Below, piece after piece: positions 1 through 64,000 of a stretch of DNA of 64,000 nt. Origin of the DNA: Candidatus Aenigmatarchaeota archaeon. Its GTDB lineage: Archaea > Aenigmatarchaeota > Aenigmatarchaeia > CG10238-14 > SpSt-28. A model generated the notes under the pieces. It made no database searches and was not told the origin of the DNA. It saw only the letters and a program-made list of their open reading frames with translations. Location of the stretch: positions 13,943 through 77,942 of the forward strand of contig JAVYPJ010000002.1 in the NCBI GenBank assembly GCA_038733315.1. The letters are read 5' to 3'. A program made the position numbers and the translations under genes. Numbering within the stretch: the first letter of the stretch is position 1; every line of letters begins with the position of its first letter.

Positions 1-1341
1 TTCGGAAATAAAAAACTCGCCCTTAGTTAAAATTTCCCTATAGCCTCTTTCCTCAAAATCTGGATGAAATTTAATTTTTGCAAATTTTGTTGGTGCGTTA
101 ATAACTTTTAATCTTTTTGGATTATCTACAAAAAAATATCTATTTGCATACTTATCTAAGTGTTGTCTATTTATGCTCTCTAGCATTTCTATTTCTATTT
201 TCCCTTCAGTTTTAGAAATTCCAGTTCTTTTTACAAAATCTATTATAGAAGAAGGCAAATATCCTTTTCTTCTAAGAGCGCTTATAGTTAGCAATCTTAT
301 GTCGCTATATCCACTTAGAAATCCTTTTTGAATCAATTCTCTAATTTTTCTTCCAGAAGTTATTTGGTCCTTTATTTCAAACCTTGCTATTTCAATTATT
401 ATAGGATGTTTATTAATTCCTAAAGCCTCTCTAATCCAGTTCTGAAGCTCAGTTCTTAATTCAAATTCTTTTGTTCTAAATCTATGCGTTATTTTTTCCC
501 AATAGTCAAGCATTGCTGTTCCAAAATCATATAATGGCCAAACACAATATTTATTTCCAACAATCGGATGCTCTTTAAATGAAATTCTTAGTAATGAAGG
601 ATCTCTCATTATATAATTTTTGCTATTCATATCGATTTTCGCCCTTATATGTACTTCATTTTCTTTATACTTTCCAGAAATCATTTCTTCAAATATTTTT
701 AAATTTTTTTCTATAGGAAAGTTTCTATGCTCACATTCAATTCCTTTAATTCTATATTCTTTAATTTTTTCTTTCGGACAAAAACAGGCATACGCTTTAT
801 TTCTTAGAATTAAAAGCTTAGCGGCTTCATAGTATTCTTCTAAATGCAAACTTAAAACATCTTCTTCATCCCAATTTATATCTAGCCATTTAAGGTCTTC
901 TCTTATAGAATTATAATATTCTCTTTTTACTTTTTCCGGATTACTATCCTCGAATCTTAGAATGAATTTTCCATCATATTTTTTAGAATAATAATAATTT
1001 AGAAAAGCACTTTTTACATGGCCTAAATGCAAATATTTGCTTGGTTCAGGAGGAAAGGCTGTAATAACTTTACCTTTTTCAGCCATAGGCAATTCAAACT
1101 CTTTTTCTTTCCTTTCTTCTATAACAACATTCAATTCATTTAACATCTTTTCTAAGCTTTCTCTAGGCAATCTATTTATTTCCTCAATTTTTTTATCTAT
1201 GATTTCACTTATTTCACGTATTTTTTCCTTTAACTCCTTATTTTCAGAAATTATTTTTGAGATTACAACATTTTTATTAGCTTTACCATATTTTAATGCG
1301 TTTAAAACTAAATGCTTTAAAACAAGGTTTTCTATATCCAT
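1..1341 (-). CDS. gltX: glutamyl-tRNA synthetase (5' part; runs off window start)
   Basis: Manual minus-strand translation from ATG 1341: MDIENLVLKH...VITAFPPEPSKYLHLGHVKSAFLNY...FILRFEDSNPE (HIGH-type motif, archaeal GluRS). Absent from the ORF track because it is truncated. Confidence 0.93.
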   Translation of the reverse strand, partial: MDIENLVLKHLVLNALKYGKANKNVVISKIISENKELKEKIREISEIIDKKIEEINRLPRESLEKMLNELNVVIEERKEKEFELPMAEKGKVITAFPPEPSKYLHLGHVKSAFLNYYYSKKYDGKFILRFEDSNPEKVKREYYNSIREDLKWLDINWDEEDVLSLHLEEYYEAAKLLILRNKAYACFCPKEKIKEYRIKGIECEHRNFPIEKNLKIFEEMISGKYKENEVHIRAKIDMNSKNYIMRDPSLLRISFKEHPIVGNKYCVWPLYDFGTAMLDYWEKITHRFRTKEFELRTELQNWIREALGINKHPIIIEIARFEIKDQITSGRKIRELIQKGFLSGYSDIRLLTISALRRKGYLPSSIIDFVKRTGISKTEGKIEIEMLESINRQHLDKYANRYFFVDNPKRLKVINAPTKFAKIKFHPDFEERGYREILTKGEFFISE

Positions 1342-1370
1342 AAATATCTAAAAATTAATAATAACTAATT

Positions 1371-1667
1371 ATGGCAATAACTGTAAAGAATGTAATAGAG
1401 TTGTATGACAAGGATGTCTTTACAACAAAAGGGCAATACGCTGGTAGAGTGAAAGATGTAGAAATAGATATAGGTAGAGGTAGAATAAGAGCACTAGCAG
1501 TAGAAGTGGCAAAAGGAAGCTTTTTAGAGGCAATTTTGGGCGGTAGAAAAACTTTAATAGTGCCATATAGTTTAATAAATTCCATAGGTGACATAGTGCT
1601 AATAAAGTACGATTTCAGCGAATTGCAAAAAGAGCAGTCGCAATCTCAAAAAGAAGTTGAGGAATGA
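1371..1667 (+). CDS. PRC-barrel domain protein (CdpB-like)
   Basis: DVFTTKGQYAGRVKDVEID...LIVPYSLINSIGDIVLIK is the typical archaeal stand-alone PRC-barrel pattern. Confidence 0.85.
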   Translation: MAITVKNVIELYDKDVFTTKGQYAGRVKDVEIDIGRGRIRALAVEVAKGSFLEAILGGRKTLIVPYSLINSIGDIVLIKYDFSELQKEQSQSQKEVEE

Positions 1668-1915
1668 AACCAAGGAAAGTTAAGGAGTTAGAATGGCAGC
1701 AGGTTGGAAACATTTACATATTAATAGATAAAAAAGATAACAAAACATTTACTCTTGACGCAATTTCTTTTTTGGTTTGGATGCAGTGCGATGGCGAAAA
1801 AGATATAGAAGATTTAGTTGATTTGTTTTCAATAAACGGAAATAGGGATATAGTAAAAGGAGCGGTTTTAAACATTTTAGAAAATTTAAAGGGCTTAAAT
1901 CTTATTGAATGGTAA
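1664..1915 (+). CDS. PqqD/RRE-like small winged-helix protein
   Basis: FTLDAISFLVWMQCDGEKDIEDLVDLF...LENLKGLNLIE resembles the PqqD family signature; overlaps both neighbours. Confidence 0.7.
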   Translation: MKPRKVKELEWQQVGNIYILIDKKDNKTFTLDAISFLVWMQCDGEKDIEDLVDLFSINGNRDIVKGAVLNILENLKGLNLIEW

Positions 1916-2577
1916 TAGAAAGAGTATCAACTGGAGTACCGGGATTGGATGAATTAATTGAAGGCGGATTTGTTAGAGGTTGCAGCGTTTTAGTTAGTGG
2001 ATATCCTGGTTCTGGAAAAACTCTTTTGGGATTTCATTTTTTATTGGATGGTTTAAAGAAAAACGAAAATGGAATATATTTTTCGCTTGAAGAATCTAAG
2101 GAAGATTTACTTCAAGATGTAGAAAGGTTTGGTTGGAGAGAATTTTTTGAACAGAAAGAGAAAGAGGGTAAATTCTTAATTTGCAACATTTTACCTAGTA
2201 GCATAGAAAAAATCTCTTCAGAAATAATTAGATATGTTAACTTAATACAACCAAAAAGAATAGTAATAGATAGTGTAACTTTAATAGAAAACGCCTGGGA
2301 AAGTTATCAAGATATTGGAAAATTAAGGAGAAGTGTTTATTCCTTAATAAAAGAGCTAAAAAACAAAAAAATAACTGTAATGTTATTGGCTGAGGCAAAG
2401 AAAGATGAAATATCTTTCGAAGAATTTTTGGTAGATGGAGTAATAAAACTCTTTTATTTGGCTCAATCTTTACCAAGAGCTATACAAATAACAAAAATGA
2501 GAAAAACAAAACATACCTTAGATTTAATACCTTTTGAAATAACTGAAAATGGTATTCAAGTAAAGAAAATAATCTAA
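1909..2577 (+). CDS. KaiC/RAD55-family single-domain ATPase
   Basis: RVSTGVPGLDELIEGG, Walker A GYPGSGKT, SLEE, IVIDS Walker B, KMRKTKH motif. Confidence 0.9.
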   Translation: MVIERVSTGVPGLDELIEGGFVRGCSVLVSGYPGSGKTLLGFHFLLDGLKKNENGIYFSLEESKEDLLQDVERFGWREFFEQKEKEGKFLICNILPSSIEKISSEIIRYVNLIQPKRIVIDSVTLIENAWESYQDIGKLRRSVYSLIKELKNKKITVMLLAEAKKDEISFEEFLVDGVIKLFYLAQSLPRAIQITKMRKTKHTLDLIPFEITENGIQVKKII

Positions 2578-3308
2578 ACTTTCTCTATTTCTTCAATCTT
2601 AAGCACTTTTATACCATCTTGTGTTATTCTAAAAGGATGAATTAAAGTTGAATGGTTTGTTCTTCTCATTTTTCTTATAGTTAAAGTTCTTTGAAATTCT
2701 TCGCTAACAGGAACAAAATCTAGTTTAATAACGGCATCTACAAGAAACTCTACTATTCCACTCCCACTTAACTTATTACTTCCTTCTTCGATTGTTCCGG
2801 TTAGAAGTGTAGTTATGTCATAGCTTTTTAATTTATCTATTAACAAACCAAGGCCTACTCTAGCTAAATATACATCTTTTAAAAACTGCTCTATCATACT
2901 TACACTATCTATAACAACCCTTTTTACATCTATTTCTCTTTTTGCGATATCTATTTTTTCTATTAGACTATTTATATATATTTTTATCAGTTTCGAAGGA
3001 TCTATTTCGGTTGGTGAAAGTAAAATAGGTCTAACAGAATATATTTTTATTAATCCTTTTTGAACAGCCTCTTTAAACTTCCAATTTTTAAAGGTAGATT
3101 GGATGTCATTAACAATATCTTCTTCTGTTTCTTCTGTAGTAACGTATATTCCAGTTTCCCCTCTAATAGCACCGGCATATAAAAAACTTCCGCAAAATAA
3201 AGTTTTTCCAGTACCAGTTTTTCCAGTTATTAATATAGTACTTTTTTTGATAAAACCGCCTTCAATTAATTCATCTAATCCAATTATTCCAGATGAAATT
3301 CTCTCCAT
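2574..3308 (-). CDS. KaiC/RAD55-family single-domain ATPase
   Basis: RISSGIIGLDELIEGG, GKTGTGKT, TTEE, VVIDS, VEFLVDAVI, KMRRTNH. Confidence 0.9.
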   Translation of the reverse strand: MERISSGIIGLDELIEGGFIKKSTILITGKTGTGKTLFCGSFLYAGAIRGETGIYVTTEETEEDIVNDIQSTFKNWKFKEAVQKGLIKIYSVRPILLSPTEIDPSKLIKIYINSLIEKIDIAKREIDVKRVVIDSVSMIEQFLKDVYLARVGLGLLIDKLKSYDITTLLTGTIEEGSNKLSGSGIVEFLVDAVIKLDFVPVSEEFQRTLTIRKMRRTNHSTLIHPFRITQDGIKVLKIEEIEKV

Positions 3309-3313
3309 AAAAA

Positions 3314-6300
3314 TTATTGATTTTTCCTAATTAACTTTTTAATAACGTTTGAAACTATTTTAATAAAATATTTTGGATTACTTCTTTCGAGTATTAATCT
3401 ATTTTTTTCTTCGTTTAAAGTTTTTATTTTGCTTTTAACTTCTAATATTTTGTTTTGAGTCTCTGTAATCATTTTCCTAAACATTTCTTCCGAAACCTTT
3501 CTCATAAAGAATTGTTTTTGAATTTCCTTTCTTTGTTTTATAAGAACTTCTTCTTCTACTAAAAGTTTTCTAATCTCCTTAGAAATTTTTATATAAGGAA
3601 TAATTATTTGAGTTATAACATAGGCTGAAACAATTGAAGAAAATATACTTATTAAAATTTCGTTTCTGTGTTTTGCAAAAAGTAGCTGTAGTTTTTTGTT
3701 TTCTACATAATCTTTTATTTTTTCTAAATTGTTCTTAAGAGTAACTATAGCATTTTCAAATTCTCTTACATTATTTTCTTCTATAAGCTTAGGAATAGAT
3801 TCTATAATTTCTTCATTGCTTTTCCATATATTTTTTATTTCTTCGCTTAAAAGTCCGTATCTATCCAATTCATTAATATAACTTCTAAGCATTTCTAATT
3901 GATATTTTACTTTTTCCTTTTCTTGAATTAAGTTACTAAGAGAAACAAAAATTTTAACACTCTTTGATATTATTCCTTTTTCTTCGCTTATATCAAAAAC
4001 GTTTATATCTATTTTTTGTTCTCCGAGGCTTTCGTTTAGTCTTGCAGATATAAAGAAGGTTATTGTTTTTATTTCGTTAACATTTATTTCGAATTCCGAT
4101 TCGCTCGAACTAATTATACAGCAAGTTGAGTTTAATATAATTTTTATTTTTGCAGGCTTTTTTCCAATATTTTTTAAAACCGCAGCAATTATTTTTGTTT
4201 CTCCCTGATGTATTGAAACTTCTTCTGAAGAGAGTAAGAAATCTATTTCTGTTGGAGTACATAATATACTTTCAATACATCTTTCTTCAACGTCACAATT
4301 AGCTGGTTTACAACTTCTTACTTGATATAATTGGTTTAACTTACAGTTACCTTTTCCGCATCCAACATCTTGCCATTGAGTACATTCGCATTGTTTTATT
4401 ATAGGCATTCCACCAGCCCCTATTCCTCCAAATCCAGGAGAAATAGCAGATTCTTGCATAAGTTGCTTAGTACGAAGGATTATATAGCTATAACCTTCAT
4501 TTCCAAAATAGTCTTTAACATAAAAGGAAATGTTAAATACTTGAGCAGGTAAATTAGGTGCATAGCATTGGGAAGTACAATCTTTAAAACTATAGAATTC
4601 ATTAAGAAGTCCACATGCATTATAATAAAAAGAAGAAGAATTGAAAATAGTATAGTTATAATTTTCATTAAAACAAGCAATTTCAGAGTATGCATTTTCA
4701 ATAGTTTTATCTCTTCTTACATTAAAAACTTTTATAGCTGGTAATAATCCAGGACCGGTAATTGGCACTCCTATATCAAAAACATAATTTTGTGGCGGAG
4801 ATAAAATATCTATGTAAAGAATATTCGAAAGAGTAATGTTTATCGATTTTAACCCCTTATTACCATTTTTAGTAGCAGAAACATTTAAATTTATTAATCC
4901 TACATCAAAACTTCTATTATCTAAAAATATTTTAAAATAAGTCGTTTTATTAGAAATGTTGTAATTGCTTTCAATCCATTCAACATTATCTACTATAAAA
5001 CCATTAACGTCTGTAGCAAAAAAACTAATTTCTTCGCCAAAATTATATAAATAGAATTGTGGAGTATAATCGATAAAATAGTGATCAAAAACAGCAAAAC
5101 TCTTTTGTTCAGAGTTATTAAATTGTGACTGATTAAGATCATAAGCATAAATCTTTACATAATAATCTCCAGTTTTATTTATTTGGATTTTATCTTCAGA
5201 AAACTTAAATTCCCAAAGGGTATCTTCTACTCTTTGTAGAGATGCATTTATTGTAGTTTCATCTGGATAGATTATTTCGGCAATAACCTTAGTAACATAA
5301 ATATTATCTGTAACAATAGCTCTTATTATTAAACTATCGTTAACATTAAAAACTGTAGAGTTTTTATCTTTTATAATAAATAGAAAGTCTTCGATGTTTG
5401 GCGGCTCGGTATCATATGGATATATAGTTATCGAAAAATTTATTGATGAATTACTAAAACAAAATTCACAAGTAGAATTTACATAAGTTTGAATTGTAAT
5501 ATTTTCTTCTTCGGTAGGCATAGTAGCATATATTTTCCAAGAAGTAACGTTTTCTTTTTTCCAAAGTATAGATTCAACAAATTTTTCATAATTTTCATCT
5601 TCTGTTATATTTATGAAACTTGTGTTTTCTGAAATAAATGTTAGAGTTAAATTCTTTAAATCTCCCTTATAAGCTTTTACTCTTATAGTATAGTTTTGCG
5701 TTTGCCCAGATAACATTTTATGATGAGTTCCATTTTCAGTATCAACAAAAATTAAAGGGATACCATAGTTAACAAAAAAATTAGAGTTTCCAAATTCTAT
5801 TTCATCTTCAAACTCAGTTATAGCGAAAAACTCAACATTATAGTATCCACTTCTAGTAAAGTTTGTAAAGTTAAAATAAAATTCATAACAATAATCTGTT
5901 CTTGGTTCTACTGCAAAAACCTCTATTTCATATATTACACCAATTCCAGAAATATTAACAATAATTTCTTTTACTTTTATTGGAGTTTCTATATTAATCG
6001 ATACAGTCGTTTTAGAAGAATTTATTTTCAAATTTTCAGCCAATAGGATATGGTTGTTTAAGTGATTAATATAAGAAATGTTTGCATATACATCTTGATC
6101 GCTAGGTCCTTGCCAAGTTATTAATATTTTGTTTATAGTAAATATTCTGTCTACAAAAGAAATGTTTAATCTAGATGGTCTATTATTCAAATTATACCAT
6201 GCAGTATTTAAGTCATTATCTATGGAATTCATAGCTATATCGTTATTATCGCTTGCGTTTGCAATTCCCTTAGGAGCAATGTTTCCAGTTTCTATGGTTA

Positions 6301-9088
6301 TTCCGCATTCATCATATCTTTTTTTATTAAAAGAGGAAAAGCTAATTTCTTCGATAATGTTATCTGGCTTATTAACAATAGCTCGTATATAGAATTGAGA
6401 AGCATTTCCAAAAATAGGAACTATAAAATGTGTATATTCATCTATAAAAGTTATATTCGGATTAAAATATGGTTTTAGGGGTAAAATTACTTCAAAGCTT
6501 TCTGAATAACTTATAGAGCTTCCATTTTGCGGAAATGCTGAAAATGTAATTGTGGTAACTTCTTTACCTTCTTTATATTTCGAAATGGTTTTCCATTTAT
6601 CAATACAATAGGTTCCATTAGGAATAGCCTCTATGGAATTTACATGATTTTCGGATTCATTACTATCTAAATCAATAGCATCGGTATTAGAAATGTAAAT
6701 AGATGTATTAACAAACCATAAATCTCCATCTATTGCACTAATTCCTATGATTGTGTAAAAAGTTTGATTTGGTAATATAAAATAGTATGGATTTATTACA
6801 AAAACATCTGCCCTTCCAAAGCTAACATAGTATTCTTGCGTAGTATTAAATGCAGTTCCATTTTCAGTTTCTACGAATATTATAGATGAATAATTTCCGC
6901 TTCTTGGAGGAACAAAATAAAGAGAGTAATAGTAATAATTATTGTTTGGATCAAACTCTTCTAATTTGAAATCTAATTCAATAGTTTCTCTACTTAGCTT
7001 GCAATTAGAAATATTAAAGAATGTTATAGCTGCATATACTCTTTTTATTTCCGAAGTATTTCCAGTTATATTAGCAAAATATTTTTGCTCATTTCCAAAA
7101 TTTATATTTTCGTTTAGTATATAGCTTCCAAAATTTATTACTTCATATTCTTTTATAGAGAAGTTTCCCTCACCATATAACGGAATAATAGAGGCATTGA
7201 TATTAACATTTCCAAAATTTTCGCTTTTGACTAGAAATTCTATTTCCAAGGGCTTTTCTATCGAAATCGAATATAATTTTTCTTTATACGAATTTTCTAA
7301 TAATTTTATTACACTTTCATTAAGAGATTCTAAGCTTATATTTCCAAACCAAATATCGCCATTTATCGAAGAAATATTAATTTTAATTTTGAAAGTTTGA
7401 TTAAATAATATTTTTTCGAAATTTGGAAAAGTTATGTTAACTATTGCTTCTCCAAAACTTACGTTAAAATATGTAGTATTTTTATAACTACCGAATGGGC
7501 TTTCTGCATCTATTTCAATAGTTACCTCATATTCTCCGCTTCTTTTCGGCTTATATTCTAAATAATAGTTGCAAAAATATGGCTCATAACAAACATTAAA
7601 GTTTAGCTCAATTTCTTCACTGGTATTTATTAACTCATAGTTTTCTATTTTTTTGTACGAAATATTTGCCTTTGCAGATACAATTTTACTTGCATTAGTT
7701 ATATTTACTGAAATTCTTATACTTTCACCATATTTTACATGGGTTTTGTTTAATGTAATTTCTGCCGATAGATTAAAAACCTTTATTATACTTTCCTTAG
7801 AGTTTTCTTCAGAAGCGTAGTAATATAAATACTCTTCATCAGAAATATTACATCTAACTAAGTAATCTCCTTCGTTTTGAAATCCATATGAAATACTAGC
7901 TATTCCGTTTTTGCCAGTATTTACTCTCGCTATTTCTGAATCGTTGATGTAGAACTCAACTGGATATCCTGATATAGGTTCTCCAGTATCCTTAACAACG
8001 ACTTTACAACTTATTAATGCTGTTTGCGATGGATATAAATAAGAATCGTTAATGCTAATTTCTGAGATTTTTGAAAAACCATAAAGATGAAAAGTTTTCT
8101 TAGTTGTTTCATTATACCCATCTAATCTATTAACAGCTTTTATTAATATATCATAAATTCCGGGAGTTTTATAAATTTCGATATTAGATGTGTTAATAGT
8201 AAAATTTACCCAATATTTATAGATTGAAATATTTTGTATACTAAATAAATTTGAATAATCCTTAGAATTAGAATTAAGGATTATTTTGTCTGTTGGTGTA
8301 ATTAGAGTTGCATTAGCATACTTAACCTCTGTAATATCGAATAATGCGCCTGCTTTTATTATGTCTCCTCTTTTAATTTCTATAGGTTCATTTAAAATAT
8401 TTCCATCTGTAAAATCATAGAAATTCCAATTTGAATAAAGCAAATCTAAATAAGTTACATTTATATAGAAATAATCTATTAGAAACAGAACTTGTGTATC
8501 GTTGTGGTCATAACCATACCATTCTGCAGTTAAATTTATTTCAGTCAATTCTAAAATGGAGGTAACGTTATGTAAAAACGATAATTCAACATAAGTAAAA
8601 TTACCTGCATTCCATAAATTGCAAGTAGTATTAGATTTTGGAAAGGAGTTTAATAATCTATTACTTCCTACTAATAGATAACACTTATCACTTTCATTAT
8701 TTCCAAGATGAGTGGTAGAAGAACTGCACACTATTTTAAATGTCTTTCCTTGTATTTGCAACACACATCTTATACCTTTTACACCAACAGTTAAATTTAT
8801 TAGATTAATGTCAGTTCTATTTAATCTCTCAAAACTAACATTTATTAAGCCATATTTTTTAGAAGAATCTGAAGTTATAGACATTCGTTCATAACTCGAA
8901 TCGTCGTTATTTATATTAGCTAGATTACAATTAGTATAAGTTGTATTTACTTTTATACACTTTGAAATATTAACTGGTTTTAAATGAAAGCTTTTTATCT
9001 CTTGGGAAAATGATATATTAAGAAATAAATTTAAAATAAAAAGCGTTATAAGAGTTATAAAAATTGAGTATAATTTGCTGCTTATCAT
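3314..9088 (-). CDS. giant secreted/membrane-anchored surface glycoprotein (Ig-like repeats, discoidin-like domain, Cys-rich module, TM, cytoplasmic coiled coil)
   Basis: N-terminal signal peptide, many N-x-S/T sequons, internal repeats (RSGxY...VSFG), NIAPKGIANASD...IDNDLNTAW, CECTQWQDVGCG...RSCKPANC, single C-proximal TM. Confidence 0.75.
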   Translation of the reverse strand: MISSKLYSIFITLITLFILNLFLNISFSQEIKSFHLKPVNISKCIKVNTTYTNCNLANINNDDSSYERMSITSDSSKKYGLINVSFERLNRTDINLINLTVGVKGIRCVLQIQGKTFKIVCSSSTTHLGNNESDKCYLLVGSNRLLNSFPKSNTTCNLWNAGNFTYVELSFLHNVTSILELTEINLTAEWYGYDHNDTQVLFLIDYFYINVTYLDLLYSNWNFYDFTDGNILNEPIEIKRGDIIKAGALFDITEVKYANATLITPTDKIILNSNSKDYSNLFSIQNISIYKYWVNFTINTSNIEIYKTPGIYDILIKAVNRLDGYNETTKKTFHLYGFSKISEISINDSYLYPSQTALISCKVVVKDTGEPISGYPVEFYINDSEIARVNTGKNGIASISYGFQNEGDYLVRCNISDEEYLYYYASEENSKESIIKVFNLSAEITLNKTHVKYGESIRISVNITNASKIVSAKANISYKKIENYELINTSEEIELNFNVCYEPYFCNYYLEYKPKRSGEYEVTIEIDAESPFGSYKNTTYFNVSFGEAIVNITFPNFEKILFNQTFKIKINISSINGDIWFGNISLESLNESVIKLLENSYKEKLYSISIEKPLEIEFLVKSENFGNVNINASIIPLYGEGNFSIKEYEVINFGSYILNENINFGNEQKYFANITGNTSEIKRVYAAITFFNISNCKLSRETIELDFKLEEFDPNNNYYYYSLYFVPPRSGNYSSIIFVETENGTAFNTTQEYYVSFGRADVFVINPYYFILPNQTFYTIIGISAIDGDLWFVNTSIYISNTDAIDLDSNESENHVNSIEAIPNGTYCIDKWKTISKYKEGKEVTTITFSAFPQNGSSISYSESFEVILPLKPYFNPNITFIDEYTHFIVPIFGNASQFYIRAIVNKPDNIIEEISFSSFNKKRYDECGITIETGNIAPKGIANASDNNDIAMNSIDNDLNTAWYNLNNRPSRLNISFVDRIFTINKILITWQGPSDQDVYANISYINHLNNHILLAENLKINSSKTTVSINIETPIKVKEIIVNISGIGVIYEIEVFAVEPRTDYCYEFYFNFTNFTRSGYYNVEFFAITEFEDEIEFGNSNFFVNYGIPLIFVDTENGTHHKMLSGQTQNYTIRVKAYKGDLKNLTLTFISENTSFINITEDENYEKFVESILWKKENVTSWKIYATMPTEEENITIQTYVNSTCEFCFSNSSINFSITIYPYDTEPPNIEDFLFIIKDKNSTVFNVNDSLIIRAIVTDNIYVTKVIAEIIYPDETTINASLQRVEDTLWEFKFSEDKIQINKTGDYYVKIYAYDLNQSQFNNSEQKSFAVFDHYFIDYTPQFYLYNFGEEISFFATDVNGFIVDNVEWIESNYNISNKTTYFKIFLDNRSFDVGLINLNVSATKNGNKGLKSINITLSNILYIDILSPPQNYVFDIGVPITGPGLLPAIKVFNVRRDKTIENAYSEIACFNENYNYTIFNSSSFYYNACGLLNEFYSFKDCTSQCYAPNLPAQVFNISFYVKDYFGNEGYSYIILRTKQLMQESAISPGFGGIGAGGMPIIKQCECTQWQDVGCGKGNCKLNQLYQVRSCKPANCDVEERCIESILCTPTEIDFLLSSEEVSIHQGETKIIAAVLKNIGKKPAKIKIILNSTCCIISSSESEFEINVNEIKTITFFISARLNESLGEQKIDINVFDISEEKGIISKSVKIFVSLSNLIQEKEKVKYQLEMLRSYINELDRYGLLSEEIKNIWKSNEEIIESIPKLIEENNVREFENAIVTLKNNLEKIKDYVENKKLQLLFAKHRNEILISIFSSIVSAYVITQIIIPYIKISKEIRKLLVEEEVLIKQRKEIQKQFFMRKVSEEMFRKMITETQNKILEVKSKIKTLNEEKNRLILERSNPKYFIKIVSNVIKKLIRKNQ

Positions 9089-9097
9089 AAATAATTA

Positions 9098-9982
9098 ATG
9101 AAAATAGGAGAATTAGAAAAAAAGTTTAACATAAGCATAGAAGAATATTATAAATCCTTAGCTACATATTTTAGAGTAAACACTCTAAAAATAGAAATAG
9201 ATAAGGTTATAAGGGAGTTAGAGAATAGAGGTTATTTATTGGAAAAGCTACCTTTCGCAGATTTTGCATTCAAAGTTTTAAACAAAGATAAAATAATTAC
9301 AAAGGAAATAGAGCATGCGATTGGCTATATTTTTTGTCAAGATGCATCTAGCATGATAGTTCCATTAGTTTTAGAACCAAGTGAAAAGGATTATGTTTTA
9401 GACTTATGTGCAGCGCCTGGGGGGAAAACTACAGAAATAGCACAATTAATGAATAATAAAGGCTTTATTTTAGCTAATGATATAAGAATAGAAAGAATAA
9501 AGGCATTAGCTTCGAACATACAAAGAATGGGAGTATTAAATACTATAATTTCAATCGAAGACGGAAGATTTTTACATAAAAAAATTGAAAATTTTTTTGA
9601 TAAAATTTTATTAGATGTTCCATGTAGCGCTACTGGAACATTTAAAATAGACGCAATAAAGCTTACTAATGAAAAGCTAATAAAAAGTTTGCAGAATTTA
9701 CAAAAATCTTTGCTAAAATCTGCTTATTATATGTTAAAAAAAGGCGGAATAATCGTTTATTCAACATGTTCATTATTAATTGAGGAAAACGAAGCTATTA
9801 TAGATTGGTTTATTAAGAATTTTAACGTAGAGTTAGAAAACATTAAAATCAAAAGCATAAATCTTATAGATGGTTTTACTAAATTCGATAATTATGAATT
9901 TAATAAAGAAATTTCAAAAACAAAGAGAATTTTAAATAAAGGACAAGAAGCTTTTTTCATTGCAAAAATGAGGAAACTATAA
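9098..9982 (+). CDS. NOL1/NOP2/Sun (RsmB/RsmF) RNA m5C methyltransferase
   Basis: QDASSM, VLDLCAAPGGKT, LLDVPCS, VYSTCSL...EENE motifs. Confidence 0.93.
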   Translation: MKIGELEKKFNISIEEYYKSLATYFRVNTLKIEIDKVIRELENRGYLLEKLPFADFAFKVLNKDKIITKEIEHAIGYIFCQDASSMIVPLVLEPSEKDYVLDLCAAPGGKTTEIAQLMNNKGFILANDIRIERIKALASNIQRMGVLNTIISIEDGRFLHKKIENFFDKILLDVPCSATGTFKIDAIKLTNEKLIKSLQNLQKSLLKSAYYMLKKGGIIVYSTCSLLIEENEAIIDWFIKNFNVELENIKIKSINLIDGFTKFDNYEFNKEISKTKRILNKGQEAFFIAKMRKL

Positions 9983-10546
9983 AACTTTCTTAGAGCTATA
10001 GCCTAGGGAAATTGCACTAGCAACCATATGTGCAATTCTTAATGCTTCCGGAATTTTACTGTTTTTTCTGCTAATCTTTATTAATTCTTCTGCTTCTTTT
10101 TCATCTATTCCCTTAAGCTGAACAAAAAAGTTATCTATTTTTTTAATTTCGCCAGCATTTCTTATTATCTTTAATCTTTCCTCCCAATCTAAAAAATACC
10201 TTTTTAAAGCATTTTCTATAGCATTAAAATTTGGATATTCTTTCATTAAAACAATTATAGGTTTTTTAGTTTCTTCGAAGATTTTCTTTACATCTGCAAC
10301 ATTAAAACCAGCAAAAGTTATTCCAGCCAGAAAAACAGCCTTTATTTGCTGATAAAATCTTTTATTTTTTATTATTTTAATAATTTTTTCTGTTGAATCT
10401 AGTCCATCTATTTCAATTCTTTCTATTAAAAATCCTTCTATTATTGAGTTTTGCCTGACCACACAACCAACTAAATAAGAAAATTTTTCATTTCTATTAA
10501 AATGAGAATCGTCAATACCTAAAAGTCTATAACCCTTTTTATCCAT
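9977..10546 (-). CDS. DUF99 family (endonuclease V-like) nuclease
   Basis: LLGIDDS, IDGLDST, GITFAGFNV, KIPEALRIAHMVASA. Confidence 0.85.
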   Translation of the reverse strand: MDKKGYRLLGIDDSHFNRNEKFSYLVGCVVRQNSIIEGFLIERIEIDGLDSTEKIIKIIKNKRFYQQIKAVFLAGITFAGFNVADVKKIFEETKKPIIVLMKEYPNFNAIENALKRYFLDWEERLKIIRNAGEIKKIDNFFVQLKGIDEKEAEELIKISRKNSKIPEALRIAHMVASAISLGYSSKKVL

Positions 10547-10569
10547 ATATATTTATTTCTTATTATTTT

Positions 10570-10746
10570 ATGAAAAAACTAGATCCAGATGTAGAAAAAA
10601 GGCTATTCAAAAATGTATTTGTGTGTAAAAACTGCAAACACAAAATTAGAGCCTTAGCTAGTAAAGTCTCTGAAGGAAAAGTTAGATGTAGATATTGTAA
10701 GAGCAAAGCCTTAAGACCTAAAAAATTAATAAAGGTTACAGCATAA
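10570..10746 (+). CDS. rpl40e: 50S ribosomal protein L40e
   Basis: Manual translation MKKLDPDVEKRLFKNVFVCKNCKHKIR...CRYCKSKALRPKK (58 aa, below ORF-track cutoff). Confidence 0.88.
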   Translation: MKKLDPDVEKRLFKNVFVCKNCKHKIRALASKVSEGKVRCRYCKSKALRPKKLIKVTA

Positions 10747-10765
10747 AAAATAAAAAATAGAGGGA

Positions 10766-11137
10766 TTATTTTTTAGCTGCTGTGTCCCATATAGCTTTGA
10801 ATGCCGTTATTAGCGCAGCTGGAAGGACAAATATTCCTATTAGTTTAACTATCTTGAATATTAGCTCTGCTCCAGGAACTTCTGCAGCAACTCCTAAGGG
10901 CACTAAGAATATTAAGCTTGCCAAAAGAAATGTTGTATACTCCTCTTTTCTAATGTTTAATAAACCAACAAGTATTCCCAAGCCAAATAAAGTCCATACT
11001 ACTATTTCTTGAACTTTTATTACATCTATAGCTATTAGTATTCCTGAGATTACTGCTATTAGTATTCCTGCCAGAAAGGCTACTTCCCCTATTTCTAGTT
11101 GCTCACTAGCTCTTTTTACTGCCCTTTTCACTGGCAT
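10766..11137 (-). CDS. small multi-TM membrane protein of unknown function
   Basis: Hydrophobic segments with LGILVGLLNI..EE...FLLA pattern. Confidence 0.7.
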   Translation of the reverse strand: MPVKRAVKRASEQLEIGEVAFLAGILIAVISGILIAIDVIKVQEIVVWTLFGLGILVGLLNIRKEEYTTFLLASLIFLVPLGVAAEVPGAELIFKIVKLIGIFVLPAALITAFKAIWDTAAKK

Positions 11138-11154
11138 AAAATAATTAAAGCAAT

Positions 11155-12027
11155 TTAAAATTTATATATTTTTGTAAACTCTATGCATCCTAAAACGCCA
11201 TTATTTTTTACCTTAGAGAAACAAATTTTCGGCATTCTAACAAAAATCTCTCTTTTTATCATGTTTTTATCTATTATTTTTTTGTTATTGATAGCAGCCG
11301 AGCCACCGATAACTATTATTTCTGGATCGTATAAATTTATAACAGAAGCTAAAGCCTTAGCATTAATTTTTTGCAATATTTTAAATATTTCTCTACCTAT
11401 TTCATATTTTTTGTATTTTCTAAAAAACTCTTCGGAAGATTTTATATTATCAAATACATTACTTCCACGAAGATTCGAATAATATTTTACAAACTTTGGC
11501 AATGAATTTCCGCTACAATACCCTTCCCAATGACCATATTTTCCACAGCTACATATTACATTGGAATCAAAATTTACATTGATATGCCCAATTTCATGTG
11601 CATTACCATCTTTTCCTAAAAGAAGCTTTCCATCAACAAAAACACCACCCCCAATACCACTACTAATAGTTACATAAACAAAATTTTCTTCTTTGTACTT
11701 TCCATAAATTTTTTCTCCAATAGCAGCAGCTACGGAATCGTTTATAATTATAACTTCTTTCTTTAATTTCTTCTCTAATACTCTTTTTAAATTTACATTT
11801 TTTATTCCTATGTTTGGGCAATGAAAAACAAACCCACTTTTAATATTTATAGTTCCAGCTATTCCTATAACAACTTTTTTGAATTCTATTTTTGAAAGTT
11901 TTTCACACAAAAATTTTATCAGAGTTTCGTAGTTTTTTGGAGTTAAGAATTCCTCTATTAAAATTTCTTTACCCTTTTTAAAACCTATTCTAGTTTTTGT
12001 CCCTCCAATATCTATTCCAACTATCAT
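11155..12027 (-). CDS. ROK family sugar kinase (glucokinase-like)
   Basis: GIDIGGTK, IND..AAAIGE, SSGIGGG, HEIGH, CSCGKYGHWEGYCSG. Confidence 0.92.
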   Translation of the reverse strand: MIVGIDIGGTKTRIGFKKGKEILIEEFLTPKNYETLIKFLCEKLSKIEFKKVVIGIAGTINIKSGFVFHCPNIGIKNVNLKRVLEKKLKKEVIIINDSVAAAIGEKIYGKYKEENFVYVTISSGIGGGVFVDGKLLLGKDGNAHEIGHINVNFDSNVICSCGKYGHWEGYCSGNSLPKFVKYYSNLRGSNVFDNIKSSEEFFRKYKKYEIGREIFKILQKINAKALASVINLYDPEIIVIGGSAAINNKKIIDKNMIKREIFVRMPKICFSKVKNNGVLGCIEFTKIYKF

Positions 12028-13112
12028 ATTTCAACTATTTTAGCTAACCTTTTTAATGCACTAATCTTTTCTTTATTTCCTATTTTTGCTTCTTCAACAG
12101 CTTGCTTTAATATTTCAGCTTCTTTTAACATCCTTTCTTTGTCAACATAATATGGTTTACCAGCTTTTGTACCATGCGCATAAGTAAATTTTATAGGATC
12201 TTTCCAGCTTAGCCTACTTCCAAAAATTATGTTTGCAATATATGCTAAACCTCTAATAGTATCTTTTCCTATCCCATTAATACTAAGCAATTCCTCAAAA
12301 TTTTCAGCTGCTTTTGCTATTTCCAAAGCTTTTTTATTTATTTTTGTAGGAATTTTGAAGTGATAAGGTAATTTAACAATTTCGTAACCATTCATATTTA
12401 TATAATCTATTAATAGTTTTTGTTCTTGTTTTTTATCTAGCATTATTAAAGTTTTTTCAATTTTTTCTGGTGTATAATCCTTAACTATATCTATTATAGC
12501 TTTTCTTGTCTCTGCAGATTCTCTATGAAACAAATTCAAAACAATTTTTTCTTTAGCTCCAATAATTTCGTTATGCGGCTCTTCTTCAAACTTTTTCGTA
12601 TTGGTTATCCAATGTAATCTTCTAACTTTTTGAGATTCTATATTCATTTTTTGATTTATTATAGAATAATTTCCATTTTCATCTAGAATTATAGAGTGAA
12701 AATATAAATTATAGCCATCTTGTAATTCAACATTATCTGCCTTTGCACTTAAAATACTAGCCCTTTTAATTTCTTCTTTGTTTTTAATTTCAGAATTCTC
12801 TATTTCTTCTAAGATTTTTATAGAATCTTTTCCTTTCCCGCCAAATACCTTTATTGGCAGATTAGAATCTTTTAGAGCATCTTTTACTGCTTTTATTGTT
12901 ACAGTAGTCATACCACTATAATTCCACTCAAATCCTAATAAGCATGCAAAACATTGAAACCATAGAGCATCGCTAAATCTATATACTAATTCGTAACTTC
13001 CATACTCTTCTATAAGAATTTCAAGAATTGGTTTTGCAAGCTTTACCATTTCATTGTAATGCGGCACTGGACCTTTTGCTAATCTTAATTCAACAAAGTC
13101 TTTTCTTATCAT
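12024..13112 (-). CDS. DUF763 family protein (HhH-containing)
   Basis: WFQCFACLLGFEWNYSGMTTVT, AKADNVELQDGYNLYFH, DPIKFTYAHGTKAG. Confidence 0.88.
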   Translation of the reverse strand: MIRKDFVELRLAKGPVPHYNEMVKLAKPILEILIEEYGSYELVYRFSDALWFQCFACLLGFEWNYSGMTTVTIKAVKDALKDSNLPIKVFGGKGKDSIKILEEIENSEIKNKEEIKRASILSAKADNVELQDGYNLYFHSIILDENGNYSIINQKMNIESQKVRRLHWITNTKKFEEEPHNEIIGAKEKIVLNLFHRESAETRKAIIDIVKDYTPEKIEKTLIMLDKKQEQKLLIDYINMNGYEIVKLPYHFKIPTKINKKALEIAKAAENFEELLSINGIGKDTIRGLAYIANIIFGSRLSWKDPIKFTYAHGTKAGKPYYVDKERMLKEAEILKQAVEEAKIGNKEKISALKRLAKIVEI

Positions 13113-13116
13113 AATT

Positions 13117-13611
13117 TTATGTCAGTATTCTAATAAACTCATTCTTCAGTTTTTCTAACGTTTCTTCTAATCTTTTTCTTCTATCTTCAAACACTTTTTC
13201 ATAAAAAAGTATATAGTATAATCTGAAGGCAAGTTTTTTTAATAGAAAGACTATTTTGTTTTCATCACTTATAGTTGCTTCTAGAATTAACCTAGCTCTA
13301 AGTTTAATGTTTATTGGTTTCTTTTCGTCCTTAGTCATTACTCCACTAAAAATATTTTCTATTATATAGAAAGTCTTAAAAAACTTTGTTTCATCAAAAG
13401 TGTCAACAACATCTATTCTAATAAAAAAAGAGTTATCTGTAGCGTCAAATCTAAGGTCTTTAATTTTATGTGCTTTTCTCTTTATATTTAATAGGTTCGC
13501 AAATATTTTATAATTTTGTTTATAAACGTTCAATGGTTTATTCGTTTCAACATTAAATTCTAAATACTCCTCTTTTGGAATTATAATTTCTTTAACAATT
13601 TTTTCTTCCAT
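13117..13611 (-). CDS. hypothetical protein (paralog of 13611-14132)
   Basis: Clean ORF in operon; C-terminal FRLYYILFY motif similar to the neighbour. Confidence 0.7.
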   Translation of the reverse strand: MEEKIVKEIIIPKEEYLEFNVETNKPLNVYKQNYKIFANLLNIKRKAHKIKDLRFDATDNSFFIRIDVVDTFDETKFFKTFYIIENIFSGVMTKDEKKPINIKLRARLILEATISDENKIVFLLKKLAFRLYYILFYEKVFEDRRKRLEETLEKLKNEFIRILT

Positions 13612-14132
13612 TATAATCTACTTACTTGTGCTTCGAGATAAGATATAAATCTCTTCAAATATTCCTTACCATTTTCTTGATATTTCTTTATTACGTCTGA
13701 ATAAAAAAAGTTCCAATAAAGTGAAAAGAAAAAATGATAAAACAAACTACGCTGAAAAGCAGTTTCTTGCGGTAATTCGAAGTATAGTGCACCTTTTATA
13801 CTAGCCTCAAACTTTCCAACATCTTCTACATTACATTCGTAATAAACACTAATTTCAAATCTATAATAACAATTTCTATCTATAAGCTTAGTTAGTTTAT
13901 AATCTGCTTTCATTTTTTCCTTTTCCCCCCTTGATAAACTAAACGCACTTTCTTTAATATCCTCTTCTTTCACTTCAAGAGCACTAGAAATAATTTTTTT
14001 AATGTTTTTAGCTAACATAGAAATATTTGGACCTTCGTATGTAAAAGGTAGTGCAACTATTGTTAAGTCATATTTTTTAACTATTGCGGATGTAAATAAT
14101 AATGGCTTTATCTGAACTTCTGTTAATTCCAT
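13611..14132 (-). CDS. hypothetical protein
   Basis: Clean ORF with a 1-bp stop/start overlap; C-terminal FSLYWNFFY helix. Confidence 0.7.
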   Translation of the reverse strand: MELTEVQIKPLLFTSAIVKKYDLTIVALPFTYEGPNISMLAKNIKKIISSALEVKEEDIKESAFSLSRGEKEKMKADYKLTKLIDRNCYYRFEISVYYECNVEDVGKFEASIKGALYFELPQETAFQRSLFYHFFFSLYWNFFYSDVIKKYQENGKEYLKRFISYLEAQVSRL

Positions 14133-14172
14133 AAAAATAAATCCTTAAACTAAATATTTTTCTAAACAGTTG

Positions 14173-14244
14173 AGCCCCGGGAGGGATTCGAACCCTCGAC
14201 CTCCTGCTTACGAGGCAGGCGCTCTACCGCTAAGCTACCGGGGC
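14173..14244 (-). tRNA. tRNA-Thr(CGT)
   Basis: Reverse complement GCCCCGGTAGCTTAGCGGTAGAGCGCCTGCCT-CGT-AAGCAGGAGGTCGAGGGTTCGAATCCCTCCCGGGGCT folds as a cloverleaf; CCA not encoded. Confidence 0.96.
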
Positions 14245-14281
14245 ATTCCTTACATTAATATTTTTTATTTATGGAATTTTT

Positions 14282-15334
14282 ATGGATGCTAACATTCTAA
14301 GATTTTTTAATAAACAGTCTAAAAACATTGAAAAGATTTTGAGGAATTATAGCGAAGTTAAAATTGTTTTTGATAGAGATGTAGATGGATTAATGTCATG
14401 CTTAATTGTTTATAGCTTTCTTAAAAAAGCGAAGAAAAAAATAGAACTAGTTTCTTTAAAGACTAATGAATTAGAAAATTTTATAAAAAAAGAAAAAAAT
14501 TCAGATAAGCTTTATATATTCTTAGATTTAAGCTTAGAAGAAAATATTGCAAAAGAAGTAAGAAATAAAAAAATTAAAAGTATTTGGATAGATCATCATC
14601 AAATAAGAGTTTTCTCATCAAAAGATATATTATTCATTAATCCGCTATTAGTAAAATCAAACATATATATTCCAACATCAGCAATATCTTATATTTTATT
14701 TGATAGAATTTATCATTTAGAAGATTCTATTTTTTTCGCATGCATAGGAATAATATCTGATAAGGGAGAAAAGGATTGTAAAACAATTTTAGAAAAATGT
14801 CAGCAAAAATATAAAATTTCAATTTCTGAAATTAATGAAATTGCAATGAAAATAAACTCTATTTTTGTTTTAAATAAAAAAATAGAAAGGCTTATTTCAA
14901 AAATGTTGAATATAGAATTTTTCACTAAAAATAAATTCTTAGATAAAATTTATAGGAAAGCGCAAAAAATAATAAATTCTGAATTTAAAAAAGCTTTAAG
15001 AAAATATAAAGAGATAAACGGCTTTATTTTATATAAAACGAGCTCAAAATATAATATAAGAAGTGTTATAGCCAATATGCTCTCAGAAGAAAAAAAATTT
15101 AGCGATAAAATAATAATCGTTTATAATGAAAAAAGAGAAGTTAATTTAAGTCTTAGAAATGGTTATAATTCCAATATAAATCTTCTAGAATTTTTGAAAG
15201 AAATTAAAGTTAGTTATAAGAGTTTTGGTGGGCATAAAAATGCTTGCGGAGCAAGCATGGATAAAAAAGAGTTTAAAAAATTCTTAGAAGAAATAAAAAA
15301 ATATGGTAAAGATAAACGAAAAACTATATTTTGA
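14282..15334 (+). CDS. DHH/DHHA1 family phosphoesterase (RecJ/NrnA-like)
   Basis: DRDVDG, FLD, IDHH, GIISD, GGHKNACG motifs. Confidence 0.88.
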   Translation: MDANILRFFNKQSKNIEKILRNYSEVKIVFDRDVDGLMSCLIVYSFLKKAKKKIELVSLKTNELENFIKKEKNSDKLYIFLDLSLEENIAKEVRNKKIKSIWIDHHQIRVFSSKDILFINPLLVKSNIYIPTSAISYILFDRIYHLEDSIFFACIGIISDKGEKDCKTILEKCQQKYKISISEINEIAMKINSIFVLNKKIERLISKMLNIEFFTKNKFLDKIYRKAQKIINSEFKKALRKYKEINGFILYKTSSKYNIRSVIANMLSEEKKFSDKIIIVYNEKREVNLSLRNGYNSNINLLEFLKEIKVSYKSFGGHKNACGASMDKKEFKKFLEEIKKYGKDKRKTIF

Positions 15335-16088
15335 GAAAATCTCTAAGGATAACATTATTGGATATTTACACGAAATTTTAGAGCAAAATGAAGAAATAAA
15401 AAGTTTAATAACTCAAGCAAACATTGTTGCTGTTGAAAGATTTTACTATAACGATCATGGAATTACACACTCTAGAATAGTAAGCGCGGCATCTATGGAA
15501 ATCTTTGAAAAACTATTGGGATTCAATATAGTTCCTACTATAGTCCAAAACAATATTGGAAGCTTAGAAGATGCTAAGATAGTGATTTTTTTATCTGCGT
15601 TTTTACACGATATAGGTAATGCCTTCCATAGAGAAAATCATGCAATTGTTGGAAGTATAATAGCGTTTAATCTATTAGAAAAAATTTTAGTAGATATTTA
15701 TCCTGATGTTAAAAAGAGAGTTAAAATAAAGTCAGAAATTTCTCAATGCATATATTCTCACGATGAAAAAATTTTAGCTCCTAGTATAGAGGCTAGCATT
15801 TTAAAAATTGCCGATGGCTTAGACATGGCTGGAGGTAGAGCAAGGATTCCATATAAGTTAGGAAAAGCAGATATTCACGCTTTTTCTGCTCTTTCTATAA
15901 AAGAAGTAGAATTAGTGCCTTCTAGCGAAAAACCAATATCTATAAACGTTTATATGAATAACGAAGCAGGAATTTTTCAGATAGAAAAAGTTTTAATACC
16001 AAAAATCCAAAATACAATAATTAAAAAATACGTAAGAATAGAAGCTATAAAGAATGGGGAAACTTTAAGAACATATGAATTTGATTAG
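15303..16088 (+). CDS. HD-domain phosphohydrolase
   Basis: YNDHGITHS, AFLHDIGN, SHD, IADGLDM..GRAR. Confidence 0.9.
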   Translation: MVKINEKLYFEKISKDNIIGYLHEILEQNEEIKSLITQANIVAVERFYYNDHGITHSRIVSAASMEIFEKLLGFNIVPTIVQNNIGSLEDAKIVIFLSAFLHDIGNAFHRENHAIVGSIIAFNLLEKILVDIYPDVKKRVKIKSEISQCIYSHDEKILAPSIEASILKIADGLDMAGGRARIPYKLGKADIHAFSALSIKEVELVPSSEKPISINVYMNNEAGIFQIEKVLIPKIQNTIIKKYVRIEAIKNGETLRTYEFD

Positions 16089-16593
16089 TATAATTTATAT
16101 TTTAGTTTTCGCTTATTTGCTTAAAATTCTTGTTGATTTGTTGCGGGGAGAAGCTATATACGTTCCATTACCTAAGAGCACAATAAGGAAAATGCTAAGA
16201 TTAGCAAAAGTAAATAAAAATGATATAGTTTACGATTTAGGTAGTGGTGATGGAAAGGTTTTGAGAATTGCCATAAAAGAATTTAAAGTGAAAAAAGCAG
16301 TTGGAATAGAAAAATCTTTAATTTTAGTTTTAATATCTAAATTCTTAAATAAAATTTATAGGTTAGAAAATAAAATAGAAATAAGGTGGGGTGATTTTTT
16401 AAAAGAAAACATTTCAGATGCAACAGTTATAATTCTTTATTTAAATTTTGGGATAATGAAAAAATTGGAGAAAAAAATTATAAAGGAATGTAAAAATGTT
16501 AGGATTGTTAGTGCGGCGCACAAATTTCCTAATTTAAAGTATAAGAAAAGATTTAAAACTGGGCATTTTTATTCTTATCTCTATGAACTTTGA
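16075..16593 (+). CDS. class I SAM-dependent methyltransferase with N-terminal TM (protein lysine MTase-like)
   Basis: IYVPLP, VYDLGSGDGK, GIE, GDFL...DATVIILYL. Confidence 0.85.
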   Translation: MNLISIIYILVFAYLLKILVDLLRGEAIYVPLPKSTIRKMLRLAKVNKNDIVYDLGSGDGKVLRIAIKEFKVKKAVGIEKSLILVLISKFLNKIYRLENKIEIRWGDFLKENISDATVIILYLNFGIMKKLEKKIIKECKNVRIVSAAHKFPNLKYKKRFKTGHFYSYLYEL

Positions 16594-16748
16594 GTTTTAA
16601 ACTCTACATAATGACATTTTCCACAATATCTTCTGTTAGCATGCTCAGCTAAAAAGCTTCCACATTTCGGGCAAATTTTTCTTAATCTTTCTAACTTATT
16701 CTCAGTAATTTTATATAAGCTATGAACTTTAACTGTTTTGTGTTTCAT
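16581..16748 (-). CDS. rps27ae: 30S ribosomal protein S27ae
   Basis: Manual translation MKHKTVKVHSLYKI...RKICPKCGSFLAEHANRRYCGKCHYVEF (55 aa); canonical position after rps24e. Confidence 0.92.
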   Translation of the reverse strand: MKHKTVKVHSLYKITENKLERLRKICPKCGSFLAEHANRRYCGKCHYVEFKTQSS

Positions 16749-16986
16749 GTTTTTTAGCTGGTAAAACTTCGTATATTTTTATTTTGGCTTTTGCTTTTGA
16801 TAGGCCTCGATAAGATAATATGTAATCTATCTCTACTTTATCTTTATCTACATTAAACTTATTAGAAATTTCATTAGCCAATTCTTCTCTGCTTGGCGTA
16901 GGTTTTGAAGTATGATCAATTTCTATTATCAGCTCTTTTCTTTTTAAAATGTTATTATTCTTCTCTTGTAGTACTTTTATCTCCAT
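16729..16986 (-). CDS. rps24e: 30S ribosomal protein S24e
   Basis: NNILKRKEL...TPSREEL...AKIKIYE; synteny with spt4 and rps27ae. Confidence 0.92.
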   Translation of the reverse strand: MEIKVLQEKNNNILKRKELIIEIDHTSKPTPSREELANEISNKFNVDKDKVEIDYILSYRGLSKAKAKIKIYEVLPAKKHETQNS

Positions 16987-17025
16987 ATCTTTTTAGAATA
17001 TTTAGAAAAATATTTAAATGTTTGT

Positions 17026-17217
17026 TTACGCAACAAATATAGTATATCTTCCTCTTGAATTTAAATTCATTACTTTTGCAATCTCGCTTTTTTCGGCATC
17101 TATTACATATATAAAACCTTTCCAGTTCTTTGTTAAATCCTTAGATTTACATCTAGGGCATTCCTTTTCTGTTGTTAGAGTTTTGCAGTTTCTACATGCT
17201 AAAACTATCTTTGCCAT
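17026..17217 (-). CDS. spt4: transcription elongation factor Spt4 (RpoE2)
   Basis: ACRNCK...CPRCKS..LTKNWKG...DAEKSEIAK. Confidence 0.93.
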   Translation of the reverse strand: MAKIVLACRNCKTLTTEKECPRCKSKDLTKNWKGFIYVIDAEKSEIAKVMNLNSRGRYTIFVA

Positions 17218-17219
17218 AA

Positions 17220-17765
17220 TTATTTCTTTTTAGTCTTTTTTTCTTTTTCAATCCATTTTATATTTCCTAACCCAGGTTGTCTCATAGTTAAACCGACTTT
17301 AAATACATTTTGCTCATAGCTTACTGAAATAATTCTCGCTATAACCTCATCATCTAATTTTAACGTTTTTTTGGAGTTTTTTGCCAAAAATATTTTATTC
17401 TTTTCGTCAAAACTCATATAATCGTCTACGATTTGACTTATATGACAAAAGGCATCTAATGCGCCTATTCTTATGATCGCACCATTTCTATTCGCATCTA
17501 TAACTTTTCCATAAACAATTTCCCCTACTTCTGGAAAATAAACCAAACATTCAAAAGTTACTTCGAAATATATGTTTGGGTTAAGAGGTATTAATTTACC
17601 TTCAGAATAGCTTATTAGTTTCAAAATTTTAAGAATAATACCATTTCTATTAATAGTTTTTTCAAACTTTTCTTTTATAGAATTTAGTAAGGATTTTTCT
17701 ATATCGTCGCTCAATTTTTTTGGCTGTAATTCTACAACATCTTTAATCTTTAAAATTTTGAACAT
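17220..17765 (-). CDS. rpoE1: DNA-directed RNA polymerase subunit Rpo7 (RpoE1)
   Basis: GEIVYGKV, HISQIVDD, GLTMRQPGLG. Confidence 0.95.
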   Translation of the reverse strand: MFKILKIKDVVELQPKKLSDDIEKSLLNSIKEKFEKTINRNGIILKILKLISYSEGKLIPLNPNIYFEVTFECLVYFPEVGEIVYGKVIDANRNGAIIRIGALDAFCHISQIVDDYMSFDEKNKIFLAKNSKKTLKLDDEVIARIISVSYEQNVFKVGLTMRQPGLGNIKWIEKEKKTKKK

Positions 17766-17885
17766 TAATATATATTAATAAAAAAATTTAAAATAAAAAA
17801 GTTTTTGTATTATGATATAATATGTATTTTAAGAAGGGGATTATAAAGAAATTATAAATATATTTGGATGGAAAACAATTTTATT

Positions 17886-18323
17886 ATGGTGAATAAAAAC
17901 AAAGCGATAAGCGAAGTTTTAGCAATGCTTTTAATGATAGTAATAGTAGTAGGTTTAATAGGCGTAGTATACTTTTTTATAAGTGGAATGGTTGCCAGGC
18001 AAACAGCCGGTGTGCTTCAGGTTGGAGGGGCATATTGTAATATAGCAAATAGTAGACTAGAGGTTCTAGTAACAAACGTCGGAACTACAACAATTCCAGC
18101 TAGTGATATTAAGGTCTTTGTTGGAGGTAATTTAATTCAGAGTATAGAGATTAAGCAAGAAGATAAGCAGAATAATATACCAAATAATAATATAGATCCT
18201 GGTATGTCTTTCTGGGTTTTAATTAATGATGTAGGTGGGGGTAATGCACCGAAAGCAGGAAAAACATATAGAGGTCAGGTGGTTTACGCAGGAAAAGCAG
18301 TAGATTTTATAATTTATTGTTAA
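17886..18323 (+). CDS. archaeal type IV pilin
   Basis: Class III signal KA/ISEVLAMLLMIVIVV followed by a hydrophobic helix. Start taken at ATG 17886 (ORF track gives 17868). Confidence 0.85.
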   Translation: MVNKNKAISEVLAMLLMIVIVVGLIGVVYFFISGMVARQTAGVLQVGGAYCNIANSRLEVLVTNVGTTTIPASDIKVFVGGNLIQSIEIKQEDKQNNIPNNNIDPGMSFWVLINDVGGGNAPKAGKTYRGQVVYAGKAVDFIIYC

Positions 18324-18994
18324 TCATAAGTCTTACAACTCCTCCTTATTTTACATTTTTTACATAAAGGTTTCTTAGGTAAGCAAATTGTTTGTCCATA
18401 ACTAACAAGAATTTTATTGTATCTACTTTTTAAATTCTTCGAAATTATTTTTTCTAGTATTTCTTCACTTTCCTTTAAATTTTTTGTTCTAATAATTCCT
18501 ATTCTGTTCGAAATTCTATGTACATGCGTGTCGACAGCAATGCAAGGAATATTAAAGACTTCGCTTAAAATAACTTTTGCAACCTTATTGCCTATGCCAG
18601 GTAATTTAGTTAACTCTTTTAAATCTTCAGGAATTTTCCCTCCATATTTCTCAATAATTTCTCTGGCAAGTTTTTTCAAAATCTTAGCCTTATTTCTATA
18701 AAATCCTATTCCATAAACAATCTTTTCAAGTTCTTTCAAATCAATTTCAACCAAATCCTTCCAATTTTTAACTCTTCTAAACAACTTTCTACAAACTTCA
18801 ATTGTTATTTTATCTTTTGTTCTTGTACTTAAAACAGCAAAAACAACAATTTTAAACGCATCGTTATCAACAACCTTTTCTTTTTGAAATACAGGAGCTT
18901 TAAGTCTTTTAGCCTCTTTTTCCATTATTTCAAGAATTTTTTCCAATTTCTTAATATCCATAAAAACGTTATGCTTACTATCTTTATTAATCAT
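18320..18994 (-). CDS. nth: endonuclease III
   Basis: LSTRTKD, GFYRNKAK, LPGIGNKVA, AVDTHVHR, C-x6-C-x2-C-x5-C cluster; start may be 18961. Confidence 0.94.
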   Translation of the reverse strand: MINKDSKHNVFMDIKKLEKILEIMEKEAKRLKAPVFQKEKVVDNDAFKIVVFAVLSTRTKDKITIEVCRKLFRRVKNWKDLVEIDLKELEKIVYGIGFYRNKAKILKKLAREIIEKYGGKIPEDLKELTKLPGIGNKVAKVILSEVFNIPCIAVDTHVHRISNRIGIIRTKNLKESEEILEKIISKNLKSRYNKILVSYGQTICLPKKPLCKKCKIRRSCKTYD

Positions 18995-19031
18995 TAAAAA
19001 ATATTTATAATCACCAATAGATAATAACTTT

Positions 19032-19298
19032 ATGACATTAGAAGATACACTACTATTATGTAGCGAAAACTATTTAGAATTTAAGAAAAGTGCAGAAGAA
19101 GCTGTAAATAAAGATGAAAAAATTAAATACTATAAAAAAGCGTTGTTTTGGTTAGAGACATATGTTGCCGCTATAAATATATTAATAGCTGAGAAAAATG
19201 CTAAAAGCGATGAAGAATTAGAAAAGGTTGAAAAAGCTAAAAAGGCTTTAATAAACAAACTATCTAATTATTTAAATGAAATTGTTAAAGATTTATAA
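19032..19298 (+). CDS. hypothetical helical protein
   Basis: Clean ORF, co-oriented with the HIT gene. Confidence 0.65.
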   Translation: MTLEDTLLLCSENYLEFKKSAEEAVNKDEKIKYYKKALFWLETYVAAINILIAEKNAKSDEELEKVEKAKKALINKLSNYLNEIVKDL

Positions 19299-19303
19299 TT
19301 TTT

Positions 19304-19651
19304 ATGTCTTGCATATTTTGTGAAATAATAGAGATAAAAAGACAAGCCGAAATAATATACGAAGACGAAAAAGTTTTAGTGTTTAAAGATATAAATCCGC
19401 AAGCACCAATACATCTTTTAATAATACCAAAGAAGCATATCTCAGGAATTCAAGAAATAAAAGAAGAAGATATAGAAATTGTTGGCTACATGTTTTTTAT
19501 AGCAAGAAAAATAGCAGAAGATTTAAAAATAAATAATTATGAAAGCGGATATAGACTAGTTTTTAACGTAGGTAAATATGCTGGCCAATCTATCTTTCAT
19601 TTGCATTTGCATTTATTAGCTGGAAGAAGATTTATGTGGCCTCCAGGATAA
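19304..19651 (+). CDS. HIT family hydrolase (HINT)
   Basis: CIFC, FKDINPQAPIHLLIIPKKH, HLHLHLL, C-terminal WPPG. Confidence 0.94.
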   Translation: MSCIFCEIIEIKRQAEIIYEDEKVLVFKDINPQAPIHLLIIPKKHISGIQEIKEEDIEIVGYMFFIARKIAEDLKINNYESGYRLVFNVGKYAGQSIFHLHLHLLAGRRFMWPPG

Positions 19652-19969
19652 TTTTTTTGGTTTATAAGGATATCTTTTTACATATCCGCATTTTAAGCAA
19701 GTAATATTTATAGTTTTATGATTCTTATTCAATCTAACTCTTGCGGTCTTTCCAATTACCAAAGGAATAAAACATTTTTTGCAAAAATATTTTTTTAACC
19801 ATTTTAACCTAAAATTTGTTTTTAGTGCAATTGTTCTAACAAGCTGCATATATTTTTTTGCAAGCTCTTCATCCCCTTCTTCCAATTTTTTAAAGGCCAA
19901 ATCCAATAAAATTTCTATTCTTTCCTTTGCAATTTTTTTGTAAAATGTTTTTAGTTGTGCTCTTCTCAT
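19616..19969 (-). CDS. rnp4: ribonuclease P protein Rpp21 (Rpr2)
   Basis: IAKERIEIL, FCKKC, TARVR, TCLKCGYVKRYP. Confidence 0.92.
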   Translation of the reverse strand: MRRAQLKTFYKKIAKERIEILLDLAFKKLEEGDEELAKKYMQLVRTIALKTNFRLKWLKKYFCKKCFIPLVIGKTARVRLNKNHKTINITCLKCGYVKRYPYKPKKLSWRPHKSSSS

Positions 19970-20021
19970 AACATACCATAGACAATAGAAACCAATATTT
20001 AACTTTTGAATTCAAAATATT

Positions 20022-20423
20022 ATGGAAAGATTAGATATTAGAGAAATAGAGACTCAAAAAACACAATCAATAAGCGAAATTTTTGTTAGACAAATCTTAG
20101 AGAGAATAGATTTTATTGATGTTCTAATCTTAAAGAAGTTTTATTTAACTGGCAAAAATTTTCCAAATGACGTTCAACCATATTGTTTCCCTTTTTTATA
20201 TACCGAACTAAAAAATCAACATCAAATAAATTTAACCTTAGAAGGTTTGAGAAAAAGGTTAAATACCTTAGTTAACTTAGGATTGTTAAAAAAAGTAGAA
20301 AGAACAAATCCATCTGTTTATTTCCCAAAAGAAGATATGAAAGAGATTGCAAGAAGAATAATTTTTAAATTCTTTGAAAGATATGGTTTCGAAAGCTTAA
20401 TTAACGATTTAGTAAAAAAGTAG
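20022..20423 (+). CDS. putative winged-helix protein
   Basis: LTLEGLRKRLNTLVNLGLLKKV..NPSVY pattern. Confidence 0.6.
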   Translation: MERLDIREIETQKTQSISEIFVRQILERIDFIDVLILKKFYLTGKNFPNDVQPYCFPFLYTELKNQHQINLTLEGLRKRLNTLVNLGLLKKVERTNPSVYFPKEDMKEIARRIIFKFFERYGFESLINDLVKK

Positions 20424-20424
20424 C

Positions 20425-20847
20425 ATGCATCTGAAAGTAAAGAAATTGAGTGAAAGCGCTAAGCTACCTGAAAGAAAAAGAATTGGCGATGCTGGCTTAG
20501 ATTTATATTGCATAGAAAGTTTTGAAATTAATCCAAAAGAAATAAAATTAGTTTCTACTGGAATAGCTGTAGAGATTCCTAAGGGATATGTCGGAATAAT
20601 AAAAGATAGAAGTGGATTAGCAATTAAGGGCTTACATGTTTTAGCTGGGGTAGTTGATGAAAATTATAGAGGAGAAGTTAAAGTAGTTTTAATAAATTTA
20701 GGCAACGAAAAGCTTTCAATAGAAAAAAATTCTAGAATAGCTCAGTTATTAATAATTCCATATTTAAATTGCGATGTTATAGAGGTTAACGAGCTAAGCG
20801 AAAGTAATAGAGGAGAAAAAGGATTCGGAAGCACCGGAATTGCTTAA
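20425..20847 (+). CDS. dut: trimeric dUTPase
   Basis: DAGLDL, DRSGLA, GVVDENYRGEV, RIAQL, RGEKGFGSTG (motifs I-V). Confidence 0.96.
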   Translation: MHLKVKKLSESAKLPERKRIGDAGLDLYCIESFEINPKEIKLVSTGIAVEIPKGYVGIIKDRSGLAIKGLHVLAGVVDENYRGEVKVVLINLGNEKLSIEKNSRIAQLLIIPYLNCDVIEVNELSESNRGEKGFGSTGIA

Positions 20848-20873
20848 ATATTTTTAAGCATTAATATCTTTAA

Positions 20874-21038
20874 ATGGTAATTGTTTGTACTTCGTGCAAC
20901 AAAAAAATATCGATAGGAGAAAATTATAGCAAATTTTATTGCCCAAATTGTCAAGAGTTCGAAATTATAAGATGCAAGGCTTGTAAAAAATCCATAGTAA
21001 CATATATTTGCCCAAATTGTGGATTTAAAGGTCCTTAA
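20874..21038 (+). CDS. small zinc-finger protein (DUF1610/HVO_2753 family)
   Basis: Manual translation MVIVCTSCN...FYCPNC...IRCKAC...YICPNCGFKGP (54 aa); conserved position upstream of aEF-1beta. Confidence 0.88.
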   Translation: MVIVCTSCNKKISIGENYSKFYCPNCQEFEIIRCKACKKSIVTYICPNCGFKGP

Positions 21039-21065
21039 TATTTATTTTTTATCCACTTAAATATA

Positions 21066-21308
21066 ATGGGGAAAGTAATAGTTACGATAAGAGTAATTCC
21101 TGAAAATGAAAGTCAAGAAAAAGAAGTAGTTGAAAAGGTAAAGCCTGAAAAGTACTATAAAAAACCTTTTGTTTTTGGTGTAGAGGCATTGTATATAGAA
21201 AAGATTATAGGTGACGAAGCTGGTGAGATTGAAAAGGTTGAAAAAATTTTAAATGAAATAGGAGTAAGCTATGAAATAGAAAACATTACAAGGATTTTTA
21301 TTGATTAA
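21066..21308 (+). CDS. ef1b: translation elongation factor aEF-1beta
   Basis: MGKVIVTIRVIPE...PFVFGVEAL...DEAG. Confidence 0.85.
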   Translation: MGKVIVTIRVIPENESQEKEVVEKVKPEKYYKKPFVFGVEALYIEKIIGDEAGEIEKVEKILNEIGVSYEIENITRIFID

Positions 21309-21324
21309 TTCAAAAATTACTTTT

Positions 21325-22059
21325 ATGATAAGTAGAGACAAAAAATATTTATTTTTAGCTTTTGACCATTGCGTTGAGCATGGCGTTCACACATATGAAA
21401 ACATAGATTTAAACCCAAAAAGAATTGTAAAAATAGCTGAAAAGGCTAAGGTAGATGCCATAATAGCTCATATAGGTTCAATTATTTTTTCTAAGCCAAA
21501 GATACCAATAATATTAAAGGTTACTGGAAAAACTGAATTGGTTGAAGATAATCATCAAATCCAAACTATTTTTGTTTGTGAGGAAGAAATAGTAAGGTTA
21601 AAGAAAAAGTTTAAACTAATTGGTTTAGCAGCAACGATTTATGTTGGTTCAGATTTTGAAAGCAAAATGATAGAGAATTTTATAAAGATTAAAGAAATTG
21701 CATTAAAGAATAATCTAATTGTTACTGGATTTTTTTATCCAAGAACAAAGAAATTCGATAGATATAGCTACGAAGCAATTTCCTATTCAGCTAGAGTTGG
21801 TTGTGAGTTAAATGCAGATATAATAAAAACTTACTATACTGGATCTATTGAAACTTTTAGGAAAGTTATTAAAAACTGTTTTAAACCAATAGTTGTGGCT
21901 GGAGGAAAGTTAATAGAGGAAGAAGAATTTTTAAAAATTGTAAAAGATGTTATGAAAGCTGGAGCTTCTGGAATAGCCGTTGGCAGAAACGTTTGGCAAA
22001 GAGAAGATAAAGAAGCAATAGAATTGCTTAAAGAGCTAAAAGAGATAGTTCACTCTTAA
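21325..22059 (+). CDS. class I fructose-bisphosphate aldolase (DhnA type)
   Basis: LAFDHCVEHG, YPR, ARVGCELNADIIKTYY, VAGG, GIAVGRNVWQ. Confidence 0.9.
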   Translation: MISRDKKYLFLAFDHCVEHGVHTYENIDLNPKRIVKIAEKAKVDAIIAHIGSIIFSKPKIPIILKVTGKTELVEDNHQIQTIFVCEEEIVRLKKKFKLIGLAATIYVGSDFESKMIENFIKIKEIALKNNLIVTGFFYPRTKKFDRYSYEAISYSARVGCELNADIIKTYYTGSIETFRKVIKNCFKPIVVAGGKLIEEEEFLKIVKDVMKAGASGIAVGRNVWQREDKEAIELLKELKEIVHS

Positions 22060-22060
22060 T

Positions 22061-22669
22061 ATGCTATTATCCGATAAAAAAATAAAAGAATATGTAAAGG
22101 AGGGAAAAATTATGATTACCCCTTTTGAAGAATCTCAGCTTGGACCATCTAGCTATGATTTAAGGCTTGGATTTAAATTCAGAGTTTTTAGAAATATTGG
22201 AGACGCATATATAGATCCTAAGAGTTTTAATGACGAATTAATCAGTAAAGAAGAGAGTGAAGATAGCATTATTTACCATTACAAATATACAGATTTATTT
22301 CAATTAAAGAGTGAGAATTCTGTTTTTGTAATTCATCCATATGAATTTGTTTTAGCTTCAATATATGAATACATAAAACTAAGCGATAACATTGCAGCTC
22401 AAATTCAAGGAAGAAGCTCTTTTGCAAGATTAGGCTTAATAATTCATACTTCAGCAGGCTGGATAGATCCCGGATATTCTGGCTATTTAACGCTAGAAAT
22501 GTTTAATGTAAACAAAAAACCAATAGTTTTAAGACCTCTAATGAAAATAGCTCAAATTTCTTTTTTCGAGGTTAATAGTGTGGAAGTTCCTTATTATAAA
22601 AGAAAAACATCTAAATATATGAATGAAGAAGGGGCAGAATCTTCAAAAATTTCAAAGGATTTTGAATAA
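22061..22669 (+). CDS. dcd: dCTP deaminase
   Basis: LSDKKI, PSSYDLRL, GRSSFARLG..IH..AGWIDPGY.G.LTLE. Confidence 0.95.
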   Translation: MLLSDKKIKEYVKEGKIMITPFEESQLGPSSYDLRLGFKFRVFRNIGDAYIDPKSFNDELISKEESEDSIIYHYKYTDLFQLKSENSVFVIHPYEFVLASIYEYIKLSDNIAAQIQGRSSFARLGLIIHTSAGWIDPGYSGYLTLEMFNVNKKPIVLRPLMKIAQISFFEVNSVEVPYYKRKTSKYMNEEGAESSKISKDFE

Positions 22670-22896
22670 TGGTTAGGAAATGGAAAAAAGTTAATAATAA
22701 ATGCATTGTATGTAATAAAGAAATAGCGAAAATAAAGCTAGAAAATGGAAAAGTCGAAATTCTTGAAAAAACAAATTATTTTGGAAGTTTTGTTAAAGTT
22801 AAAGGAAGCGGAGAGCTAAGAGTAATTTGCAGGAATTGCCAAAAAAATTTGGATAAGCAAAAAAAGAAGTATTTAGAATTTATTAAAACAACTTAG
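22669..22896 (+). CDS. small zinc-binding hypothetical protein
   Basis: CIVC...CRNC; translationally coupled to dcd. Confidence 0.6.
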   Translation: MVRKWKKVNNKCIVCNKEIAKIKLENGKVEILEKTNYFGSFVKVKGSGELRVICRNCQKNLDKQKKKYLEFIKTT

Positions 22897-23606
22897 ATTT
22901 TTAACCAAAGATCTAAAGCGCTAGATTTTTGCTGAAGTATATTTTTTAATTGAAACTCTATTTTTCCATCTGTACTAATACCTATTAAAGCATAATTCCC
23001 TTCTGAAAATTTTCCTGGATTAATTATCAAAGTATTTCCAAGCATGTCATATCCTCTAGCTTCTAATATATGAGAGCATATGGCTAAGTTTATTTTATTT
23101 TTTAAAATAAAGTTTCTAATCTCTTCACTACCAACATGACTGCCACTAACTAAATCCAATCTAGTATCTTTTGGTGGCATATGAGTTACTAAAACTTTTA
23201 TATCCACATTTTTAACCTTTTCGTATAAGCTATTTAAATAAACTTTGAACTCCTTTTCGCTTGGTTCGAGAGATGTAGATTTTATAGGAGTTCTTGCACC
23301 CCCATAGCCGAAAAAAGCAATGTTATCAAAAATAAAAAAATTATTATGAATAAATGTTGAATGTTTTCTAAAGACATCGAATATTTTACCATCATTATTC
23401 CCTGGAATTGTTATTATTGGCTTATTAACAATCTTAAACATTTCTAATATAGTTTCAGCGATAAACTCACTATCATCACTACTTCCGAGCAAATCTCCAT
23501 TAAAAACTAAGCAATCAAAAGCTTCGTTTTCTGAAATCCATAGCAAAAAACTAAGGATGTTTTCAGTTTCTGAATGAATATCTGCTATAGAAACAATTTT
23601 ATGCAT
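22893..23606 (-). CDS. calcineurin-like metallophosphoesterase
   Basis: ADIH, GD, PGNND, VTHMPP, HVGS, SHILE. Confidence 0.88.
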   Translation of the reverse strand: MHKIVSIADIHSETENILSFLLWISENEAFDCLVFNGDLLGSSDDSEFIAETILEMFKIVNKPIITIPGNNDGKIFDVFRKHSTFIHNNFFIFDNIAFFGYGGARTPIKSTSLEPSEKEFKVYLNSLYEKVKNVDIKVLVTHMPPKDTRLDLVSGSHVGSEEIRNFILKNKINLAICSHILEARGYDMLGNTLIINPGKFSEGNYALIGISTDGKIEFQLKNILQQKSSALDLWLKI

Positions 23607-23638
23607 AATATTTTTAAATAAATTTTTAAATATTATCT

Positions 23639-24340
23639 ATGGGAAAAAGGCCAATAATTAGAGCTAGGGGAAAAGGAGGGCCGAGATATTTAGCACCTTC
23701 TCATAGATTTTTCTGTAAATATACATATCCATTAATTTTTGAAAAAATGTATGGAAAAGTTATAGATATTGTTCATACAATTGAAAGGACAGCTCCAATA
23801 GCTATTGTTAAATTAAATAGTGGCCAAATATTCTATCAAATTGCTCCAGATGGTATTAAAACTGGTGATACAATTTCTATTAATGGTGAGCCAAGTATAG
23901 GCAGTGTTTTAATGCTAAAAGATATTCCAGATGGTTCAAAAATTTATGGCATAGAGAAGTTTCCAGGTAGCGGACCAAAGATTTGTAGAGCAGCTGGGAG
24001 TTGCGCAATTTTAATAGGCAAATCAGAGAAGGTTGCTAAAATTCAATTACCAAGCGGAAGAGTTATAGAATTGGATGTTAGATGTAGAGCGAGCATTGGA
24101 ATGCCAGCTGGCTATGGAAGGCAAGAAAAGCCATTTCTAAAAGCTGGTAAAAAGTATTATGCAATGAAAGCAAGGAATAAAAAATGGCCTATTGTTAGCG
24201 CTAGCAAAATGAATCCTGTAGACCATCCATGGGGAGGAAAAAGTAAAAGGCCAAAAATTTCTAAACAAACATCTGCAAGAATGCCATTAAAAGTAGGTAG
24301 CGTAGGGCCAAAATATTGGAAAAAAAGAAAGAAAAAATAA
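23639..24340 (+). CDS. rpl2: 50S ribosomal protein L2
   Basis: MGKRPIIRARGKG...APSHR, KPFLKAG, MNPVDHPWGG. Confidence 0.96.
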   Translation: MGKRPIIRARGKGGPRYLAPSHRFFCKYTYPLIFEKMYGKVIDIVHTIERTAPIAIVKLNSGQIFYQIAPDGIKTGDTISINGEPSIGSVLMLKDIPDGSKIYGIEKFPGSGPKICRAAGSCAILIGKSEKVAKIQLPSGRVIELDVRCRASIGMPAGYGRQEKPFLKAGKKYYAMKARNKKWPIVSASKMNPVDHPWGGKSKRPKISKQTSARMPLKVGSVGPKYWKKRKKK

Positions 24341-24360
24341 ATTATTTAACTTAATAATTT

Positions 24361-25887
24361 ATGTCATACGGATTAAGAGAGGATATTTTAAATAGGTTAA
24401 AAACCTATAAAGAATTAAAAGAAAAAATTGAAGACCCTTTTCTTATAACAAAGTTTGAAATTTCGAATTCAGTAGAAGAAATAGTAAAAAAACAGGAAAA
24501 TTTTTTAGATAAAAATGTAAGAGTTGCTGGAAGAATTTTGGCAATAAGAAGGCATGGAAGCTTAGTTTTTTATGATTTGTATGATAATGGCTTTAGAATT
24601 CAATTAGCTGTTACAAAAGACAAAACGAAAAATTTTGATTATGTAAAAGAATACATTCAAAGAGGAGATATAGTTGGTTGTGAGGGAATTGTTGGAAAAA
24701 CTAAGAAAGGTGAGCTAACGATTTTTTGCAATGAAATAAAAATTTTAGCTAAGGCTCTATTTACTTTACCCGATAAATGGTTCGGATTAGAAGATATAGA
24801 AGAAAGATATAGAAAGAGGCATATAGATGTTATATTAAATGAAAATGTAAGGAAAAATTTTGAATTTAAGGTTAAAACAATTCAATTCCTTAGAAATTAT
24901 TTAATAGATAGGGGCTATTTAGATTTTTCACTCGAAATTCCACTACTTCAACCTATATATGGAGGAGCCTATGCAAAACCTTTTATTACTTATATAAACG
25001 ATTTAAAAGAAAACTGGTTTTTGAGCATAAGCCCTGAAATATACTTAAAAATACTAATAATTTCTGGATTTAATAAGGTTTTTGCAATTACAAAGAATTT
25101 TAGAAATGAAAGTATAGATGTAACTCATAATCCAGAATTTATTGGATTTGAATGGTATGAGGCATATGCAGATAGAGAAAGTAAGTTAAAAGAAATAGAA
25201 GAGATGGTATATTTAGTAGCGAAAGAAATCTTTGGTAAAACAACAATTAAAAGAAGAGTAGGTAATAAGGAGTACGAAATAGATTTAAAGCCGCCATGGA
25301 AAAGAGAAAAAATGGTTGACTTAATTGCTCAGTATGCTGGAATAGATGTAGAAAGTGCTAGTGATGAAAAAATAAAAGAATTTTTGGAAAAGAACAATAT
25401 ACAACTAAAAGTTAAAGAATATAATAGGGGATTAGCGATAGAAGAAATTTTTGGAAATTTTGTAGAAAAAAATTTAATAGAGCCAATTTTTGTTTTGGAT
25501 TATCCAATTGAAACCACTCCGCTTTGCAAACCTTTAAAAGATAATCCTAATTTTGTTGAAAGAGCAGAAGGTTATATCTTTGGAATGGAAATATCGAATG
25601 TTTACAGCGAGCTAAATAATCCAATAGTTCAAAATAAATTATTTTACGAGCAGTCGAAAATGAGAGAGCTTGGTTTTGATGAAGCGCATGAATACGATAA
25701 AAATTTTGTAGAAGCTGTTATGGTAGGCATGCCACCTGCTGGAGGAGCTGGTTTGGGAATAGATAGAGTTTTAATGATTTTATTAGAATTATATAGTATT
25801 AAAGAGGTAATATATTGGCCAATACTAAAAAAGAGGAACGAAAGTGAAGCAGTAGACATTTTAACTAAGGAAACAATTTTTAAATAG
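24361..25887 (+). CDS. lysS: lysyl-tRNA synthetase, class II
   Basis: OB-fold VAGRI..RRHG, YGGAYAKPF, FRNESID.THNPEF, GMPPAGGAGLGIDR. Confidence 0.96.
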   Translation: MSYGLREDILNRLKTYKELKEKIEDPFLITKFEISNSVEEIVKKQENFLDKNVRVAGRILAIRRHGSLVFYDLYDNGFRIQLAVTKDKTKNFDYVKEYIQRGDIVGCEGIVGKTKKGELTIFCNEIKILAKALFTLPDKWFGLEDIEERYRKRHIDVILNENVRKNFEFKVKTIQFLRNYLIDRGYLDFSLEIPLLQPIYGGAYAKPFITYINDLKENWFLSISPEIYLKILIISGFNKVFAITKNFRNESIDVTHNPEFIGFEWYEAYADRESKLKEIEEMVYLVAKEIFGKTTIKRRVGNKEYEIDLKPPWKREKMVDLIAQYAGIDVESASDEKIKEFLEKNNIQLKVKEYNRGLAIEEIFGNFVEKNLIEPIFVLDYPIETTPLCKPLKDNPNFVERAEGYIFGMEISNVYSELNNPIVQNKLFYEQSKMRELGFDEAHEYDKNFVEAVMVGMPPAGGAGLGIDRVLMILLELYSIKEVIYWPILKKRNESEAVDILTKETIFK

Positions 25888-25905
25888 TAATGTTTTTTAG
25901 TTTAT

Positions 25906-26640
25906 ATGGTTGTTAATGGAGGAAAGAAAAAGTATGGTAGAGAGTTGTGGGATAAATACTATAATGAATTATATTCTCTAAACAAAGCTTTAGAAGAATG
26001 TTTAAATTCATTTGTTAAGAATATTCTTGGTAAAGAAAACCATGTTAAAATCTCAAAGAAGTTTGACCTTTTTTCTTTTATACGATCTTTAAGAGTCGAG
26101 TCCAAAATAGAATGGCCAAGCGGAGAGGAAATAGTTAAACAATACTATGAATATAAAAAAGGGAATTGTAAAAAACTGGATTTTAGAGTTAGAACTTATT
26201 CCATAGACAGCAGGACTAAGGAAACGTATAATGTAACTTTATCTTATTTACCTGTTGTGATTTATGGAAGAGAAATATTTTTTCCAAGCTTTTATTCTCA
26301 TACTTGTCATAGAACAGATTTCCATATAATTTCTTTTGGAGATAGGAGAATTATTTGCAAGCATGTTTACTCAGCTATGGATGAAGTTGCAAAAGAGGCT
26401 AAAAAATACAATATGCCCATAGACACAACTATACTACTTCCAAGCGATTTACCAAAATATTTTGAGGAAATACTTAGAATTATAGAAGATAAAAAAAGGT
26501 CAGTTTTAGATAGGCTAAAATATTCTTATTGTAAGCTTATCGGAGGTATCTATAATAGTTTTGACGATAAAAAAACAATAGATTTAGTTTGGAGTATTAT
26601 AAGAATAAACAAAACTATAGAAAGACTGAGCATTAAATAA
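25906..26640 (+). CDS. hypothetical protein with SWIM-like zinc finger
   Basis: YNVTL...SHTC...DF...ICKHV resembles SWIM (C/H-x-C...CxH). Confidence 0.55.
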   Translation: MVVNGGKKKYGRELWDKYYNELYSLNKALEECLNSFVKNILGKENHVKISKKFDLFSFIRSLRVESKIEWPSGEEIVKQYYEYKKGNCKKLDFRVRTYSIDSRTKETYNVTLSYLPVVIYGREIFFPSFYSHTCHRTDFHIISFGDRRIICKHVYSAMDEVAKEAKKYNMPIDTTILLPSDLPKYFEEILRIIEDKKRSVLDRLKYSYCKLIGGIYNSFDDKKTIDLVWSIIRINKTIERLSIK

Positions 26641-26651
26641 TTTTTAATTAT

Positions 26652-26726
26652 GCCTCCGTAGCTCAGCATGGATAGAGCGCCTGCCTCCTAAGCAGGAGGT
26701 CGCGGGTTCAAATCCCGCCGGAGGCA
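26652..26726 (+). tRNA. tRNA-Arg(CCT)
   Basis: GCCTCCGTAGCTCAGCATGGATAGAGCGCCTGCCT-CCT-AAGCAGGAGGTCGCGGGTTCAAATCCCGCCGGAGGCA cloverleaf. Confidence 0.96.
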
Positions 26727-26746
26727 GCTACTAAATTTTTTAATTA

Positions 26747-27520
26747 CTAGTTATACATAGCGTTAATAATTTTTTCTATTTCATTTGATTCGAAAAAGTT
26801 TGCTTGAGATGTAACATAATTTGGATTAATTTCTAAAGTAAAAAGTTTAAACCAATTTTCTAGATAGTTTTTATCCACTTCGACTTTCCTGAAAATAACT
26901 TCTGCTACGTTATACGAGAATTCTGGTAATTGAGGATTCGAACAGAAAATCATAAATTCTTTTCCATAGGTTCTATATTTATCCGACTCCTCAAATATAA
27001 CTATATAACAGTCTAAATCACTATTTTCGTAAGTTTCGATTAAATCAATGTCAGGAAACAGGCCTCTACATAAGTCTTTCAAACACTCGATATCAATCCT
27101 TTCGTTTGGAGTAAATTTTATTGAAAATGTATAAGGTAAACCCTTTTTCATACATTCCTCTATACAGGGTCTCAAAAAAATTTTATTATACAGCTCTGAA
27201 ACGTAATCTGGTTTTAATTCCAAAGTCGCTGTGTTTGTATCTATCATTATTTTTTCTAGCCCATCATAAAGATTTTTGAATTTAATACCTTTGCCCGATA
27301 CTTCATAGGAAGCTTTAAAAAAGTAGTGCTCTGTATAATTTTCCGTTACTACAATCCCTTTTTTTAAATCTGTTAGTTTTGCATCCCGATTGAAAACGTT
27401 CATTAAAGTTTTTTCGTTAGGAGTATGAGAATCGATAATTAAAACTTGGAAAGGGCTATTTAAGGTTTCTGAGAGTTGTTCCTCTTCATATAACTTTTTT
27501 CTTAATTCTCTTTCGTACAT
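26747..27520 (-). CDS. hypothetical protein
   Basis: 257-aa ORF with no motif I recognise. Confidence 0.65.
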   Translation of the reverse strand: MYERELRKKLYEEEQLSETLNSPFQVLIIDSHTPNEKTLMNVFNRDAKLTDLKKGIVVTENYTEHYFFKASYEVSGKGIKFKNLYDGLEKIMIDTNTATLELKPDYVSELYNKIFLRPCIEECMKKGLPYTFSIKFTPNERIDIECLKDLCRGLFPDIDLIETYENSDLDCYIVIFEESDKYRTYGKEFMIFCSNPQLPEFSYNVAEVIFRKVEVDKNYLENWFKLFTLEINPNYVTSQANFFESNEIEKIINAMYN

Positions 27521-27649
27521 TATTAATTTACTACAAAAAGATTAAAATTTTGTTTTGGTCGATATTCAAATTCATTTTTTGCTTCGAAGTATCAACCAAA
27601 TAATATAAAAAAATTAAAGAAATATAAAATTATCCAAATTTTTATTTTT

Positions 27650-30283
27650 ATGAGTTTCAGTAATAAAAATTCGAGCTTAAAAAAATTAATTTCTACATAT
27701 GTAGCTACAGTTATTTTAGTTGTTTTAACAATAGGAATTGGAGTTACATTATATCTTTATTTTTCTGGCTACGTTTCTTATTTAGAAACAAAAACCGAAG
27801 AAACCTCTCCAATAAAATCAATTATAGAATGTTCAAAGGCAAGAATAGATTTTTATTATAGAGTTAAAGGCATTCAAAAAAACTATACAATGCCAATTTC
27901 TAATGAAAGTTTAAAGTTTGAGAATCAAACTCAAATTCAAACTTTATGGCTTTCTGGTTGGAATTATAGAACTCCAATAACAATAAATAATACTCAAAAT
28001 TCAAATACTTTAACTGATTATCAAGTTTTAGTAACAATAAATACTAAAAAACTTATTGAGGGAGAAGGAATCTACGAATTACCAATTTATATTTCTTCTG
28101 TTGGTACAGAATTAACTGATTATCAAATAAAAATTAATATAACAAATACTTCTATATTAGAAAAAATATCAGATGATGGAAGAGATATAAGATTTTTTAA
28201 TAGAAGTACAGATAATCCATATTCTGATACTAATGGATTATTACCTTATTGGATTGAAGAAATTATTCCAAATCAAAGATTAGTCGTTTGGGTGAAAGTA
28301 CCAAATATTACTGCAAGTGGAGGAACTACTATTTATTTGTATTATGGAAATCCTAATGCTAATTCTATGAGTAATGGAGATTTAGTTTTTGAATTTTTTG
28401 ATGATTTTGATAATCTAAATACGAGTATTTGGGCGACATCTGGTTCTGTTAGCATCAATGAAGGAATAGTTATTTTAGATAGAACAACTACTGATGCCAG
28501 ATTATATTCCTTAAATCGTCTATATTCCTCCAAACCTTTTATAACTGAGGTTAAATATCAACATCCTAGCGTATATAGAAATAGATTATATTTAACAACA
28601 TCACAAAACGGTGGTTCCCCAACTAGTTACGACTATGGAATCTTTAGCCCTTCAATATATTGGAATGGATATACTGGTATAACACTTGCTACCAATACTT
28701 GGTATATTGTTAGATGGGAGGATACCACGACAAATTATATTTGGAGAATTCTAGATATGAATTATAATGAAATAATAAGTAGAAATCATGGAAGCCCTAT
28801 ATCTAATACAGGTTATATATCTTTCTCTGGAACTGAGGACAGTTCAAGTGATTTTAGATTGGATTGGATAAGAGTTCGCAAATATACTTCCCCAGAACCA
28901 ACAGTAAATATCGGTAGTGAAAGAATAATAACTCAAATATCATCAGGTGAAAGAATGAGAAATGATTGTGGAGATATTAGATTTACTGATAGTGATGGAA
29001 GAAATTTAAATTATTGGATTGAAAGTGGATGTAATTCTACTAATACAAAAATCTGGGTAAAAGTACCAAATATTACTGCTAATTCAAATAAAATAATTTA
29101 TTTGTATTATGGAAATCCAAATGCTAGTTCAGAAAGTAATCCACACAATACATTAGTTTTTTATGATGATTTTGAAAGTGGACAAATCGATAGTAACAAA
29201 TGGGATATAAAACAGAGTGTAGGTTCAGTAGATATACGTACTGATGTGAGATTTGGAACATATAGCATAGGCAGCGATCAGGGTCCATGGCAAGGTCTTG
29301 GTGAATATATATATGACCAAAATCACTTTTTTCTAAAACTTCCAGATGGACCAAATGTAAAGTACAAAGTAATAAACTATGCCATACGTTGGAAAACGAC
29401 TTATTATTGGGGACATTTTTGTGGTTTTGGTTTCGGAGGAACCGCAGAGGCCTATTTTATACCTTACGATAATGTTTGGCGTTTGTATGAGAGTATAATA
29501 GAACGAATTAATTCATCAACAATAAATGTAACTGTATTTGAAAATGGAGTAAACAAGGGTACATGGAGCTTTACAATACCTCAAAGTACGATTATAACTT
29601 ATGGTATACAGACTCGTCATAATGGGGCTGGTGATAACAGTATCTACGTTCGGGGGGATAATTTTATTGTTCGTAAATACACTTCTCCAGAACCAACAAT
29701 TTCCATAGGAAATGAAGAAATACCAACAAACATCACAACTTCTATCACTCTTATAATCAATTCTCCACTAAACACAACCTACTATTCATCTAGCATACCT
29801 TTAAACATCTCAGCGATATCATACAATTCATCAGCTTTAATAACGGTTTATCTCAACAACCAAGAAATTTATCAAACTAACTTACAAAGCAATACTTGGC
29901 TAAACATTTCTCAAACATTAACAAACTTAAATATAGGAACTTATAGTCTAACTGTAATTATTAATAACTCTTATGGACTTCAAGTTATCGGAAACGTAAC
30001 ATTTAAGATAGAAGAGCAACCTGAAGAACAAGGTATTTTATTATCCTTAGTAAACATAGGTTCAATAGATTTAGGAAACAAATATTTAATAAAATTTTTA
30101 TATGATAATAATAAAATAGAAACAAGAAATATAACAGTTCAAAATCAATTAAAAATCGGAGATTTTTTAGAAATTCCTTTAAAAGATTTGCCTAAGGGAA
30201 AAATTAAAAAAATAGAGGTTTATTGCTTAGATGTATGTCCTGGATTATTAATTGGAATAAAAAGTGTAAATATTGAAGTTTAA
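27650..30283 (+). CDS. pilin-like adhesin with two DUF2341/lectin-like modules
   Basis: KK/LISTYVATVILVVLTI class III-like N-terminus; WNYRTPITI, TDYQV, DIRF, WVKVPNI, YLYYGNPNA, FFDDF and RKYTSPEP motifs, most occurring twice. Confidence 0.85.
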   Translation: MSFSNKNSSLKKLISTYVATVILVVLTIGIGVTLYLYFSGYVSYLETKTEETSPIKSIIECSKARIDFYYRVKGIQKNYTMPISNESLKFENQTQIQTLWLSGWNYRTPITINNTQNSNTLTDYQVLVTINTKKLIEGEGIYELPIYISSVGTELTDYQIKINITNTSILEKISDDGRDIRFFNRSTDNPYSDTNGLLPYWIEEIIPNQRLVVWVKVPNITASGGTTIYLYYGNPNANSMSNGDLVFEFFDDFDNLNTSIWATSGSVSINEGIVILDRTTTDARLYSLNRLYSSKPFITEVKYQHPSVYRNRLYLTTSQNGGSPTSYDYGIFSPSIYWNGYTGITLATNTWYIVRWEDTTTNYIWRILDMNYNEIISRNHGSPISNTGYISFSGTEDSSSDFRLDWIRVRKYTSPEPTVNIGSERIITQISSGERMRNDCGDIRFTDSDGRNLNYWIESGCNSTNTKIWVKVPNITANSNKIIYLYYGNPNASSESNPHNTLVFYDDFESGQIDSNKWDIKQSVGSVDIRTDVRFGTYSIGSDQGPWQGLGEYIYDQNHFFLKLPDGPNVKYKVINYAIRWKTTYYWGHFCGFGFGGTAEAYFIPYDNVWRLYESIIERINSSTINVTVFENGVNKGTWSFTIPQSTIITYGIQTRHNGAGDNSIYVRGDNFIVRKYTSPEPTISIGNEEIPTNITTSITLIINSPLNTTYYSSSIPLNISAISYNSSALITVYLNNQEIYQTNLQSNTWLNISQTLTNLNIGTYSLTVIINNSYGLQVIGNVTFKIEEQPEEQGILLSLVNIGSIDLGNKYLIKFLYDNNKIETRNITVQNQLKIGDFLEIPLKDLPKGKIKKIEVYCLDVCPGLLIGIKSVNIEV

Positions 30284-30296
30284 AATTTTTAAAAAA

Positions 30297-31490
30297 TCAA
30301 GGATTAAACCATTCTATTTCATAATATCTAGTATTTGAATTACCTAACTCTATTTTATTTGCAACATAATAAGTTACGCTACTCTCTCTATCTACAATAG
30401 CTATTAATAATCTCAAACCCAAACTATCCGCTAAATCTAAAGCGCTAGCTAAGAATTTTCCACTAATTTTTTCATCTTCTTGTAAACAGATTAAAATATA
30501 TGAAGGATTAGAATTGTACGGATTTTCAACTTCATTTTTTTCATTTCTATGATAAACAACAAAATCTATTGGAGTATTTTCTTTCATATAATCTTCACTT
30601 TTCATTCCCGGTATTGCCATTATAAAAGTTTTTTTAACACCATGCGCAACTCTTATAGCTCTTGCTAATTCACTTGTCAATATTTCCATATTTTTAGGAA
30701 AAACATGAATAACATGCTTAGAATGTATCCATTCTTTACCTTGTCTTAGTGGCGAAGCTCCTGGAAAATAAATTCTAAAATGTGTACCAAATTTAAAACC
30801 GGTTTTAACTATATATCCACTATCTCTCCACTCTTTATAAACTAAAAACAAATCTTCAAAGCTATCATTGTATTTTTTTTCATTTTCCAAAATTTCATTA
30901 AAACTAATTTTTTTATTACTTTTAATTTCAAAAACATCAAAACCCTTATAACAAAGATAAGCAACTTCAAAACAATCAAGCAAATGAGTTTTACCCTTTT
31001 CAATATTCTTATAAACTCCATACTGACCAAACCAATATTTTTCAAAAAGTAAAATAGAATTGCTATCGAAGAAAAAACCTATATGATTTTCTAAATCATA
31101 AAATATTTTAAGCTTTTCATTCTCAGAAAAAACAAGTGGTTGGGAGGGATATTTTTTTATAGGACTTTTCCCAAAATTTTTTATATTTATTCTATCTAAA
31201 TAAGTAATAAAAAGTCCTCTAATCTTCCAATCCCTATAAGCCAAATACCTTTCTATAAATCTTGCTTCAGAAAACCTTCGCAAAAAATCACTAGCGCTAA
31301 CTATTCTATTAGCTTCATAAACTTTTGCATTCCTAATTTCTAATAAAAAAAGAGCCTCCTCTTTTTCCAACTTTACATAATTTTTTTCAAACTTCCCAAT
31401 AAAACTTTTTCTTAATTCTTCCTTAGAAAAATCGTCGTAGCAATAAAAATTTCCATCTTTTTCTACATAAATCTCTATGCTCCTATTCAT
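30297..31490 (-). CDS. endA: tRNA splicing endonuclease, three-unit epsilon2 type
   Basis: 397 aa: N-unit (EEALFL...YRDWKIRG), catalytic unit (KTGFKFGTHFRIY, HSKH, RVAHGVKK), C-terminal beta unit (DFVVY...AIVDRESSVTYY); GQYGVYK loop. Confidence 0.9.
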   Translation of the reverse strand: MNRSIEIYVEKDGNFYCYDDFSKEELRKSFIGKFEKNYVKLEKEEALFLLEIRNAKVYEANRIVSASDFLRRFSEARFIERYLAYRDWKIRGLFITYLDRINIKNFGKSPIKKYPSQPLVFSENEKLKIFYDLENHIGFFFDSNSILLFEKYWFGQYGVYKNIEKGKTHLLDCFEVAYLCYKGFDVFEIKSNKKISFNEILENEKKYNDSFEDLFLVYKEWRDSGYIVKTGFKFGTHFRIYFPGASPLRQGKEWIHSKHVIHVFPKNMEILTSELARAIRVAHGVKKTFIMAIPGMKSEDYMKENTPIDFVVYHRNEKNEVENPYNSNPSYILICLQEDEKISGKFLASALDLADSLGLRLLIAIVDRESSVTYYVANKIELGNSNTRYYEIEWFNP

Positions 31491-31509
31491 AAAATTAAAA
31501 TAAATAAAC

Positions 31510-32160
31510 TTATTCCAAAACTATTCTTAGCTTACCGTTTTCAAACTTTTTTTCAACTATAGATTTTTCTTTGGGTTTAGAAATTATTTTGAAATACGCC
31601 TTATCTTTTGCATATGCTCTAATTTCTATACTTTCCTCTAACTCAGATATTTCTATATCCTTAGAGCTTTCAACATCCGGCAAGCTAACTTCTATTTCTA
31701 TCCTTTCCAAATTTCTTACTATTTTAACCTCTGGCTCTTCAGTAATTTTAACTTTTCTAACCTCTTTTACTTCATCTTTTTCTTCCTCAACCTCTTCAAT
31801 ACCTATTTTTCTTTTTATATCTTCTTTAATTTTTGGTTCCAAATCTTTATAATCTCCAAAAGTTTTTATATACACTTTTGGTTTTTTTCCGCTTTCACTT
31901 TTTATAACTACACTTATTCCACCACCCTTTACATACTTCTCATCTTTATCAAAATCGGACATCTCTTTAAAAACTTTTTTAATCATTCTATCAAAATCAT
32001 CAAAAAACTCTCTTATATCAAACCTTTCAAATCCAAAACCTTCATCTAAACCTCTAAAAAACATTTTAATACTTAAATTACATCCACAATAAGGGCAATA
32101 AGTCCAACTAGCATCTACTTCATTTCCACAGCATGGGCAATTTATATATCTTCTCCTCAT
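31510..32160 (-). CDS. zinc-ribbon plus Hsp20-like protein
   Basis: CPCCG...WTYCPYCG N-terminus; EPE...IEVSLPDV....DIEI....SIEIRA...FENGKLRIVL alpha-crystallin-like C-terminus. Start moved to ATG 32160. Confidence 0.75.
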   Translation of the reverse strand: MRRRYINCPCCGNEVDASWTYCPYCGCNLSIKMFFRGLDEGFGFERFDIREFFDDFDRMIKKVFKEMSDFDKDEKYVKGGGISVVIKSESGKKPKVYIKTFGDYKDLEPKIKEDIKRKIGIEEVEEEKDEVKEVRKVKITEEPEVKIVRNLERIEIEVSLPDVESSKDIEISELEESIEIRAYAKDKAYFKIISKPKEKSIVEKKFENGKLRIVLE

Positions 32161-32204
32161 AAAATAAAATTTCTTTTTAATATATAACTTAAAAATATAA
32201 TATA

Positions 32205-32351
32205 ATGGATTTTTATCTTTTTCTGTTAGGATTATTAGACACATTAGCAGCACTAATAATAATCTTTAATCTTAGTGAAAACATATTTTTTCTAATAATC
32301 TCTTTTTTGCTTTTAATAAAGGGATTATGGAGCTTAGTGTTATCTTTTTAA
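32205..32351 (+). CDS. small membrane protein (48 aa)
   Basis: Manual translation MDFYLFLLGLLDTLAALIIIF...LLLIKGLWSLVLSF; fills the gap between genes. Confidence 0.55.
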   Translation: MDFYLFLLGLLDTLAALIIIFNLSENIFFLIISFLLLIKGLWSLVLSF

Positions 32352-32962
32352 ATTAAATACTTCAATATTAAATAAATTATTACCACTAAAACGAAAACTA
32401 TTGCTATAATTTCTATTTCTCTTGAATATTCTAAGGATTTTTCCCAGTATTCGCCTAAGAAAAATCCAAGAGAAACTAAAAAAGAATTCCAAATCAAAAA
32501 ACCTAAGAAAGTTAATAAAAAGTACAATTTCATTTTTGTTTTAAAAATTCCAGCTGGAATTGATATTAAACTCCTAAAGCCAGGAACAAATCTAAATATA
32601 AAAATAGTTAAGAAGCTATTATTGTTAAACCATTTTTCAGCTATTTTTAACCTTTTTTCTGATATAAAAAAATATTTACCATATTTTTTTACTAAACCTC
32701 TTCCTAAATAACCTAAATAATAAAGTGGTAACGATCCTAAGGTATTTCCAAGAGCTCCAACTATTATTGAAATAATCAAAAGAAAATAGCTATTGTTTAT
32801 ATATGCAAGATATCCAGCAAAAGGCAAAACAATTTCACTAGGTAAAGGTGCAAATAACGTTTCTAAAAACGATAAGACAAAAATACCAAAAATATGATAG
32901 GTTTTTACAAAATCTAAAATATAATTAAAAAACAATTCATAAAAATTTATTCCAAACATCAT
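32348..32962 (-). CDS. DedA family membrane protein
   Basis: FLETLFAPLPSEIVLPFAG, RFVPGFRSLISIPAG. Confidence 0.93.
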   Translation of the reverse strand: MMFGINFYELFFNYILDFVKTYHIFGIFVLSFLETLFAPLPSEIVLPFAGYLAYINNSYFLLIISIIVGALGNTLGSLPLYYLGYLGRGLVKKYGKYFFISEKRLKIAEKWFNNNSFLTIFIFRFVPGFRSLISIPAGIFKTKMKLYFLLTFLGFLIWNSFLVSLGFFLGEYWEKSLEYSREIEIIAIVFVLVVIIYLILKYLI

Positions 32963-33474
32963 TTCCAAATCTCGTAGTTTTCATTTTTCCTTTCTTTTAT
33001 AACTCTTGCAATAACAAAAAGCATGTCTGAAAGTCTATTTAAATATTTTAGTATGTTATCATCAATTTCTTTTTCTTCTTTTAGTTTCCATAAACTTCTT
33101 TCAGCTCTTCTACAAACAGCCCTAGCATATTGCAAAAAAGTAAATTCTAAACATCCAGATGGATATACAAAATGATTTATTGGCTTTAGAGTACTTTCAA
33201 AAAAATTAATTTTTTCTTCAAGTTTTTTGACATCCTCATCGCTGATTTTGTATTTTTCAAATCCAGCTATTATTGAAGAAATCTCAAATATTTTTGTTTG
33301 AACATTTTTAAGAATTTCATTAATATCAACATCTTTTATTAAGCTTCTGCATATACCAATTACACAATTTAACTCATCTAAATCTCCTAAGGCATCTATA
33401 AGACATTCGCTTTTTTTAATTTTTTTGCTATTAATATAACATTCTCCTTTATCTCCACTTCCAAATTTTTTCAT
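32959..33474 (-). CDS. ATP:cob(I)alamin adenosyltransferase (PduO type)
   Basis: GDKG, GDLDELN, ARAVCRRAER, YLNRLSDMLF..AR. Confidence 0.92.
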   Translation of the reverse strand: MKKFGSGDKGECYINSKKIKKSECLIDALGDLDELNCVIGICRSLIKDVDINEILKNVQTKIFEISSIIAGFEKYKISDEDVKKLEEKINFFESTLKPINHFVYPSGCLEFTFLQYARAVCRRAERSLWKLKEEKEIDDNILKYLNRLSDMLFVIARVIKERKNENYEIWK

Positions 33475-33479
33475 AAAAA

Positions 33480-34310
33480 TTATATAGCCAAAGCTTTTTT
33501 TTCAAAATTTTTTAGTGCGTTTTCTTCCCAAATCGTTAACCTACCTATTTTTGCTCCTGGAGCAAGTATTTCGCTATTTAGCTCTGATAAGGCCGCTACC
33601 TCTATGTTTAAATTTTTTAAAAGTTTTCTTAATCTTTTCGCTTTTTCAACATTTTCAACAATTAATAAAATTCCTCTTTTTTTCTTATATTTTCTTCCTC
33701 TTACTTTCCCCTTTCCAGCCCTTATTTTCCTTTCTTTGATTCTTTCTAATTCTTCTTCTAATCCAACTTTTATTAAAAAACTTTTGAAGTCCTTTGCTTT
33801 TTTTATTTTTTCTATTTCTTCACTTGCCAAAACAATTGGAAAATTCTTTATTTCATCTATTTTATGTCCTCTATTAATTACAAAGTCTTTTATTAAAGTT
33901 GCAATTGCTGCAGAGATTATTGCTATATTTTTTTCTTTCTTATTTATTTTTTGTTTCCAAATTTTTTCAGCTTTTGGTGTATGGGCTCTTTTACCCTTTC
34001 TAACATTTGCAGAAACCCTTGCTACAAACATCATGTGCAATGGTGCTTTTCCATGAATTCTTTGATGCCTTGCCATACCTCTGTTCATTTGAGTAGCATA
34101 AGCTCTAAAAGGTCTTCTTCTTCCATGATAATGCGCGCTTGTCCTTAAACCAGCAAAAACATCTGTACCATATGCTTGCCTTCTATTAGCTTGAATTCTT
34201 AAAACATCTCTAAGAATTAAATCATCTCGAATAGTGAAGCTCATAAGGCTATCATTAATCTTTAGTTCCCTAACCTTTTCAGCATTAATATTTATTACGT
34301 CCAATTTCAT
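33480..34310 (-). CDS. rpl4: 50S ribosomal protein L4
   Basis: RDDLI, RQAYG...AGLRTSA, INKKEK, RAGKGKVRGRKY, LAPG...GRLTIW. Confidence 0.95.
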   Translation of the reverse strand: MKLDVININAEKVRELKINDSLMSFTIRDDLILRDVLRIQANRRQAYGTDVFAGLRTSAHYHGRRRPFRAYATQMNRGMARHQRIHGKAPLHMMFVARVSANVRKGKRAHTPKAEKIWKQKINKKEKNIAIISAAIATLIKDFVINRGHKIDEIKNFPIVLASEEIEKIKKAKDFKSFLIKVGLEEELERIKERKIRAGKGKVRGRKYKKKRGILLIVENVEKAKRLRKLLKNLNIEVAALSELNSEILAPGAKIGRLTIWEENALKNFEKKALAI

Positions 34311-34348
34311 TATATTAATTTAAAATCAAACATTTATATTTTTTAATA

Positions 34349-35104
34349 ATGAAGAATTACGGCGAAAAACTTATTGTTTTAAGAGAGGTTGAAAAACCAA
34401 AAATTAGCGTTGTAATACCTACGTATAATGAAGAAAAGTATTTGGAAGATACTTTAATTTCTATAAAATCCCAAAATTTTAAGCATCCTTACGAAATTAT
34501 CGTTAGCGATTCGAACAGCAAAGACAAAACTATCGAAATTGCAAAAAAATATGCGGATAAAATTGTAATAACTAAGAAAAGAGGTATTGCAATAGGAAGA
34601 AACTTAGGAGCAAAATATGCTAATGGAGAAATAATTCTTTTCGTAGATGCGGATACAATATTATTACCAAATACATTAAACGAAATTTACAAGGAAATAA
34701 GAAAAAACAACGTTTCCTTAGTTACAAGCCCATATTTATCAAGAGAATACTCAGCTCAATATAATTTTTATCTAGTTTTTTCATACTTTTATATAAAATC
34801 TCTTTATTTATTTAGGAAAACATCTCAATTACCAGGATTTTTTATAGCTTGTAAAAAGAAGGATTTTTTAAAAATAGGTGGATTTAACGAGAAACTTAAA
34901 GTGTTGGAGGATTTTGACTTTTCAGAAAGAATGTCTAAGCTAGGTAAAATAAGTTTTGTAGAATCTACATTTGTTTTAACATCTTCTAGAAGGATTAGAA
35001 AATGGGGATTAAAGGCCATACCAAAATATTTAACTACATATCTTTATTACATTATTTTTAGAAATGACAAACTTGGAAAAAAGTTCTGGAAACCAATTAG
35101 ATAA
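34349..35104 (+). CDS. family 2 glycosyltransferase
   Basis: SVVIPTYNEE, GRNLGA, FVDAD, GGFNE...EDFD, TSSRR. Confidence 0.92.
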   Translation: MKNYGEKLIVLREVEKPKISVVIPTYNEEKYLEDTLISIKSQNFKHPYEIIVSDSNSKDKTIEIAKKYADKIVITKKRGIAIGRNLGAKYANGEIILFVDADTILLPNTLNEIYKEIRKNNVSLVTSPYLSREYSAQYNFYLVFSYFYIKSLYLFRKTSQLPGFFIACKKKDFLKIGGFNEKLKVLEDFDFSERMSKLGKISFVESTFVLTSSRRIRKWGLKAIPKYLTTYLYYIIFRNDKLGKKFWKPIR

Positions 35105-35105
35105 T

Positions 35106-35600
35106 TTATCTTTTATACCCTATTTTCCTTAGAAATTCATACCTTTCTTTTTTATCTTCTTCTTTTTCTATTCCTAATGGACTATTTCCATCTATTACTC
35201 CTATAATTCCTCTTCCTTGCTCGGTTTCAGCAACTATTACTTGTAAAGGATTTGCTGTAGCAGCAAAAATTCTTATAACTTCCGGAACTTCTTTAATATA
35301 TTTCAAAACATTTATAGGGTAAGCATTCTTAATATAAATTATAAACGTATGTCCAGCTCCAATTACTTTCGCATGCTCAACAGCTAAGCTTATTAATTCT
35401 TCATCATTTCCTTCAAATCTTATTAACCTTTTTCCACTTGCTTCACAAAAAGCAACTCCAAATTTTATATTCGGCAAAGAATTAACTAGGGCTTCATACA
35501 AATCTTCAACAGTTTTAATAAAATGAGCTTGCCCAATAATTACATTACAATCTTTCGGTATTTCTACTTGTATTATCTCAAATTTTTTAATATTCTTCAT
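35106..35600 (-). CDS. adenosine-specific kinase family (DUF355)
   Basis: [48 protein letters not shown]. Confidence 0.88.
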
Positions 35601-35635
35601 AATTATCTTATAAAAAATTTTTCATAAATAAATTT

Positions 35636-37909
35636 ATGGAAAAAAAGGTTTGGGATAAGTCTATAGAAGAAGAGATTTTAAACGTTTGGAAAAGTGAAAA
35701 AATTGTTTTTCCAAGAGGAAAGAAAACAATAATAATAGATACTCCACCACCATATACTGGACCTTTTTGGCATATTGGAGCAGTTCTAAGCTATACTTTA
35801 CAAGATATTATTGCAAGAATATTCAGAATGCTCGGATATAATGTTATATTTCCGATAGGTTTTGATAGGAATGGAATTCCTGTTGAATGGTATGTAGAAA
35901 AGTATGAAAAAGTTAGCATTAATGATGTTGGTAGAGAAAAATTCTTAGAGATATGCAAATCAAACTTAGATAAATATACAGAAAAAATGAAAGAAATTTT
36001 AATAAGAGTTTTGTGTAGCTATGATTTTGAAAATGTATATCTAACAGATAGCGAAGATTATAGAGCTTTAACTCAAAGAACTTTTATAGAGCTTTTTAAA
36101 AAAGGACTTATATACGAAGATTATAGGCCAAATACATATTGTCCAAGGTGCAAAACTACAATTGCTTTAAGCGAAATAGATAGAGAAGAAACGAATTCAA
36201 AACTTTATTACATTAAGTTTAAAATAAAAGATAACGAAGAAGATCTCATAATAGCAACTACTAGACCAGAGCTTATAGAAGCATGCAGATTAATTGCGTA
36301 CAATCCAAAAGATAAAAGATATAAAAGATTAAAGAATAAAAAAGCGATTGTTCCGATTTTTAACTTAGAGGTTCCGATTATAGAAAGAAAAGAGATTGAC
36401 ATGAATTTCGGAAGCGGAATAATGATGGTTTGCTCTTATGGAGATTTAGATGATGTAAGAATTCTAAATGAAGAAAAAATCGAGCCAAAAATATTAATTG
36501 ATGAAGAGGGAAAATACATTGGAGAAAAATATAAGGGAAAAACTTTAAGAGAAGTTAGAGAGTTAATTTTAAATGAATTAAGGGAAAATGGACTAATAAT
36601 AAAAGAAGAAGATGTTATACAGAATTTGCCTGTACATGATAAGTGCAGAACTCCAATCGAAATAATTCCAATGAAAGAATTTTATTTAAAACAAATCGAT
36701 TTTAAAGACGACATTTTAAAAATAGCTAAAAAGCTTAAGTTTTATCCAAAAGAGCATAAAAAAAGACTAATTAATTGGATAAAATCTATAACCATAGATT
36801 GGCCGATTTCGAGAAGAAGATATTATGCTACAGAAATTCCATTGTGGTACTGTAAAAAATGCGGTAATATATTTTATTTTGAGGATGGAAAATATCATCA
36901 GCCATGGAAAGAAAAAATAGATGTTATTTGCAATAAGTGCGGAAGTAATGAGTGGATTGGCGAAGAAAGAACCTTAGATACTTGGTTTGACAGCTCAATA
37001 ACAATTTTATATTTAACAAAATATGGTAGTAATGATTTTGAAAGATTGTTTTCTTCTATTAAACTTAGGCCCCAAGGCTATGATATAATAAGAACATGGC
37101 TTTATTATACTTTACTAAGAGTGTATCAGCTAACAAATAGACCTGCTTTTGAAATAGTAGTTATAAATGGCATGGGCTTAGATGCAGAAGGTAGAAAAAT
37201 GAGTAAAAGCTTAGGCAATGTTATATATCCAGAAGAAATTTTTGAAGAAATGGGTATAGAGCCATTAAGACTTTGGTTTGCTACAGAAATTAATATAGGA
37301 AATGATTATAGAATAGATAAGCAAAAGGCAGCTGGAATGAAATCATTCTTAACTAAATTAGTTAATATAGCCAATTTTATATCTCAATTTAAATACGAGA
37401 AAAAAGTTATTGATAAGCCAAGCGACGTTTGGATAGTAAGCCTTTTAATGAAAACTAAGAGCGAAGTTTTAACTCACTATAAAAATCTTGAAATTTCTGA
37501 GGCAGCTAGAAAGATTTATACTTTTACTTGGGATATATTTGCATCTCATTATATAGAAATGGTTAAGCGAAGAGTTTATAATAATGATGAATCTGCAAAA
37601 TATACTTTATATTTTGTTTTTGGAGAAGTATTGAAATTATTAGCACCAATAATTCCAGCAACTTGTGATTATTTGTATAGGGAGATTTATGGAAAGAGCA
37701 TATTGTCTGAAACTTTTGGAAATGTTAATAAAAAATTAATAAATGAAAATCTATTGGCAAAGACAAACAGAATTTTAGAGTTTAATAGTTATATTTGGAA
37801 AAAGAAAAAAGAGCTAAATCTAAGTCTTAAGGACCCAATTAATGAAAAGGTTTGGGAAGATTTAAAGGAGTTTGAGAGCGATTTAATTCTTATGCATAAT
37901 TTACAGTAA
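35636..37909 (+). CDS. valS: valyl-tRNA synthetase
   Basis: IDTPPPY..HIG, ATTRPE, DWPISRRRYYATEIP, RPQGYDIIRTW, KMSKS. Confidence 0.95.
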   Translation: MEKKVWDKSIEEEILNVWKSEKIVFPRGKKTIIIDTPPPYTGPFWHIGAVLSYTLQDIIARIFRMLGYNVIFPIGFDRNGIPVEWYVEKYEKVSINDVGREKFLEICKSNLDKYTEKMKEILIRVLCSYDFENVYLTDSEDYRALTQRTFIELFKKGLIYEDYRPNTYCPRCKTTIALSEIDREETNSKLYYIKFKIKDNEEDLIIATTRPELIEACRLIAYNPKDKRYKRLKNKKAIVPIFNLEVPIIERKEIDMNFGSGIMMVCSYGDLDDVRILNEEKIEPKILIDEEGKYIGEKYKGKTLREVRELILNELRENGLIIKEEDVIQNLPVHDKCRTPIEIIPMKEFYLKQIDFKDDILKIAKKLKFYPKEHKKRLINWIKSITIDWPISRRRYYATEIPLWYCKKCGNIFYFEDGKYHQPWKEKIDVICNKCGSNEWIGEERTLDTWFDSSITILYLTKYGSNDFERLFSSIKLRPQGYDIIRTWLYYTLLRVYQLTNRPAFEIVVINGMGLDAEGRKMSKSLGNVIYPEEIFEEMGIEPLRLWFATEINIGNDYRIDKQKAAGMKSFLTKLVNIANFISQFKYEKKVIDKPSDVWIVSLLMKTKSEVLTHYKNLEISEAARKIYTFTWDIFASHYIEMVKRRVYNNDESAKYTLYFVFGEVLKLLAPIIPATCDYLYREIYGKSILSETFGNVNKKLINENLLAKTNRILEFNSYIWKKKKELNLSLKDPINEKVWEDLKEFESDLILMHNLQ

Positions 37910-37915
37910 AAAAGT

Positions 37916-38197
37916 CTAATCTTTTTCTCGATTTTCCTTATGTTTATAATATCGATATAAAATTAGGATTGCGACAAAATAAGCTAGAGAGAGTGTTGGC
38001 GAAAACGCAAATACAGTTGGTAATATTACCTGCGCAGCTTGAATATTTCCTATTATTGGCAGGAGTGATAAAAAGAAGAATATAACTGCGAAATTCATTA
38101 AAGTTTTAATAAGCTCTTCGTTTTTAATTTTTTCGTTTTTTTTGTTTTGAAAATCGTTTAGAAGCGTTTCTATATTGTTTTTTACCTTTCTCCTCAT
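37916..38197 (-). CDS. small two-TM membrane protein
   Basis: Two hydrophobic segments in a clean ORF. Confidence 0.55.
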   Translation of the reverse strand: MRRKVKNNIETLLNDFQNKKNEKIKNEELIKTLMNFAVIFFFLSLLPIIGNIQAAQVILPTVFAFSPTLSLAYFVAILILYRYYKHKENREKD

Positions 38198-38242
38198 AAA
38201 TATTTATTTCAATATTTTTATAATTCTTAATTATTATAGAAG

Positions 38243-38384
38243 CCCCCGGTAGCTCAATCTGGAAGAGCGTCCGGCTGTAGATCCTTGCTATATGCAAGGG
38301 GAGCAGCCAACGCTCTAAAACGGTTTAATGAAATAATGATTGATAGAAACCGGAAGGCTGTGGGTTCAAATCCCACCCGGGGGA
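38243..38384 (+). tRNA. tRNA-Tyr(GTA) with 68-nt intron at 37/38 (38281-38348)
   Basis: CCCCCGG...TCCGGCTGTAG | intron | ACCGGA...GTTCAAATCCCACCCGGGGGA; C1-G72 pair and A73; central helix CTGT/ATAG of the splice motif. Confidence 0.93.
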
Positions 38385-38392
38385 TTATTTTT

Positions 38393-39712
38393 TTATTCTT
38401 TTCTAAAAATTTTTAATCCAAAATATACTCCACCTAATGCAGTTAAAAATGAAATTCCTATTATAATTGCAATAATTGATGGCTCAGTTAAAATTACTAA
38501 TCCAGTTGGTATTGTTTGCTGAGGAATTGTTGGAGTTGGGCAATCCTGTGGGCAGTTTCTCCAATCTTCTCCTACTTCACACACATTATTTCCACATACA
38601 GGCTTAGGTAATTCTACAACTCTTTCAATTATTGGTTGCGTAATGTTTGTTATGTTATAATATATTGGAGTTTCTATAATTCTTTCTTTTTCAACTATTC
38701 TTTCTGTTGGAATTGCTATAAATTCTCTTTGAATTTGAATTAATGGCTGAGGAGTATAATAAGAAGTAAATATACCATAGATGCCAAACGAATTAACTAT
38801 TGCATAAGCATATGCTAAGCTTTCGTTTACAATTATTACTCCGCTTGCAGTTACTAATTTCCATATGTTATCTTCTAGCTTATAAAATCTTATGTTTGAT
38901 ACATCTAAATTTTTTGAAACTAATAGGCTTGGATTGAAATAATATCTAATTTCTGCTAATCCAGAAAATGAAGAAAGATTTTTTGTATTAAGATATATTA
39001 TTCCTACCGGCCTTTCTTTTGGATTATTTCCAATAAAAATAGTTGAGTAAATCGCTACTGATAAATTCATAGATTGATTGTTCTGAAGATAAAATTCTAA
39101 ATATTCATAGGTTGGGTAATCTATTCTTAATACTCCTTTTCCTTCTTTTATTTCAACAATAGGCTCTATTAACAATATTCCTATTTCGCTCATTAATTCG
39201 AAAGTAATATTAAATCTTGCTGGTTCTAATGCTGGGTGAGAATATACTTTTATTGTTAGATTATTTTCGCTTAATGGTTGTAAGATATAGAAATATGTTT
39301 CGTTATAACAATAAAAGGATAGCATATTATTTGACGGTTCTTCAAAATAATCGCCAGTTTGCTCAAAGTATATAGGAGGTAATTCGCATTTCAAATAATA
39401 TTCAATCGGAGGTATTCCTGCTATCATAGGTTTAGATAAGAGGTATGCTTCTACATTAAATTCGTTACCATTTAAAACATAGTTAACATCTTCTGGAGTT
39501 ATATTTACCCTTACAACTAATGGCGCCCAATCATTTACTCTATACTTAAAGTATACTATAGCTTCAGAAACCCCTCCTGCATAAATGCTAGTATCGAATT
39601 CTTTTACTATTGTAACATCTTTAAGTGGATTAATTAATAATACTTGAGATAGAGATAAATTTATTAAAATGCTTGCAAATATTATTGCTATTAGTATTGT
39701 TTTTGCGTTCAT
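38393..39712 (-). CDS. secreted membrane-anchored protein with Cys-rich repeat (putative filament/S-layer anchor)
   Basis: Signal peptide, beta-rich body, CGNNVCEVGEDWRNCPQDC, P/T linker, C-terminal TM. Confidence 0.7.
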   Translation of the reverse strand: MNAKTILIAIIFASILINLSLSQVLLINPLKDVTIVKEFDTSIYAGGVSEAIVYFKYRVNDWAPLVVRVNITPEDVNYVLNGNEFNVEAYLLSKPMIAGIPPIEYYLKCELPPIYFEQTGDYFEEPSNNMLSFYCYNETYFYILQPLSENNLTIKVYSHPALEPARFNITFELMSEIGILLIEPIVEIKEGKGVLRIDYPTYEYLEFYLQNNQSMNLSVAIYSTIFIGNNPKERPVGIIYLNTKNLSSFSGLAEIRYYFNPSLLVSKNLDVSNIRFYKLEDNIWKLVTASGVIIVNESLAYAYAIVNSFGIYGIFTSYYTPQPLIQIQREFIAIPTERIVEKERIIETPIYYNITNITQPIIERVVELPKPVCGNNVCEVGEDWRNCPQDCPTPTIPQQTIPTGLVILTEPSIIAIIIGISFLTALGGVYFGLKIFRKE

Positions 39713-40230
39713 GGTCCTAATGGCCTAACTTCTAATCTTGTTTCTGGACCGAAATATATTGTGCAAGGTTGATTTTCACAACTTATTCTAACTACTAGAT
39801 TATTTATATTAACAGTGCCGTTAGTATTGTAAGATCCCGAAATTATATAACTTCCATTGACAGTTATATAACTGTTACCAGTAAAAGAACATATTTGAGA
39901 ATTACCATTGAATAATCTTGCTTCTATTTGCCCGCCATTAGAAGAAACGTTAAGATATATGGTCCAATTAGCAGGATACCATTCAACATTGGGAAGATCT
40001 ATACTAAATCCAACAGTAGTTCCTTTAGATTTGGATGCATCAAGTGTAATACTACCACTTCCAGGTTCATTTAGTTTTAATTTGTACTCGTCGTCTGAAT
40101 AATCCAAATAAAATATTGGTGGATTTACATTTACATTAACATTCGCTTTTGCATAATAATCTAAAATTCCAGCAATCGATAAGCTAAATATAGATACTAG
40201 CATTATAGCTAATATAATTCCTTTTTTCAT
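39709..40230 (-). CDS. secreted protein (putative minor filament subunit)
   Basis: Signal peptide ending SIA, then GILDYYAKANVNVNV; start moved to ATG 40230. Confidence 0.65.
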   Translation of the reverse strand: MKKGIILAIMLVSIFSLSIAGILDYYAKANVNVNVNPPIFYLDYSDDEYKLKLNEPGSGSITLDASKSKGTTVGFSIDLPNVEWYPANWTIYLNVSSNGGQIEARLFNGNSQICSFTGNSYITVNGSYIISGSYNTNGTVNINNLVVRISCENQPCTIYFGPETRLEVRPLGP

Positions 40231-40259
40231 TATTGCTGCGTTTATTTTTTTCTTCGTCA

Positions 40260-40298
40260 TGTCTTAGGCGATTTGTATTATTTTACTCGCCTAAGACA
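40260..40298. terminator. 12-bp perfect hairpin in the operon spacer (terminator/attenuator/mRNA stabiliser)
   Basis: TGTCTTAGGCGA-N15-TCGCCTAAGACA. Confidence 0.6.
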
Positions 40299-40344
40299 AA
40301 AATAAAAAAGATAAGAGGAGAGCATAGTCATACTATAATTACTT

Positions 40345-41001
40345 TTATGCTGGTAATACTGTTACTGTTAATGTATATGTCTTTGGCTCTGTTGCTGGAT
40401 TCCAAACTACGTATAAATTATCTATTGTTAGTACTGAATTACTTGGTGTTAGCTTAAGACCTGTTATTATTAATTCTTTCGTGTATCTTGTAACTGTAAT
40501 TTGGCCAATGATTACTTGACTATTATTCCAGCTTACACAATTCTGATTTACACATACTCCAGTATTATTTACTTTGTAAGTAGTGTTACCTATAGTAACA
40601 CCATATTCTACTATTTCTTTAAGTAATTCTTCGAAATTATCTCCGAGAGTTAATTTAATAGTTAATGGAGCTTCATTGACAACCCTTCCTAAATATTCAA
40701 TCCTAACCTGATCAATTTTAGCATTATTATAATAAAATTCATTTGTTTTTCCTCCACCTACTCCTGTTGCTGTTAGAGTTATGTTTGGTGAACTTCCAGA
40801 ATTGTGACTTAGTGTTGCTATTAAATTATTGCTAGCATTATATAACTCAACTACTACTCCTTGACTTACCGTTATACTTGCTGCTGCTGACGCATAGTAT
40901 TCTAGAAGTCCTGCTATTGATAGTGCTGTTAGACCGAAGATTGCTAAGAAAACTGCTAGGGCCCTTATCATCGCTTTGTTTGCATTTATGCCCTTTTTCA
41001 T
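40345..41001 (-). CDS. secreted protein (putative major filament subunit)
   Basis: Signal peptide ending SIA, then GLLEYYASAAASITV; C-terminal YTLTVTVLP strand; start moved to ATG 41001. Confidence 0.65.
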   Translation of the reverse strand: MKKGINANKAMIRALAVFLAIFGLTALSIAGLLEYYASAAASITVSQGVVVELYNASNNLIATLSHNSGSSPNITLTATGVGGGKTNEFYYNNAKIDQVRIEYLGRVVNEAPLTIKLTLGDNFEELLKEIVEYGVTIGNTTYKVNNTGVCVNQNCVSWNNSQVIIGQITVTRYTKELIITGLKLTPSNSVLTIDNLYVVWNPATEPKTYTLTVTVLPA

Positions 41002-41082
41002 ACTTATATTAAGAAATAAAGTATTTAAAGCTTTCTTTAATGTGCATCCGAAGAAATTCACGAAAAAATTAAAAAAGCCTTT

Positions 41083-42534
41083 TTAGGCCAAAATTTTTGG
41101 GATTTCTTCAATTTTTACTCTAATTTGTTCCTTAGTATTTCTATTTCTAATTGTAACAGTATTATCTTGCAAAGTTTGATAATCTATAGTAATGCAATAA
41201 GGAATTCCAATTTCATCCGCTCTTGCATATAATTTTCCAATAGAATCACTCATATCAAAAACTACATCATCTTCAAAATATTTCTTCAAAAATTCATAAA
41301 CCTCTTTGGCTTTCTTAATAATTTCTTCCTTATTTCTAACTAATGGAAAAACAGCAATTAAATATGGAGCAATTTCTTTTGGAAAATCAAACCATAGCCA
41401 ATCTCTATCTTCTCTTAGCTTATCAAAAAATATTGCTAAAATTATTCTATCTATTCCAAAGGAAGGCTCAGCAACATGTGGAATAATACCATCAAAACTT
41501 AAATTTTCTTTACTATGTTTCATATGCGTAGAAATGTCGTAATCTGTTCTATATGCATTTCCAATAATTTCTTTCCAACCTATTTCATCAAAATAATATT
41601 CTAAATCAAAATTTCCAGCAGAATAAAATGCAGTTTCTTCTTCTAACAAATGTCTAAATCTTAGTTTTTCCTTAGGAAATTTTAAAATTTCTGTAAAGAA
41701 AATAAACTCCTTAGCCAAAAAGTATGCTTGCCATTTTGATTTTATTATTTGTTTTTCAACAAGTTCCTTAATAGAAATCCATTCTATTTTATCTTCTTTA
41801 TTTCTTTGCGCTTCTCTAGTAACTAATGGTATTTTTACATCAAAATATTTTTCTATAGGGCAATTTTCGTTTTTTGGATCAAAAAACATCTCAATCTCTG
41901 CTTGAGTAAAGCCTCTTAACCTAATTAAGAACTGTCTTGGAGAAATTTCATTTCTAAAAGAATATCCAACTTGTATTATTGCAAATGGCAATTTTTTTCT
42001 ATATGCTTTATAAATCCTTTTAAAACTTATAAAAATGTTTTGCGCAGTTTCTGGCCTTAAATAGGCTTCATAGGCGTCTAAGCTTCCGATAAAGGTTTTT
42101 AACATTAGATTAAATTCTTTTACATCTTCTAATTCGCCATTACATTCCAAACATTTAATATTATTATTTCTTATTATTTCGTTTAACTCCGAAATACTTT
42201 TTCCCTCAACAAAAATTCCTAAAACATCTTCGATTAAATTATCTGCTCTATATATTTTTTTACACTTTTTGCATCTCGTTATAGGATCGCTAAACCTCTC
42301 TAAATGACCACTCGCTTCTACAATTTTTCTCGGCAAAATCAAATTTCCTTCAATTTCCACAAAATTATCCTCTTTAAAAAACTTTTTCCAAATTTTAATC
42401 AGTTTTTGTTTTATTCTTAGTCCAATTTCTCCGTAATCATAGAATCCAGAAAGAGAACCATATATCTCTGCTGTTGGAAAAATTATACCTCTCTTAATGC
42501 ATAAATCATATATTTTCTCTAGCCTACTTTCCAT
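41083..42534 (-). CDS. glyS: glycyl-tRNA synthetase (alpha2 type)
   Basis: GFYDYG, ASGH, LRPETAQ, FRNEISPR, FTQAEIE, EPSFGIDR, YARADEIG. Confidence 0.96.
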   Translation of the reverse strand: MESRLEKIYDLCIKRGIIFPTAEIYGSLSGFYDYGEIGLRIKQKLIKIWKKFFKEDNFVEIEGNLILPRKIVEASGHLERFSDPITRCKKCKKIYRADNLIEDVLGIFVEGKSISELNEIIRNNNIKCLECNGELEDVKEFNLMLKTFIGSLDAYEAYLRPETAQNIFISFKRIYKAYRKKLPFAIIQVGYSFRNEISPRQFLIRLRGFTQAEIEMFFDPKNENCPIEKYFDVKIPLVTREAQRNKEDKIEWISIKELVEKQIIKSKWQAYFLAKEFIFFTEILKFPKEKLRFRHLLEEETAFYSAGNFDLEYYFDEIGWKEIIGNAYRTDYDISTHMKHSKENLSFDGIIPHVAEPSFGIDRIILAIFFDKLREDRDWLWFDFPKEIAPYLIAVFPLVRNKEEIIKKAKEVYEFLKKYFEDDVVFDMSDSIGKLYARADEIGIPYCITIDYQTLQDNTVTIRNRNTKEQIRVKIEEIPKILA

Positions 42535-42542
42535 GTAATATC

Positions 42543-43496
42543 TTATTCTATAATCTTAAAATTTTTTGCTTCTTCTGATAATTCCTCCATACTTTTAAGA
42601 ACGTTTCTAATCTCCTTTATATTAAGGAAATCCTCTAAATATACACTTTCCTTTTTTAAACTATCAATTTCACTACTAATTTTTGAGATTTTTTCCTCAA
42701 TCTCATTGACTTTTTTATTCATATTGTTTATAAATTCTGAAAGACTTTTTTCAATTAAAGAAATTTTCTGATTTAAACTTTCTTGACTATCTATTTTTTC
42801 CTTAAGGCTGTCTATTCTTTCATTTAAATCCTCAATTCTAGGCATTACTATATTTATTACAGCATCCTTAACAAAAGTATCGTTTTTTTCTAAGGTTTTG
42901 ACATTTTCGTTGATAATTTTTTCCATTTTTTCAATTCTGTTTTTTAGTGATTTTAGTTCTTCTGCAATATCTATAGTATGACTGTTTTTGATAATTTCGT
43001 TTAGAGTATTCTCTAATTTATTTATTTTACTCTTTACTTCAGGCATTTCCTCAAAAACTTTAACTTTTTCCTCAAAATCTTTAAATTTTTCAGAAATCAA
43101 ATCAATAGATTTCTTCAGGTCAGAAGAAAAACTTTCCAAATCAGCAACCTTACTCTTTACTTCAGGCATTTCCTCAAAAACTTTAACTTTTTCCTCAAAA
43201 TCTTTAAATTTTTCAGAAATCAAATCAATAGATTTTCTTAGATCTGAAAACTCTACTTGCTTTCCAATTCCTATATTTTGTTTTAGGTTAACAATTTCTA
43301 GAACGATAACATTTATCGAATCCTCTAAATTTTCTAATTTTTCTTCGATTGACTTCAGATTTTCCAACCTTTTCTCAATTTCTATTAACTCTTTCTTAGC
43401 AACGTTTATATCTTCAAACAATTCTTTGGGAACGTTTTTAATAAAAGAAGCAAGTTTTTCGTAATCTATTTCTCTATATTTCTTCTCTACATCCAT
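42543..43496 (-). CDS. coiled-coil protein with internal tandem duplication
   Basis: Heptad-rich E/K/L/I sequence; 41-aa repeat. Confidence 0.7.
   Translation of the reverse strand: MDVEKKYREIDYEKLASFIKNVPKELFEDINVAKKELIEIEKRLENLKSIEEKLENLEDSINVIVLEIVNLKQNIGIGKQVEFSDLRKSIDLISEKFKDFEEKVKVFEEMPEVKSKVADLESFSSDLKKSIDLISEKFKDFEEKVKVFEEMPEVKSKINKLENTLNEIIKNSHTIDIAEELKSLKNRIEKMEKIINENVKTLEKNDTFVKDAVINIVMPRIEDLNERIDSLKEKIDSQESLNQKISLIEKSLSEFINNMNKKVNEIEEKISKISSEIDSLKKESVYLEDFLNIKEIRNVLKSMEELSEEAKNFKIIE
43027..43235. repeat. direct repeat, 86 bp identical, 123-bp period
   Basis: 43027-43112 equals 43150-43235 by direct reading. Confidence 0.9.
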
Positions 43497-43529
43497 AAAA
43501 TTATCTCTTTTAAATTAACTTAATAATAT

Positions 43530-44276
43530 ATGAGAAGGTTCGGAGCTCCGAAAAAAAATGAATTGGTAATATGTATTCCTAAGGACATTTCACCTTTTTC
43601 TATAACTTGTAGCATATTAGAATATTCAGAATTTACGGGAATTATCAATATTAATGAAGTTTATACAAGGTGGATTGAAGATATTAGAGAATACGTAAAA
43701 ATAGGTAAAACTTATATAGCAAAGGTTTTAGATGTAGATGAAGCTAAAAAAATAGCAATTTTAAGCCTAAAAAGAGTTAAAAAAGATGAAGAAGAAAAAA
43801 AGAAAGAGGAGCTAAGGTTAGAAAAAAAATACGAAAAAATCTTAGAATTAGCGGCAAAAAAACTTGGAAAAACCTTAGAAGATGCGTATAAAGAGTTTGG
43901 ATATAAAATATTAGAGAATTTTGAAACTCTATACAATTTTTTTATTAACCATAGGGATAAATTAAGCGAATATATTCCAAAAGAGTGGTTAGAGATAATG
44001 CAAGATTTCCTAGATAAAAAAGAGGAGAAAAACTACGAAATAACCTACATTATAAAAATTTCTACTTTTCAAAAAGAAGGAGTAAATAAAATCAAAGAAT
44101 TCTTTTCTCAATTCGAAAAAAATGGTATAAAAATAACTTATTTAGGTGCTGGTAAATTCTTAGCTAAGAAAAATTCTAAAAACCCGAAAAAAGATGAAAA
44201 AATGATGTTAAATTTAATAGAAAGTGGAAAAGAAATTTTTGAAGTTTATGAATATAAAAAGCGTGAAAAGAATTAA
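43530..44276 (+). CDS. eif2a: translation initiation factor aIF2 alpha
   Basis: S1 domain (LEY...G.ININEV..RWI.DIREYVK, LSLKRV); synteny with nop10 and PAC2. Confidence 0.88.
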   Translation: MRRFGAPKKNELVICIPKDISPFSITCSILEYSEFTGIININEVYTRWIEDIREYVKIGKTYIAKVLDVDEAKKIAILSLKRVKKDEEEKKKEELRLEKKYEKILELAAKKLGKTLEDAYKEFGYKILENFETLYNFFINHRDKLSEYIPKEWLEIMQDFLDKKEEKNYEITYIIKISTFQKEGVNKIKEFFSQFEKNGIKITYLGAGKFLAKKNSKNPKKDEKMMLNLIESGKEIFEVYEYKKREKN

Positions 44277-44439
44277 AAAGTGTATCTCTTGCAAATTATA
44301 TACTATGAAAGACGTTTGCCCTAGATGCAAATCTCAAACAAAAACAGCGCATCCACCAAAATTTAAGTTTGCCAAGTATTTAAAATATTTTAGCGAGAAA
44401 GATATTTATGACAGTAATCAAAAACCTAAAGAAGATTAA
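44248..44439 (+). CDS. nop10: H/ACA RNP protein Nop10
   Basis: KKCISCKLYTMKDVCPRC...AHPPKF. Confidence 0.9.
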   Translation: MNIKSVKRIKKCISCKLYTMKDVCPRCKSQTKTAHPPKFKFAKYLKYFSEKDIYDSNQKPKED

Positions 44440-45172
44440 AGTAAAGAATGGAATTTTCTTAGAAGGAATGCCCGGCGTTGGTAACGTTGGGCTAATCGCA
44501 GCTAGTTATATAGTAGAGCAAATAGGAGCTATTCCTTTCGCTGAACTTCATAGCGAATATTTTGGACATGCTGTTCTAATAAGACCAAATGCTGAAATTC
44601 AGCTACTTAAGGGAGTTTTTTATTATTCTAAACCCAATAAAAAAGATATTATAATTTATATAGGGGATCAGCAAGCGATTTCACCAGAAAAAACATTTAT
44701 TTTAGTAAATAAAATCCTATCTTTTCTAAAAAGCATTGGAGTAAAATTAGTAATAACACTTGGTGGAGTTCAAAAGAACTATCCTATTAAGCAAAGAAAA
44801 GTTTACGGTGCTGTAAGTGAAGAAAAGGTTAAAGAAAAGTTCAAAGATTTGGGAATAGATTTTGAAAACGTTAGTAAAGATGTCGGTAGCATTATAGGTG
44901 CTGTTGGAATGCTTACTGGATATGCTAAATACTATGGAATGGAAAGTTTATGTTTATTAGCAGAGAGCTTTAGCTCACCCTTTGTACCGGACCATAAGGG
45001 AGCAAAAGCTATTCTAGAGATTTTGGAAAAGATTTTAGAACTAAAGATAGATTATTCTAGAATAAATAAAAAAATAAAAGAGCAAGAAGCTTTAGAAGAG
45101 AGGTTAACTAAGGTTCCAACGCCACAACCAAAAGAAGAGATAGATGAAAAGAGGCTAACATATTTGGGCTAA
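44408..45172 (+). CDS. PAC2 family proteasome assembly chaperone
   Basis: EGMPGVGNVG, ITLGG, IIGAVG, PDHKGAKAILE, LTYLG end. Confidence 0.9.
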   Translation: MTVIKNLKKIKVKNGIFLEGMPGVGNVGLIAASYIVEQIGAIPFAELHSEYFGHAVLIRPNAEIQLLKGVFYYSKPNKKDIIIYIGDQQAISPEKTFILVNKILSFLKSIGVKLVITLGGVQKNYPIKQRKVYGAVSEEKVKEKFKDLGIDFENVSKDVGSIIGAVGMLTGYAKYYGMESLCLLAESFSSPFVPDHKGAKAILEILEKILELKIDYSRINKKIKEQEALEERLTKVPTPQPKEEIDEKRLTYLG

Positions 45173-45173
45173 A

Positions 45174-45226
45174 TCAGTACTTGAGTGAGTTATCATTTAG
45201 TCAAATGATTAGATACTCATCATCAT
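45174..45226 (-). ncRNA. C/D box sRNA (predicted) #1
   Basis: Minus strand ATGATGA-TGAGTATCTAATCAT-TTGA-CTAA-ATGATAA-CTCACTCAAGTA-CTGA (C, D', C', D). Confidence 0.75.
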
Positions 45227-45244
45227 AAATATTTTTTGGCCCTC

Positions 45245-45293
45245 TCAGTACTTAAGGATTATTTCATTTTTCGTTCTGCCCATCATACATCAT
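45245..45293 (-). ncRNA. C/D box sRNA (predicted) #2
   Basis: Minus strand ATGATGT-ATGATGGGCAGA-ACGA-AAA-ATGAAAT-AATCCTTAAGTA-CTGA with a CTC/GAG terminal stem. Confidence 0.62.
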
Positions 45294-45363
45294 AGAGTTT
45301 AGCGCAGTTTTTCTTATAATTATAGTTTAACGATAGATAATAAAAATAAGATTTATTTTTATT

Positions 45364-48300
45364 ATGGCAGTGCAAAGGAATATAGTTAAATATCTCTTTT
45401 TTTTACTATTATTTTTTTCAGTTTTAAATTTAGAAACTTCAAGCTCAGCGTATTTGATTTCTAAGAATAAATTGGACGAAATATTAAATAGCAATTGCTT
45501 TTTGTTCGATGTTTACTCAGAATTAAAAATAAAATGCTACTTTGATTTGATTTGTTCAGTAGAAGAACCAATAAAAGGATTTGAAAATTATTTTCTTAAG
45601 GACGAAAAAATTTTTAGGCTTCTTAGATTAGATGGGTTAAGAATTATAGATGCCTATAATGCTTGGAATAGTGGATTGGACTTTTATTTATTTGGAGATA
45701 GTTCTAAGGTTGGAATTATAGATAGTGGAATAGATATAAATCATAAAGACTTTGATTTATCTAAGTATAAATGTTTTTACTCAATTAATGGAGAGGTCAA
45801 AGAAAACATATGGAGTTATTGTAACGATTCAGATGGTCATGGAACTCATGTTGCCGGAATAGTCGCTGGTAAATACGATAAGAATATTAGTAAATGTCTC
45901 AGTAATTATCCATGTGGAGTAGCTCCAAACGCAACACTATTCATTGCAAGAGTTTTTAGCGGTCCTACAGCAAATCTTTTGGATATTTTAAATGCATTAG
46001 ATTGGATAGTTAAAAATAACGTAAGTATTGTTTCGATGAGTTTTGGAGCAGATTTGTCAATGTTAAGATTAAACTCTTGTTATCCGCTCGGAAATTCTTC
46101 TGAAGAGGTTACTATCCTTTTATTTAGTACGTTAATGGATTTTTTAGCTATTAAAAATAACTTAATTTTAATAGCCGCAGCCGGAAATAATCCAAATTCT
46201 ATCTCAACTCCTGCATGTGCTAAAAGCGTAATAGCTGTTGGAGCAATAGATAAAAATAGGAATTTAGCCTTTTTCAGTTCTAGAGGTCCTATAGATAATA
46301 GAACAAAGCCAGATATAGTAGCGCCAGGAGTTTCAATAAATTCAACATATCCACAAAATACGTATTCAATAGCTAGCGGAACTTCTATGGCTACTCCTTT
46401 TGTAAGCGGTGCAATTGCTCTTTTATTAGATATGTTCAATAAAGAAAATACTACTGTAACATCTCAAGAGATTAAAGCTATATTGTTAACCTCTGCTAAC
46501 GAACCCACTAGAAACAATACTTTTGGAAGCGGAATTTTAAACGTTAGCGAAATGATAAGAATAAGAAATAATTTTTTAACCATAGATGTTGAAGATGGAG
46601 AAGTATTAAGATTTAAGGTCAATAAAACAGATAGTTATCCGTTTAAGTTTACTATTTATAGGCATGAAACTTTTTTAGATTCTACAAAATATAAAGTCAA
46701 AATAATTAAAGATGGAGCTATAATTTTCGAGGGAGAATCAATTTTTGATAACGTATTTCAATACAAAAACGATACTTTAAATGGAGATTTCGAAATAGAA
46801 GTAAAAATAAACCATAATAGTACAATGGTTGATAATAAATTTACATTTGCCTTTTCTCATAGAATCCAAAACCTATCAAAATTCTTAGAAGAAAATTTAA
46901 ACAATTCTATTCAGCCAATGCTTAACGTAACAATAGACCCTTCAATAGAATTTGGGCTAAACCCAATTAATAGAAGAATTGGAATTTTTATTAGCGATTT
47001 TGCTGGAATGCCAATTGCAGCAGATATAATTAATGTTTCTATAGTAAATTCTTCCGGAAGTATAATACACTCTTCTTTACATTTCAATAAAAGTTCTATA
47101 TATCTAGAAATTCCTTCTGACTTAACAGAGTTTAATTATACTTTATATGTTGTTGCTGAAAATGGGAAAAGATTTGGTGTAGTTTCTAAAAATTTTACAT
47201 ATACACCTTTCTACCTAATTTCTCCTAATAAAATTTTGAAACTAATGAATGGTGACTTGTTAAATATAACAATTAAGTTTGATGATAGCATTAATAACAT
47301 AAATGAAGCGTTTTTATACTTAGAAGGAAATAAAGACGAAAAACTTGATATAAGCTTTTCTTTTAATGATAATATAGCTTATAATATTACTAACATTAAT
47401 CTAAACCAAAAAGGAAAATATTTCTTATTTTTAAATGTCTCCCTTGATGGAAATCCTATAGAATTCGAAATACCAATACTCGAATTTTCCCCCATATTTG
47501 ATTATGAAATTTCTTATCCAAGATACATGTTTGCCGATAAAGAATACACTATTAATATAGACATATTTCACATTAATGGCTCTAGAGTTAACATAGAAAA
47601 AACAATATGCATAGAAAATGATACAAATAAAATATTTTGCAATTCTTCGCTTAGTAACAATATAAAGATGTTTACTAATATATCGGTTAGCGGAGATTAT
47701 AACCTTAATATAAGTGCTATAGATAACAATGGAAACTTTCTTAATGAAAAAATTCCAATAACAATAAATTTTATTCCAGATAGGATTATTATTAATAAAC
47801 AAAAGGAAAAATTCACAATTTTAGAACCTCTAGATGTTAGCGCAGAAATTATAAATTCTACAAAGAATTCTCAATGCAGTTTTTGCACAGTTTTTGTTAA
47901 CATGACAAAAGATGGAAAAATAATATTCTCTAGAAAGAGTTTTGAAGATTTTAAAAACTTTGTTATTCCTAAGGATTTCGAAAGCGGAAAATATAAACTT
48001 ACTTTTTTTGCACAAATAAACTCTACAATTTTAAACGAAACAGAAATTGAGATAGAAACTTTGGAAATATTAACAAACGTTTCTGAAAAAGTCTTTCCAA
48101 ACTATTATGATGTTTACATAAACATTTCTGTAAATACTACTTCTAACGTTAGTATAAGTATTTCAAGAATTAATATTAGTGAAGAAAGTATTCAACTAAA
48201 TCCAAGTAGCGATATAGAAACTATTTCTGGATGCGAAAATAAGAGCATAGATGAAACTAATAAAATTCTATGGTGCAATTCTACAAGCGATATAATACTA

Positions 48301-50202
48301 AAAATAAATTCAAGCGAAACATCTACTTTTTTCATAGAGATAATAGCTTATGGGGATAATATAAATGGTTATCTTCTCGATAAATTTTATTCCGGCTTTT
48401 TGATAAGGCCTCATATAAACTCTAAAAAGAAGAGTTGTGATGAAATATCCTTAGAGGATACTTTGATTAATCCATACATAAAAAACAATTGTTTTGTAGA
48501 CTCTAGAAATCAAAGAGATATGTCTATAAATAGAAACGAAAGAGTACTATTTTCAGCTATTGCATATGCGGGGGCAACTCTAGATAAAATAATCTCAACA
48601 AATGTAACTATTAACGTTACTTATAACGGAATAACAAAATATTTAAATTCATCAAGTTTCGAAGATTTAATATTTTTTAATATAAGCAACTTTACGGATT
48701 TAGGAAAGTATGCTATAAATCTTACATATGTTTTTAAAGACAATGAAATAGAGATTTCTAAACAAGAGCTTTATGAAATAAACGTTTATGATATAAACTA
48801 TTCAATTACTATTCCAAAAAATTATACAAAAATATTTGGAATTTTATCTTTTATTAGTCAAATAAACAGGACAAATGGAATATCGGAGGAAAAAATAAGA
48901 AATATAACTCGTATAAGCCCAGAAACACCAAGTGTTAAAATAGCAAGTTATAATCTTAACACAACATCCTCTGAATTAATCTTTAATGTAACTTTTGAAA
49001 AATCTTTTAATGGAGATGTAAAAATTAAAGTAGAGGATGAGCTAGGTATCGAAAAGGATATTATCATCAAAAATATTACAGCATACGATTTAGACCTATC
49101 TGTTTCATATTTAGATACAATATTTAAAGGTTCATCATTCCAAGTATCAGCATCTTCTAAGTTATTGCCTTTTGAAATTCCGATAGCTGCGAATTATTCT
49201 ATACAATATAGCGGAGGATGTGAATTACTTACATCTAAAATTTTATTAAATAGAGAAAAAGCTCTGTTTTTGTTTAATGCTACAGAAATAGGTAGTTGTG
49301 AAATAAGTATTTATGCCAATGCGACATATTTAGATTTATTTTTTGAAAAAAGCATATCTTTATCATCTATAACAATATTGCCAAGCCAAAAAACTGGAGG
49401 AGATTCTATTCCACCAACGCAAAAGGCTAGCTTAATTGTTAGGAAGAGCTCAGATAGCATTATAATTGGAGAAAGGGGGTGGAATACTACTATTGTTTTT
49501 GTAAAATCGATAGGGAGGGATCAAACAGTTTGGGCAGAGGTTTTGAACTATCCAAAAAATCTTGTAAAAATAATTCCGGAAAGTAAATTAATAAAAGATG
49601 GTGATGAAGAACCGTTTATTTTTAACATTTCGATTTCTCCAAATGAAAATAGGAGCGAGTTTGAAATAGAGCTGCAATTTAATAGTGCATATGCTAAGAA
49701 TCAAACAAAAATAAAACTCATAGTTTTAAAGAAGGCTAAGGAAGAGGATAAAACATTAGAAAAAGAAATAAGCGATTTAGAGAGTGAAGTAGCAAAATTA
49801 GAAAGTGAAGCATCTAAATTAAATAGAGAAGATCTTTTAGAAAAACTATTGAATGCAAGAAGGTTAATTAGCGATGCTAGGGAAGAACTTAATAAAGGAA
49901 ATATAGATTCGGCACTATCTAAATTAGGGGAAGTAAGAAATATAATAAATTCTGTAAAAGACGAGTTAGCTGCTAAAGAGGCAGAGAAAAAAACAGGCGG
50001 CTGGAATTTTATAATTGTGCTATTAATAATAGGTATATTAGTAGTTGTTGGCGCGGTTTCAATTATTTTTATATATCCTAAAATAAAGTTAGGACAAATA
50101 TCTAAGCCATATTACGATGCAAAGAGAAAAAAATTTGTGTGGACTAGTGAAGATGAAACAGTTTGGGAAAGGCTTAAAGAAAAATGGAGAAAAAGACAAT
50201 AG
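45364..50202 (+). CDS. large membrane-anchored S8 subtilisin-like protease
   Basis: Signal peptide; catalytic triad IIDSGID, GHGTHVAG, GTSMATP; AAAGN; long beta-rich stalk, coiled coil, C-terminal TM. Confidence 0.9.
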   Translation: MAVQRNIVKYLFFLLLFFSVLNLETSSSAYLISKNKLDEILNSNCFLFDVYSELKIKCYFDLICSVEEPIKGFENYFLKDEKIFRLLRLDGLRIIDAYNAWNSGLDFYLFGDSSKVGIIDSGIDINHKDFDLSKYKCFYSINGEVKENIWSYCNDSDGHGTHVAGIVAGKYDKNISKCLSNYPCGVAPNATLFIARVFSGPTANLLDILNALDWIVKNNVSIVSMSFGADLSMLRLNSCYPLGNSSEEVTILLFSTLMDFLAIKNNLILIAAAGNNPNSISTPACAKSVIAVGAIDKNRNLAFFSSRGPIDNRTKPDIVAPGVSINSTYPQNTYSIASGTSMATPFVSGAIALLLDMFNKENTTVTSQEIKAILLTSANEPTRNNTFGSGILNVSEMIRIRNNFLTIDVEDGEVLRFKVNKTDSYPFKFTIYRHETFLDSTKYKVKIIKDGAIIFEGESIFDNVFQYKNDTLNGDFEIEVKINHNSTMVDNKFTFAFSHRIQNLSKFLEENLNNSIQPMLNVTIDPSIEFGLNPINRRIGIFISDFAGMPIAADIINVSIVNSSGSIIHSSLHFNKSSIYLEIPSDLTEFNYTLYVVAENGKRFGVVSKNFTYTPFYLISPNKILKLMNGDLLNITIKFDDSINNINEAFLYLEGNKDEKLDISFSFNDNIAYNITNINLNQKGKYFLFLNVSLDGNPIEFEIPILEFSPIFDYEISYPRYMFADKEYTINIDIFHINGSRVNIEKTICIENDTNKIFCNSSLSNNIKMFTNISVSGDYNLNISAIDNNGNFLNEKIPITINFIPDRIIINKQKEKFTILEPLDVSAEIINSTKNSQCSFCTVFVNMTKDGKIIFSRKSFEDFKNFVIPKDFESGKYKLTFFAQINSTILNETEIEIETLEILTNVSEKVFPNYYDVYINISVNTTSNVSISISRINISEESIQLNPSSDIETISGCENKSIDETNKILWCNSTSDIILKINSSETSTFFIEIIAYGDNINGYLLDKFYSGFLIRPHINSKKKSCDEISLEDTLINPYIKNNCFVDSRNQRDMSINRNERVLFSAIAYAGATLDKIISTNVTINVTYNGITKYLNSSSFEDLIFFNISNFTDLGKYAINLTYVFKDNEIEISKQELYEINVYDINYSITIPKNYTKIFGILSFISQINRTNGISEEKIRNITRISPETPSVKIASYNLNTTSSELIFNVTFEKSFNGDVKIKVEDELGIEKDIIIKNITAYDLDLSVSYLDTIFKGSSFQVSASSKLLPFEIPIAANYSIQYSGGCELLTSKILLNREKALFLFNATEIGSCEISIYANATYLDLFFEKSISLSSITILPSQKTGGDSIPPTQKASLIVRKSSDSIIIGERGWNTTIVFVKSIGRDQTVWAEVLNYPKNLVKIIPESKLIKDGDEEPFIFNISISPNENRSEFEIELQFNSAYAKNQTKIKLIVLKKAKEEDKTLEKEISDLESEVAKLESEASKLNREDLLEKLLNARRLISDAREELNKGNIDSALSKLGEVRNIINSVKDELAAKEAEKKTGGWNFIIVLLIIGILVVVGAVSIIFIYPKIKLGQISKPYYDAKRKKFVWTSEDETVWERLKEKWRKRQ

Positions 50203-51077
50203 TTTATAAGAATGGAATTTCTATAGCTAATATATGTCTTTTGGACCCAGTAATTTCCGATTTAATTTCTTTCGTTTCTCATGCACATATAGATCACGCA
50301 CCATATTTAGTAGTTAAAAAACCTTTTGCCACAGCAGAAACTGTAGAGCTTATAAATGTAAGAGATAAACTCTTTATTGCAAATGTAGTTAAATATAATA
50401 GAAAGTATAAATTCGATTGTTTATCTTTTACATTTTTTGATTCGAAACATATTTTAGGCTCTGCAATGATTTACATAGAAATAGATGGCACATCTTTTTT
50501 ATATACTGGCGACATATGTACTAAGGATTTTAAAAAAGATGTAGAAGTTTTAATAATCGAATCTACATTTGGAAGCAAAGAATATGTTTTTCCAGATAGA
50601 GAGGAAGAAGTGAAGAGACTAATAAATTTTGTTAAGGAGAAAACTGAAATTCTAAACAAAAAATTAGAGATAGGGGCATATCCGTTAGGTAAAGCTCAAG
50701 AGATTATAAAAATTCTTAACGATTTTGGATTTATACCCTCGGCTACAAAAACAATAGAAAAATTCAATGAAATTTATAGAAAATTTGGAGTAAAGTTAGA
50801 AACTTGTGAAGATTCGAATATCTTAATAAGACCTATGAATAACGTTATTAACTCACCATTAGAAGGTTATTACCATGCTTTTTGTAGCGGGTGGGCTATA
50901 ACTAGGAAAATAAATGGTATAGAAGGTTTTGTTATTTCTGACCACCTAGACTTTAATGGCTTAATAGAGTTTGTAGAGAATGTTAATCCAAAAGAAATTT
51001 ATACATGCCACGGCTTTTCTGAAATTTTTGCAAACGAATTAAGGAAAAGAGGCTTTAATGCACAAAGCCTAGTTTAG
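50184..51077 (+). CDS. metallo-beta-lactamase fold (beta-CASP-like) nuclease
   Basis: SHAHIDH, HILGSA, YTGD, IESTFG, YPLGKAQE, SDHLD, TCHG. Confidence 0.88.
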   Translation: MEKKTIVYKNGISIANICLLDPVISDLISFVSHAHIDHAPYLVVKKPFATAETVELINVRDKLFIANVVKYNRKYKFDCLSFTFFDSKHILGSAMIYIEIDGTSFLYTGDICTKDFKKDVEVLIIESTFGSKEYVFPDREEEVKRLINFVKEKTEILNKKLEIGAYPLGKAQEIIKILNDFGFIPSATKTIEKFNEIYRKFGVKLETCEDSNILIRPMNNVINSPLEGYYHAFCSGWAITRKINGIEGFVISDHLDFNGLIEFVENVNPKEIYTCHGFSEIFANELRKRGFNAQSLV

Positions 51078-51088
51078 ACAATCATAGA

Positions 51089-51616
51089 CTATGGCAAAAA
51101 CTTTTTTCTCCACCTTTCTATCAGCTTTTCAGCTTCGGATTTTTCATTTTTGCTTTCACTAATCGTTTGATTTTGTGGTTTTTCAACTTTTTCTTCTTTA
51201 TTTTCTTTCACTTCAACCTTAATTGCTAACATTTTTTGCCATATTTGATTTAGCTCCGACTCACTTATATCTATTGGCTTATTTTGAAATATTGGAACAT
51301 CGTTTTCGCTATATATGGGATAAATTCTTATGTTAAAATGTTTTAGTGGAGATCTTATTATAGCTATTTGGACATCCATAGCTTCAAGAACATCTTTTAT
51401 ACCTTTTGATAGTTCAAAAGATTTTTTTAGACAATGAAAAGAGGTTTGTATATCAAAATCAAAGTTTTCATAGTGGAATCTCGGTACTAAAATTACCATT
51501 CCTTTCGTTACAGGCCTTATATCTAAAAAGGCAACACACTTTTCATCTTCGTAAATAGTATAAGAAGGAATTTCTTTTTTAACAATTTTACAAAATATAC
51601 ACTCTTGGGTTGTCAT
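51089..51616 (-). CDS. HIT family protein, degenerate histidine triad
   Basis: CIFCKIVKKEIPS..IYED...AFLDIRP; HxHxH replaced by HFNIR. Confidence 0.8.
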   Translation of the reverse strand: MTTQECIFCKIVKKEIPSYTIYEDEKCVAFLDIRPVTKGMVILVPRFHYENFDFDIQTSFHCLKKSFELSKGIKDVLEAMDVQIAIIRSPLKHFNIRIYPIYSENDVPIFQNKPIDISESELNQIWQKMLAIKVEVKENKEEKVEKPQNQTISESKNEKSEAEKLIERWRKKFLP

Positions 51617-51653
51617 AATTTTTTAATGTGTTGTATGAATATATTTGCTGTTT

Positions 51654-52178
51654 TTAATAAATAAATCCGCTTCTATATAATCTTCTTAGGACTTCTTTAC
51701 TAATAGCTCTTGCCTCTAATTCCTCTTCGGAATTATAATATTCTTTGAAACTGGCATATTCTGAACTACTTTTTTTAATCTTTTTTCTAAGATCTTGAAT
51801 ATAGTGAGTAAGCTCATGAGCAATGGTTTCTATTAGTTTTTTTGGATTATATAGAAGTTTTTTCAATACATATACAGATGCACTATAAACTTTTCCATAA
51901 GAATTCTTTAAACTTTCGTAAACACCAAGAGTTATTGTATTTTTATAAATGCTTGGTAAATAATCTACAAAATATAAATTTACTCTATCTAGAACATTTT
52001 TCGGTACTTCATAAATTTTTGAAATCTCTTGTTTTATAGATTCGAATATTTGTTTGATATATCTTTTGTTTTGAATCAAATTTACATACTCTGGAATTAT
52101 AATTATCCCCTCTCTAACTCTACTCAAGTTATCGTACAGCTCTTTTAATAATCTTTCAAATACAGATTTTTCTTTCAT
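51654..52178 (-). CDS. zincin-like metallopeptidase domain protein
   Basis: TIAHELTHYIQ...E.EAR. Confidence 0.7.
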   Translation of the reverse strand: MKEKSVFERLLKELYDNLSRVREGIIIIPEYVNLIQNKRYIKQIFESIKQEISKIYEVPKNVLDRVNLYFVDYLPSIYKNTITLGVYESLKNSYGKVYSASVYVLKKLLYNPKKLIETIAHELTHYIQDLRKKIKKSSSEYASFKEYYNSEEELEARAISKEVLRRLYRSGFIY

Positions 52179-52232
52179 AATACCCTTTAAATTTTAACGA
52201 TATATATTTAACTTCTTCTTAAATAATAATTT

Positions 52233-52706
52233 ATGAAAAGTAAAGGACAAGCTGCCTTAGAGTTCCTAATGACATACGGATGGGCAATAATGCTAGTAAT
52301 AGTAGTAGTAGGAGCACTATATGCAACAGGAATGCTTAAGCCATGTAGATGGGTAGGAGTACAAATAAGAGACTTTCCACCATCTCAGTTTGGTGTACAG
52401 CATATAGCAACAAATGCCACTCATATGGTAATAGAATTAACTAATAATAATCTAAGAAAAGTAAATATTACTAATGTTATTGCTGAGGTATACACCGATG
52501 GAAGCCGTCTTGATGAAAGTAAAGTTAATGTATCATTTGAAAGAGAAAAGATACCATTTGAATTAGAAGTCGGGGGAAAAGTAAAGACTTATATTAGTTT
52601 TGGCGAATTATCTTCAGGAACCTGTATTGATATTAAATTAGCAATTAATTATACTATTGATGAAGTACCTACTTCAGTAACGGGAAGAATATCTCATAGC
52701 GTTTAA
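52233..52706 (+). CDS. archaeal type IV pilin-like protein
   Basis: Class III signal KG/QAALEFLMTYGWAIMLVIVV. Confidence 0.88.
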   Translation: MKSKGQAALEFLMTYGWAIMLVIVVVGALYATGMLKPCRWVGVQIRDFPPSQFGVQHIATNATHMVIELTNNNLRKVNITNVIAEVYTDGSRLDESKVNVSFEREKIPFELEVGGKVKTYISFGELSSGTCIDIKLAINYTIDEVPTSVTGRISHSV

Positions 52707-52736
52707 TTACAAATCTTTTTTCTTCTTTTTTTCTTT

Positions 52737-52901
52737 TTAAACCAAAAGAATTCTTAATAAAAGAACTAGGGTTCCAATTAAAACGGAAATTATTATAATA
52801 TGTTCAGCCTTTATTTTAATCTTAGCTTCTGGTTCTTCCTCTAAGAACATTAATCCTCCGTATCCGCTTGGCATCATGTATTTTTTGGGTTTTTTAACCA
52901 T
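52737..52901 (-). CDS. secG: preprotein translocase subunit Sec61beta
   Basis: Manual translation MVKKPKKYMMPSGYGGLMFLEEE..AKIKIKAEHIIIISVLIG... (54 aa). Confidence 0.85.
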   Translation of the reverse strand: MVKKPKKYMMPSGYGGLMFLEEEPEAKIKIKAEHIIIISVLIGTLVLLLRILLV

Positions 52902-52929
52902 AACTAATAATAACAAAAATAATCTTTAT

Positions 52930-54204
52930 ATGGAGATTGTAAGAAGATATTATTCTAATCAAAGAATATTAGATTTTTTGGTTGAATTCGCAAAAGATAG
53001 AGAGGTAGTTGCTGTTTATAAAGACGGTAAATACGGTAAAAGACCAGATATTTTACAATACTCTGGAGATATAATCTCAAAAGTAGAAGAGGGTGCTATA
53101 GCTTTTCACTGTAGCGCAGAAAAGTGGAAAAATCCGATGCAGTTAAGGGCGGGTATGACAAAGAAAGAATATGACGAACTAAGATTAGCATGGGATTTAG
53201 TTATAGATATAGATGTTAAGGATTTTGAAATAGCAAAATTAACAACAAAAGTTATAGCAGAATTTTTAAAAAGATATCAAGTAAAAAATCTATTGATTAA
53301 GTTTACTGGCGGGGATAGTTTTCACATATTAATTCCATCTAAAAGCTTTCCACCTTTTTTTAACAAAATTCCAATATCTCTACAATATGAAGAGCTAAGC
53401 AAAAAGATAATAGAGTTTATAAAAATTTCTGTAGAAGAGGAGCTAAAAAAACTTATGTTAGAGTTTTTCAATCCAAAAGATCTAGTAGAAAAGTTAGGAA
53501 AAAGACTTAGCGAGATTTCTGAGATAAAGCCATTTAGCTTTATTAATATCGATATTTTTGGAGTAAGACATTTATTTAGAATGCCGTATTCGTTACATGA
53601 AAAGACATTATTAGTTAGTCTGCCAATAGATCCAAAAGAAATCTTAAATTTTAGAAAAAGTGATGCAAATCCTGAAAATGTTGATTTTAATGAAAGCTTA
53701 GTCAGTTTTAAGTATGAAAATGATGCAAAATATCTTTTATTAGAAGCTTTTGAAAGAGTTAAATTAGAAATAGAAAAGGAGATAGAATATTTAAAAGAAA
53801 AAATAGACATAAAAGGCAAGAAAAAAATTCCAATAGAATTTTTTCCACCGTGCATAAAAACGATTTTAAATGGTTTAGAGGATGGAAGAAATAGAAGTAT
53901 ATTCGTTTTAATAACATTTCTTAGGAATGCCGGATATGAATGGGATGAGATAGATAAAATATTACACGAATGGAATGAAAAAAACAAACCTCCGCTAAGA
54001 GAAGGTATTATAAGAACTCAGTTAAGATGGCATATGAGACAAGAAAGAGACTTATTACCTCCTAATTGTGACCACTCAACATTTTATAAGGATTATAATG
54101 TTTGTAAACCAGATGAATTTTGCAAAACTATAAGAAATCCTTTATCTTATGCTCTAAAAAAATACCTCCAATCTAAAAAATCCACAAAAAAAGAAAGCCC
54201 TTAA
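52930..54204 (+). CDS. fused DNA primase (PriS-PriL)
   Basis: N-half WDLVIDID, KFTGG.SFH, RHLFRMPYSLHEKT; C-half FPPCI..IL.GL.DGR, PPNC, CKPDEFC...NPL. Start moved to ATG 52930. Confidence 0.92.
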   Translation: MEIVRRYYSNQRILDFLVEFAKDREVVAVYKDGKYGKRPDILQYSGDIISKVEEGAIAFHCSAEKWKNPMQLRAGMTKKEYDELRLAWDLVIDIDVKDFEIAKLTTKVIAEFLKRYQVKNLLIKFTGGDSFHILIPSKSFPPFFNKIPISLQYEELSKKIIEFIKISVEEELKKLMLEFFNPKDLVEKLGKRLSEISEIKPFSFINIDIFGVRHLFRMPYSLHEKTLLVSLPIDPKEILNFRKSDANPENVDFNESLVSFKYENDAKYLLLEAFERVKLEIEKEIEYLKEKIDIKGKKKIPIEFFPPCIKTILNGLEDGRNRSIFVLITFLRNAGYEWDEIDKILHEWNEKNKPPLREGIIRTQLRWHMRQERDLLPPNCDHSTFYKDYNVCKPDEFCKTIRNPLSYALKKYLQSKKSTKKESP

Positions 54205-54235
54205 TAAATTAATTTTTTAGGATTTTCTAAATAGT

Positions 54236-54385
54236 ATGGAGATTGTAACAACAACAATACCTTTAAATGTTAACATATATTCAGCAGCAATAATTTTACT
54301 TATTTTGATTATAATTTTTCTGCTAATAATGACATTAAAGACTAGAAGAGAATTACTAAAGAGAAAATATATAGAAATGCCCTAA
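54236..54385 (+). CDS. small single-TM protein (49 aa)
   Basis: Manual translation MEIVTTTIPLNVNIYSAAIILLILIIIFLLIMTLKTRRELLKRKYIEMP. Confidence 0.5.
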   Translation: MEIVTTTIPLNVNIYSAAIILLILIIIFLLIMTLKTRRELLKRKYIEMP

Positions 54386-54388
54386 CCT

Positions 54389-54814
54389 TTAGCTAGAACT
54401 CTTATAAACCTCATAAGCAATTCTATCTAAAAAACTAATTCCTTTATTAGTTAGCTTTCTACCCCTTTTCTCTATTTTTTCTACGAATCCAGCATTTTCT
54501 AACTGTTGTAGAATAGTTCTAATAATCTTACCACCAGCTTTTCTAAACTTTTCTCTTTTTCTTTTATGCTGTTTTCTTTTTCCATAATAAGTCCTCAATC
54601 TTCTAACACCAATTTCACCATCTATATATAATCTTCTTAAAATACTAGCAGCTCTAATATACCAAAAATCTTCTTGCTCTGGAGGTCTTTCGTTCGCACT
54701 CGATGATTTTGCAAACAATACCCATTTAGGAGGTTTAATTATATCTATTTTTTTCAACTCTTCTTTAAGCCTTTCTACGAATTTCTGCGGATCTACATCA
54801 TAAACGTTTACCAT
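54389..54814 (-). CDS. rps19e: 30S ribosomal protein S19e
   Basis: VYDV, PKW, ERPP...WYIRAASILRRLY, IRTILQQLE. Confidence 0.96.
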   Translation of the reverse strand: MVNVYDVDPQKFVERLKEELKKIDIIKPPKWVLFAKSSSANERPPEQEDFWYIRAASILRRLYIDGEIGVRRLRTYYGKRKQHKRKREKFRKAGGKIIRTILQQLENAGFVEKIEKRGRKLTNKGISFLDRIAYEVYKSSS

Positions 54815-54850
54815 AAAGAATATTTTTTAAAAAATATAAAGATTAATTTT

Positions 54851-55054
54851 ATGTCAATAGAAGAGGTAAAACAAAAAATATTAGAAATATTAAAGGCAAG
54901 GAGCGTAATAAGTAAAAGAGAACTTAGCACGTTAATAGAGAATAGGGATGAATTAGAAAAAGCAATATACGAGCTAATTTCTAACAACTTCATATTTGAA
55001 ATTAATGTATTAGGTGGTAATTATTATGGAATTAAAAACTCCAAAAATAAATAA
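54851..55054 (+). CDS. small winged-helix-like protein
   Basis: QKILEILK...ISKRELS...LEKAIYELISNNFI pattern. Confidence 0.6.
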   Translation: MSIEEVKQKILEILKARSVISKRELSTLIENRDELEKAIYELISNNFIFEINVLGGNYYGIKNSKNK

Positions 55055-55214
55055 AGATCAAGCAATCGCAGTGCTATTTATAATTTTGATTTTTATAGTT
55101 TTTCTTTTAGACGCCTCCACAACCAAAGTAAATTTATGTAAAATAAACGGAAACAGTACCCATCAAAATTGTATAACGCTGCCAATAAAAATATTCCCAT
55201 TTTTAAAAGAGTGA
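55026..55214 (+). CDS. small single-TM protein
   Basis: Hydrophobic helix followed by a C-x9-C segment. Confidence 0.5.
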   Translation: MELKTPKINKDQAIAVLFIILIFIVFLLDASTTKVNLCKINGNSTHQNCITLPIKIFPFLKE

Positions 55215-55358
55215 GATTTTAAATTTTTTTATCACTATATGGTGGATTAGCTAATCTAAAAGAAATATTAGAAATATAACGATAAAAAAACTGAAATTTC
55301 TTTACAGCTATAAACTAAGCTTAAAATCTATATATCCACTTGGCGCATTTTAATAAAT

Positions 55359-55649
55359 ATGGAAAATAAAAGGAAGGATGAGCTAGAAAATGTACTAAAA
55401 ATTCTTTTAGTTTTGAAAAAAATAAATGGATGGATATGGCTAAGAGAATTAGCAAGGAGAACCAAATTACATCATAAAACCGTTTCTAGACTTTTATACA
55501 AATATTTTCAACCCTTTATAGAAGAGCAAAAACTTTTACCTTTTAGGGCAAGGCTTATAAGGCTAAAAGAAGATATTAACATAGAAAAGTTTATAGCTTT
55601 TTGGAAAATAAAAAAATTGCAAGAAATATATGATAAGAAGTTCAAATAA
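55359..55649 (+). CDS. helix-turn-helix DNA-binding protein
   Basis: WIWLRELARRTKLHHKTVSRLL. Confidence 0.75.
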   Translation: MENKRKDELENVLKILLVLKKINGWIWLRELARRTKLHHKTVSRLLYKYFQPFIEEQKLLPFRARLIRLKEDINIEKFIAFWKIKKLQEIYDKKFK

Positions 55650-55651
55650 TT

Positions 55652-56272
55652 ATGGGAGTTTTTGATAGTTTAAAAAAATTATTTAAAAGAAAATCTCAAC
55701 TGGAATTATTACAAGCTGAAGAAAAAAACGAGAGCGAAACTGTAGAAAGTGATGTAGAAACTCAAAAAATAGAAAACGATGCTAAGGAAATAGAAAGAGA
55801 GTTCTATAGTTATGAGCAGGTAATAGATAAAAATTTTGTATATGGGTATATTTTGAAAACTCTAAAATCCATTGAGGAATCTCTAAAAAGAATCGAGTAT
55901 AATATGATAACTAAGGATTGGGCTTCCTTAAATTTAACAGAAAAGAAGGATTTAGAAAATCTTATAAACAAGCTAAATGAAAAAATAGAATATACTAGGA
56001 TACTTTTACCTGCTTCAAGCGCTTTAAGCAGATCAAGCAATAGATTAAATGAAATTATAAGAAAAGCAGCTGAAATAATAAGAAGCAGAAAAGAAATTAG
56101 CTATGAAGATTTGGCCAAGGAGTTAGGAATTTCTAGTAGTTACTTAAGAGCCATAGCAAATTTAATAGAAATAAATAATAATGATATTAAGCGGATAATA
56201 AAAGACAAAAAAGGTTTTTTTGTTTGTGATTTTAGCAATACAGGTGAAAAAGATAAGAACGCAACTGCTTAA
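55652..56272 (+). CDS. amphipathic-helix / coiled-coil / C-terminal HTH protein
   Basis: MGVFDSLKKLFKRK N-terminus, acidic linker, heptads, ISYEDLAKELGISSSYLRAI HTH. Confidence 0.75.
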   Translation: MGVFDSLKKLFKRKSQLELLQAEEKNESETVESDVETQKIENDAKEIEREFYSYEQVIDKNFVYGYILKTLKSIEESLKRIEYNMITKDWASLNLTEKKDLENLINKLNEKIEYTRILLPASSALSRSSNRLNEIIRKAAEIIRSRKEISYEDLAKELGISSSYLRAIANLIEINNNDIKRIIKDKKGFFVCDFSNTGEKDKNATA

Positions 56273-56499
56273 GCTGCTCAAGCAATTCAAGCAGGTAAAT
56301 TAAGCTATTGGCCTTAGAGATCTGAACTGCTTAAGCTGCTTAAGCAGATTAATGCATATGATTAGATAAAAAAAATATCAGGATTGTGTTTTAGTGATCT
56401 GCTGCTTAAGCAGTTCAAGCAGTTGAATCAAAAGTGTTGATGATCTGCTGCTTGTGCTTACAAGCGCTTGAAGCGCTTCAAGCAGTTCAAGCAGTTGAA
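56262..56499. repeat. clusters of 9-bp-period TT(C/T)AAGCAG / CTGCTTAAG repeats
   Basis: Four clusters at 56262-56294, 56319-56347, 56395-56427 and 56441-56499; core palindrome CTGCTTAAGCAG. Confidence 0.9.
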
Positions 56500-57417
56500 A
56501 TTTTTAACATTTTTTGAGAATTCTGAAGTACTCTCGTTAAATATTTTAACTTCTCTGTTGTCACTAAATTATTTAAAAACCCTCACATTTATAGCATGGA
56601 CATTAGTTAGAATTTATAACATCTACTTTAAATCTGCCTTTATTTTTACTCTCTCACACTTCTGGCATTCGTTAATTAGGAGTGCTTTCATAACTCTCAC
56701 GCATTTATAAAATTTTGTATAAACTCTCACATTTCAGTTTTAATTTTTTAGTTTTTACCTTTCTCACATTTTTAAACTCTGGATTATATGGTATATCTTA
56801 ACCACTTTTTAGAGGTTATATAATTTTAAATCTCTCACATTCATGGCTTTAATTTGTTTAACTACTCATAAATAAATAGTAGATATCATTTTATCTATTT
56901 ATTAGTAATATTTTATTTAACGAAAAAAATGCATCATTATAGTATTTAAATTCGATTTTTTGGAAATATACACTTTTTTATATATATTTTTTTGTACTGG
57001 TCACTCTATAGTAGATACTAAATAGTAAATTTTTAGGTTGTTTTTTACAGATTTTTTAGTAAAAAACCTTCTTTAAACCTTTTTTATGCTGAAAAAACTT
57101 GATTTTTAGCAGATAAATCACAAAAAAATCTACGGATAGCCTAACGAAGGCAAAAAATACCCTAAAAAAATTTATAGCTGGCTTACTAGGCCAGTTATAA
57201 TTTTTGAAGTTTCGATTGTATGTGAGGGTTTTTAAATTTTTGTAGTCATTATTAGGTAGATAAAAATTTATTAGGTTTAAACTAGCTTAAATAAAGAAAA
57301 TTGTGTAGTTTGTTAAGCGGTTTTAAGCGGTTTGTAATGCAGTTGTTTTTAATGTCATATAGCCAGCTGGTGCATTTTATTATAGCTAAAATCTATAACT
57401 TTAAATTTTTAACAAAC
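56273..57417. other. putative replication origin / centromere-like locus
   Basis: Only long non-coding stretch in the window; iterons, inverted repeat, AT-rich core and phased A-tracts. Function is inferred. Confidence 0.55.
56571..57237. repeat. CTCAC(AT) iteron array and 18-bp inverted repeat bracketing an AT-rich core
   Basis: CTCAC at 56582, 56653, 56696, 56726, 56763, 56834; ATTTAAAAACCCTCACAT (56571-56588) inverted at 57220-57237. Confidence 0.85.
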
Positions 57418-58150
57418 TTAGCTGAGCTGAGACCTAATTTTAGAAGTCCGTATAAAGTTTTTTTCAAAACTCATCAGAATTTTTTGATAGTGTGGCGTCG
57501 CTTTTTTTATTAAATTTTCTAAACTTTTCGAGTCTTCAAGAATGAATAGCGAGGCATTATTAAGATGTTCTTTGTTAATCCATTTTCCGTATCCAAGCGA
57601 TAATAGTATTTTTTCTACCCACATTTTATACTTCTCTAATCTTCTATCTCTTTCAATAAGCTCTTTCTCTCTCGGATCTTTTGCAAAGGTATAAACTATT
57701 TTATCTTTATATTCCTTTAGTATTTTTTGGCAACCTTCATATATTCTCTCCATATGCCACTCGTTAGATACAATAGATATATAATGAATTTGTCCATATA
57801 TGCTGGAAAGTAGGTGCAACGTCATTTTAGTGTAATAGAGATTAGATAGGGTACTATATGACGCGTTTTCAATAATAATATCGCTTGGATGTATTCCTTT
57901 TTCTTCTAAATATGAGGATTTAATAAAAGAAATATTAGAAAAAATTAGCAATATAGGGAGCTTCGTTTTTTCCACAAGCTATTATTTTAATAATAATTTC
58001 TTTTTCCCCATATAACTTATTGCATAAGTCAGAAACCTTTAACTTCGTGAATAAATCAAAAGCCTTATCTGCTCTAGCTTTTGTATGTGGTTGTAAAGTT
58101 CCATCTGGATTTATTCCAGCACCATGGATTACTATTGCTGCAACTCCCAT
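57418..58150 (-). pseudogene. YdcF/DUF218 (SanA/ElyC-like) gene interrupted by a frameshift
   Basis: ORF 57935-58150 (AIVIHGAG...KARADKA..L...IIACG..EA) continues in ORF 57418-57975 (YLEEKGI....IIIENASYSTLSN...IVSNEWHMER). Confidence 0.72.
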
Positions 58151-58247
58151 AAACTATTATTAAAATATATAAGTAATAGTTAAAAATATCTTTATTAAGT
58201 AGTAAATTTTTTGTAAAAATTTATTTTATTTGGAGAAATGCTTATTT

Positions 58248-58535
58248 ATGAAATCTACTCTTTCTAAGATTATCGATTTACTTAAGGAAAGGGACTACTC
58301 CTTTTCTGAATTATTAGAAATCTTTGGAGAGCAAAATTTATCAAGAAAGGAACTAAAAGAAATTATTGATAGAATAGTTAAAATTTCTAAACACGCGTCT
58401 TGGAAGTTTTATTATAGTCCAGCAAAATGTAGAGAATGTGGTTATGAGGTTAAAAATTATAAACCTATAACTAAATGCCCTAAATGTAAAACCGAAAAAA
58501 TAAAAGATCCAAGATATATTATAAAAACAGAATAA
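58248..58535 (+). CDS. HTH plus zinc-ribbon transcriptional regulator
   Basis: KIIDLLKE...ELLE N-terminus; PAKCRECGY...KCPKCKTEKI..PRY. Confidence 0.8.
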   Translation: MKSTLSKIIDLLKERDYSFSELLEIFGEQNLSRKELKEIIDRIVKISKHASWKFYYSPAKCRECGYEVKNYKPITKCPKCKTEKIKDPRYIIKTE

Positions 58536-58603
58536 CTCTCTCACTGTAAATTTAATCAAAACAATGTAAAGGAAATTTTAATAAGGAATTTAAATATTAT
58601 TTT

Positions 58604-59233
58604 ATGATAGAGAAATTTAATCAAATAAAAGCAGCAATGTTATTAAGGAAGCTGGCTAACGATGAAATATCAACAGAAGAATTAGTGAGATTCAGTAAAA
58701 AAGAGGGAATAATAATTTTTGATATAATAAAATGCATGCCACTAAAAGAAACCGGTCTCGGACTTTTAATAAAGGGATTAATAGATCTTCACGGTCCAGG
58801 CGTCATAAGAACCATGAGAATGGCTTTCAAAAGCGACGGCTACAATGATGCAAAGGAAGCATTAAAGATAGTGGGCAAAGAAAAGGCCTATAAGTTAATT
58901 AATTTCTGGACTGAATTGGGATATATTGAAAAACTTATAGAGATAAAGATTGGTAAAAACGGTGACTTAAAGAATACTGAATTAAACGAAAATTTCTATA
59001 AAGAATTTGTTGAAAGTGGATATAATACGATTATAGTCAGAGTAAAAGGTTCATTTAGCTCTTCAGGGTATAAAACAGTCGCTGGAAAATCGAATTTTCC
59101 TATATGTGTTATAGAGCCCGCGTATATAGCTGGCTTTATAGAGGCTACATTTGATAGAAGATGTGATGTAGATGAAACTAAATGTGAAGCCACTGGTGAT
59201 GAGTATTGTGAATACGTGTTTACACTAATCTAA
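58604..59233 (+). CDS. V4R (4VR) domain protein
   Basis: ELGY, PIC....AYIAGFIE...C.VDETKCEATGDEYCEYVF. Confidence 0.85.
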   Translation: MIEKFNQIKAAMLLRKLANDEISTEELVRFSKKEGIIIFDIIKCMPLKETGLGLLIKGLIDLHGPGVIRTMRMAFKSDGYNDAKEALKIVGKEKAYKLINFWTELGYIEKLIEIKIGKNGDLKNTELNENFYKEFVESGYNTIIVRVKGSFSSSGYKTVAGKSNFPICVIEPAYIAGFIEATFDRRCDVDETKCEATGDEYCEYVFTLI

Positions 59234-59249
59234 TAGGAAAAATAAAAAA

Positions 59250-59585
59250 CTATTCAGATGATTTTAGTAGAGTGTAGGATAGATTTAAGAGTGATACACA
59301 GAAAACTAAATAACAAAATTCTGAAATTATCAAAGCTGGATAGAATTCTAAATAGAATGTTAAAAGTTCTGTAACTATACCAAATGAAAATATCATCGAA
59401 GATATTGATAATATTAAAAAAGATTTTTTAACATTTTTGTCTAAATACATTTTCATAGCAACATATTTTTTATTTTTTGAAAACCGTCTTAAATAAAACA
59501 ACATCATAATTAAGGTTGAAAAAACAACCACAGAATCTATGGAGATCATTAAAACCCTTGTTAGAAGCACTATACTCATTTCCAT
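59250..59585 (-). CDS. small three-TM membrane protein
   Basis: Three hydrophobic segments. Confidence 0.6.
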   Translation of the reverse strand: MEMSIVLLTRVLMISIDSVVVFSTLIMMLFYLRRFSKNKKYVAMKMYLDKNVKKSFLILSISSMIFSFGIVTELLTFYLEFYPALIISEFCYLVFCVSLLNLSYTLLKSSE

Positions 59586-59962
59586 TTTTTACCTATTTTT
59601 TCAATTCTTTTATTCCATTCGGTGATTATATATATCATACCAACACCAAAAACAATTGTTAGTACTGCAGTAATTTTTAGGAAAAAAACATTATTTAGTA
59701 AACTACCAAAAACAATGAAAATTATATTAATTAATAATATTAAAATGAGAATTGTTATTATTTTCATTTCTTCGAATGTTTTATTCTCTAGTAAACTAAA
59801 TGCTATTATAAAAAGCTCTTTTGGTTTAGATTGAACGTTTTTATATAATCTGTATGATACAAAAAATCCTATTATACTAAAAATAAGTGGAGATAAATAG
59901 AAGAAAATTATTGTAAAAAATGGATCGGTTGGGAACAGAGCAAAACTATCAGAGATACCCAT
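59576..59962 (-). CDS. small three-TM membrane protein
   Basis: Three hydrophobic segments; overlaps the neighbour. Confidence 0.6.
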   Translation of the reverse strand: MGISDSFALFPTDPFFTIIFFYLSPLIFSIIGFFVSYRLYKNVQSKPKELFIIAFSLLENKTFEEMKIITILILILLINIIFIVFGSLLNNVFFLKITAVLTIVFGVGMIYIITEWNKRIEKIGKKWK

Positions 59963-59998
59963 AAATAATAGAAAATAATCATTTATTTAGTTATTTTT

Positions 59999-60763
59999 AT
60001 GGATATAATATCAATACTTGCAGTAGCTGCAATAGTAGCGGCAGCTTTAAAATCAGCAATAAAAATAGCGAAAGAATATGAAAGGGGTGTTGTATTCAGA
60101 TTAGGAAGATTTTCTGGAATAAAAGGTCCAGGCCTATTTTTTATAATACCAATAATAGATAAAGCAGATATAATAGATTTGAGAACTAGAACCATAGACG
60201 TTCCAAAACAAAGAGTAATTACAAAAGATAACGTAAGTATAGATGTGGATGCGGTAGTATATTTCAGAGTTACAGATCCCGCTAAGGCTGTAATTCAGGT
60301 TCAAGATTATTATATAGCCACTTCTAATTTGGCACAAACTGTTTTAAGAGATGTTTTAGGGCAAGAAGAATTAGATTCTATTTTAACAAAAAGAGAGGAG
60401 CTAAATAAAAAATTACAAAATATATTAGACGAATTAACAGATCCATGGGGAGTTAAAGTGGTGGCTGTTACTATAAAAGACGTTAGCTTGCCAGAATCAA
60501 TGTTAAGGGCTATGGCAAAACAAGCAGAAGCAGAAAGAGAAAAAAGATCTAGAATTATAGTAGCAGAAGGCGAACTAATAGCTAGTCAAAAAATGGCTGA
60601 AGCGGCAAAAGAATATGAAAAACATCCAGCTGCATTAAAACTAAGAGAATTACAAACATTGGCTGAAATAGCAAGAGAAAAGAATTTGATAGTTGTAACT
60701 AGTGATAGCATTACAGGTAAAGTGGCTGCCTTAACAAAAGGTATAGAGAAAAAGAAGTCATGA
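59999..60763 (+). CDS. stomatin/SPFH (slipin) protein
   Basis: [51 protein letters not shown]. Confidence 0.95.
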
Positions 60764-62016
60764 GAAAAATTTTAATATCGTTGCTTTGTTTTATTTTTTG
60801 CGTTATTTTTTTATCCACTAACTTATGTGAGGAAAACAAAATTTTATCTATAAAATTTTTTGGAACTATAACCTTAGGAAACTATGAACTATTAAAAGAA
60901 GCTTTAGAATACGCGGAGAAAAAAAATATTTGCTGTGTTTTAATTCTTCTTGATACATATGGCGGAACCCTAGATGCTACATTAGAAATAATAAAATTAA
61001 TAGACAGATCTAAAGTTCAAACAATTTCTTTTGTTTATCCTAAGGGCTCTACAGCTTGGTCTGCAGGAACAATGATTTTAATCTCTTCTGATATTGCTGC
61101 AATGAGTCCGAATAGTGTTATAGGTTCTATGCAACCAGTTTATGGAGACACGCCAATTAACGAATCGAAAGTAATTAACGCAATAGTAGCTTTTACAAAA
61201 GAAAGAATGAAGAAGCATGGAAGAAATGAAAGTTTGGTAGAGAAGTTTGTTACAGAGAATTTAAATCTAAACTCTGAAGAAGCTTTGAGGTTAAGAGCTA
61301 TAGATTTAATTGCTGAAGATTTGGAAGACTTATTGAATAAAATCGGAAAAAGCAATTTTGAAGTGGTAGAATATAATCCATCAATAAGAGTACACTTATT
61401 AAAACTGTTTTCAGACCCAGTTATTTCGTCAATAATACTTTTAATAGGAATATATATGTTGATATTCGGCATTTCATCTCCTGGAGTATTTAGTGAAATT
61501 ATTGGAGTGATTTTAATTGCTCTTGCTCTAATAAATCTTGGAGCGAATATAAACTATATAGCGGTTTTTCTAATAATTTTTGGCACAATTCTATTAATTT
61601 ATGAATTAGCTTCGCCAGGATTTGGTTTTTTTGGCATAGTTGGAATATTTTGCATAACTTTCGGAATATTTTTGCTACCTTCTTTTCCTAGTGAAATATA
61701 TTTCATAGAGAGAAATTTAGCTATGAAAGATATTTTTCTTAAATCTTTACCAATAGTTATTTTTATTTCTGCTTTCTTCTGTTTTGTTTTTTATAAAGTA
61801 GTTAGTTTAAGGAATAAAAGACCAGAAATTGGAGAGATGGTTGGGAAAATTGGGATTGCTATTGAAAATATTGAAAAGAATAAAATTGGGTGGATTAAAG
61901 TAGATAACGAGTTGTGGAAGGCAAAAAGTAAGGAAAAAATTAAAAAAGGTGAAAAGATAAAAATAATCAAAAAAGATAATGAGTTTTTAATAGTCGAAAA
62001 AATTAAGAAACGTTAA
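60760..62016 (+). CDS. NfeD family membrane serine protease (stomatin partner)
   Basis: [28 protein letters not shown] block, C-terminal [14 protein letters not shown]. Confidence 0.93.
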
Positions 62017-62203
62017 AAACTCCACAAACCTTTGAATATCCAAATATTTTTCCTACAGTTCTTAGACATATTTCTCTTGCAAAATAGAAAAAATCACTCA
62101 TTTTAAAAAAATAATTAAGAGCAATTGCGACAAAAATAATTATAGCTAGGGCAACTATAATAAATACTAAAAGGTTAACATTTATTTCTAGCGCAATTTT
62201 CAT
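62003..62203 (-). CDS. small single-TM pilin-like protein
   Basis: MKIALEINVNLLVFII..., C-terminal Cys pair; downstream of TadC-like gene. Confidence 0.55.
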   Translation of the reverse strand: MKIALEINVNLLVFIIVALAIIIFVAIALNYFFKMSDFFYFAREICLRTVGKIFGYSKVCGVFNVS

Positions 62204-62385
62204 ATCTTTATAAGATTTTCACAAACACTACTAGAAAGCCACCCGATAGTTACATTACAAATATTAACTCCAAAATTTCTTAATTCGCCACCTTTCGTTA
62301 GCGTAATTATAACATAGAAAAATATTAAAAAACCCATTATTGCAATTATAGTCCATATTATTATGCTGAGGGAAACTTCTACCAT
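62200..62385 (-). CDS. small single-TM pilin-like protein
   Basis: N-terminal hydrophobic helix, C-terminal Cys pair. Confidence 0.55.
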   Translation of the reverse strand: MVEVSLSIIIWTIIAIMGFLIFFYVIITLTKGGELRNFGVNICNVTIGWLSSSVCENLIKI

Positions 62386-62386
62386 A

Positions 62387-62575
62387 TTATTGGTTTTCCT
62401 CCTTTTTATCTATTTTAGCAGTTATGGTTTTATTGAAATTCTCTAGGAGCTTATTTAAAAACTCAGAAGAAAGTTTTGGTAAAGATTTTCCAGTAATTAA
62501 AGTAGAAGAAATAAGTATTAGTGATAATAGCAAGAAAAATAATATTACTATAAGAACATATAAAGGAATTTGCAT
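62387..62575 (-). CDS. small single-TM pilin-like protein
   Basis: MQIPLYVLIVILFF... helix. Confidence 0.5.
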   Translation of the reverse strand: MQIPLYVLIVILFFLLLSLILISSTLITGKSLPKLSSEFLNKLLENFNKTITAKIDKKEENQ

Positions 62576-62578
62576 GCT

Positions 62579-62701
62579 TTATTCGGTTGTTACCGTTATT
62601 GGAACAGATTTTAAATACATATAACCAACGAATATAAACAAAACTAAAATTATTATCGCAATAGCGACAAATATTAACATCTTTATAGTTCCTTCTTCCA
62701 T
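62579..62701 (-). CDS. small single-TM pilin-like protein (40 aa)
   Basis: Manual translation MEEGTIKMLIFVAIAIIILVLFIFVGYMYLKSVPITVTTE; fills the gap exactly. Confidence 0.5.
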   Translation of the reverse strand: MEEGTIKMLIFVAIAIIILVLFIFVGYMYLKSVPITVTTE

Positions 62702-62705
62702 AATA

Positions 62706-64000
62706 TTATATTTCTAATTCTTCTAACATTCCTTCTATAAAGCTTTGTATAAACATTAGAGATATAAAGCTAGAAAATGAAAAAATAAGAGAAGAAATTA
62801 GTATAGTCTTTGAAATAGAAGAAATTAAATATACTGGTTCAAACCCTTTTTCTAAGCCTATGATTATTAGCGAAGATAAAAGAGCTATTTCTATTACATA
62901 TATTCCCAACACAAGTATAAAAACAGAAGGATATAAAGTTAAGGGGTTTATTTCCTTTATACCGCCCATAAGAGGGAAAGATGGTAAGGGTATTGGAATT
63001 TCAGTATCAGACTCTCCAATATTAAACTTTGCACTTATGGATATTAGCAAGCTAGAAAGCATAATGGATAATGCAATTACTACACCTAATATAAAAGGAG
63101 CAAGAAAAGTGGAAATAAATTTTAAGTTTGTTGTTACATCACTAATAGTTTCTTCTATTTTATCCTGAAGCTTGTTTAGCTCCTTTAGATTTTCTGATAT
63201 TATAAGCATAGAAGTAGCTGCATATTGATATCCTTTTTTATACGATTCCACTATTATACTAAACGAATATTTTATTAGCGAAGATGGAAACTTTTTTAAA
63301 ACACCTCTTTTTTCATCAAAAATACCTTCTTTTAAGTTTCCAAAAAAATTTAGACTCTTAGAAAGTTCTAAGAAAAAGTCCTTTATTTTAAATGCTTTAT
63401 ATTTTTCCATAGCGGCATATATGCTATGCTCAAGCGTATGACCTCTTTTAAGTTCATAGCCTAACTGAAAAAGTACTTCTGGCAATTCTTTTTCAATCGC
63501 TTCCAAATTTTCTTTTAATAGAAGTTTTTTCCTAAGAAATATGTATAGTATAATAGATGGAATTGAGAAGGATAAAATTAGAAAAATACCTAATAAAGAA
63601 TTTCCCAACACATCTGTTAATCTTTCTTTACATTTGATATTTGATTCGCTTTTCTTTATAGACTTTATGCATTCTATGAAATAATTAAAGTCTTGATTTA
63701 GCATGTATGCGATAATCGAAGATATTGATAAAAAAACTATAGATGCTAAAATTATTACGTTGATTTTGGTATTAAAAATGTTTATATCGAATATATTTTT
63801 TTGTTCTAAGTATGAAGATGTTAGTGGCCTTGTTTGAAGTATGGATAGAGTAATAATTAATAGAATTGTTGGCAAAAGAAGATTATAAAATATCATTAGA
63901 AAGTCTATACTAATAAGATGTGGTATTATAAGAGAAAAAGCAAAAACCATAGTAGAAACTAATAATGGTAATATAATTCCCATAGCCAATATTAACATAG
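62706..64000 (-). CDS. type IV pilus platform protein (TadC/FlaJ/GspF-like), 3' part
   Basis: ILPLL...RP, IEKELPEVLFQLG..L..G..LE, FLAPFILGV, LVLGIYVIEI; ORF open at the window end. Confidence 0.8.
   Translation of the reverse strand, partial: MLILAMGIILPLLVSTMVFAFSLIIPHLISIDFLMIFYNLLLPTILLIITLSILQTRPLTSSYLEQKNIFDINIFNTKINVIILASIVFLSISSIIAYMLNQDFNYFIECIKSIKKSESNIKCKERLTDVLGNSLLGIFLILSFSIPSIILYIFLRKKLLLKENLEAIEKELPEVLFQLGYELKRGHTLEHSIYAAMEKYKAFKIKDFFLELSKSLNFFGNLKEGIFDEKRGVLKKFPSSLIKYSFSIIVESYKKGYQYAATSMLIISENLKELNKLQDKIEETISDVTTNLKFISTFLAPFILGVVIALSIMLSSLLISISAKFNIGESDTEIPIPLPSFPLMGGIKEINPLTLYPSVFILVLGIYVIEIALLSSLIIIGLEKGFEPVYLISSISKTILISSLIFSFSSFISLMFIQSFIEGMLEELEI

What the first reader, a model, noticed from the sequence alone, without database searches (positions are those of the whole stretch)
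55359..57417. Candidate undescribed origin/centromere system: two HTH genes plus a two-family repeat locus
Seen: most intergenic gaps in this window are tens of bp, yet two coupled HTH genes (55359, 55652) are followed by about 1.15 kb of non-coding DNA. It is organised in order as AAGCAG 9-mer clusters, six direct CTCAC(AT) iterons, an AT-rich core with a bulged hairpin (AATAAATAG..AT/ATCTATTTATT near 56871-56903), phased A/T tracts, one inverted iteron, then TTAAGCGG copies near 57313-57330. Known: iterons flanking an AT-rich unwinding element is origin architecture, but archaeal origins usually carry ORB boxes next to orc1/cdc6, and neither is visible here. Inference: two repeat families matching two HTH proteins suggests a non-canonical origin fused to a centromere-like site.
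Basis: partly seen in the sequence, partly recalled or inferred. Interest (0 to 1): 0.9.

Follow-up and report, generated by a model that had tools for sequence, protein, structure and literature searches.

The report
Conserved repeat locus beside two DNA-binders
A tiny archaeal genome keeps a long non-coding stretch packed with three kinds of protein-binding repeats next to two unnamed DNA-binding genes; it is real and conserved, but it is probably a chromosome-organising or self-regulating site rather than the replication origin.

Summary
A 96-aa and a 206-aa winged-helix gene are followed by 1145 non-coding bases. These carry tandem 9-mers, six direct and one inverted TCTCAC iteron, phased A/T tracts and a palindrome. 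Both repeat families occur essentially only here in the 733-kb genome. The layout is kept in all 5 same-genus relatives with a hit. Its elements recur in 9 more distant genomes of the order (Candidatus Aenigmatarchaeota): long motif, short GTGAG array, and tandem 9-10-mers bracketing gene 2. The 9-10-mer sequence changes between lineages while its placement stays, so these are co-evolving protein sites.

The origin reading is not supported.
- No canonical ORB was found, and orc1 lies 20 kb away with no intergenic space beside it.
- In three relatives with long contigs, strand-composition skew switches 44-70 kb from this locus.
- The switch falls at another gap beside DNA polymerase B. In this genome that gap has five iterons spaced exactly 21 bp plus inverted copies.

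Best reading (about 0.35): a single-copy, centromere-like or nucleoid-anchoring site bound by the two adjacent proteins. Chief rival (0.3): an elaborate self-regulatory operator array. Function is untested.

The parts
55328..55351 (+). Promoter region of gene 1: TATA-like CTATATAT followed by box F (CCACTTGGCGCATTTT, 55336-55351), 7 nt before the ATG.
   Evidence: The same order TATA - box F - ATG is seen upstream of the gene 1 homologue in L033 (G047) (read by eye). Operator role is inferred.
55359..55649 (+). Gene 1: 96-aa winged-helix protein with a long C-terminal helix (MarR/ArsR-like fold); orphan family.
   Evidence: No Pfam, NCBIfam or PHROG family above cut-off. AlphaFold model pLDDT 88.5. 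Foldseek gives only generic MarR-type hits, best E 9e-4. Alignment A2 has 11 sequences.
55652..56272 (+). Gene 2: 206-aa protein with an N-terminal cationic amphipathic helix (MGVFDSLKKLFKRK), helical/coiled middle part and C-terminal winged helix (residues about 130-195).
   Evidence: Alignment A1 has 13 sequences. Model pLDDT is above 90 for residues 131-190 and low elsewhere. Foldseek gives only generic winged-helix hits, none at E<=0.001. No family in Pfam, NCBIfam or PHROGs. Membrane-binding role of the N-terminus is inferred from sequence only.
56012..56040 (.). Cluster of 9-mers inside gene 2; it encodes the low-confidence linker ASSALSRSS.
   Evidence: The linker has low pLDDT at residues 119-126.
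56262..56500 (.). Four clusters of 3-5 tandem 9-mers (CTGCTTAAG / CAGTTCAAG / CGCTTGAAG). The first overlaps the stop codon of gene 2. Units are partly palindromic (CTGCTTAAGCAG).
   Evidence: (family D1). Genome-wide density maximum. Present in all 5 same-genus gaps.
56571..56845 (+). Six direct iterons, consensus about AAnTCTCACATTT, with irregular spacing of 30-73 nt.
   Evidence: All 6 weight-matrix hits lie here. 3 to 8 direct copies in each same-genus gap.
56900..57199 (.). AT-rich stretch with A/T tracts phased at 10.5 bp (intrinsic bend).
56966..57025 (-). Block C. Conserved in the genus; read on the - strand it is the single copy of the order-wide long motif (TATA-like AT core followed by GAGTG).
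   Evidence: Long motifs in other families. Unique to the locus in G055. The equivalence of block C with the long motif was judged by eye.
57171..57200 (.). Block D: palindrome TTTATAGCTGGC-N7-GCCAGTTATAA. It is the only such site in the genome and is kept in all 5 same-genus gaps, with paired changes in G003.
57220..57237 (-). Inverted iteron, an 18-nt perfect inverted repeat of the first direct iteron (56571-56588).
   Evidence: (I8). One inverted copy stands after block D in all six genus members.
57363..57378 (+). Second copy of box F (CCAGCTGGTGCATTTT) at the right edge of the gap, with no gene behind it. The contigs of G001 and G002 end at this box.
   Evidence: A variant joint 57405>58242 in two runs removes the DUF218 gene.

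Best explanation
The locus is a single-copy, lineage-specific protein-DNA assembly site. Three kinds of sites are kept in a fixed order next to the genes of two orphan winged-helix proteins, which most likely bind them:
- a long bipartite motif;
- an array of 5-8 short asymmetric GTGAG/CTCAC iterons;
- clusters of tandem 9-10-mers that bracket gene 2.

Proposed working (all inferred):
- Gene 1, a small dimer, binds the palindromic box F / block D sites and shuts off its own promoter.
- Gene 2 binds the tandem 9-10-mers in and beside its own gene through its C-terminal winged helix.
- Gene 2 oligomerises through its helical middle part.
- Gene 2 holds this one chromosomal place at the membrane, or hands it to a motor encoded elsewhere, through its N-terminal amphipathic helix.

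In this reading it is a centromere-like or nucleoid-anchoring site. In three relatives it lies tens of kb from the probable replication origin, as ParB-parS or Noc sites do in bacteria. It is not itself the origin.

The weaker claim, that this is a real, conserved, locus-specific protein-binding element tied to these genes, I hold at about 0.85. The centromere-like function I hold at about 0.35.
For: Shown by tool results:
1. Both repeat families are confined to this locus genome-wide. The long motif is unique to the locus in G055. So the presumed binders have no other detectable targets, which fits a cis-acting site better than ordinary regulators.
2. Order and content are conserved in all 5 same-genus relatives with a hit.
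3. In 8 genomes of other families (L030-L037) and in G012, the order long motif > GTGAG array > gene 2 is kept.
4. In 6 of the 7 loci examined, and in G012, a tandem 9-10-mer family sits both in the 5' linker-coding part and at or after the 3' end of gene 2.
5. The repeat unit differs by lineage while its placement stays: CTGCTTAAG here, AAGCGCTTCA in L032, TTTAAGCGC in L030, GATTCGTATC in G012 (9 of 9 copies in 481 kb lie in gene 2). This is co-variation of site and binder.
6. In this genus gene 2 is inverted relative to the array, yet the cis order long motif > iterons > 9-mers is kept. So the array does not work as a 5' leader of gene 2.
7. Tandem units of 9-10 bp (about one helical turn) and A/T tracts phased at 10.5 bp suit a wrapped nucleoprotein complex.
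8. Gene 2 is near single-copy and limited to part of one order: f1 8/9 and f2 34/42 genomes, 54/201 in the phylum sample. It is usually linked to gene 1.
9. The locus lies about 70, 59 and 44 kb from the skew switch in G012, G039 and G055.

From recall, not from any call: parS sites lie within or near parB; Noc has an N-terminal membrane helix; TubR/tubC and ParR/parC are phased tandem repeats.
Against: - No NTPase (ParA, ParM or TubZ type) is encoded next to the locus. The five ParA/MinD-like genes of this genome are all on the other large contig. A classical partition cassette is therefore not present.
- No binding, localisation or expression data exist. No RNA run was listed.
- GTGAG motifs also stand directly behind TATA-like boxes upstream of gene 2, and next to box F upstream of gene 1, in other families. 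Plain autoregulation would explain this.
- Gene 1 was not found near gene 2 in G012.
- In this genome the locus and the PolB-side origin candidate lie on different contigs, so nearness to the origin is not shown here.
- The sign of the skew switch differs between families. Whether that switch is the origin in all of them is therefore not settled.
- The amphipathic N-terminus is modelled with low confidence.
Confidence: 0.35

Rival explanations
1. Elaborate self-regulation only. The two winged-helix proteins are repressors of their own genes. The iterons, box F, block D and the 9-10-mers are operators (roadblock or looping between the sites at the two ends of gene 2), with no role in chromosome maintenance. 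The 1.1-1.4 kb gap of this genus is an expanded operator region.
For: - Box F sits between the TATA-like box and the ATG of gene 1 here and in G047.
- In other families a GTGAG copy directly follows a TATA-like box 15-25 nt upstream of gene 2, and a TTCTCAC copy adjoins box F upstream of gene 1.
- Both proteins have generic regulator folds.
- There is no motor gene nearby.
- In this same genome another pair of small winged-helix genes flanks its own repeat array, on contig C1 at 178.6-179.0 kb. TF-plus-array units may be a habit of these genomes.
Against: - Five to ten short sites, 1-4 long sites and several clusters of tandem units is far more than self-repression usually needs.
- It takes the longest non-coding stretch of a genome whose median gap is 33-38 nt.
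- A regulator pair conserved across an order with no target other than itself has no evident benefit.
- The array keeps its order relative to the 9-mers even where gene 2 is inverted and the array lies behind the gene.
Confidence: 0.3
2. Replication origin. The iterons are initiator sites, the AT-rich phased stretch is the unwinding element, and gene 1 and/or gene 2 is a lineage-specific initiator or origin-accessory protein. It could be a secondary or captured origin, like oriC3-WhiP of Sulfolobus.
For: - Direct and inverted iterons flank an AT-rich, bent core in this genus.
- Long and short forms of one motif recall ORB and mini-ORB.
- No canonical ORB was found in G000 or G055:C1: 0 matches with up to 6 mismatches to the consensus printed in PMC4153887 Table 2.
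- orc1 has no intergenic space beside it in G000 and G055.
- A primase gene lies 2 kb away here, and PolB lies 2-3 kb away in L030 and L031.
- Initiator-binding sites in the initiator's own promoter are usual for replicator-initiator pairs (review PMC4010727, passages read).
- 11 of 46 strong gene 2 hits lie within 2.5 kb of a contig start (no control, contig lengths unknown).
Against: - In G039 the corrected skew peaks sharply at 300-310 kb. It has the same slope on both sides of the locus at 360.4 kb, which excludes an active origin there under either polarity.
- G055 is collinear with G039; its switch is near 220 kb and the locus is at 267 kb.
- In G012 the V-minimum is at 214.5 kb and the locus is at 287 kb.
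- All three switches coincide with another gap that has a more classical origin anatomy next to PolB.
- In other families the stretch between the direct array and the inverted iteron is coding.
- Iteron spacing is irregular.
- Neither protein has an ATPase or a known initiator family.
Confidence: 0.15
3. Something else at the DNA or RNA level: a polar replication-fork barrier (RTP/Tus-like), a recombination (dif-like) site, a non-coding RNA gene, or a remnant of an integrated element.
For: - Opposed polar repeats and a small winged-helix dimer with a long C-terminal helix recall RTP-Ter of Bacillus (recalled, not from a call).
- Block D is an 11-7-11 palindrome of dif-like size, with paired changes in G003.
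- The right edge of the gap is a variable junction in the population.
Against: - The locus is not at a skew switch, so it is not where forks meet.
- No tyrosine recombinase (PF00589) was found in this 94%-complete genome.
- No Rfam family reaches threshold in 54000-59000; all 6 matches at E<=1 are far below their gathering scores.
- No tRNA lies nearby.
- The sequence between the conserved blocks is not conserved.
- No relative of gene 2 was found in viral contigs.
- The locus is chromosomal and syntenic within the genus.
Confidence: 0.1

Closest known systems
Bacterial ParB-parS and Noc-NBS (recalled from memory, no call)
   Same: A DNA-binding protein whose sites lie in and beside its own gene. 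A single chromosomal region, tens of kb from the probable origin in three relatives. Noc carries an N-terminal amphipathic membrane helix, as gene 2 seems to.
   Different: No ParB/Noc fold or CTPase domain. No adjacent ParA. The sites are tandem 9-10-mers rather than 16-bp palindromes. An extra iteron array and a second protein are present.
Archaeal SegAB (abstracts of PMC8682754 and PMC12139799 seen in the listing) and pNOB8 AspA-ParB-ParA (recalled)
   Same: A small site-specific archaeal DNA-binding protein that binds a centromeric sequence next to its own operon.
   Different: SegB is encoded with the ParA-type ATPase SegA. Here no ATPase is linked, and neither protein matched any Pfam or NCBIfam family.
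Type II/III plasmid centromeres: ParR-parC, TubR-tubC (recalled)
   Same: Clusters of short tandem repeats of about one helical turn, right beside the gene of a small dimeric binder (TubR is a winged helix).
   Different: No actin- or tubulin-like motor gene. Chromosomal and order-wide rather than plasmid-borne. No relative in viral contigs.
Archaeal oriC with ORB / mini-ORB and Orc1/Cdc6 (PMC4010727 passages; PMC4153887 Table 2)
   Same: Long and short versions of one asymmetric motif. An AT-rich core between inverted copies in this genus. Unique in the genome.
   Different: No ORB sequence. Not next to orc1. Not at the skew switch. The flanked core is coding in other families.
Iteron plasmids: Rep with iterons and an inverted-repeat operator (recalled)
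   Same: Direct repeats beside the gene of a winged-helix protein, with palindromic sites in its promoter.
   Different: Spacing is irregular at 30-129 nt, not about 22 bp. That regular pattern is instead found at the PolB-side gap of this genome: five copies exactly 21 bp apart.

Membership tests
Archaeal Orc1/Cdc6-ORB origin | ORB or mini-ORB sequence elements | tested here: not met
   The consensus CTTCCAGTGGAAACGAAAGGGGT (PMC4153887 Table 2) gives 0 matches with up to 6 mismatches in all 7 contigs of G000 and in G055:C1. Core matches are scattered, with none at the locus.
Archaeal Orc1/Cdc6-ORB origin | Adjacent initiator gene (orc1/cdc6 or whiP) | tested here: not met
   The only full-length orc1 is at C2:91456-92484, 20 kb beyond the gap, packed between genes with gaps of 6-13 nt. 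Gene 1 and gene 2 match no initiator family.
Archaeal Orc1/Cdc6-ORB origin | AT-rich unwinding element flanked by inverted repeats | tested here: inconclusive
   Met in this genus. In other families the inverted copy lies beyond gene 2 and gene 1, so the flanked stretch is coding.
Archaeal Orc1/Cdc6-ORB origin | Coincides with the switch of strand-composition skew or the peak of marker frequency | tested here: not met
   Skew switches 59 kb (G039), about 44 kb (G055) and about 70 kb (G012) away. In G000 itself the test is inconclusive, because the contigs are unordered. Marker frequency is not testable with these tools.
Partition (par) locus / centromere | Tandem short repeats next to the gene of the centromere-binding protein | tested here: met
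Partition (par) locus / centromere | Adjacent motor NTPase (ParA/SegA, ParM, TubZ) | tested here: not met
   None among the neighbours. Five ParA/MinD-like genes exist, all on contig C1.
Partition (par) locus / centromere | The protein binds the repeats and the site is needed for inheritance | not testable with these tools
   Needs EMSA or ChIP and genetics.
Iteron-type replicon (Rep + iterons) | Regularly spaced direct repeats of about two helical turns | tested here: not met
   Spacing is 30-129 nt and irregular in six genomes.
Xer/dif resolution site | Tyrosine recombinase in the genome | tested here: not met
   PF00589: 0 matches in G000 (94% complete). The control rang in 14 of 14 genomes.
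Known RNA family | Match to an Rfam covariance model at its gathering score | tested here: not met
   In 54000-59000 there were 6 matches at E<=1, all far below their gathering scores. There are two tRNAs in the whole window, neither within 28 kb of the locus.

The most novel reading that the evidence does not exclude
An archaeal chromosome-anchoring system without a linked motor. Gene 2 forms a membrane-tethered filament on lineage-specific tandem 9-10-mers that bracket its own gene. Gene 1 and the GTGAG iteron array nucleate and limit it. This holds an origin-near region of a very small DPANN chromosome at the envelope for inheritance. It would be a segregation principle distinct from SegAB and ParABS.
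Probability: 0.2. Interest if true: 0.8.

Novelty: new variant of a known kind. Interest (0 to 1): 0.55.

Why it matters
- How DPANN archaea with 0.6-1 Mb genomes replicate and hand on their chromosomes is almost unstudied. Origins are usually assumed to lie at orc1 (for example, genomes are rotated to ORC1/Cdc6 in bioRxiv 10.64898/2026.05.13.725050, passages read).
- This work shows that in one order of Aenigmatarchaeota orc1 has no origin-like neighbour.
- It separates two conserved repeat loci. One sits at the skew switch beside PolB and is a concrete origin candidate. The other, the finding, is a single-copy assembly site with two orphan DNA-binding proteins whose sites co-vary with lineage.
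- Both give short, defined DNA and protein reagents for EMSA or DAP-seq without needing a culture.
- If the finding is a centromere-like anchor, it would be a new solution to chromosome segregation in archaea. If it is only self-regulation, it is an oddly costly one for so compact a genome.

Tried and rejected
- Known RNA: Rfam at E<=1 over 54000-59000 gave only chance-level hits.
- tRNA scan: none near.
- Protein families: Pfam, NCBIfam and PHROGs gave nothing above cut-off for either protein. PDB profile searches gave nothing below E 0.03. Foldseek gave only generic winged helices. The ESM Atlas gave scores of 0.80 or less and TM below 0.5, which are leads only.
- Viral origin: no relative in IMG/VR.
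- dif/Xer: no recombinase.
- Canonical ORB: none.
- Search for other iteron clusters by exact 8-mers was too insensitive to be useful.
- Inspection of the gaps near the skew minimum of G039 (705-765 kb) found small HicAB-like genes (named by eye from the translation), tRNA-type and coding remnants but no origin-like repeats.
- rRNA orientation as a guide to fork direction gave opposite answers in G000 and G039.
- Raw cumulative GC skew of G000 is dominated by coding strand. After correction, the contigs of G000 cannot be ordered.
- Sequencing runs: no RNA holder was listed, so nothing can be said on expression. The four runs laid were contigs only. They show the locus collinear in related strains of two studies (for example one contig spanning 55221-57913) and a variant lacking 57406-58241. 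They give no depth profile usable for replication.
- Complex prediction of gene 2 (56-206) with gene 1: no verdict, score 0.00 in both runs. This is not evidence either way.
Supplementary files of papers were not consulted and may hold origin predictions I did not see.
- Print searches: (listings and abstracts only) showed no paper on an Aenigmatarchaeota origin or on this locus. This is not proof of absence.
Full report
WHAT IS THERE. The window is G000:C2:13943-77942 of a 733-kb, 28%-GC genome in 7 contigs. Source names of close homologues say Candidatus Aenigmatarchaeota.

Gene 1 (55359-55649, 96 aa) and gene 2 (55652-56272, 206 aa) are 2 nt apart. They are followed by 1145 nt without a credible gene, up to DUF218 (57418-57975, - strand). 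With a crude mask of ORFs of 70 aa or more, the median gap in the genome is 33-38 nt. Only a CRISPR array and the rRNA region give longer ORF-free stretches.

The gap holds, in order:
- four clusters of tandem 9-mers (56262-56500), with a fifth cluster inside gene 2 at 56012-56040;
- six direct TCTCAC iterons (56581-56839);
- an AT-rich stretch with A/T tracts phased at 10.5 bp (power reached by 0.8% of 1853 background windows);
- a 60-nt conserved block C (56966-57025);
- an 11-7-11 palindrome, block D (57171-57200);
- one inverted iteron (57221), which with the first direct copy forms an 18-nt perfect inverted repeat;
- TTAAGCGGTT twice (57313-57332);
- box F (57363-57378), whose other copy lies between the TATA-like box and the ATG of gene 1 (55336-55351).

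Both main repeat families are confined to this locus in the whole genome.

THE PROTEINS. Neither protein reaches any Pfam, NCBIfam or PHROG cut-off, and neither matches a solved structure by sequence.
- Gene 1 models confidently (pLDDT 88.5) as a MarR/ArsR-like winged helix with a long C-terminal helix.
- Gene 2 has a confident C-terminal winged helix (pLDDT above 90 for residues 131-190). It also has a helical middle part and a conserved N-terminus, MGxFDxLKKLFKRK.
- I read that N-terminus as a cationic amphipathic helix. This is inference from the sequence; the model is weak there.

CONSERVATION IN THE GENUS.
- A single-protein search found gene 2 in 39 of 61 relatives.
- In all 5 same-genus genomes with a hit (G001-G005; G006 had none), gene 1 and gene 2 are adjacent. 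They are followed by 1.0-1.4 kb of non-coding DNA with the same order of elements.
- In G001 and G002 the contig ends in that gap, at box F.
- Block D keeps its pairing through changes on both arms in G003 (read by eye).
- The hairpin at 56863-56907 and the TTAAGCGG pair are not kept.

CONSERVATION IN OTHER FAMILIES. In eight genomes of other families (L030-L037) and in G012 the elements recur in another arrangement:
- one to four copies of a long motif of about 28 nt (an AT core of the ATATAT type followed by GnGTGA);
- then 3-10 short AAGTGAGAGTT-type copies directly upstream of gene 2;
- then gene 2;
- in L032-L037, a small zinc-ribbon ORF and gene 1 convergent behind it.

Block C of the window, read on the - strand, matches the long motif. 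So in this genus gene 2 has been inverted relative to the array, while the order long motif > iterons > 9-mers is unchanged.

THE TANDEM 9-10-MERS. In 6 of the 7 loci searched, and in G012, one repeat family has copies both in the part of gene 2 that encodes its variable N-terminal linker and at or just after its 3' end.

The unit differs by lineage:
- CTGCTTAAG here;
- AAGCGCTTCA in L032;
- TTTAAGCGC in L030;
- an AAACAAGC-type unit in L036;
- GATTCGTATC in G012, where all 9 copies in 481 kb lie in gene 2.

Same placement with changing sequence is what co-evolving protein-binding sites look like. Their presence outside the reading frame argues against mere protein-level repeats.

With a profile, gene 2 is found in f1 8/9, f2 34/42 and 54/201 genomes of the phylum sample, nearly always once per genome. 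No relative was found in viral contigs.

IS IT THE ORIGIN?

Points for:
- the anatomy in this genus;
- no canonical ORB anywhere in G000 or G055:C1 (consensus taken from PMC4153887 Table 2);
- an orc1 gene with no intergenic space beside it in G000 and G055;
- replication genes nearby in some lineages (primase here; PolB in L030 and L031).

Points against come from strand composition. Raw GC skew follows the coding strand. I therefore computed third-position G-C and A-T skews per gene, subtracted the genome-wide sense-strand mean, and cumulated them on the + strand.
- G039:C2 (786 kb) gives a clean two-armed curve. It has a sharp maximum at 300-310 kb and a broad minimum at 716-740 kb. The locus at 360.4 kb has the same slope on both sides.
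- G055:C1 is collinear with G039. It changes slope near 220 and 660 kb, and the locus is at 267 kb.
- G012:C1 (481 kb, same family as G000) gives a V with its minimum at 214.5 kb. The locus is at 287 kb.
- In G000 the two large contigs behave as two arms, and the locus lies in a flat part. This is inconclusive.

One DPANN genome in print shows a bacteria-like skew with the origin at cdc6 (PMC5905446, passages read). So skew can be informative in this group.

A BETTER ORIGIN CANDIDATE. All three switches fall on one syntenic gap, upstream of a conserved cluster made of a small winged-helix gene, a gene of about 320 aa, and PolB.
- In G000 (C1:178591-178967, outside the window) this gap is AT-rich. 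It has five TTTATGAA-type repeats exactly 21 bp apart plus two inverted copies. The GC3 curve of C1 changes slope at about 180-185 kb.
- The G012 and G039 gaps carry the same motif in both orientations.
- The sign of the switch is opposite in G012 and G039. I cannot explain this, so I call the site a replication landmark and likely origin, not a proven one.
- The finding's locus lies about 70, 59 and 44 kb from it in G012, G039 and G055.

OTHER READINGS TESTED.
- No Rfam family.
- No tyrosine recombinase for a dif site.
- Not at a fork-meeting point, so not a terminator trap.
- No partition NTPase beside it. Five ParA/MinD-like genes lie on the other contig.
- Contigs of public runs from two studies carry the same locus collinear, with SNPs. 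A variant joins 57405 to 58242 and so lacks the DUF218 gene. The right border of the gap is therefore a variable junction.

HOW IT MOST LIKELY WORKS. What is shown is a unique, conserved array of at least three kinds of sites tied to two winged-helix genes, with site-protein co-variation.

What is inferred:
- Gene 1 dimers bind box F and block D and repress their own promoter.
- Gene 2 binds the tandem 9-10-mers in and beside its gene, oligomerises, and through its N-terminal helix ties this one chromosomal place to the membrane or to a motor encoded elsewhere.
- One of the two proteins binds the asymmetric iterons.

This works like ParB-parS, Noc or SegB centromeres (recalled; SegAB abstracts seen). 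It is not a member of those families, because the fold, the site type and the missing linked ATPase all differ.

Plain self-regulation is nearly as likely, since GTGAG copies sit in both promoters in other families. Its weakness is the cost and the lack of any other target. An origin, perhaps a secondary one, keeps about 0.15.

LIMITS.
- ORF calls are my own crude ones.
- Several motif equivalences were judged by eye.
- Relatives are kin, not independent samples.
- The skew correction is home-made.
- No expression or binding data exist.
- The search of earlier findings and paper supplements were closed.

Noticed in passing
G000:C1:178591-178967 (outside the window); syntenic gaps at G012:C1:213854-214213 and G039:C2:301186-301547: An AT-rich gap between two small winged-helix genes, upstream of a conserved winged-helix / ~320-aa / PolB cluster. 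It has five TTTATGAA-type iterons exactly 21 bp apart plus inverted copies. Corrected GC3 skew switches at this place in G012 and G039, and changes slope there in G055 and G000. It is a likely replication origin of this order.
   Followed up: partly
G012:C1 about 214 kb versus G039:C2 about 305 kb: The skew switch at the same syntenic PolB-side gap has opposite sign in the two families: a cumulative minimum in G012 and a maximum in G039. rRNA orientation does not settle fork direction. Unexplained.
   Followed up: partly
window 57363-57420; ends of L027 and L028: The contigs of two same-genus genomes end exactly at box F. In two public runs a variant joins 57405 to 58242 and so lacks the DUF218 gene. 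The right edge of the gap is a population-variable junction.
   Followed up: partly
window 52876-54204: A single 442-aa ORF matches both the small and the large primase subunit families (PF01896 and PF04104), that is a fused PriS-PriL. It lies 1.1 kb upstream of gene 1 (about 2 kb before the gap).
   Followed up: no
G000:C1:254700-257030: A CRISPR array of about 35 repeats (unit like TTAGAATCAGACTAATGTAGGATTGAAAG). It is the longest ORF-free stretch of the genome.
   Followed up: no
G000:C1:699-26735 and neighbours; G000:C2:1-3761 and C2 280-288 kb: Giant ORFs (one frame of about 8,900 aa) fill the first 70 kb of C1 and both ends of C2. They distort simple skew and strand-bias curves.
   Followed up: no
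L032-L037, between gene 2 and gene 1 (for example L036:5200-5330, - strand): A small conserved zinc-ribbon ORF (about 45-60 aa, two CxxC pairs) sits between gene 2 and gene 1 in the f2 family. It is missing at this position in the window's genus.
   Followed up: no
G039:C2:305083-305200 (L093:5083-5200): Two weak iteron-like GTGAG matches 104 nt apart in a 200-nt gap right at the skew maximum of G039. This may be chance (about 0.06-0.14 such pairs expected).
   Followed up: no
table: 11 of 46 strong gene 2 hits across the order start within 2.5 kb of a contig start. This hints that assemblies often break at the repeat array. There is no control and contig lengths are unknown.
   Followed up: no

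Follow-up and report, generated by a model that had tools for sequence, protein, structure and literature searches.

The organisation and segregation of archaeal chromosomes are largely open matters, above all in the ultra-small DPANN archaea, which do without most of the known machinery. The locus described here, from a Candidatus Aenigmatarchaeota archaeon, raises the question whether one small protein could bind sites at its own gene and hold that piece of DNA at the membrane. The DNA analysed, hereafter the window, is a stretch of 64,000 nucleotides that corresponds to positions 13943-77942 of contig C2, in a genome of 733 kb in 7 contigs with approximately 28% G+C. A sequence-only reading of the window had proposed that the open reading frame at 55652-56272, hereafter F0, encodes a DNA-to-membrane tether. 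On the evidence from F0, its surroundings and its relatives, we give a tether that acts on its own locus a probability of approximately 0.45.

The reading frame, which has an ATG start and opens 3 nt past the stop codon of a 96-aa ORF (55359-55649), is a real gene with a family of homologues. Its features are listed below by window coordinates, strand and description.

55652-56272, plus strand: F0, 206-aa protein, stop codon included (from the ORF list, homologues and AlphaFold)
55655-55693 (codons 2-14), plus strand: N-terminal amphipathic basic helix, putative membrane-targeting sequence
55694-55825 (codons 15-58), plus strand: acidic disordered linker 1
55826-56005 (codons 59-118), plus strand: conserved helical domain with family motif LGxAAGYTGRSLxxIExSLxRIExxMxTKDW
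56039-56236 (codons 130-195), plus strand: winged helix-turn-helix, with residues 162-175 as recognition helix

The protein was modelled by AlphaFold from a 78-row alignment, with a mean pLDDT of 80. A helix is predicted at residues 3-21 (residues 1-10 at pLDDT 81), followed by a linker of low pLDDT at approximately 23-58; residues 15-58 contain 14 D/E versus 4 K/R. Three middle helices (60-84, 88-96 and 98-117) are modelled at pLDDT 88-96, and the winged helix, composed of helices 123-146, 151-158 and 162-175 and strands 148-150, 179-184 and 187-192, at pLDDT 96-98. This agrees with the acidic linker and the C-terminal HTH that had been read from the sequence, the latter now as a confidently predicted winged helix. 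The coiled coil that had also been proposed stands as a helical middle part (60-117) rather than as an established canonical coiled coil. The helical domain possibly serves dimerisation.

Judged by sequence, F0 founds an unnamed family that has no Pfam model and is confined to one order of Aenigmatarchaeota (DPANN). Nine close homologues come from sources that label them Candidatus Aenigmatarchaeota, and an exhaustive profile search yielded 88 representatives at E <= 1e-3, 50 of these at E <= 1e-10. The family was matched in 78/371 genomes of the phylum, mostly with one or two match rows each. One order dominates, as is evident from the counts per taxonomic family (f1 15/18, f6 51/70, f4 3/3, f2 1/1 and f3 1/23), and the six matches from the same class obtained by whole-genome search are weak and cover the HTH part only. 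The genes that surround F0 across loci are housekeeping genes and include MetAP, rhomboid, GluRS, SAM synthetase, PolB and Memo. Since it is near single-copy, order-wide and found in housekeeping surroundings, F0 is a vertically inherited core gene of its order; a mobile element or plasmid remnant is ruled out on the same grounds.

Similarity searches place F0 within a fold and not within a known family. Pfam HTH models match F0 weakly, all under the cut-off. Among 78 family members screened at E <= 0.01, HTH_24 was matched by 28/78, HTH_Mga by 25/78 and MarR by 2/78, and ParB domains are absent from the 25 most-matched Pfam families (of 61). F0 itself has no match to ParBc or the ParB HTH in Pfam at E <= 0.1. 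Foldseek searches of the F0 models against the PDB returned nothing at E <= 0.001; the best E-values, 0.012 and 4.7e-3 for two models, correspond to generic winged-helix domains and cover only the winged helix. An ESM Atlas search likewise gave generic winged-helix likeness only. The likeness to MarR/ArsR/TrmB-type winged-helix factors appears to be one of generic fold rather than of membership. For the helical domain a weak profile match was found to the helical part of MJ223 (1ku9), with E 0.03 and 9e-4 in two PDB-sequence searches, and no other match was obtained with Foldseek, PDB sequence profiles, ESM Atlas or Pfam. Neither the family nor site arrays inside linkers are described in the papers found, with supplementary files outside the search.

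Some family members are longer. All 10 longer members inspected among the 88 representatives have a C-terminal extension of approximately 130 aa with the pattern D...ExK...GQLxxAK. In sequence this extension bears a weak resemblance to PD-(D/E)xK nucleases, with E-values of about 0.003-0.01 for XisH and AHJR-like models and 0.9 for Hjc 1gef. Such a nuclease-like domain in relatives would point to DNA, not RNA, as the target.

The N-terminus, MGVFDSLKKLFKRK, has 5 K/R and 1 D/E. Residues 3-13 have a helical hydrophobic moment of 0.81 and a net charge of +4, which ranks first (1/704) among the 704 ATG-ORFs of at least 100 aa of the genome. The amphipathic basic helix that had been claimed for F0 is borne out by these measures and is also modelled as a helix. 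Since the proposal had been made to depend on conservation of this helix, position counts were made for the 68/78 representatives with a canonical start. Positions 3, 4, 7, 10 and 11 are hydrophobic in 68, 54, 65, 65 and 61 of the 68, positions 8, 9, 13 and 14 are basic in 45, 47, 50 and 44, and position 5 is acidic in 44; over the full set a hydrophobic residue at position 3 is found in 68/78. The amphipathic pattern is kept, with 62/78 representatives passing a strict rule of moment >= 0.55 and net charge >= +2, so that lack of conservation does not speak against the proposal. Several of the 16 representatives that fail the rule resemble truncated or over-extended gene calls. The median of the best moment in the family is 0.70 at the N-terminus versus 0.48 in the linker. 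The motif, which we take to resemble the membrane-targeting sequences of MinE and MinD, is also conserved residue by residue at G2, D5 and F11.

The second half of the proposal concerns the sites on the DNA. In the window two repeats of one type are found at F0.

56264-56503, unstranded: four clusters of palindromic AAGC/GCTT repeats with a period of 9 nt (CTGCTTAAGCAG, TTCAAGCGCTTGAAGCGCTTCAAGCAG etc.), forming an array that begins at the F0 stop codon
56012-56044, unstranded: in-gene repeat with three AAGC at 9-nt period, which codes linker 2 'ASSALSRSS'

The peptide ASSALSRSS is invariant among close homologues. Over the whole 733-kb genome the AAGC-type pattern has 92 matches, of which 15 lie within 1 kb at F0, and no other 500-nt bin holds more than 2; the F0 array is the only such cluster in the genome. 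Individual words show the same concentration, with 4/6 genome copies of TTCAAGCAG and 7/23 of TTAAGCAG located in 2.5 kb at F0. Outside the locus 9 copies of GCTTAAGC and 7 of AAGCGCTT are present in 733 kb, where a rough composition-based expectation is approximately 5. Dispersed sites as for Noc were not found in the 733-kb genome; elsewhere isolated 8-mers occur near chance. A looser pattern, TTNAAGC, was not enriched (55 found versus 94 expected window-wide) and was replaced by the 8- and 9-mers. Rfam identified no credible family in 54000-59000 (best E 0.035, below gathering score) and no tRNA was found near F0.

Across the order the arrays are found in and beside F0. Short palindromes, AAGCGCTT, GCTTAAGC, ATCGAT and lineage-private variants, form arrays in both linker-coding stretches and just past the stop codon. 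The forms include AAGCGCTT within the 10-nt unit AAAGCGCTTC; GAATCGATTC; an (AATC)n type; and hybrid forms, for example AAGCGATT; the AATC-class counterpart of the AAGC-type site AAGCGCTT is AATCGATT. A set of 67 non-redundant loci was assembled, from which three fragmentary loci and duplicates had been dropped. It contains 26 loci of the AGCGCT/GCTTAAGC class, 24 of the ATCGAT/AATCAATC class and 17 others, most of which have a private repeat at the same array positions. These positions are fixed: linker 1 (nt approximately 15-200), linker 2 (nt approximately 340-470) and either the 3' end or the DNA immediately past the stop codon. The genus of the window lacks the linker 1 array found in most relatives; here the period is 9 nt and copies lie mostly outside F0, just past the stop; the picture of 10-nt in-gene arrays accordingly rests on the relatives.

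The 50 classed loci contain 217 hexamers within the gene, 33 past the stop and 3 before the start. Spacings of 10 nt prevail (62), followed by 20-21 (31), 9 (14), 11 (13) and 30-32 (9), and the hexamers are distributed over the reading frames as 60/50/107. Phasing by the DNA turn instead of the codon, together with frame shifts between copies, implies that selection acts on the nucleic acid and that the disordered peptide follows. This explains why the linkers of relatives show odd peptide repeats such as ALQS, RFKALQS, INQS and IDS: they are translated from short DNA palindromes. The in-gene arrays would then be a clear natural example of a protein-coding sequence shaped by a DNA-binding code. 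Palindrome density is 4.30/kb in the F0 gene plus 300 nt versus 0.15/kb in the remainder of 21 loci of 10-20 kb, an approximately 29-fold difference. For the commonest GC-containing 7-mer the median copy number is 7 in F0, with at least 5 copies in 48/67 loci; in 149 control genes from the neighbourhood it is 3, with at least 5 copies in 2/149. Against the array picture, no GC-containing 7-mer reaches 4 copies in 11/67 loci.

The protein that reads the palindromes could be suggested by covariation. F0 residues 162-164 (SSY in the window), at the start of the recognition helix, covary with repeat type: among the three residues that precede the conserved LR, D, E, N or Q is present at 23/24 loci of the AATC class versus 3/26 of the AAGC class. 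The corresponding helix of the neighbouring protein F1, LHHKTVSR, is found in identical form with both site classes, at 16 and 8 loci. A tree of F0 was built without the recognition-helix columns in order to trace changes of class. The best tree has at least 15 changes in total (9 AAGC, 8 AATC), 2 of which are forced by well-supported branches. The number of independent helix-site contrasts is 2 on well-supported branches and 7 on the best tree, and a sign test falls well short of significance (p approximately 0.5). With only 2 supported contrasts the association is suggestive, not proven, and it is suggestive at the sequence level that F0, rather than F1, reads the palindromes. The earlier expectation that the HTH binds the local repeats has gained lineage-specific arrays in or next to F0 at most loci, and the association of helix and site remains at the level just given; neither of the two conditions named beforehand as refuting the tether, as far as they could be tried on sequence, speaks against it.

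Taken together, these features are best accommodated by a tether. The C-terminal winged helix of F0, probably dimeric via the conserved helical domain, would read the short palindromes. Since the sites are one DNA turn apart, many F0 copies could line up along a single face of the double helix, within the gene or beside it, and form a compact nucleoprotein complex. Each copy would carry, at the end of a flexible acidic linker, the amphipathic basic helix of the N-terminus, which could insert into the membrane, and many such weak helices might jointly keep the complex at the cell periphery. DNA binding, dimerisation, membrane binding, a role in positioning or segregation of the locus and perhaps autoregulation are what we infer for F0. 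The module is compact: a protein of 206 aa, whose helix spans 14 residues, together with a site array of 240 bp.

Bacterial proteins with a related logic have been described. In Bacillus subtilis, Noc is reported to bring DNA to the membrane through site-specific DNA binding together with an amphipathic helix at its N-terminus (PMC4331003). F0 shares with Noc an N-terminal amphipathic helix joined to a putative DNA-binding part and, in the tether reading, the joint action of many weak helices. Noc belongs to the ParB family and has sites scattered over the chromosome, whereas F0 lacks a ParB domain, carries its winged helix at the C-terminus and has a single cluster of sites, located at the gene itself. 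Nucleoid occlusion in the manner of Noc is ruled out for F0, as the sites are not dispersed. RicO of Staphylococcus aureus has nine dispersed 18-bp non-palindromic sites over approximately 700 kb (bioRxiv 10.64898/2026.03.06.710092) and RocS of S. pneumoniae is reported to be a DNA-membrane bridge with an amphipathic helix (10.1101/359943). As proposed for F0, both are reported to link a specific chromosome region to the membrane by means of a DNA-binding domain, a helical or coiled-coil part and an amphipathic helix, with no ParA adjacent to them. They differ in that they are bacterial and have an N-terminal DNA-binding domain and a C-terminal helix, the reverse of the order in F0; this comparison was made by description only. 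If the tether reading is true, the DNA-membrane bridges of the Noc/RocS/RicO type known from bacteria would have in F0 their first archaeal counterpart.

Archaeal examples are three proteins of Haloferax in which an N-terminal amphipathic helix has been shown to bind the membrane: ArcoA (bioRxiv 10.64898/2026.07.23.738820), DipA (PMC13228585) and CdpC (bioRxiv 10.64898/2026.07.16.738847). They share with F0 an archaeal origin and the position of the helix right at the N-terminal tip, and CdpC in addition the order of helix, long disordered linker and binding domain. Their cargo is FtsZ or a GTPase cycle and their folds are zinc-ribbon or GTPase folds, which are not similar to F0.

The sequence-only reading had overlooked three features: that in relatives the sites lie largely inside the F0 coding sequence, the obligatory partner gene F1 and a second repeat family. 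The latter two, with the non-coding region in which the repeats lie, are as follows.

55359-55649, plus strand: F1, 96-aa winged-helix protein with helix LHHKTVSR; only generic HTH Pfam matches
56582-56840, plus strand: CTCACRY boxes, six in direct orientation (on the opposite strand they follow the family consensus AAWGTGAGAGTT), which point to the palindrome array
56860-57170, unstranded: A+T-rich spacer with a genus-conserved block at approximately 56966-57005
57171-57205, unstranded: conserved hairpin or palindrome (TATAGCTGGC and GCCAGTTATA separated by 6-7 nt), flanked by an A-run and a T-run
57220-57226, minus strand: inverted CTCACAT box beyond the spacer

A homologue of F1 lies within 1.5 kb of F0 in 63/67 loci, in varying orientation. 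In the window's own genus it lies upstream in the same direction as F0, whereas other lineages mostly have it downstream and convergent, and some have a duplicated form of approximately 280 aa. A complex prediction of F0 residues 58-206 with F1 scored 0.00, which gives no verdict either way. That repeats adjoin F0, as had been stated before, holds for the AAGC-type array at 56264-56503 and likewise for the CTCACRY boxes at 56582-56840; 7/10 CTCACRY matches of the window fall within 56582-57226. The hairpin recurs in the non-coding region of other genera with its stem letters changed.

AWGTGAG boxes, the second repeat as read in the direction of F0 in relatives, were counted in 56 loci, a set that excludes the own family (7 loci) as well as 4 loci whose flank is shorter than 350 nt. 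At positions -400 to -1 of F0 there are 141 sense boxes and 1 antisense box, with at least 2 boxes in 42/56 loci, on a background of 46 copies in 173.5 kb. In the own genus the boxes are downstream of F0 and their direction is still to the palindrome array. Covariation of the F1 recognition helix with the boxes was considered and rejected, as the boxes remain with variant F1 helices. They may be bound by F1, by Orc1/Cdc6 or by another protein.

These boxes bring up the alternative that F0 and F1 form an ordinary pair of transcription factors under autoregulation, with the repeats as operators and the helix as a means of sequestration or sensing at the membrane. Both are small winged-helix proteins, and the preferred positions of the boxes, approximately -24, -50 and -76 from the F0 start, would in most lineages overlap an archaeal promoter; a box is often also present upstream of F1. 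However, operators seldom run as 10-20 phased copies through coding sequence and beyond a stop codon, no regulon is visible, since single palindromes elsewhere in the genome are near chance, and the kept non-coding region of 0.5-1.1 kb is left unexplained. We regard such a pair as unlikely.

The cluster of sites at F0 also brings centromere-binding adaptors to mind. ParR-parC, parS inside spo0J/parB, archaeal SegB and AspA of pNOB8 are plasmid and chromosomal centromere-binding systems with iterated sites at or in their own operon. F0 resembles these in being a small putative DNA-binding protein with short phased repeats at its own gene and likely autoregulation; a dimeric state and fast co-evolution of protein and site, as in the ParR, SegB, AspA and ParB systems, would be further points of likeness. 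The adaptors have RHH or ParB folds, whereas F0 belongs to the winged-helix family, and we know of no centromere system with arrays that run through disordered-linker codons in all three frames. F0 could be the adaptor of a ParA/MinD partition system with its ATPase encoded elsewhere, the N-terminal helix then being a peptide that contacts and stimulates the ATPase in place of a lipid anchor. ParA partners are usually marked by an N-terminal basic peptide on a flexible linker, the sites of F0 form one centromere-like cluster and the genome contains five ParA/MinD-like genes of approximately 250 aa. The residue-level conservation of the N-terminus fits a specific protein partner too, for instance one of these five ATPases. 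On the other hand, all five genes are located on a different contig, in agreement with the earlier remark that no ParA/SegA gene is near F0. Partition systems normally have the NTPase (ParA/ParM/SegA) adjacent to the adaptor, and with the genome's own proteins as queries neither a ParA-like gene nor cdc6 was matched by tblastn (E <= 1e-5) in 21 loci of 10-20 kb. Furthermore, the strongly amphipathic Phe/Leu/Ile face of the helix, first of the 704 ranked, would be unnecessary for ATPase stimulation. A ParA/MinD adaptor appears quite unlikely.

The non-coding region itself may be a replication origin, with F0 and/or F1 as origin-binding factors and the AWGTGAG boxes as origin recognition boxes. 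An ORF-free stretch of 0.5-1.1 kb adjoins F0 in most loci, so that a large gap beside F0 is kept across the order. Here it extends from 56273 to 57417 and is the third-largest ORF-free stretch of the genome, behind a 3.4-kb stretch on a small contig and the CRISPR array; it is the sole one of the 20 largest gaps in which an 8-mer has at least 5 copies. The directional boxes, A+T-rich spacer, inverted box and conserved hairpin point in the same direction, as do a primase gene 1.4 kb upstream of the locus in the window and PolB in 6/21 of the larger loci (a gene cluster identified by Pfam on one member). Repeat-bearing non-coding space next to cdc6 was found neither in the own genome nor in 4 relatives. 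Since cdc6 has no adjoining gap in these five genomes, the usual cdc6-adjacent origin is not evident, and the F0 region is also the best lead to the unmapped origin, a candidate by elimination that carries no positive sign of a replication start. Against an origin, the boxes do not appear to resemble the ORB consensus, and the distance between F0 and cdc6 is not conserved, being 21 kb here and 66-197 kb in four relatives where both share a contig. GC skew of contigs C1 and C2 was tried as a marker and is uninformative, as it tracks the gene strand and gives no origin signal. We consider origin-binding factors a doubtful explanation; it would be compatible with a tether and overlap with it if F0 anchors the origin.

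Finally, the arrays could function at the mRNA level, with pairing of the 5' coding part and 3' end controlling translation or stability and the peptide repeats as a by-product; every palindrome copy can pair with every other and the top 7-mer is present at both ends (within the initial 260 nt as well as at the transcript region's 3' end) in 36/67 loci, but pairing does not require phasing at 10/20/30 nt, the recognition-helix association favours a protein-DNA reading and some family members have a nuclease-like, DNA-type domain. A role in RNA is highly improbable.

The tether reading can be taken one step further, to a speculative form that we hold to be unlikely as a whole. The F0/F1 locus would be a centromere and/or origin uncoupled from cdc6, F0 its membrane anchor without a dedicated ATPase and the sites dual-coded, at one-turn phase, in the codons of its disordered linkers. 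If so, F0 would represent the first case in archaea of an origin or centromere anchored to the membrane. Selection on the DNA sites would dictate the peptide, newly made F0 could load in cis on its own gene, and F0 and its sites would co-evolve as a private pair.

The locus is also present outside the assembly studied here. Assemblies from two further studies carry the whole 2.2 kb around F0 at 48-50 differences, evidence of presence and no more. Twelve DNA sequencing runs, and no RNA run among those listed, contain the F0 stretch, all of which are hot-spring metagenomes.

Next to F0, the 206-aa candidate DNA-membrane tether protein, the non-coding region contains a hairpin that is conserved in the window, at the relatives' loci L006, L009, L012, L019 and L027, and in the larger loci that hold the same copies. 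Pairing within its stem is preserved while the letters vary from genus to genus. Possible roles for the hairpin are those of a bidirectional terminator, a protein site or an origin component. It lies among the following features (window positions):

52876-54204, primase ORF, 442 aa, matching PF01896 (residues 110-252) and PF04104 (residues 281-419)
54851-55054, small ORF upstream of F1, the winged-helix partner of F0; 67 aa, weak HTH_24 match
55014-55214, small hydrophobic ORF upstream of F1, 66 aa, overlapping the 67-aa ORF
about 55208-55216, variant box AGAGTGAGA
55330-55355 and 57357-57382, direct repeat of 26 nt in two copies that are 81% identical; core CCAnnTGGnGCATTTTA
57171-57205, hairpin or palindrome, CTGGC, 6-7 nt and GCCAG with an extended stem, flanked by an A-run and a T-run

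The two copies of the 26-nt direct repeat bracket the entire module of F1, F0 and repeats. The first copy stands immediately 5' of the F1 start; the core of the second (CCAnnTGG) could be aligned in the five relatives from the genus and is shortened in two of them. Further upstream, the overlapping pair of 67-aa and 66-aa ORFs is conserved in L002-L005, the four nearest relatives of the same genus in the comparison. The single 442-aa protein has matches to the small-subunit as well as the large-subunit primase family; it is a PriS-PriL fusion primase, encoded 1.4 kb 5' of the module.

The single orc1/cdc6 gene of this genome is located outside the window (G000:C2:91483-92457). Both here and in four relatives (L092-L095) it is closely flanked by other genes, and no repeat-bearing non-coding DNA was found adjoining it in any of these genomes. 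The usual cdc6-adjacent origin seems to be absent from the five genomes checked.

Ten of the longer F0-family members among the 88 representatives were examined (P0011, P0019, P0030, P0038, P0049, P0060, P0067, P0068, P0073 and P0077; alignment A4), and every one is extended at the C-terminus by about 130 aa. The extension shows a D...ExK...GQLxxAK pattern that resembles a PD-(D/E)xK (Hjc/RecB-like) nuclease domain, with weak database matches. F1 reaches about 273-287 aa in some lineages, by an additional N-terminal domain and two tandem winged-helix copies; this long form was seen at L022, L026, L028, L042, L043, L044, L050, L070 and L071.

Elsewhere, the 733-kb genome carries a CRISPR array (G000:C1:254569-257106, outside the window) with repeats of about 30 nt and a period of about 66-67 nt.
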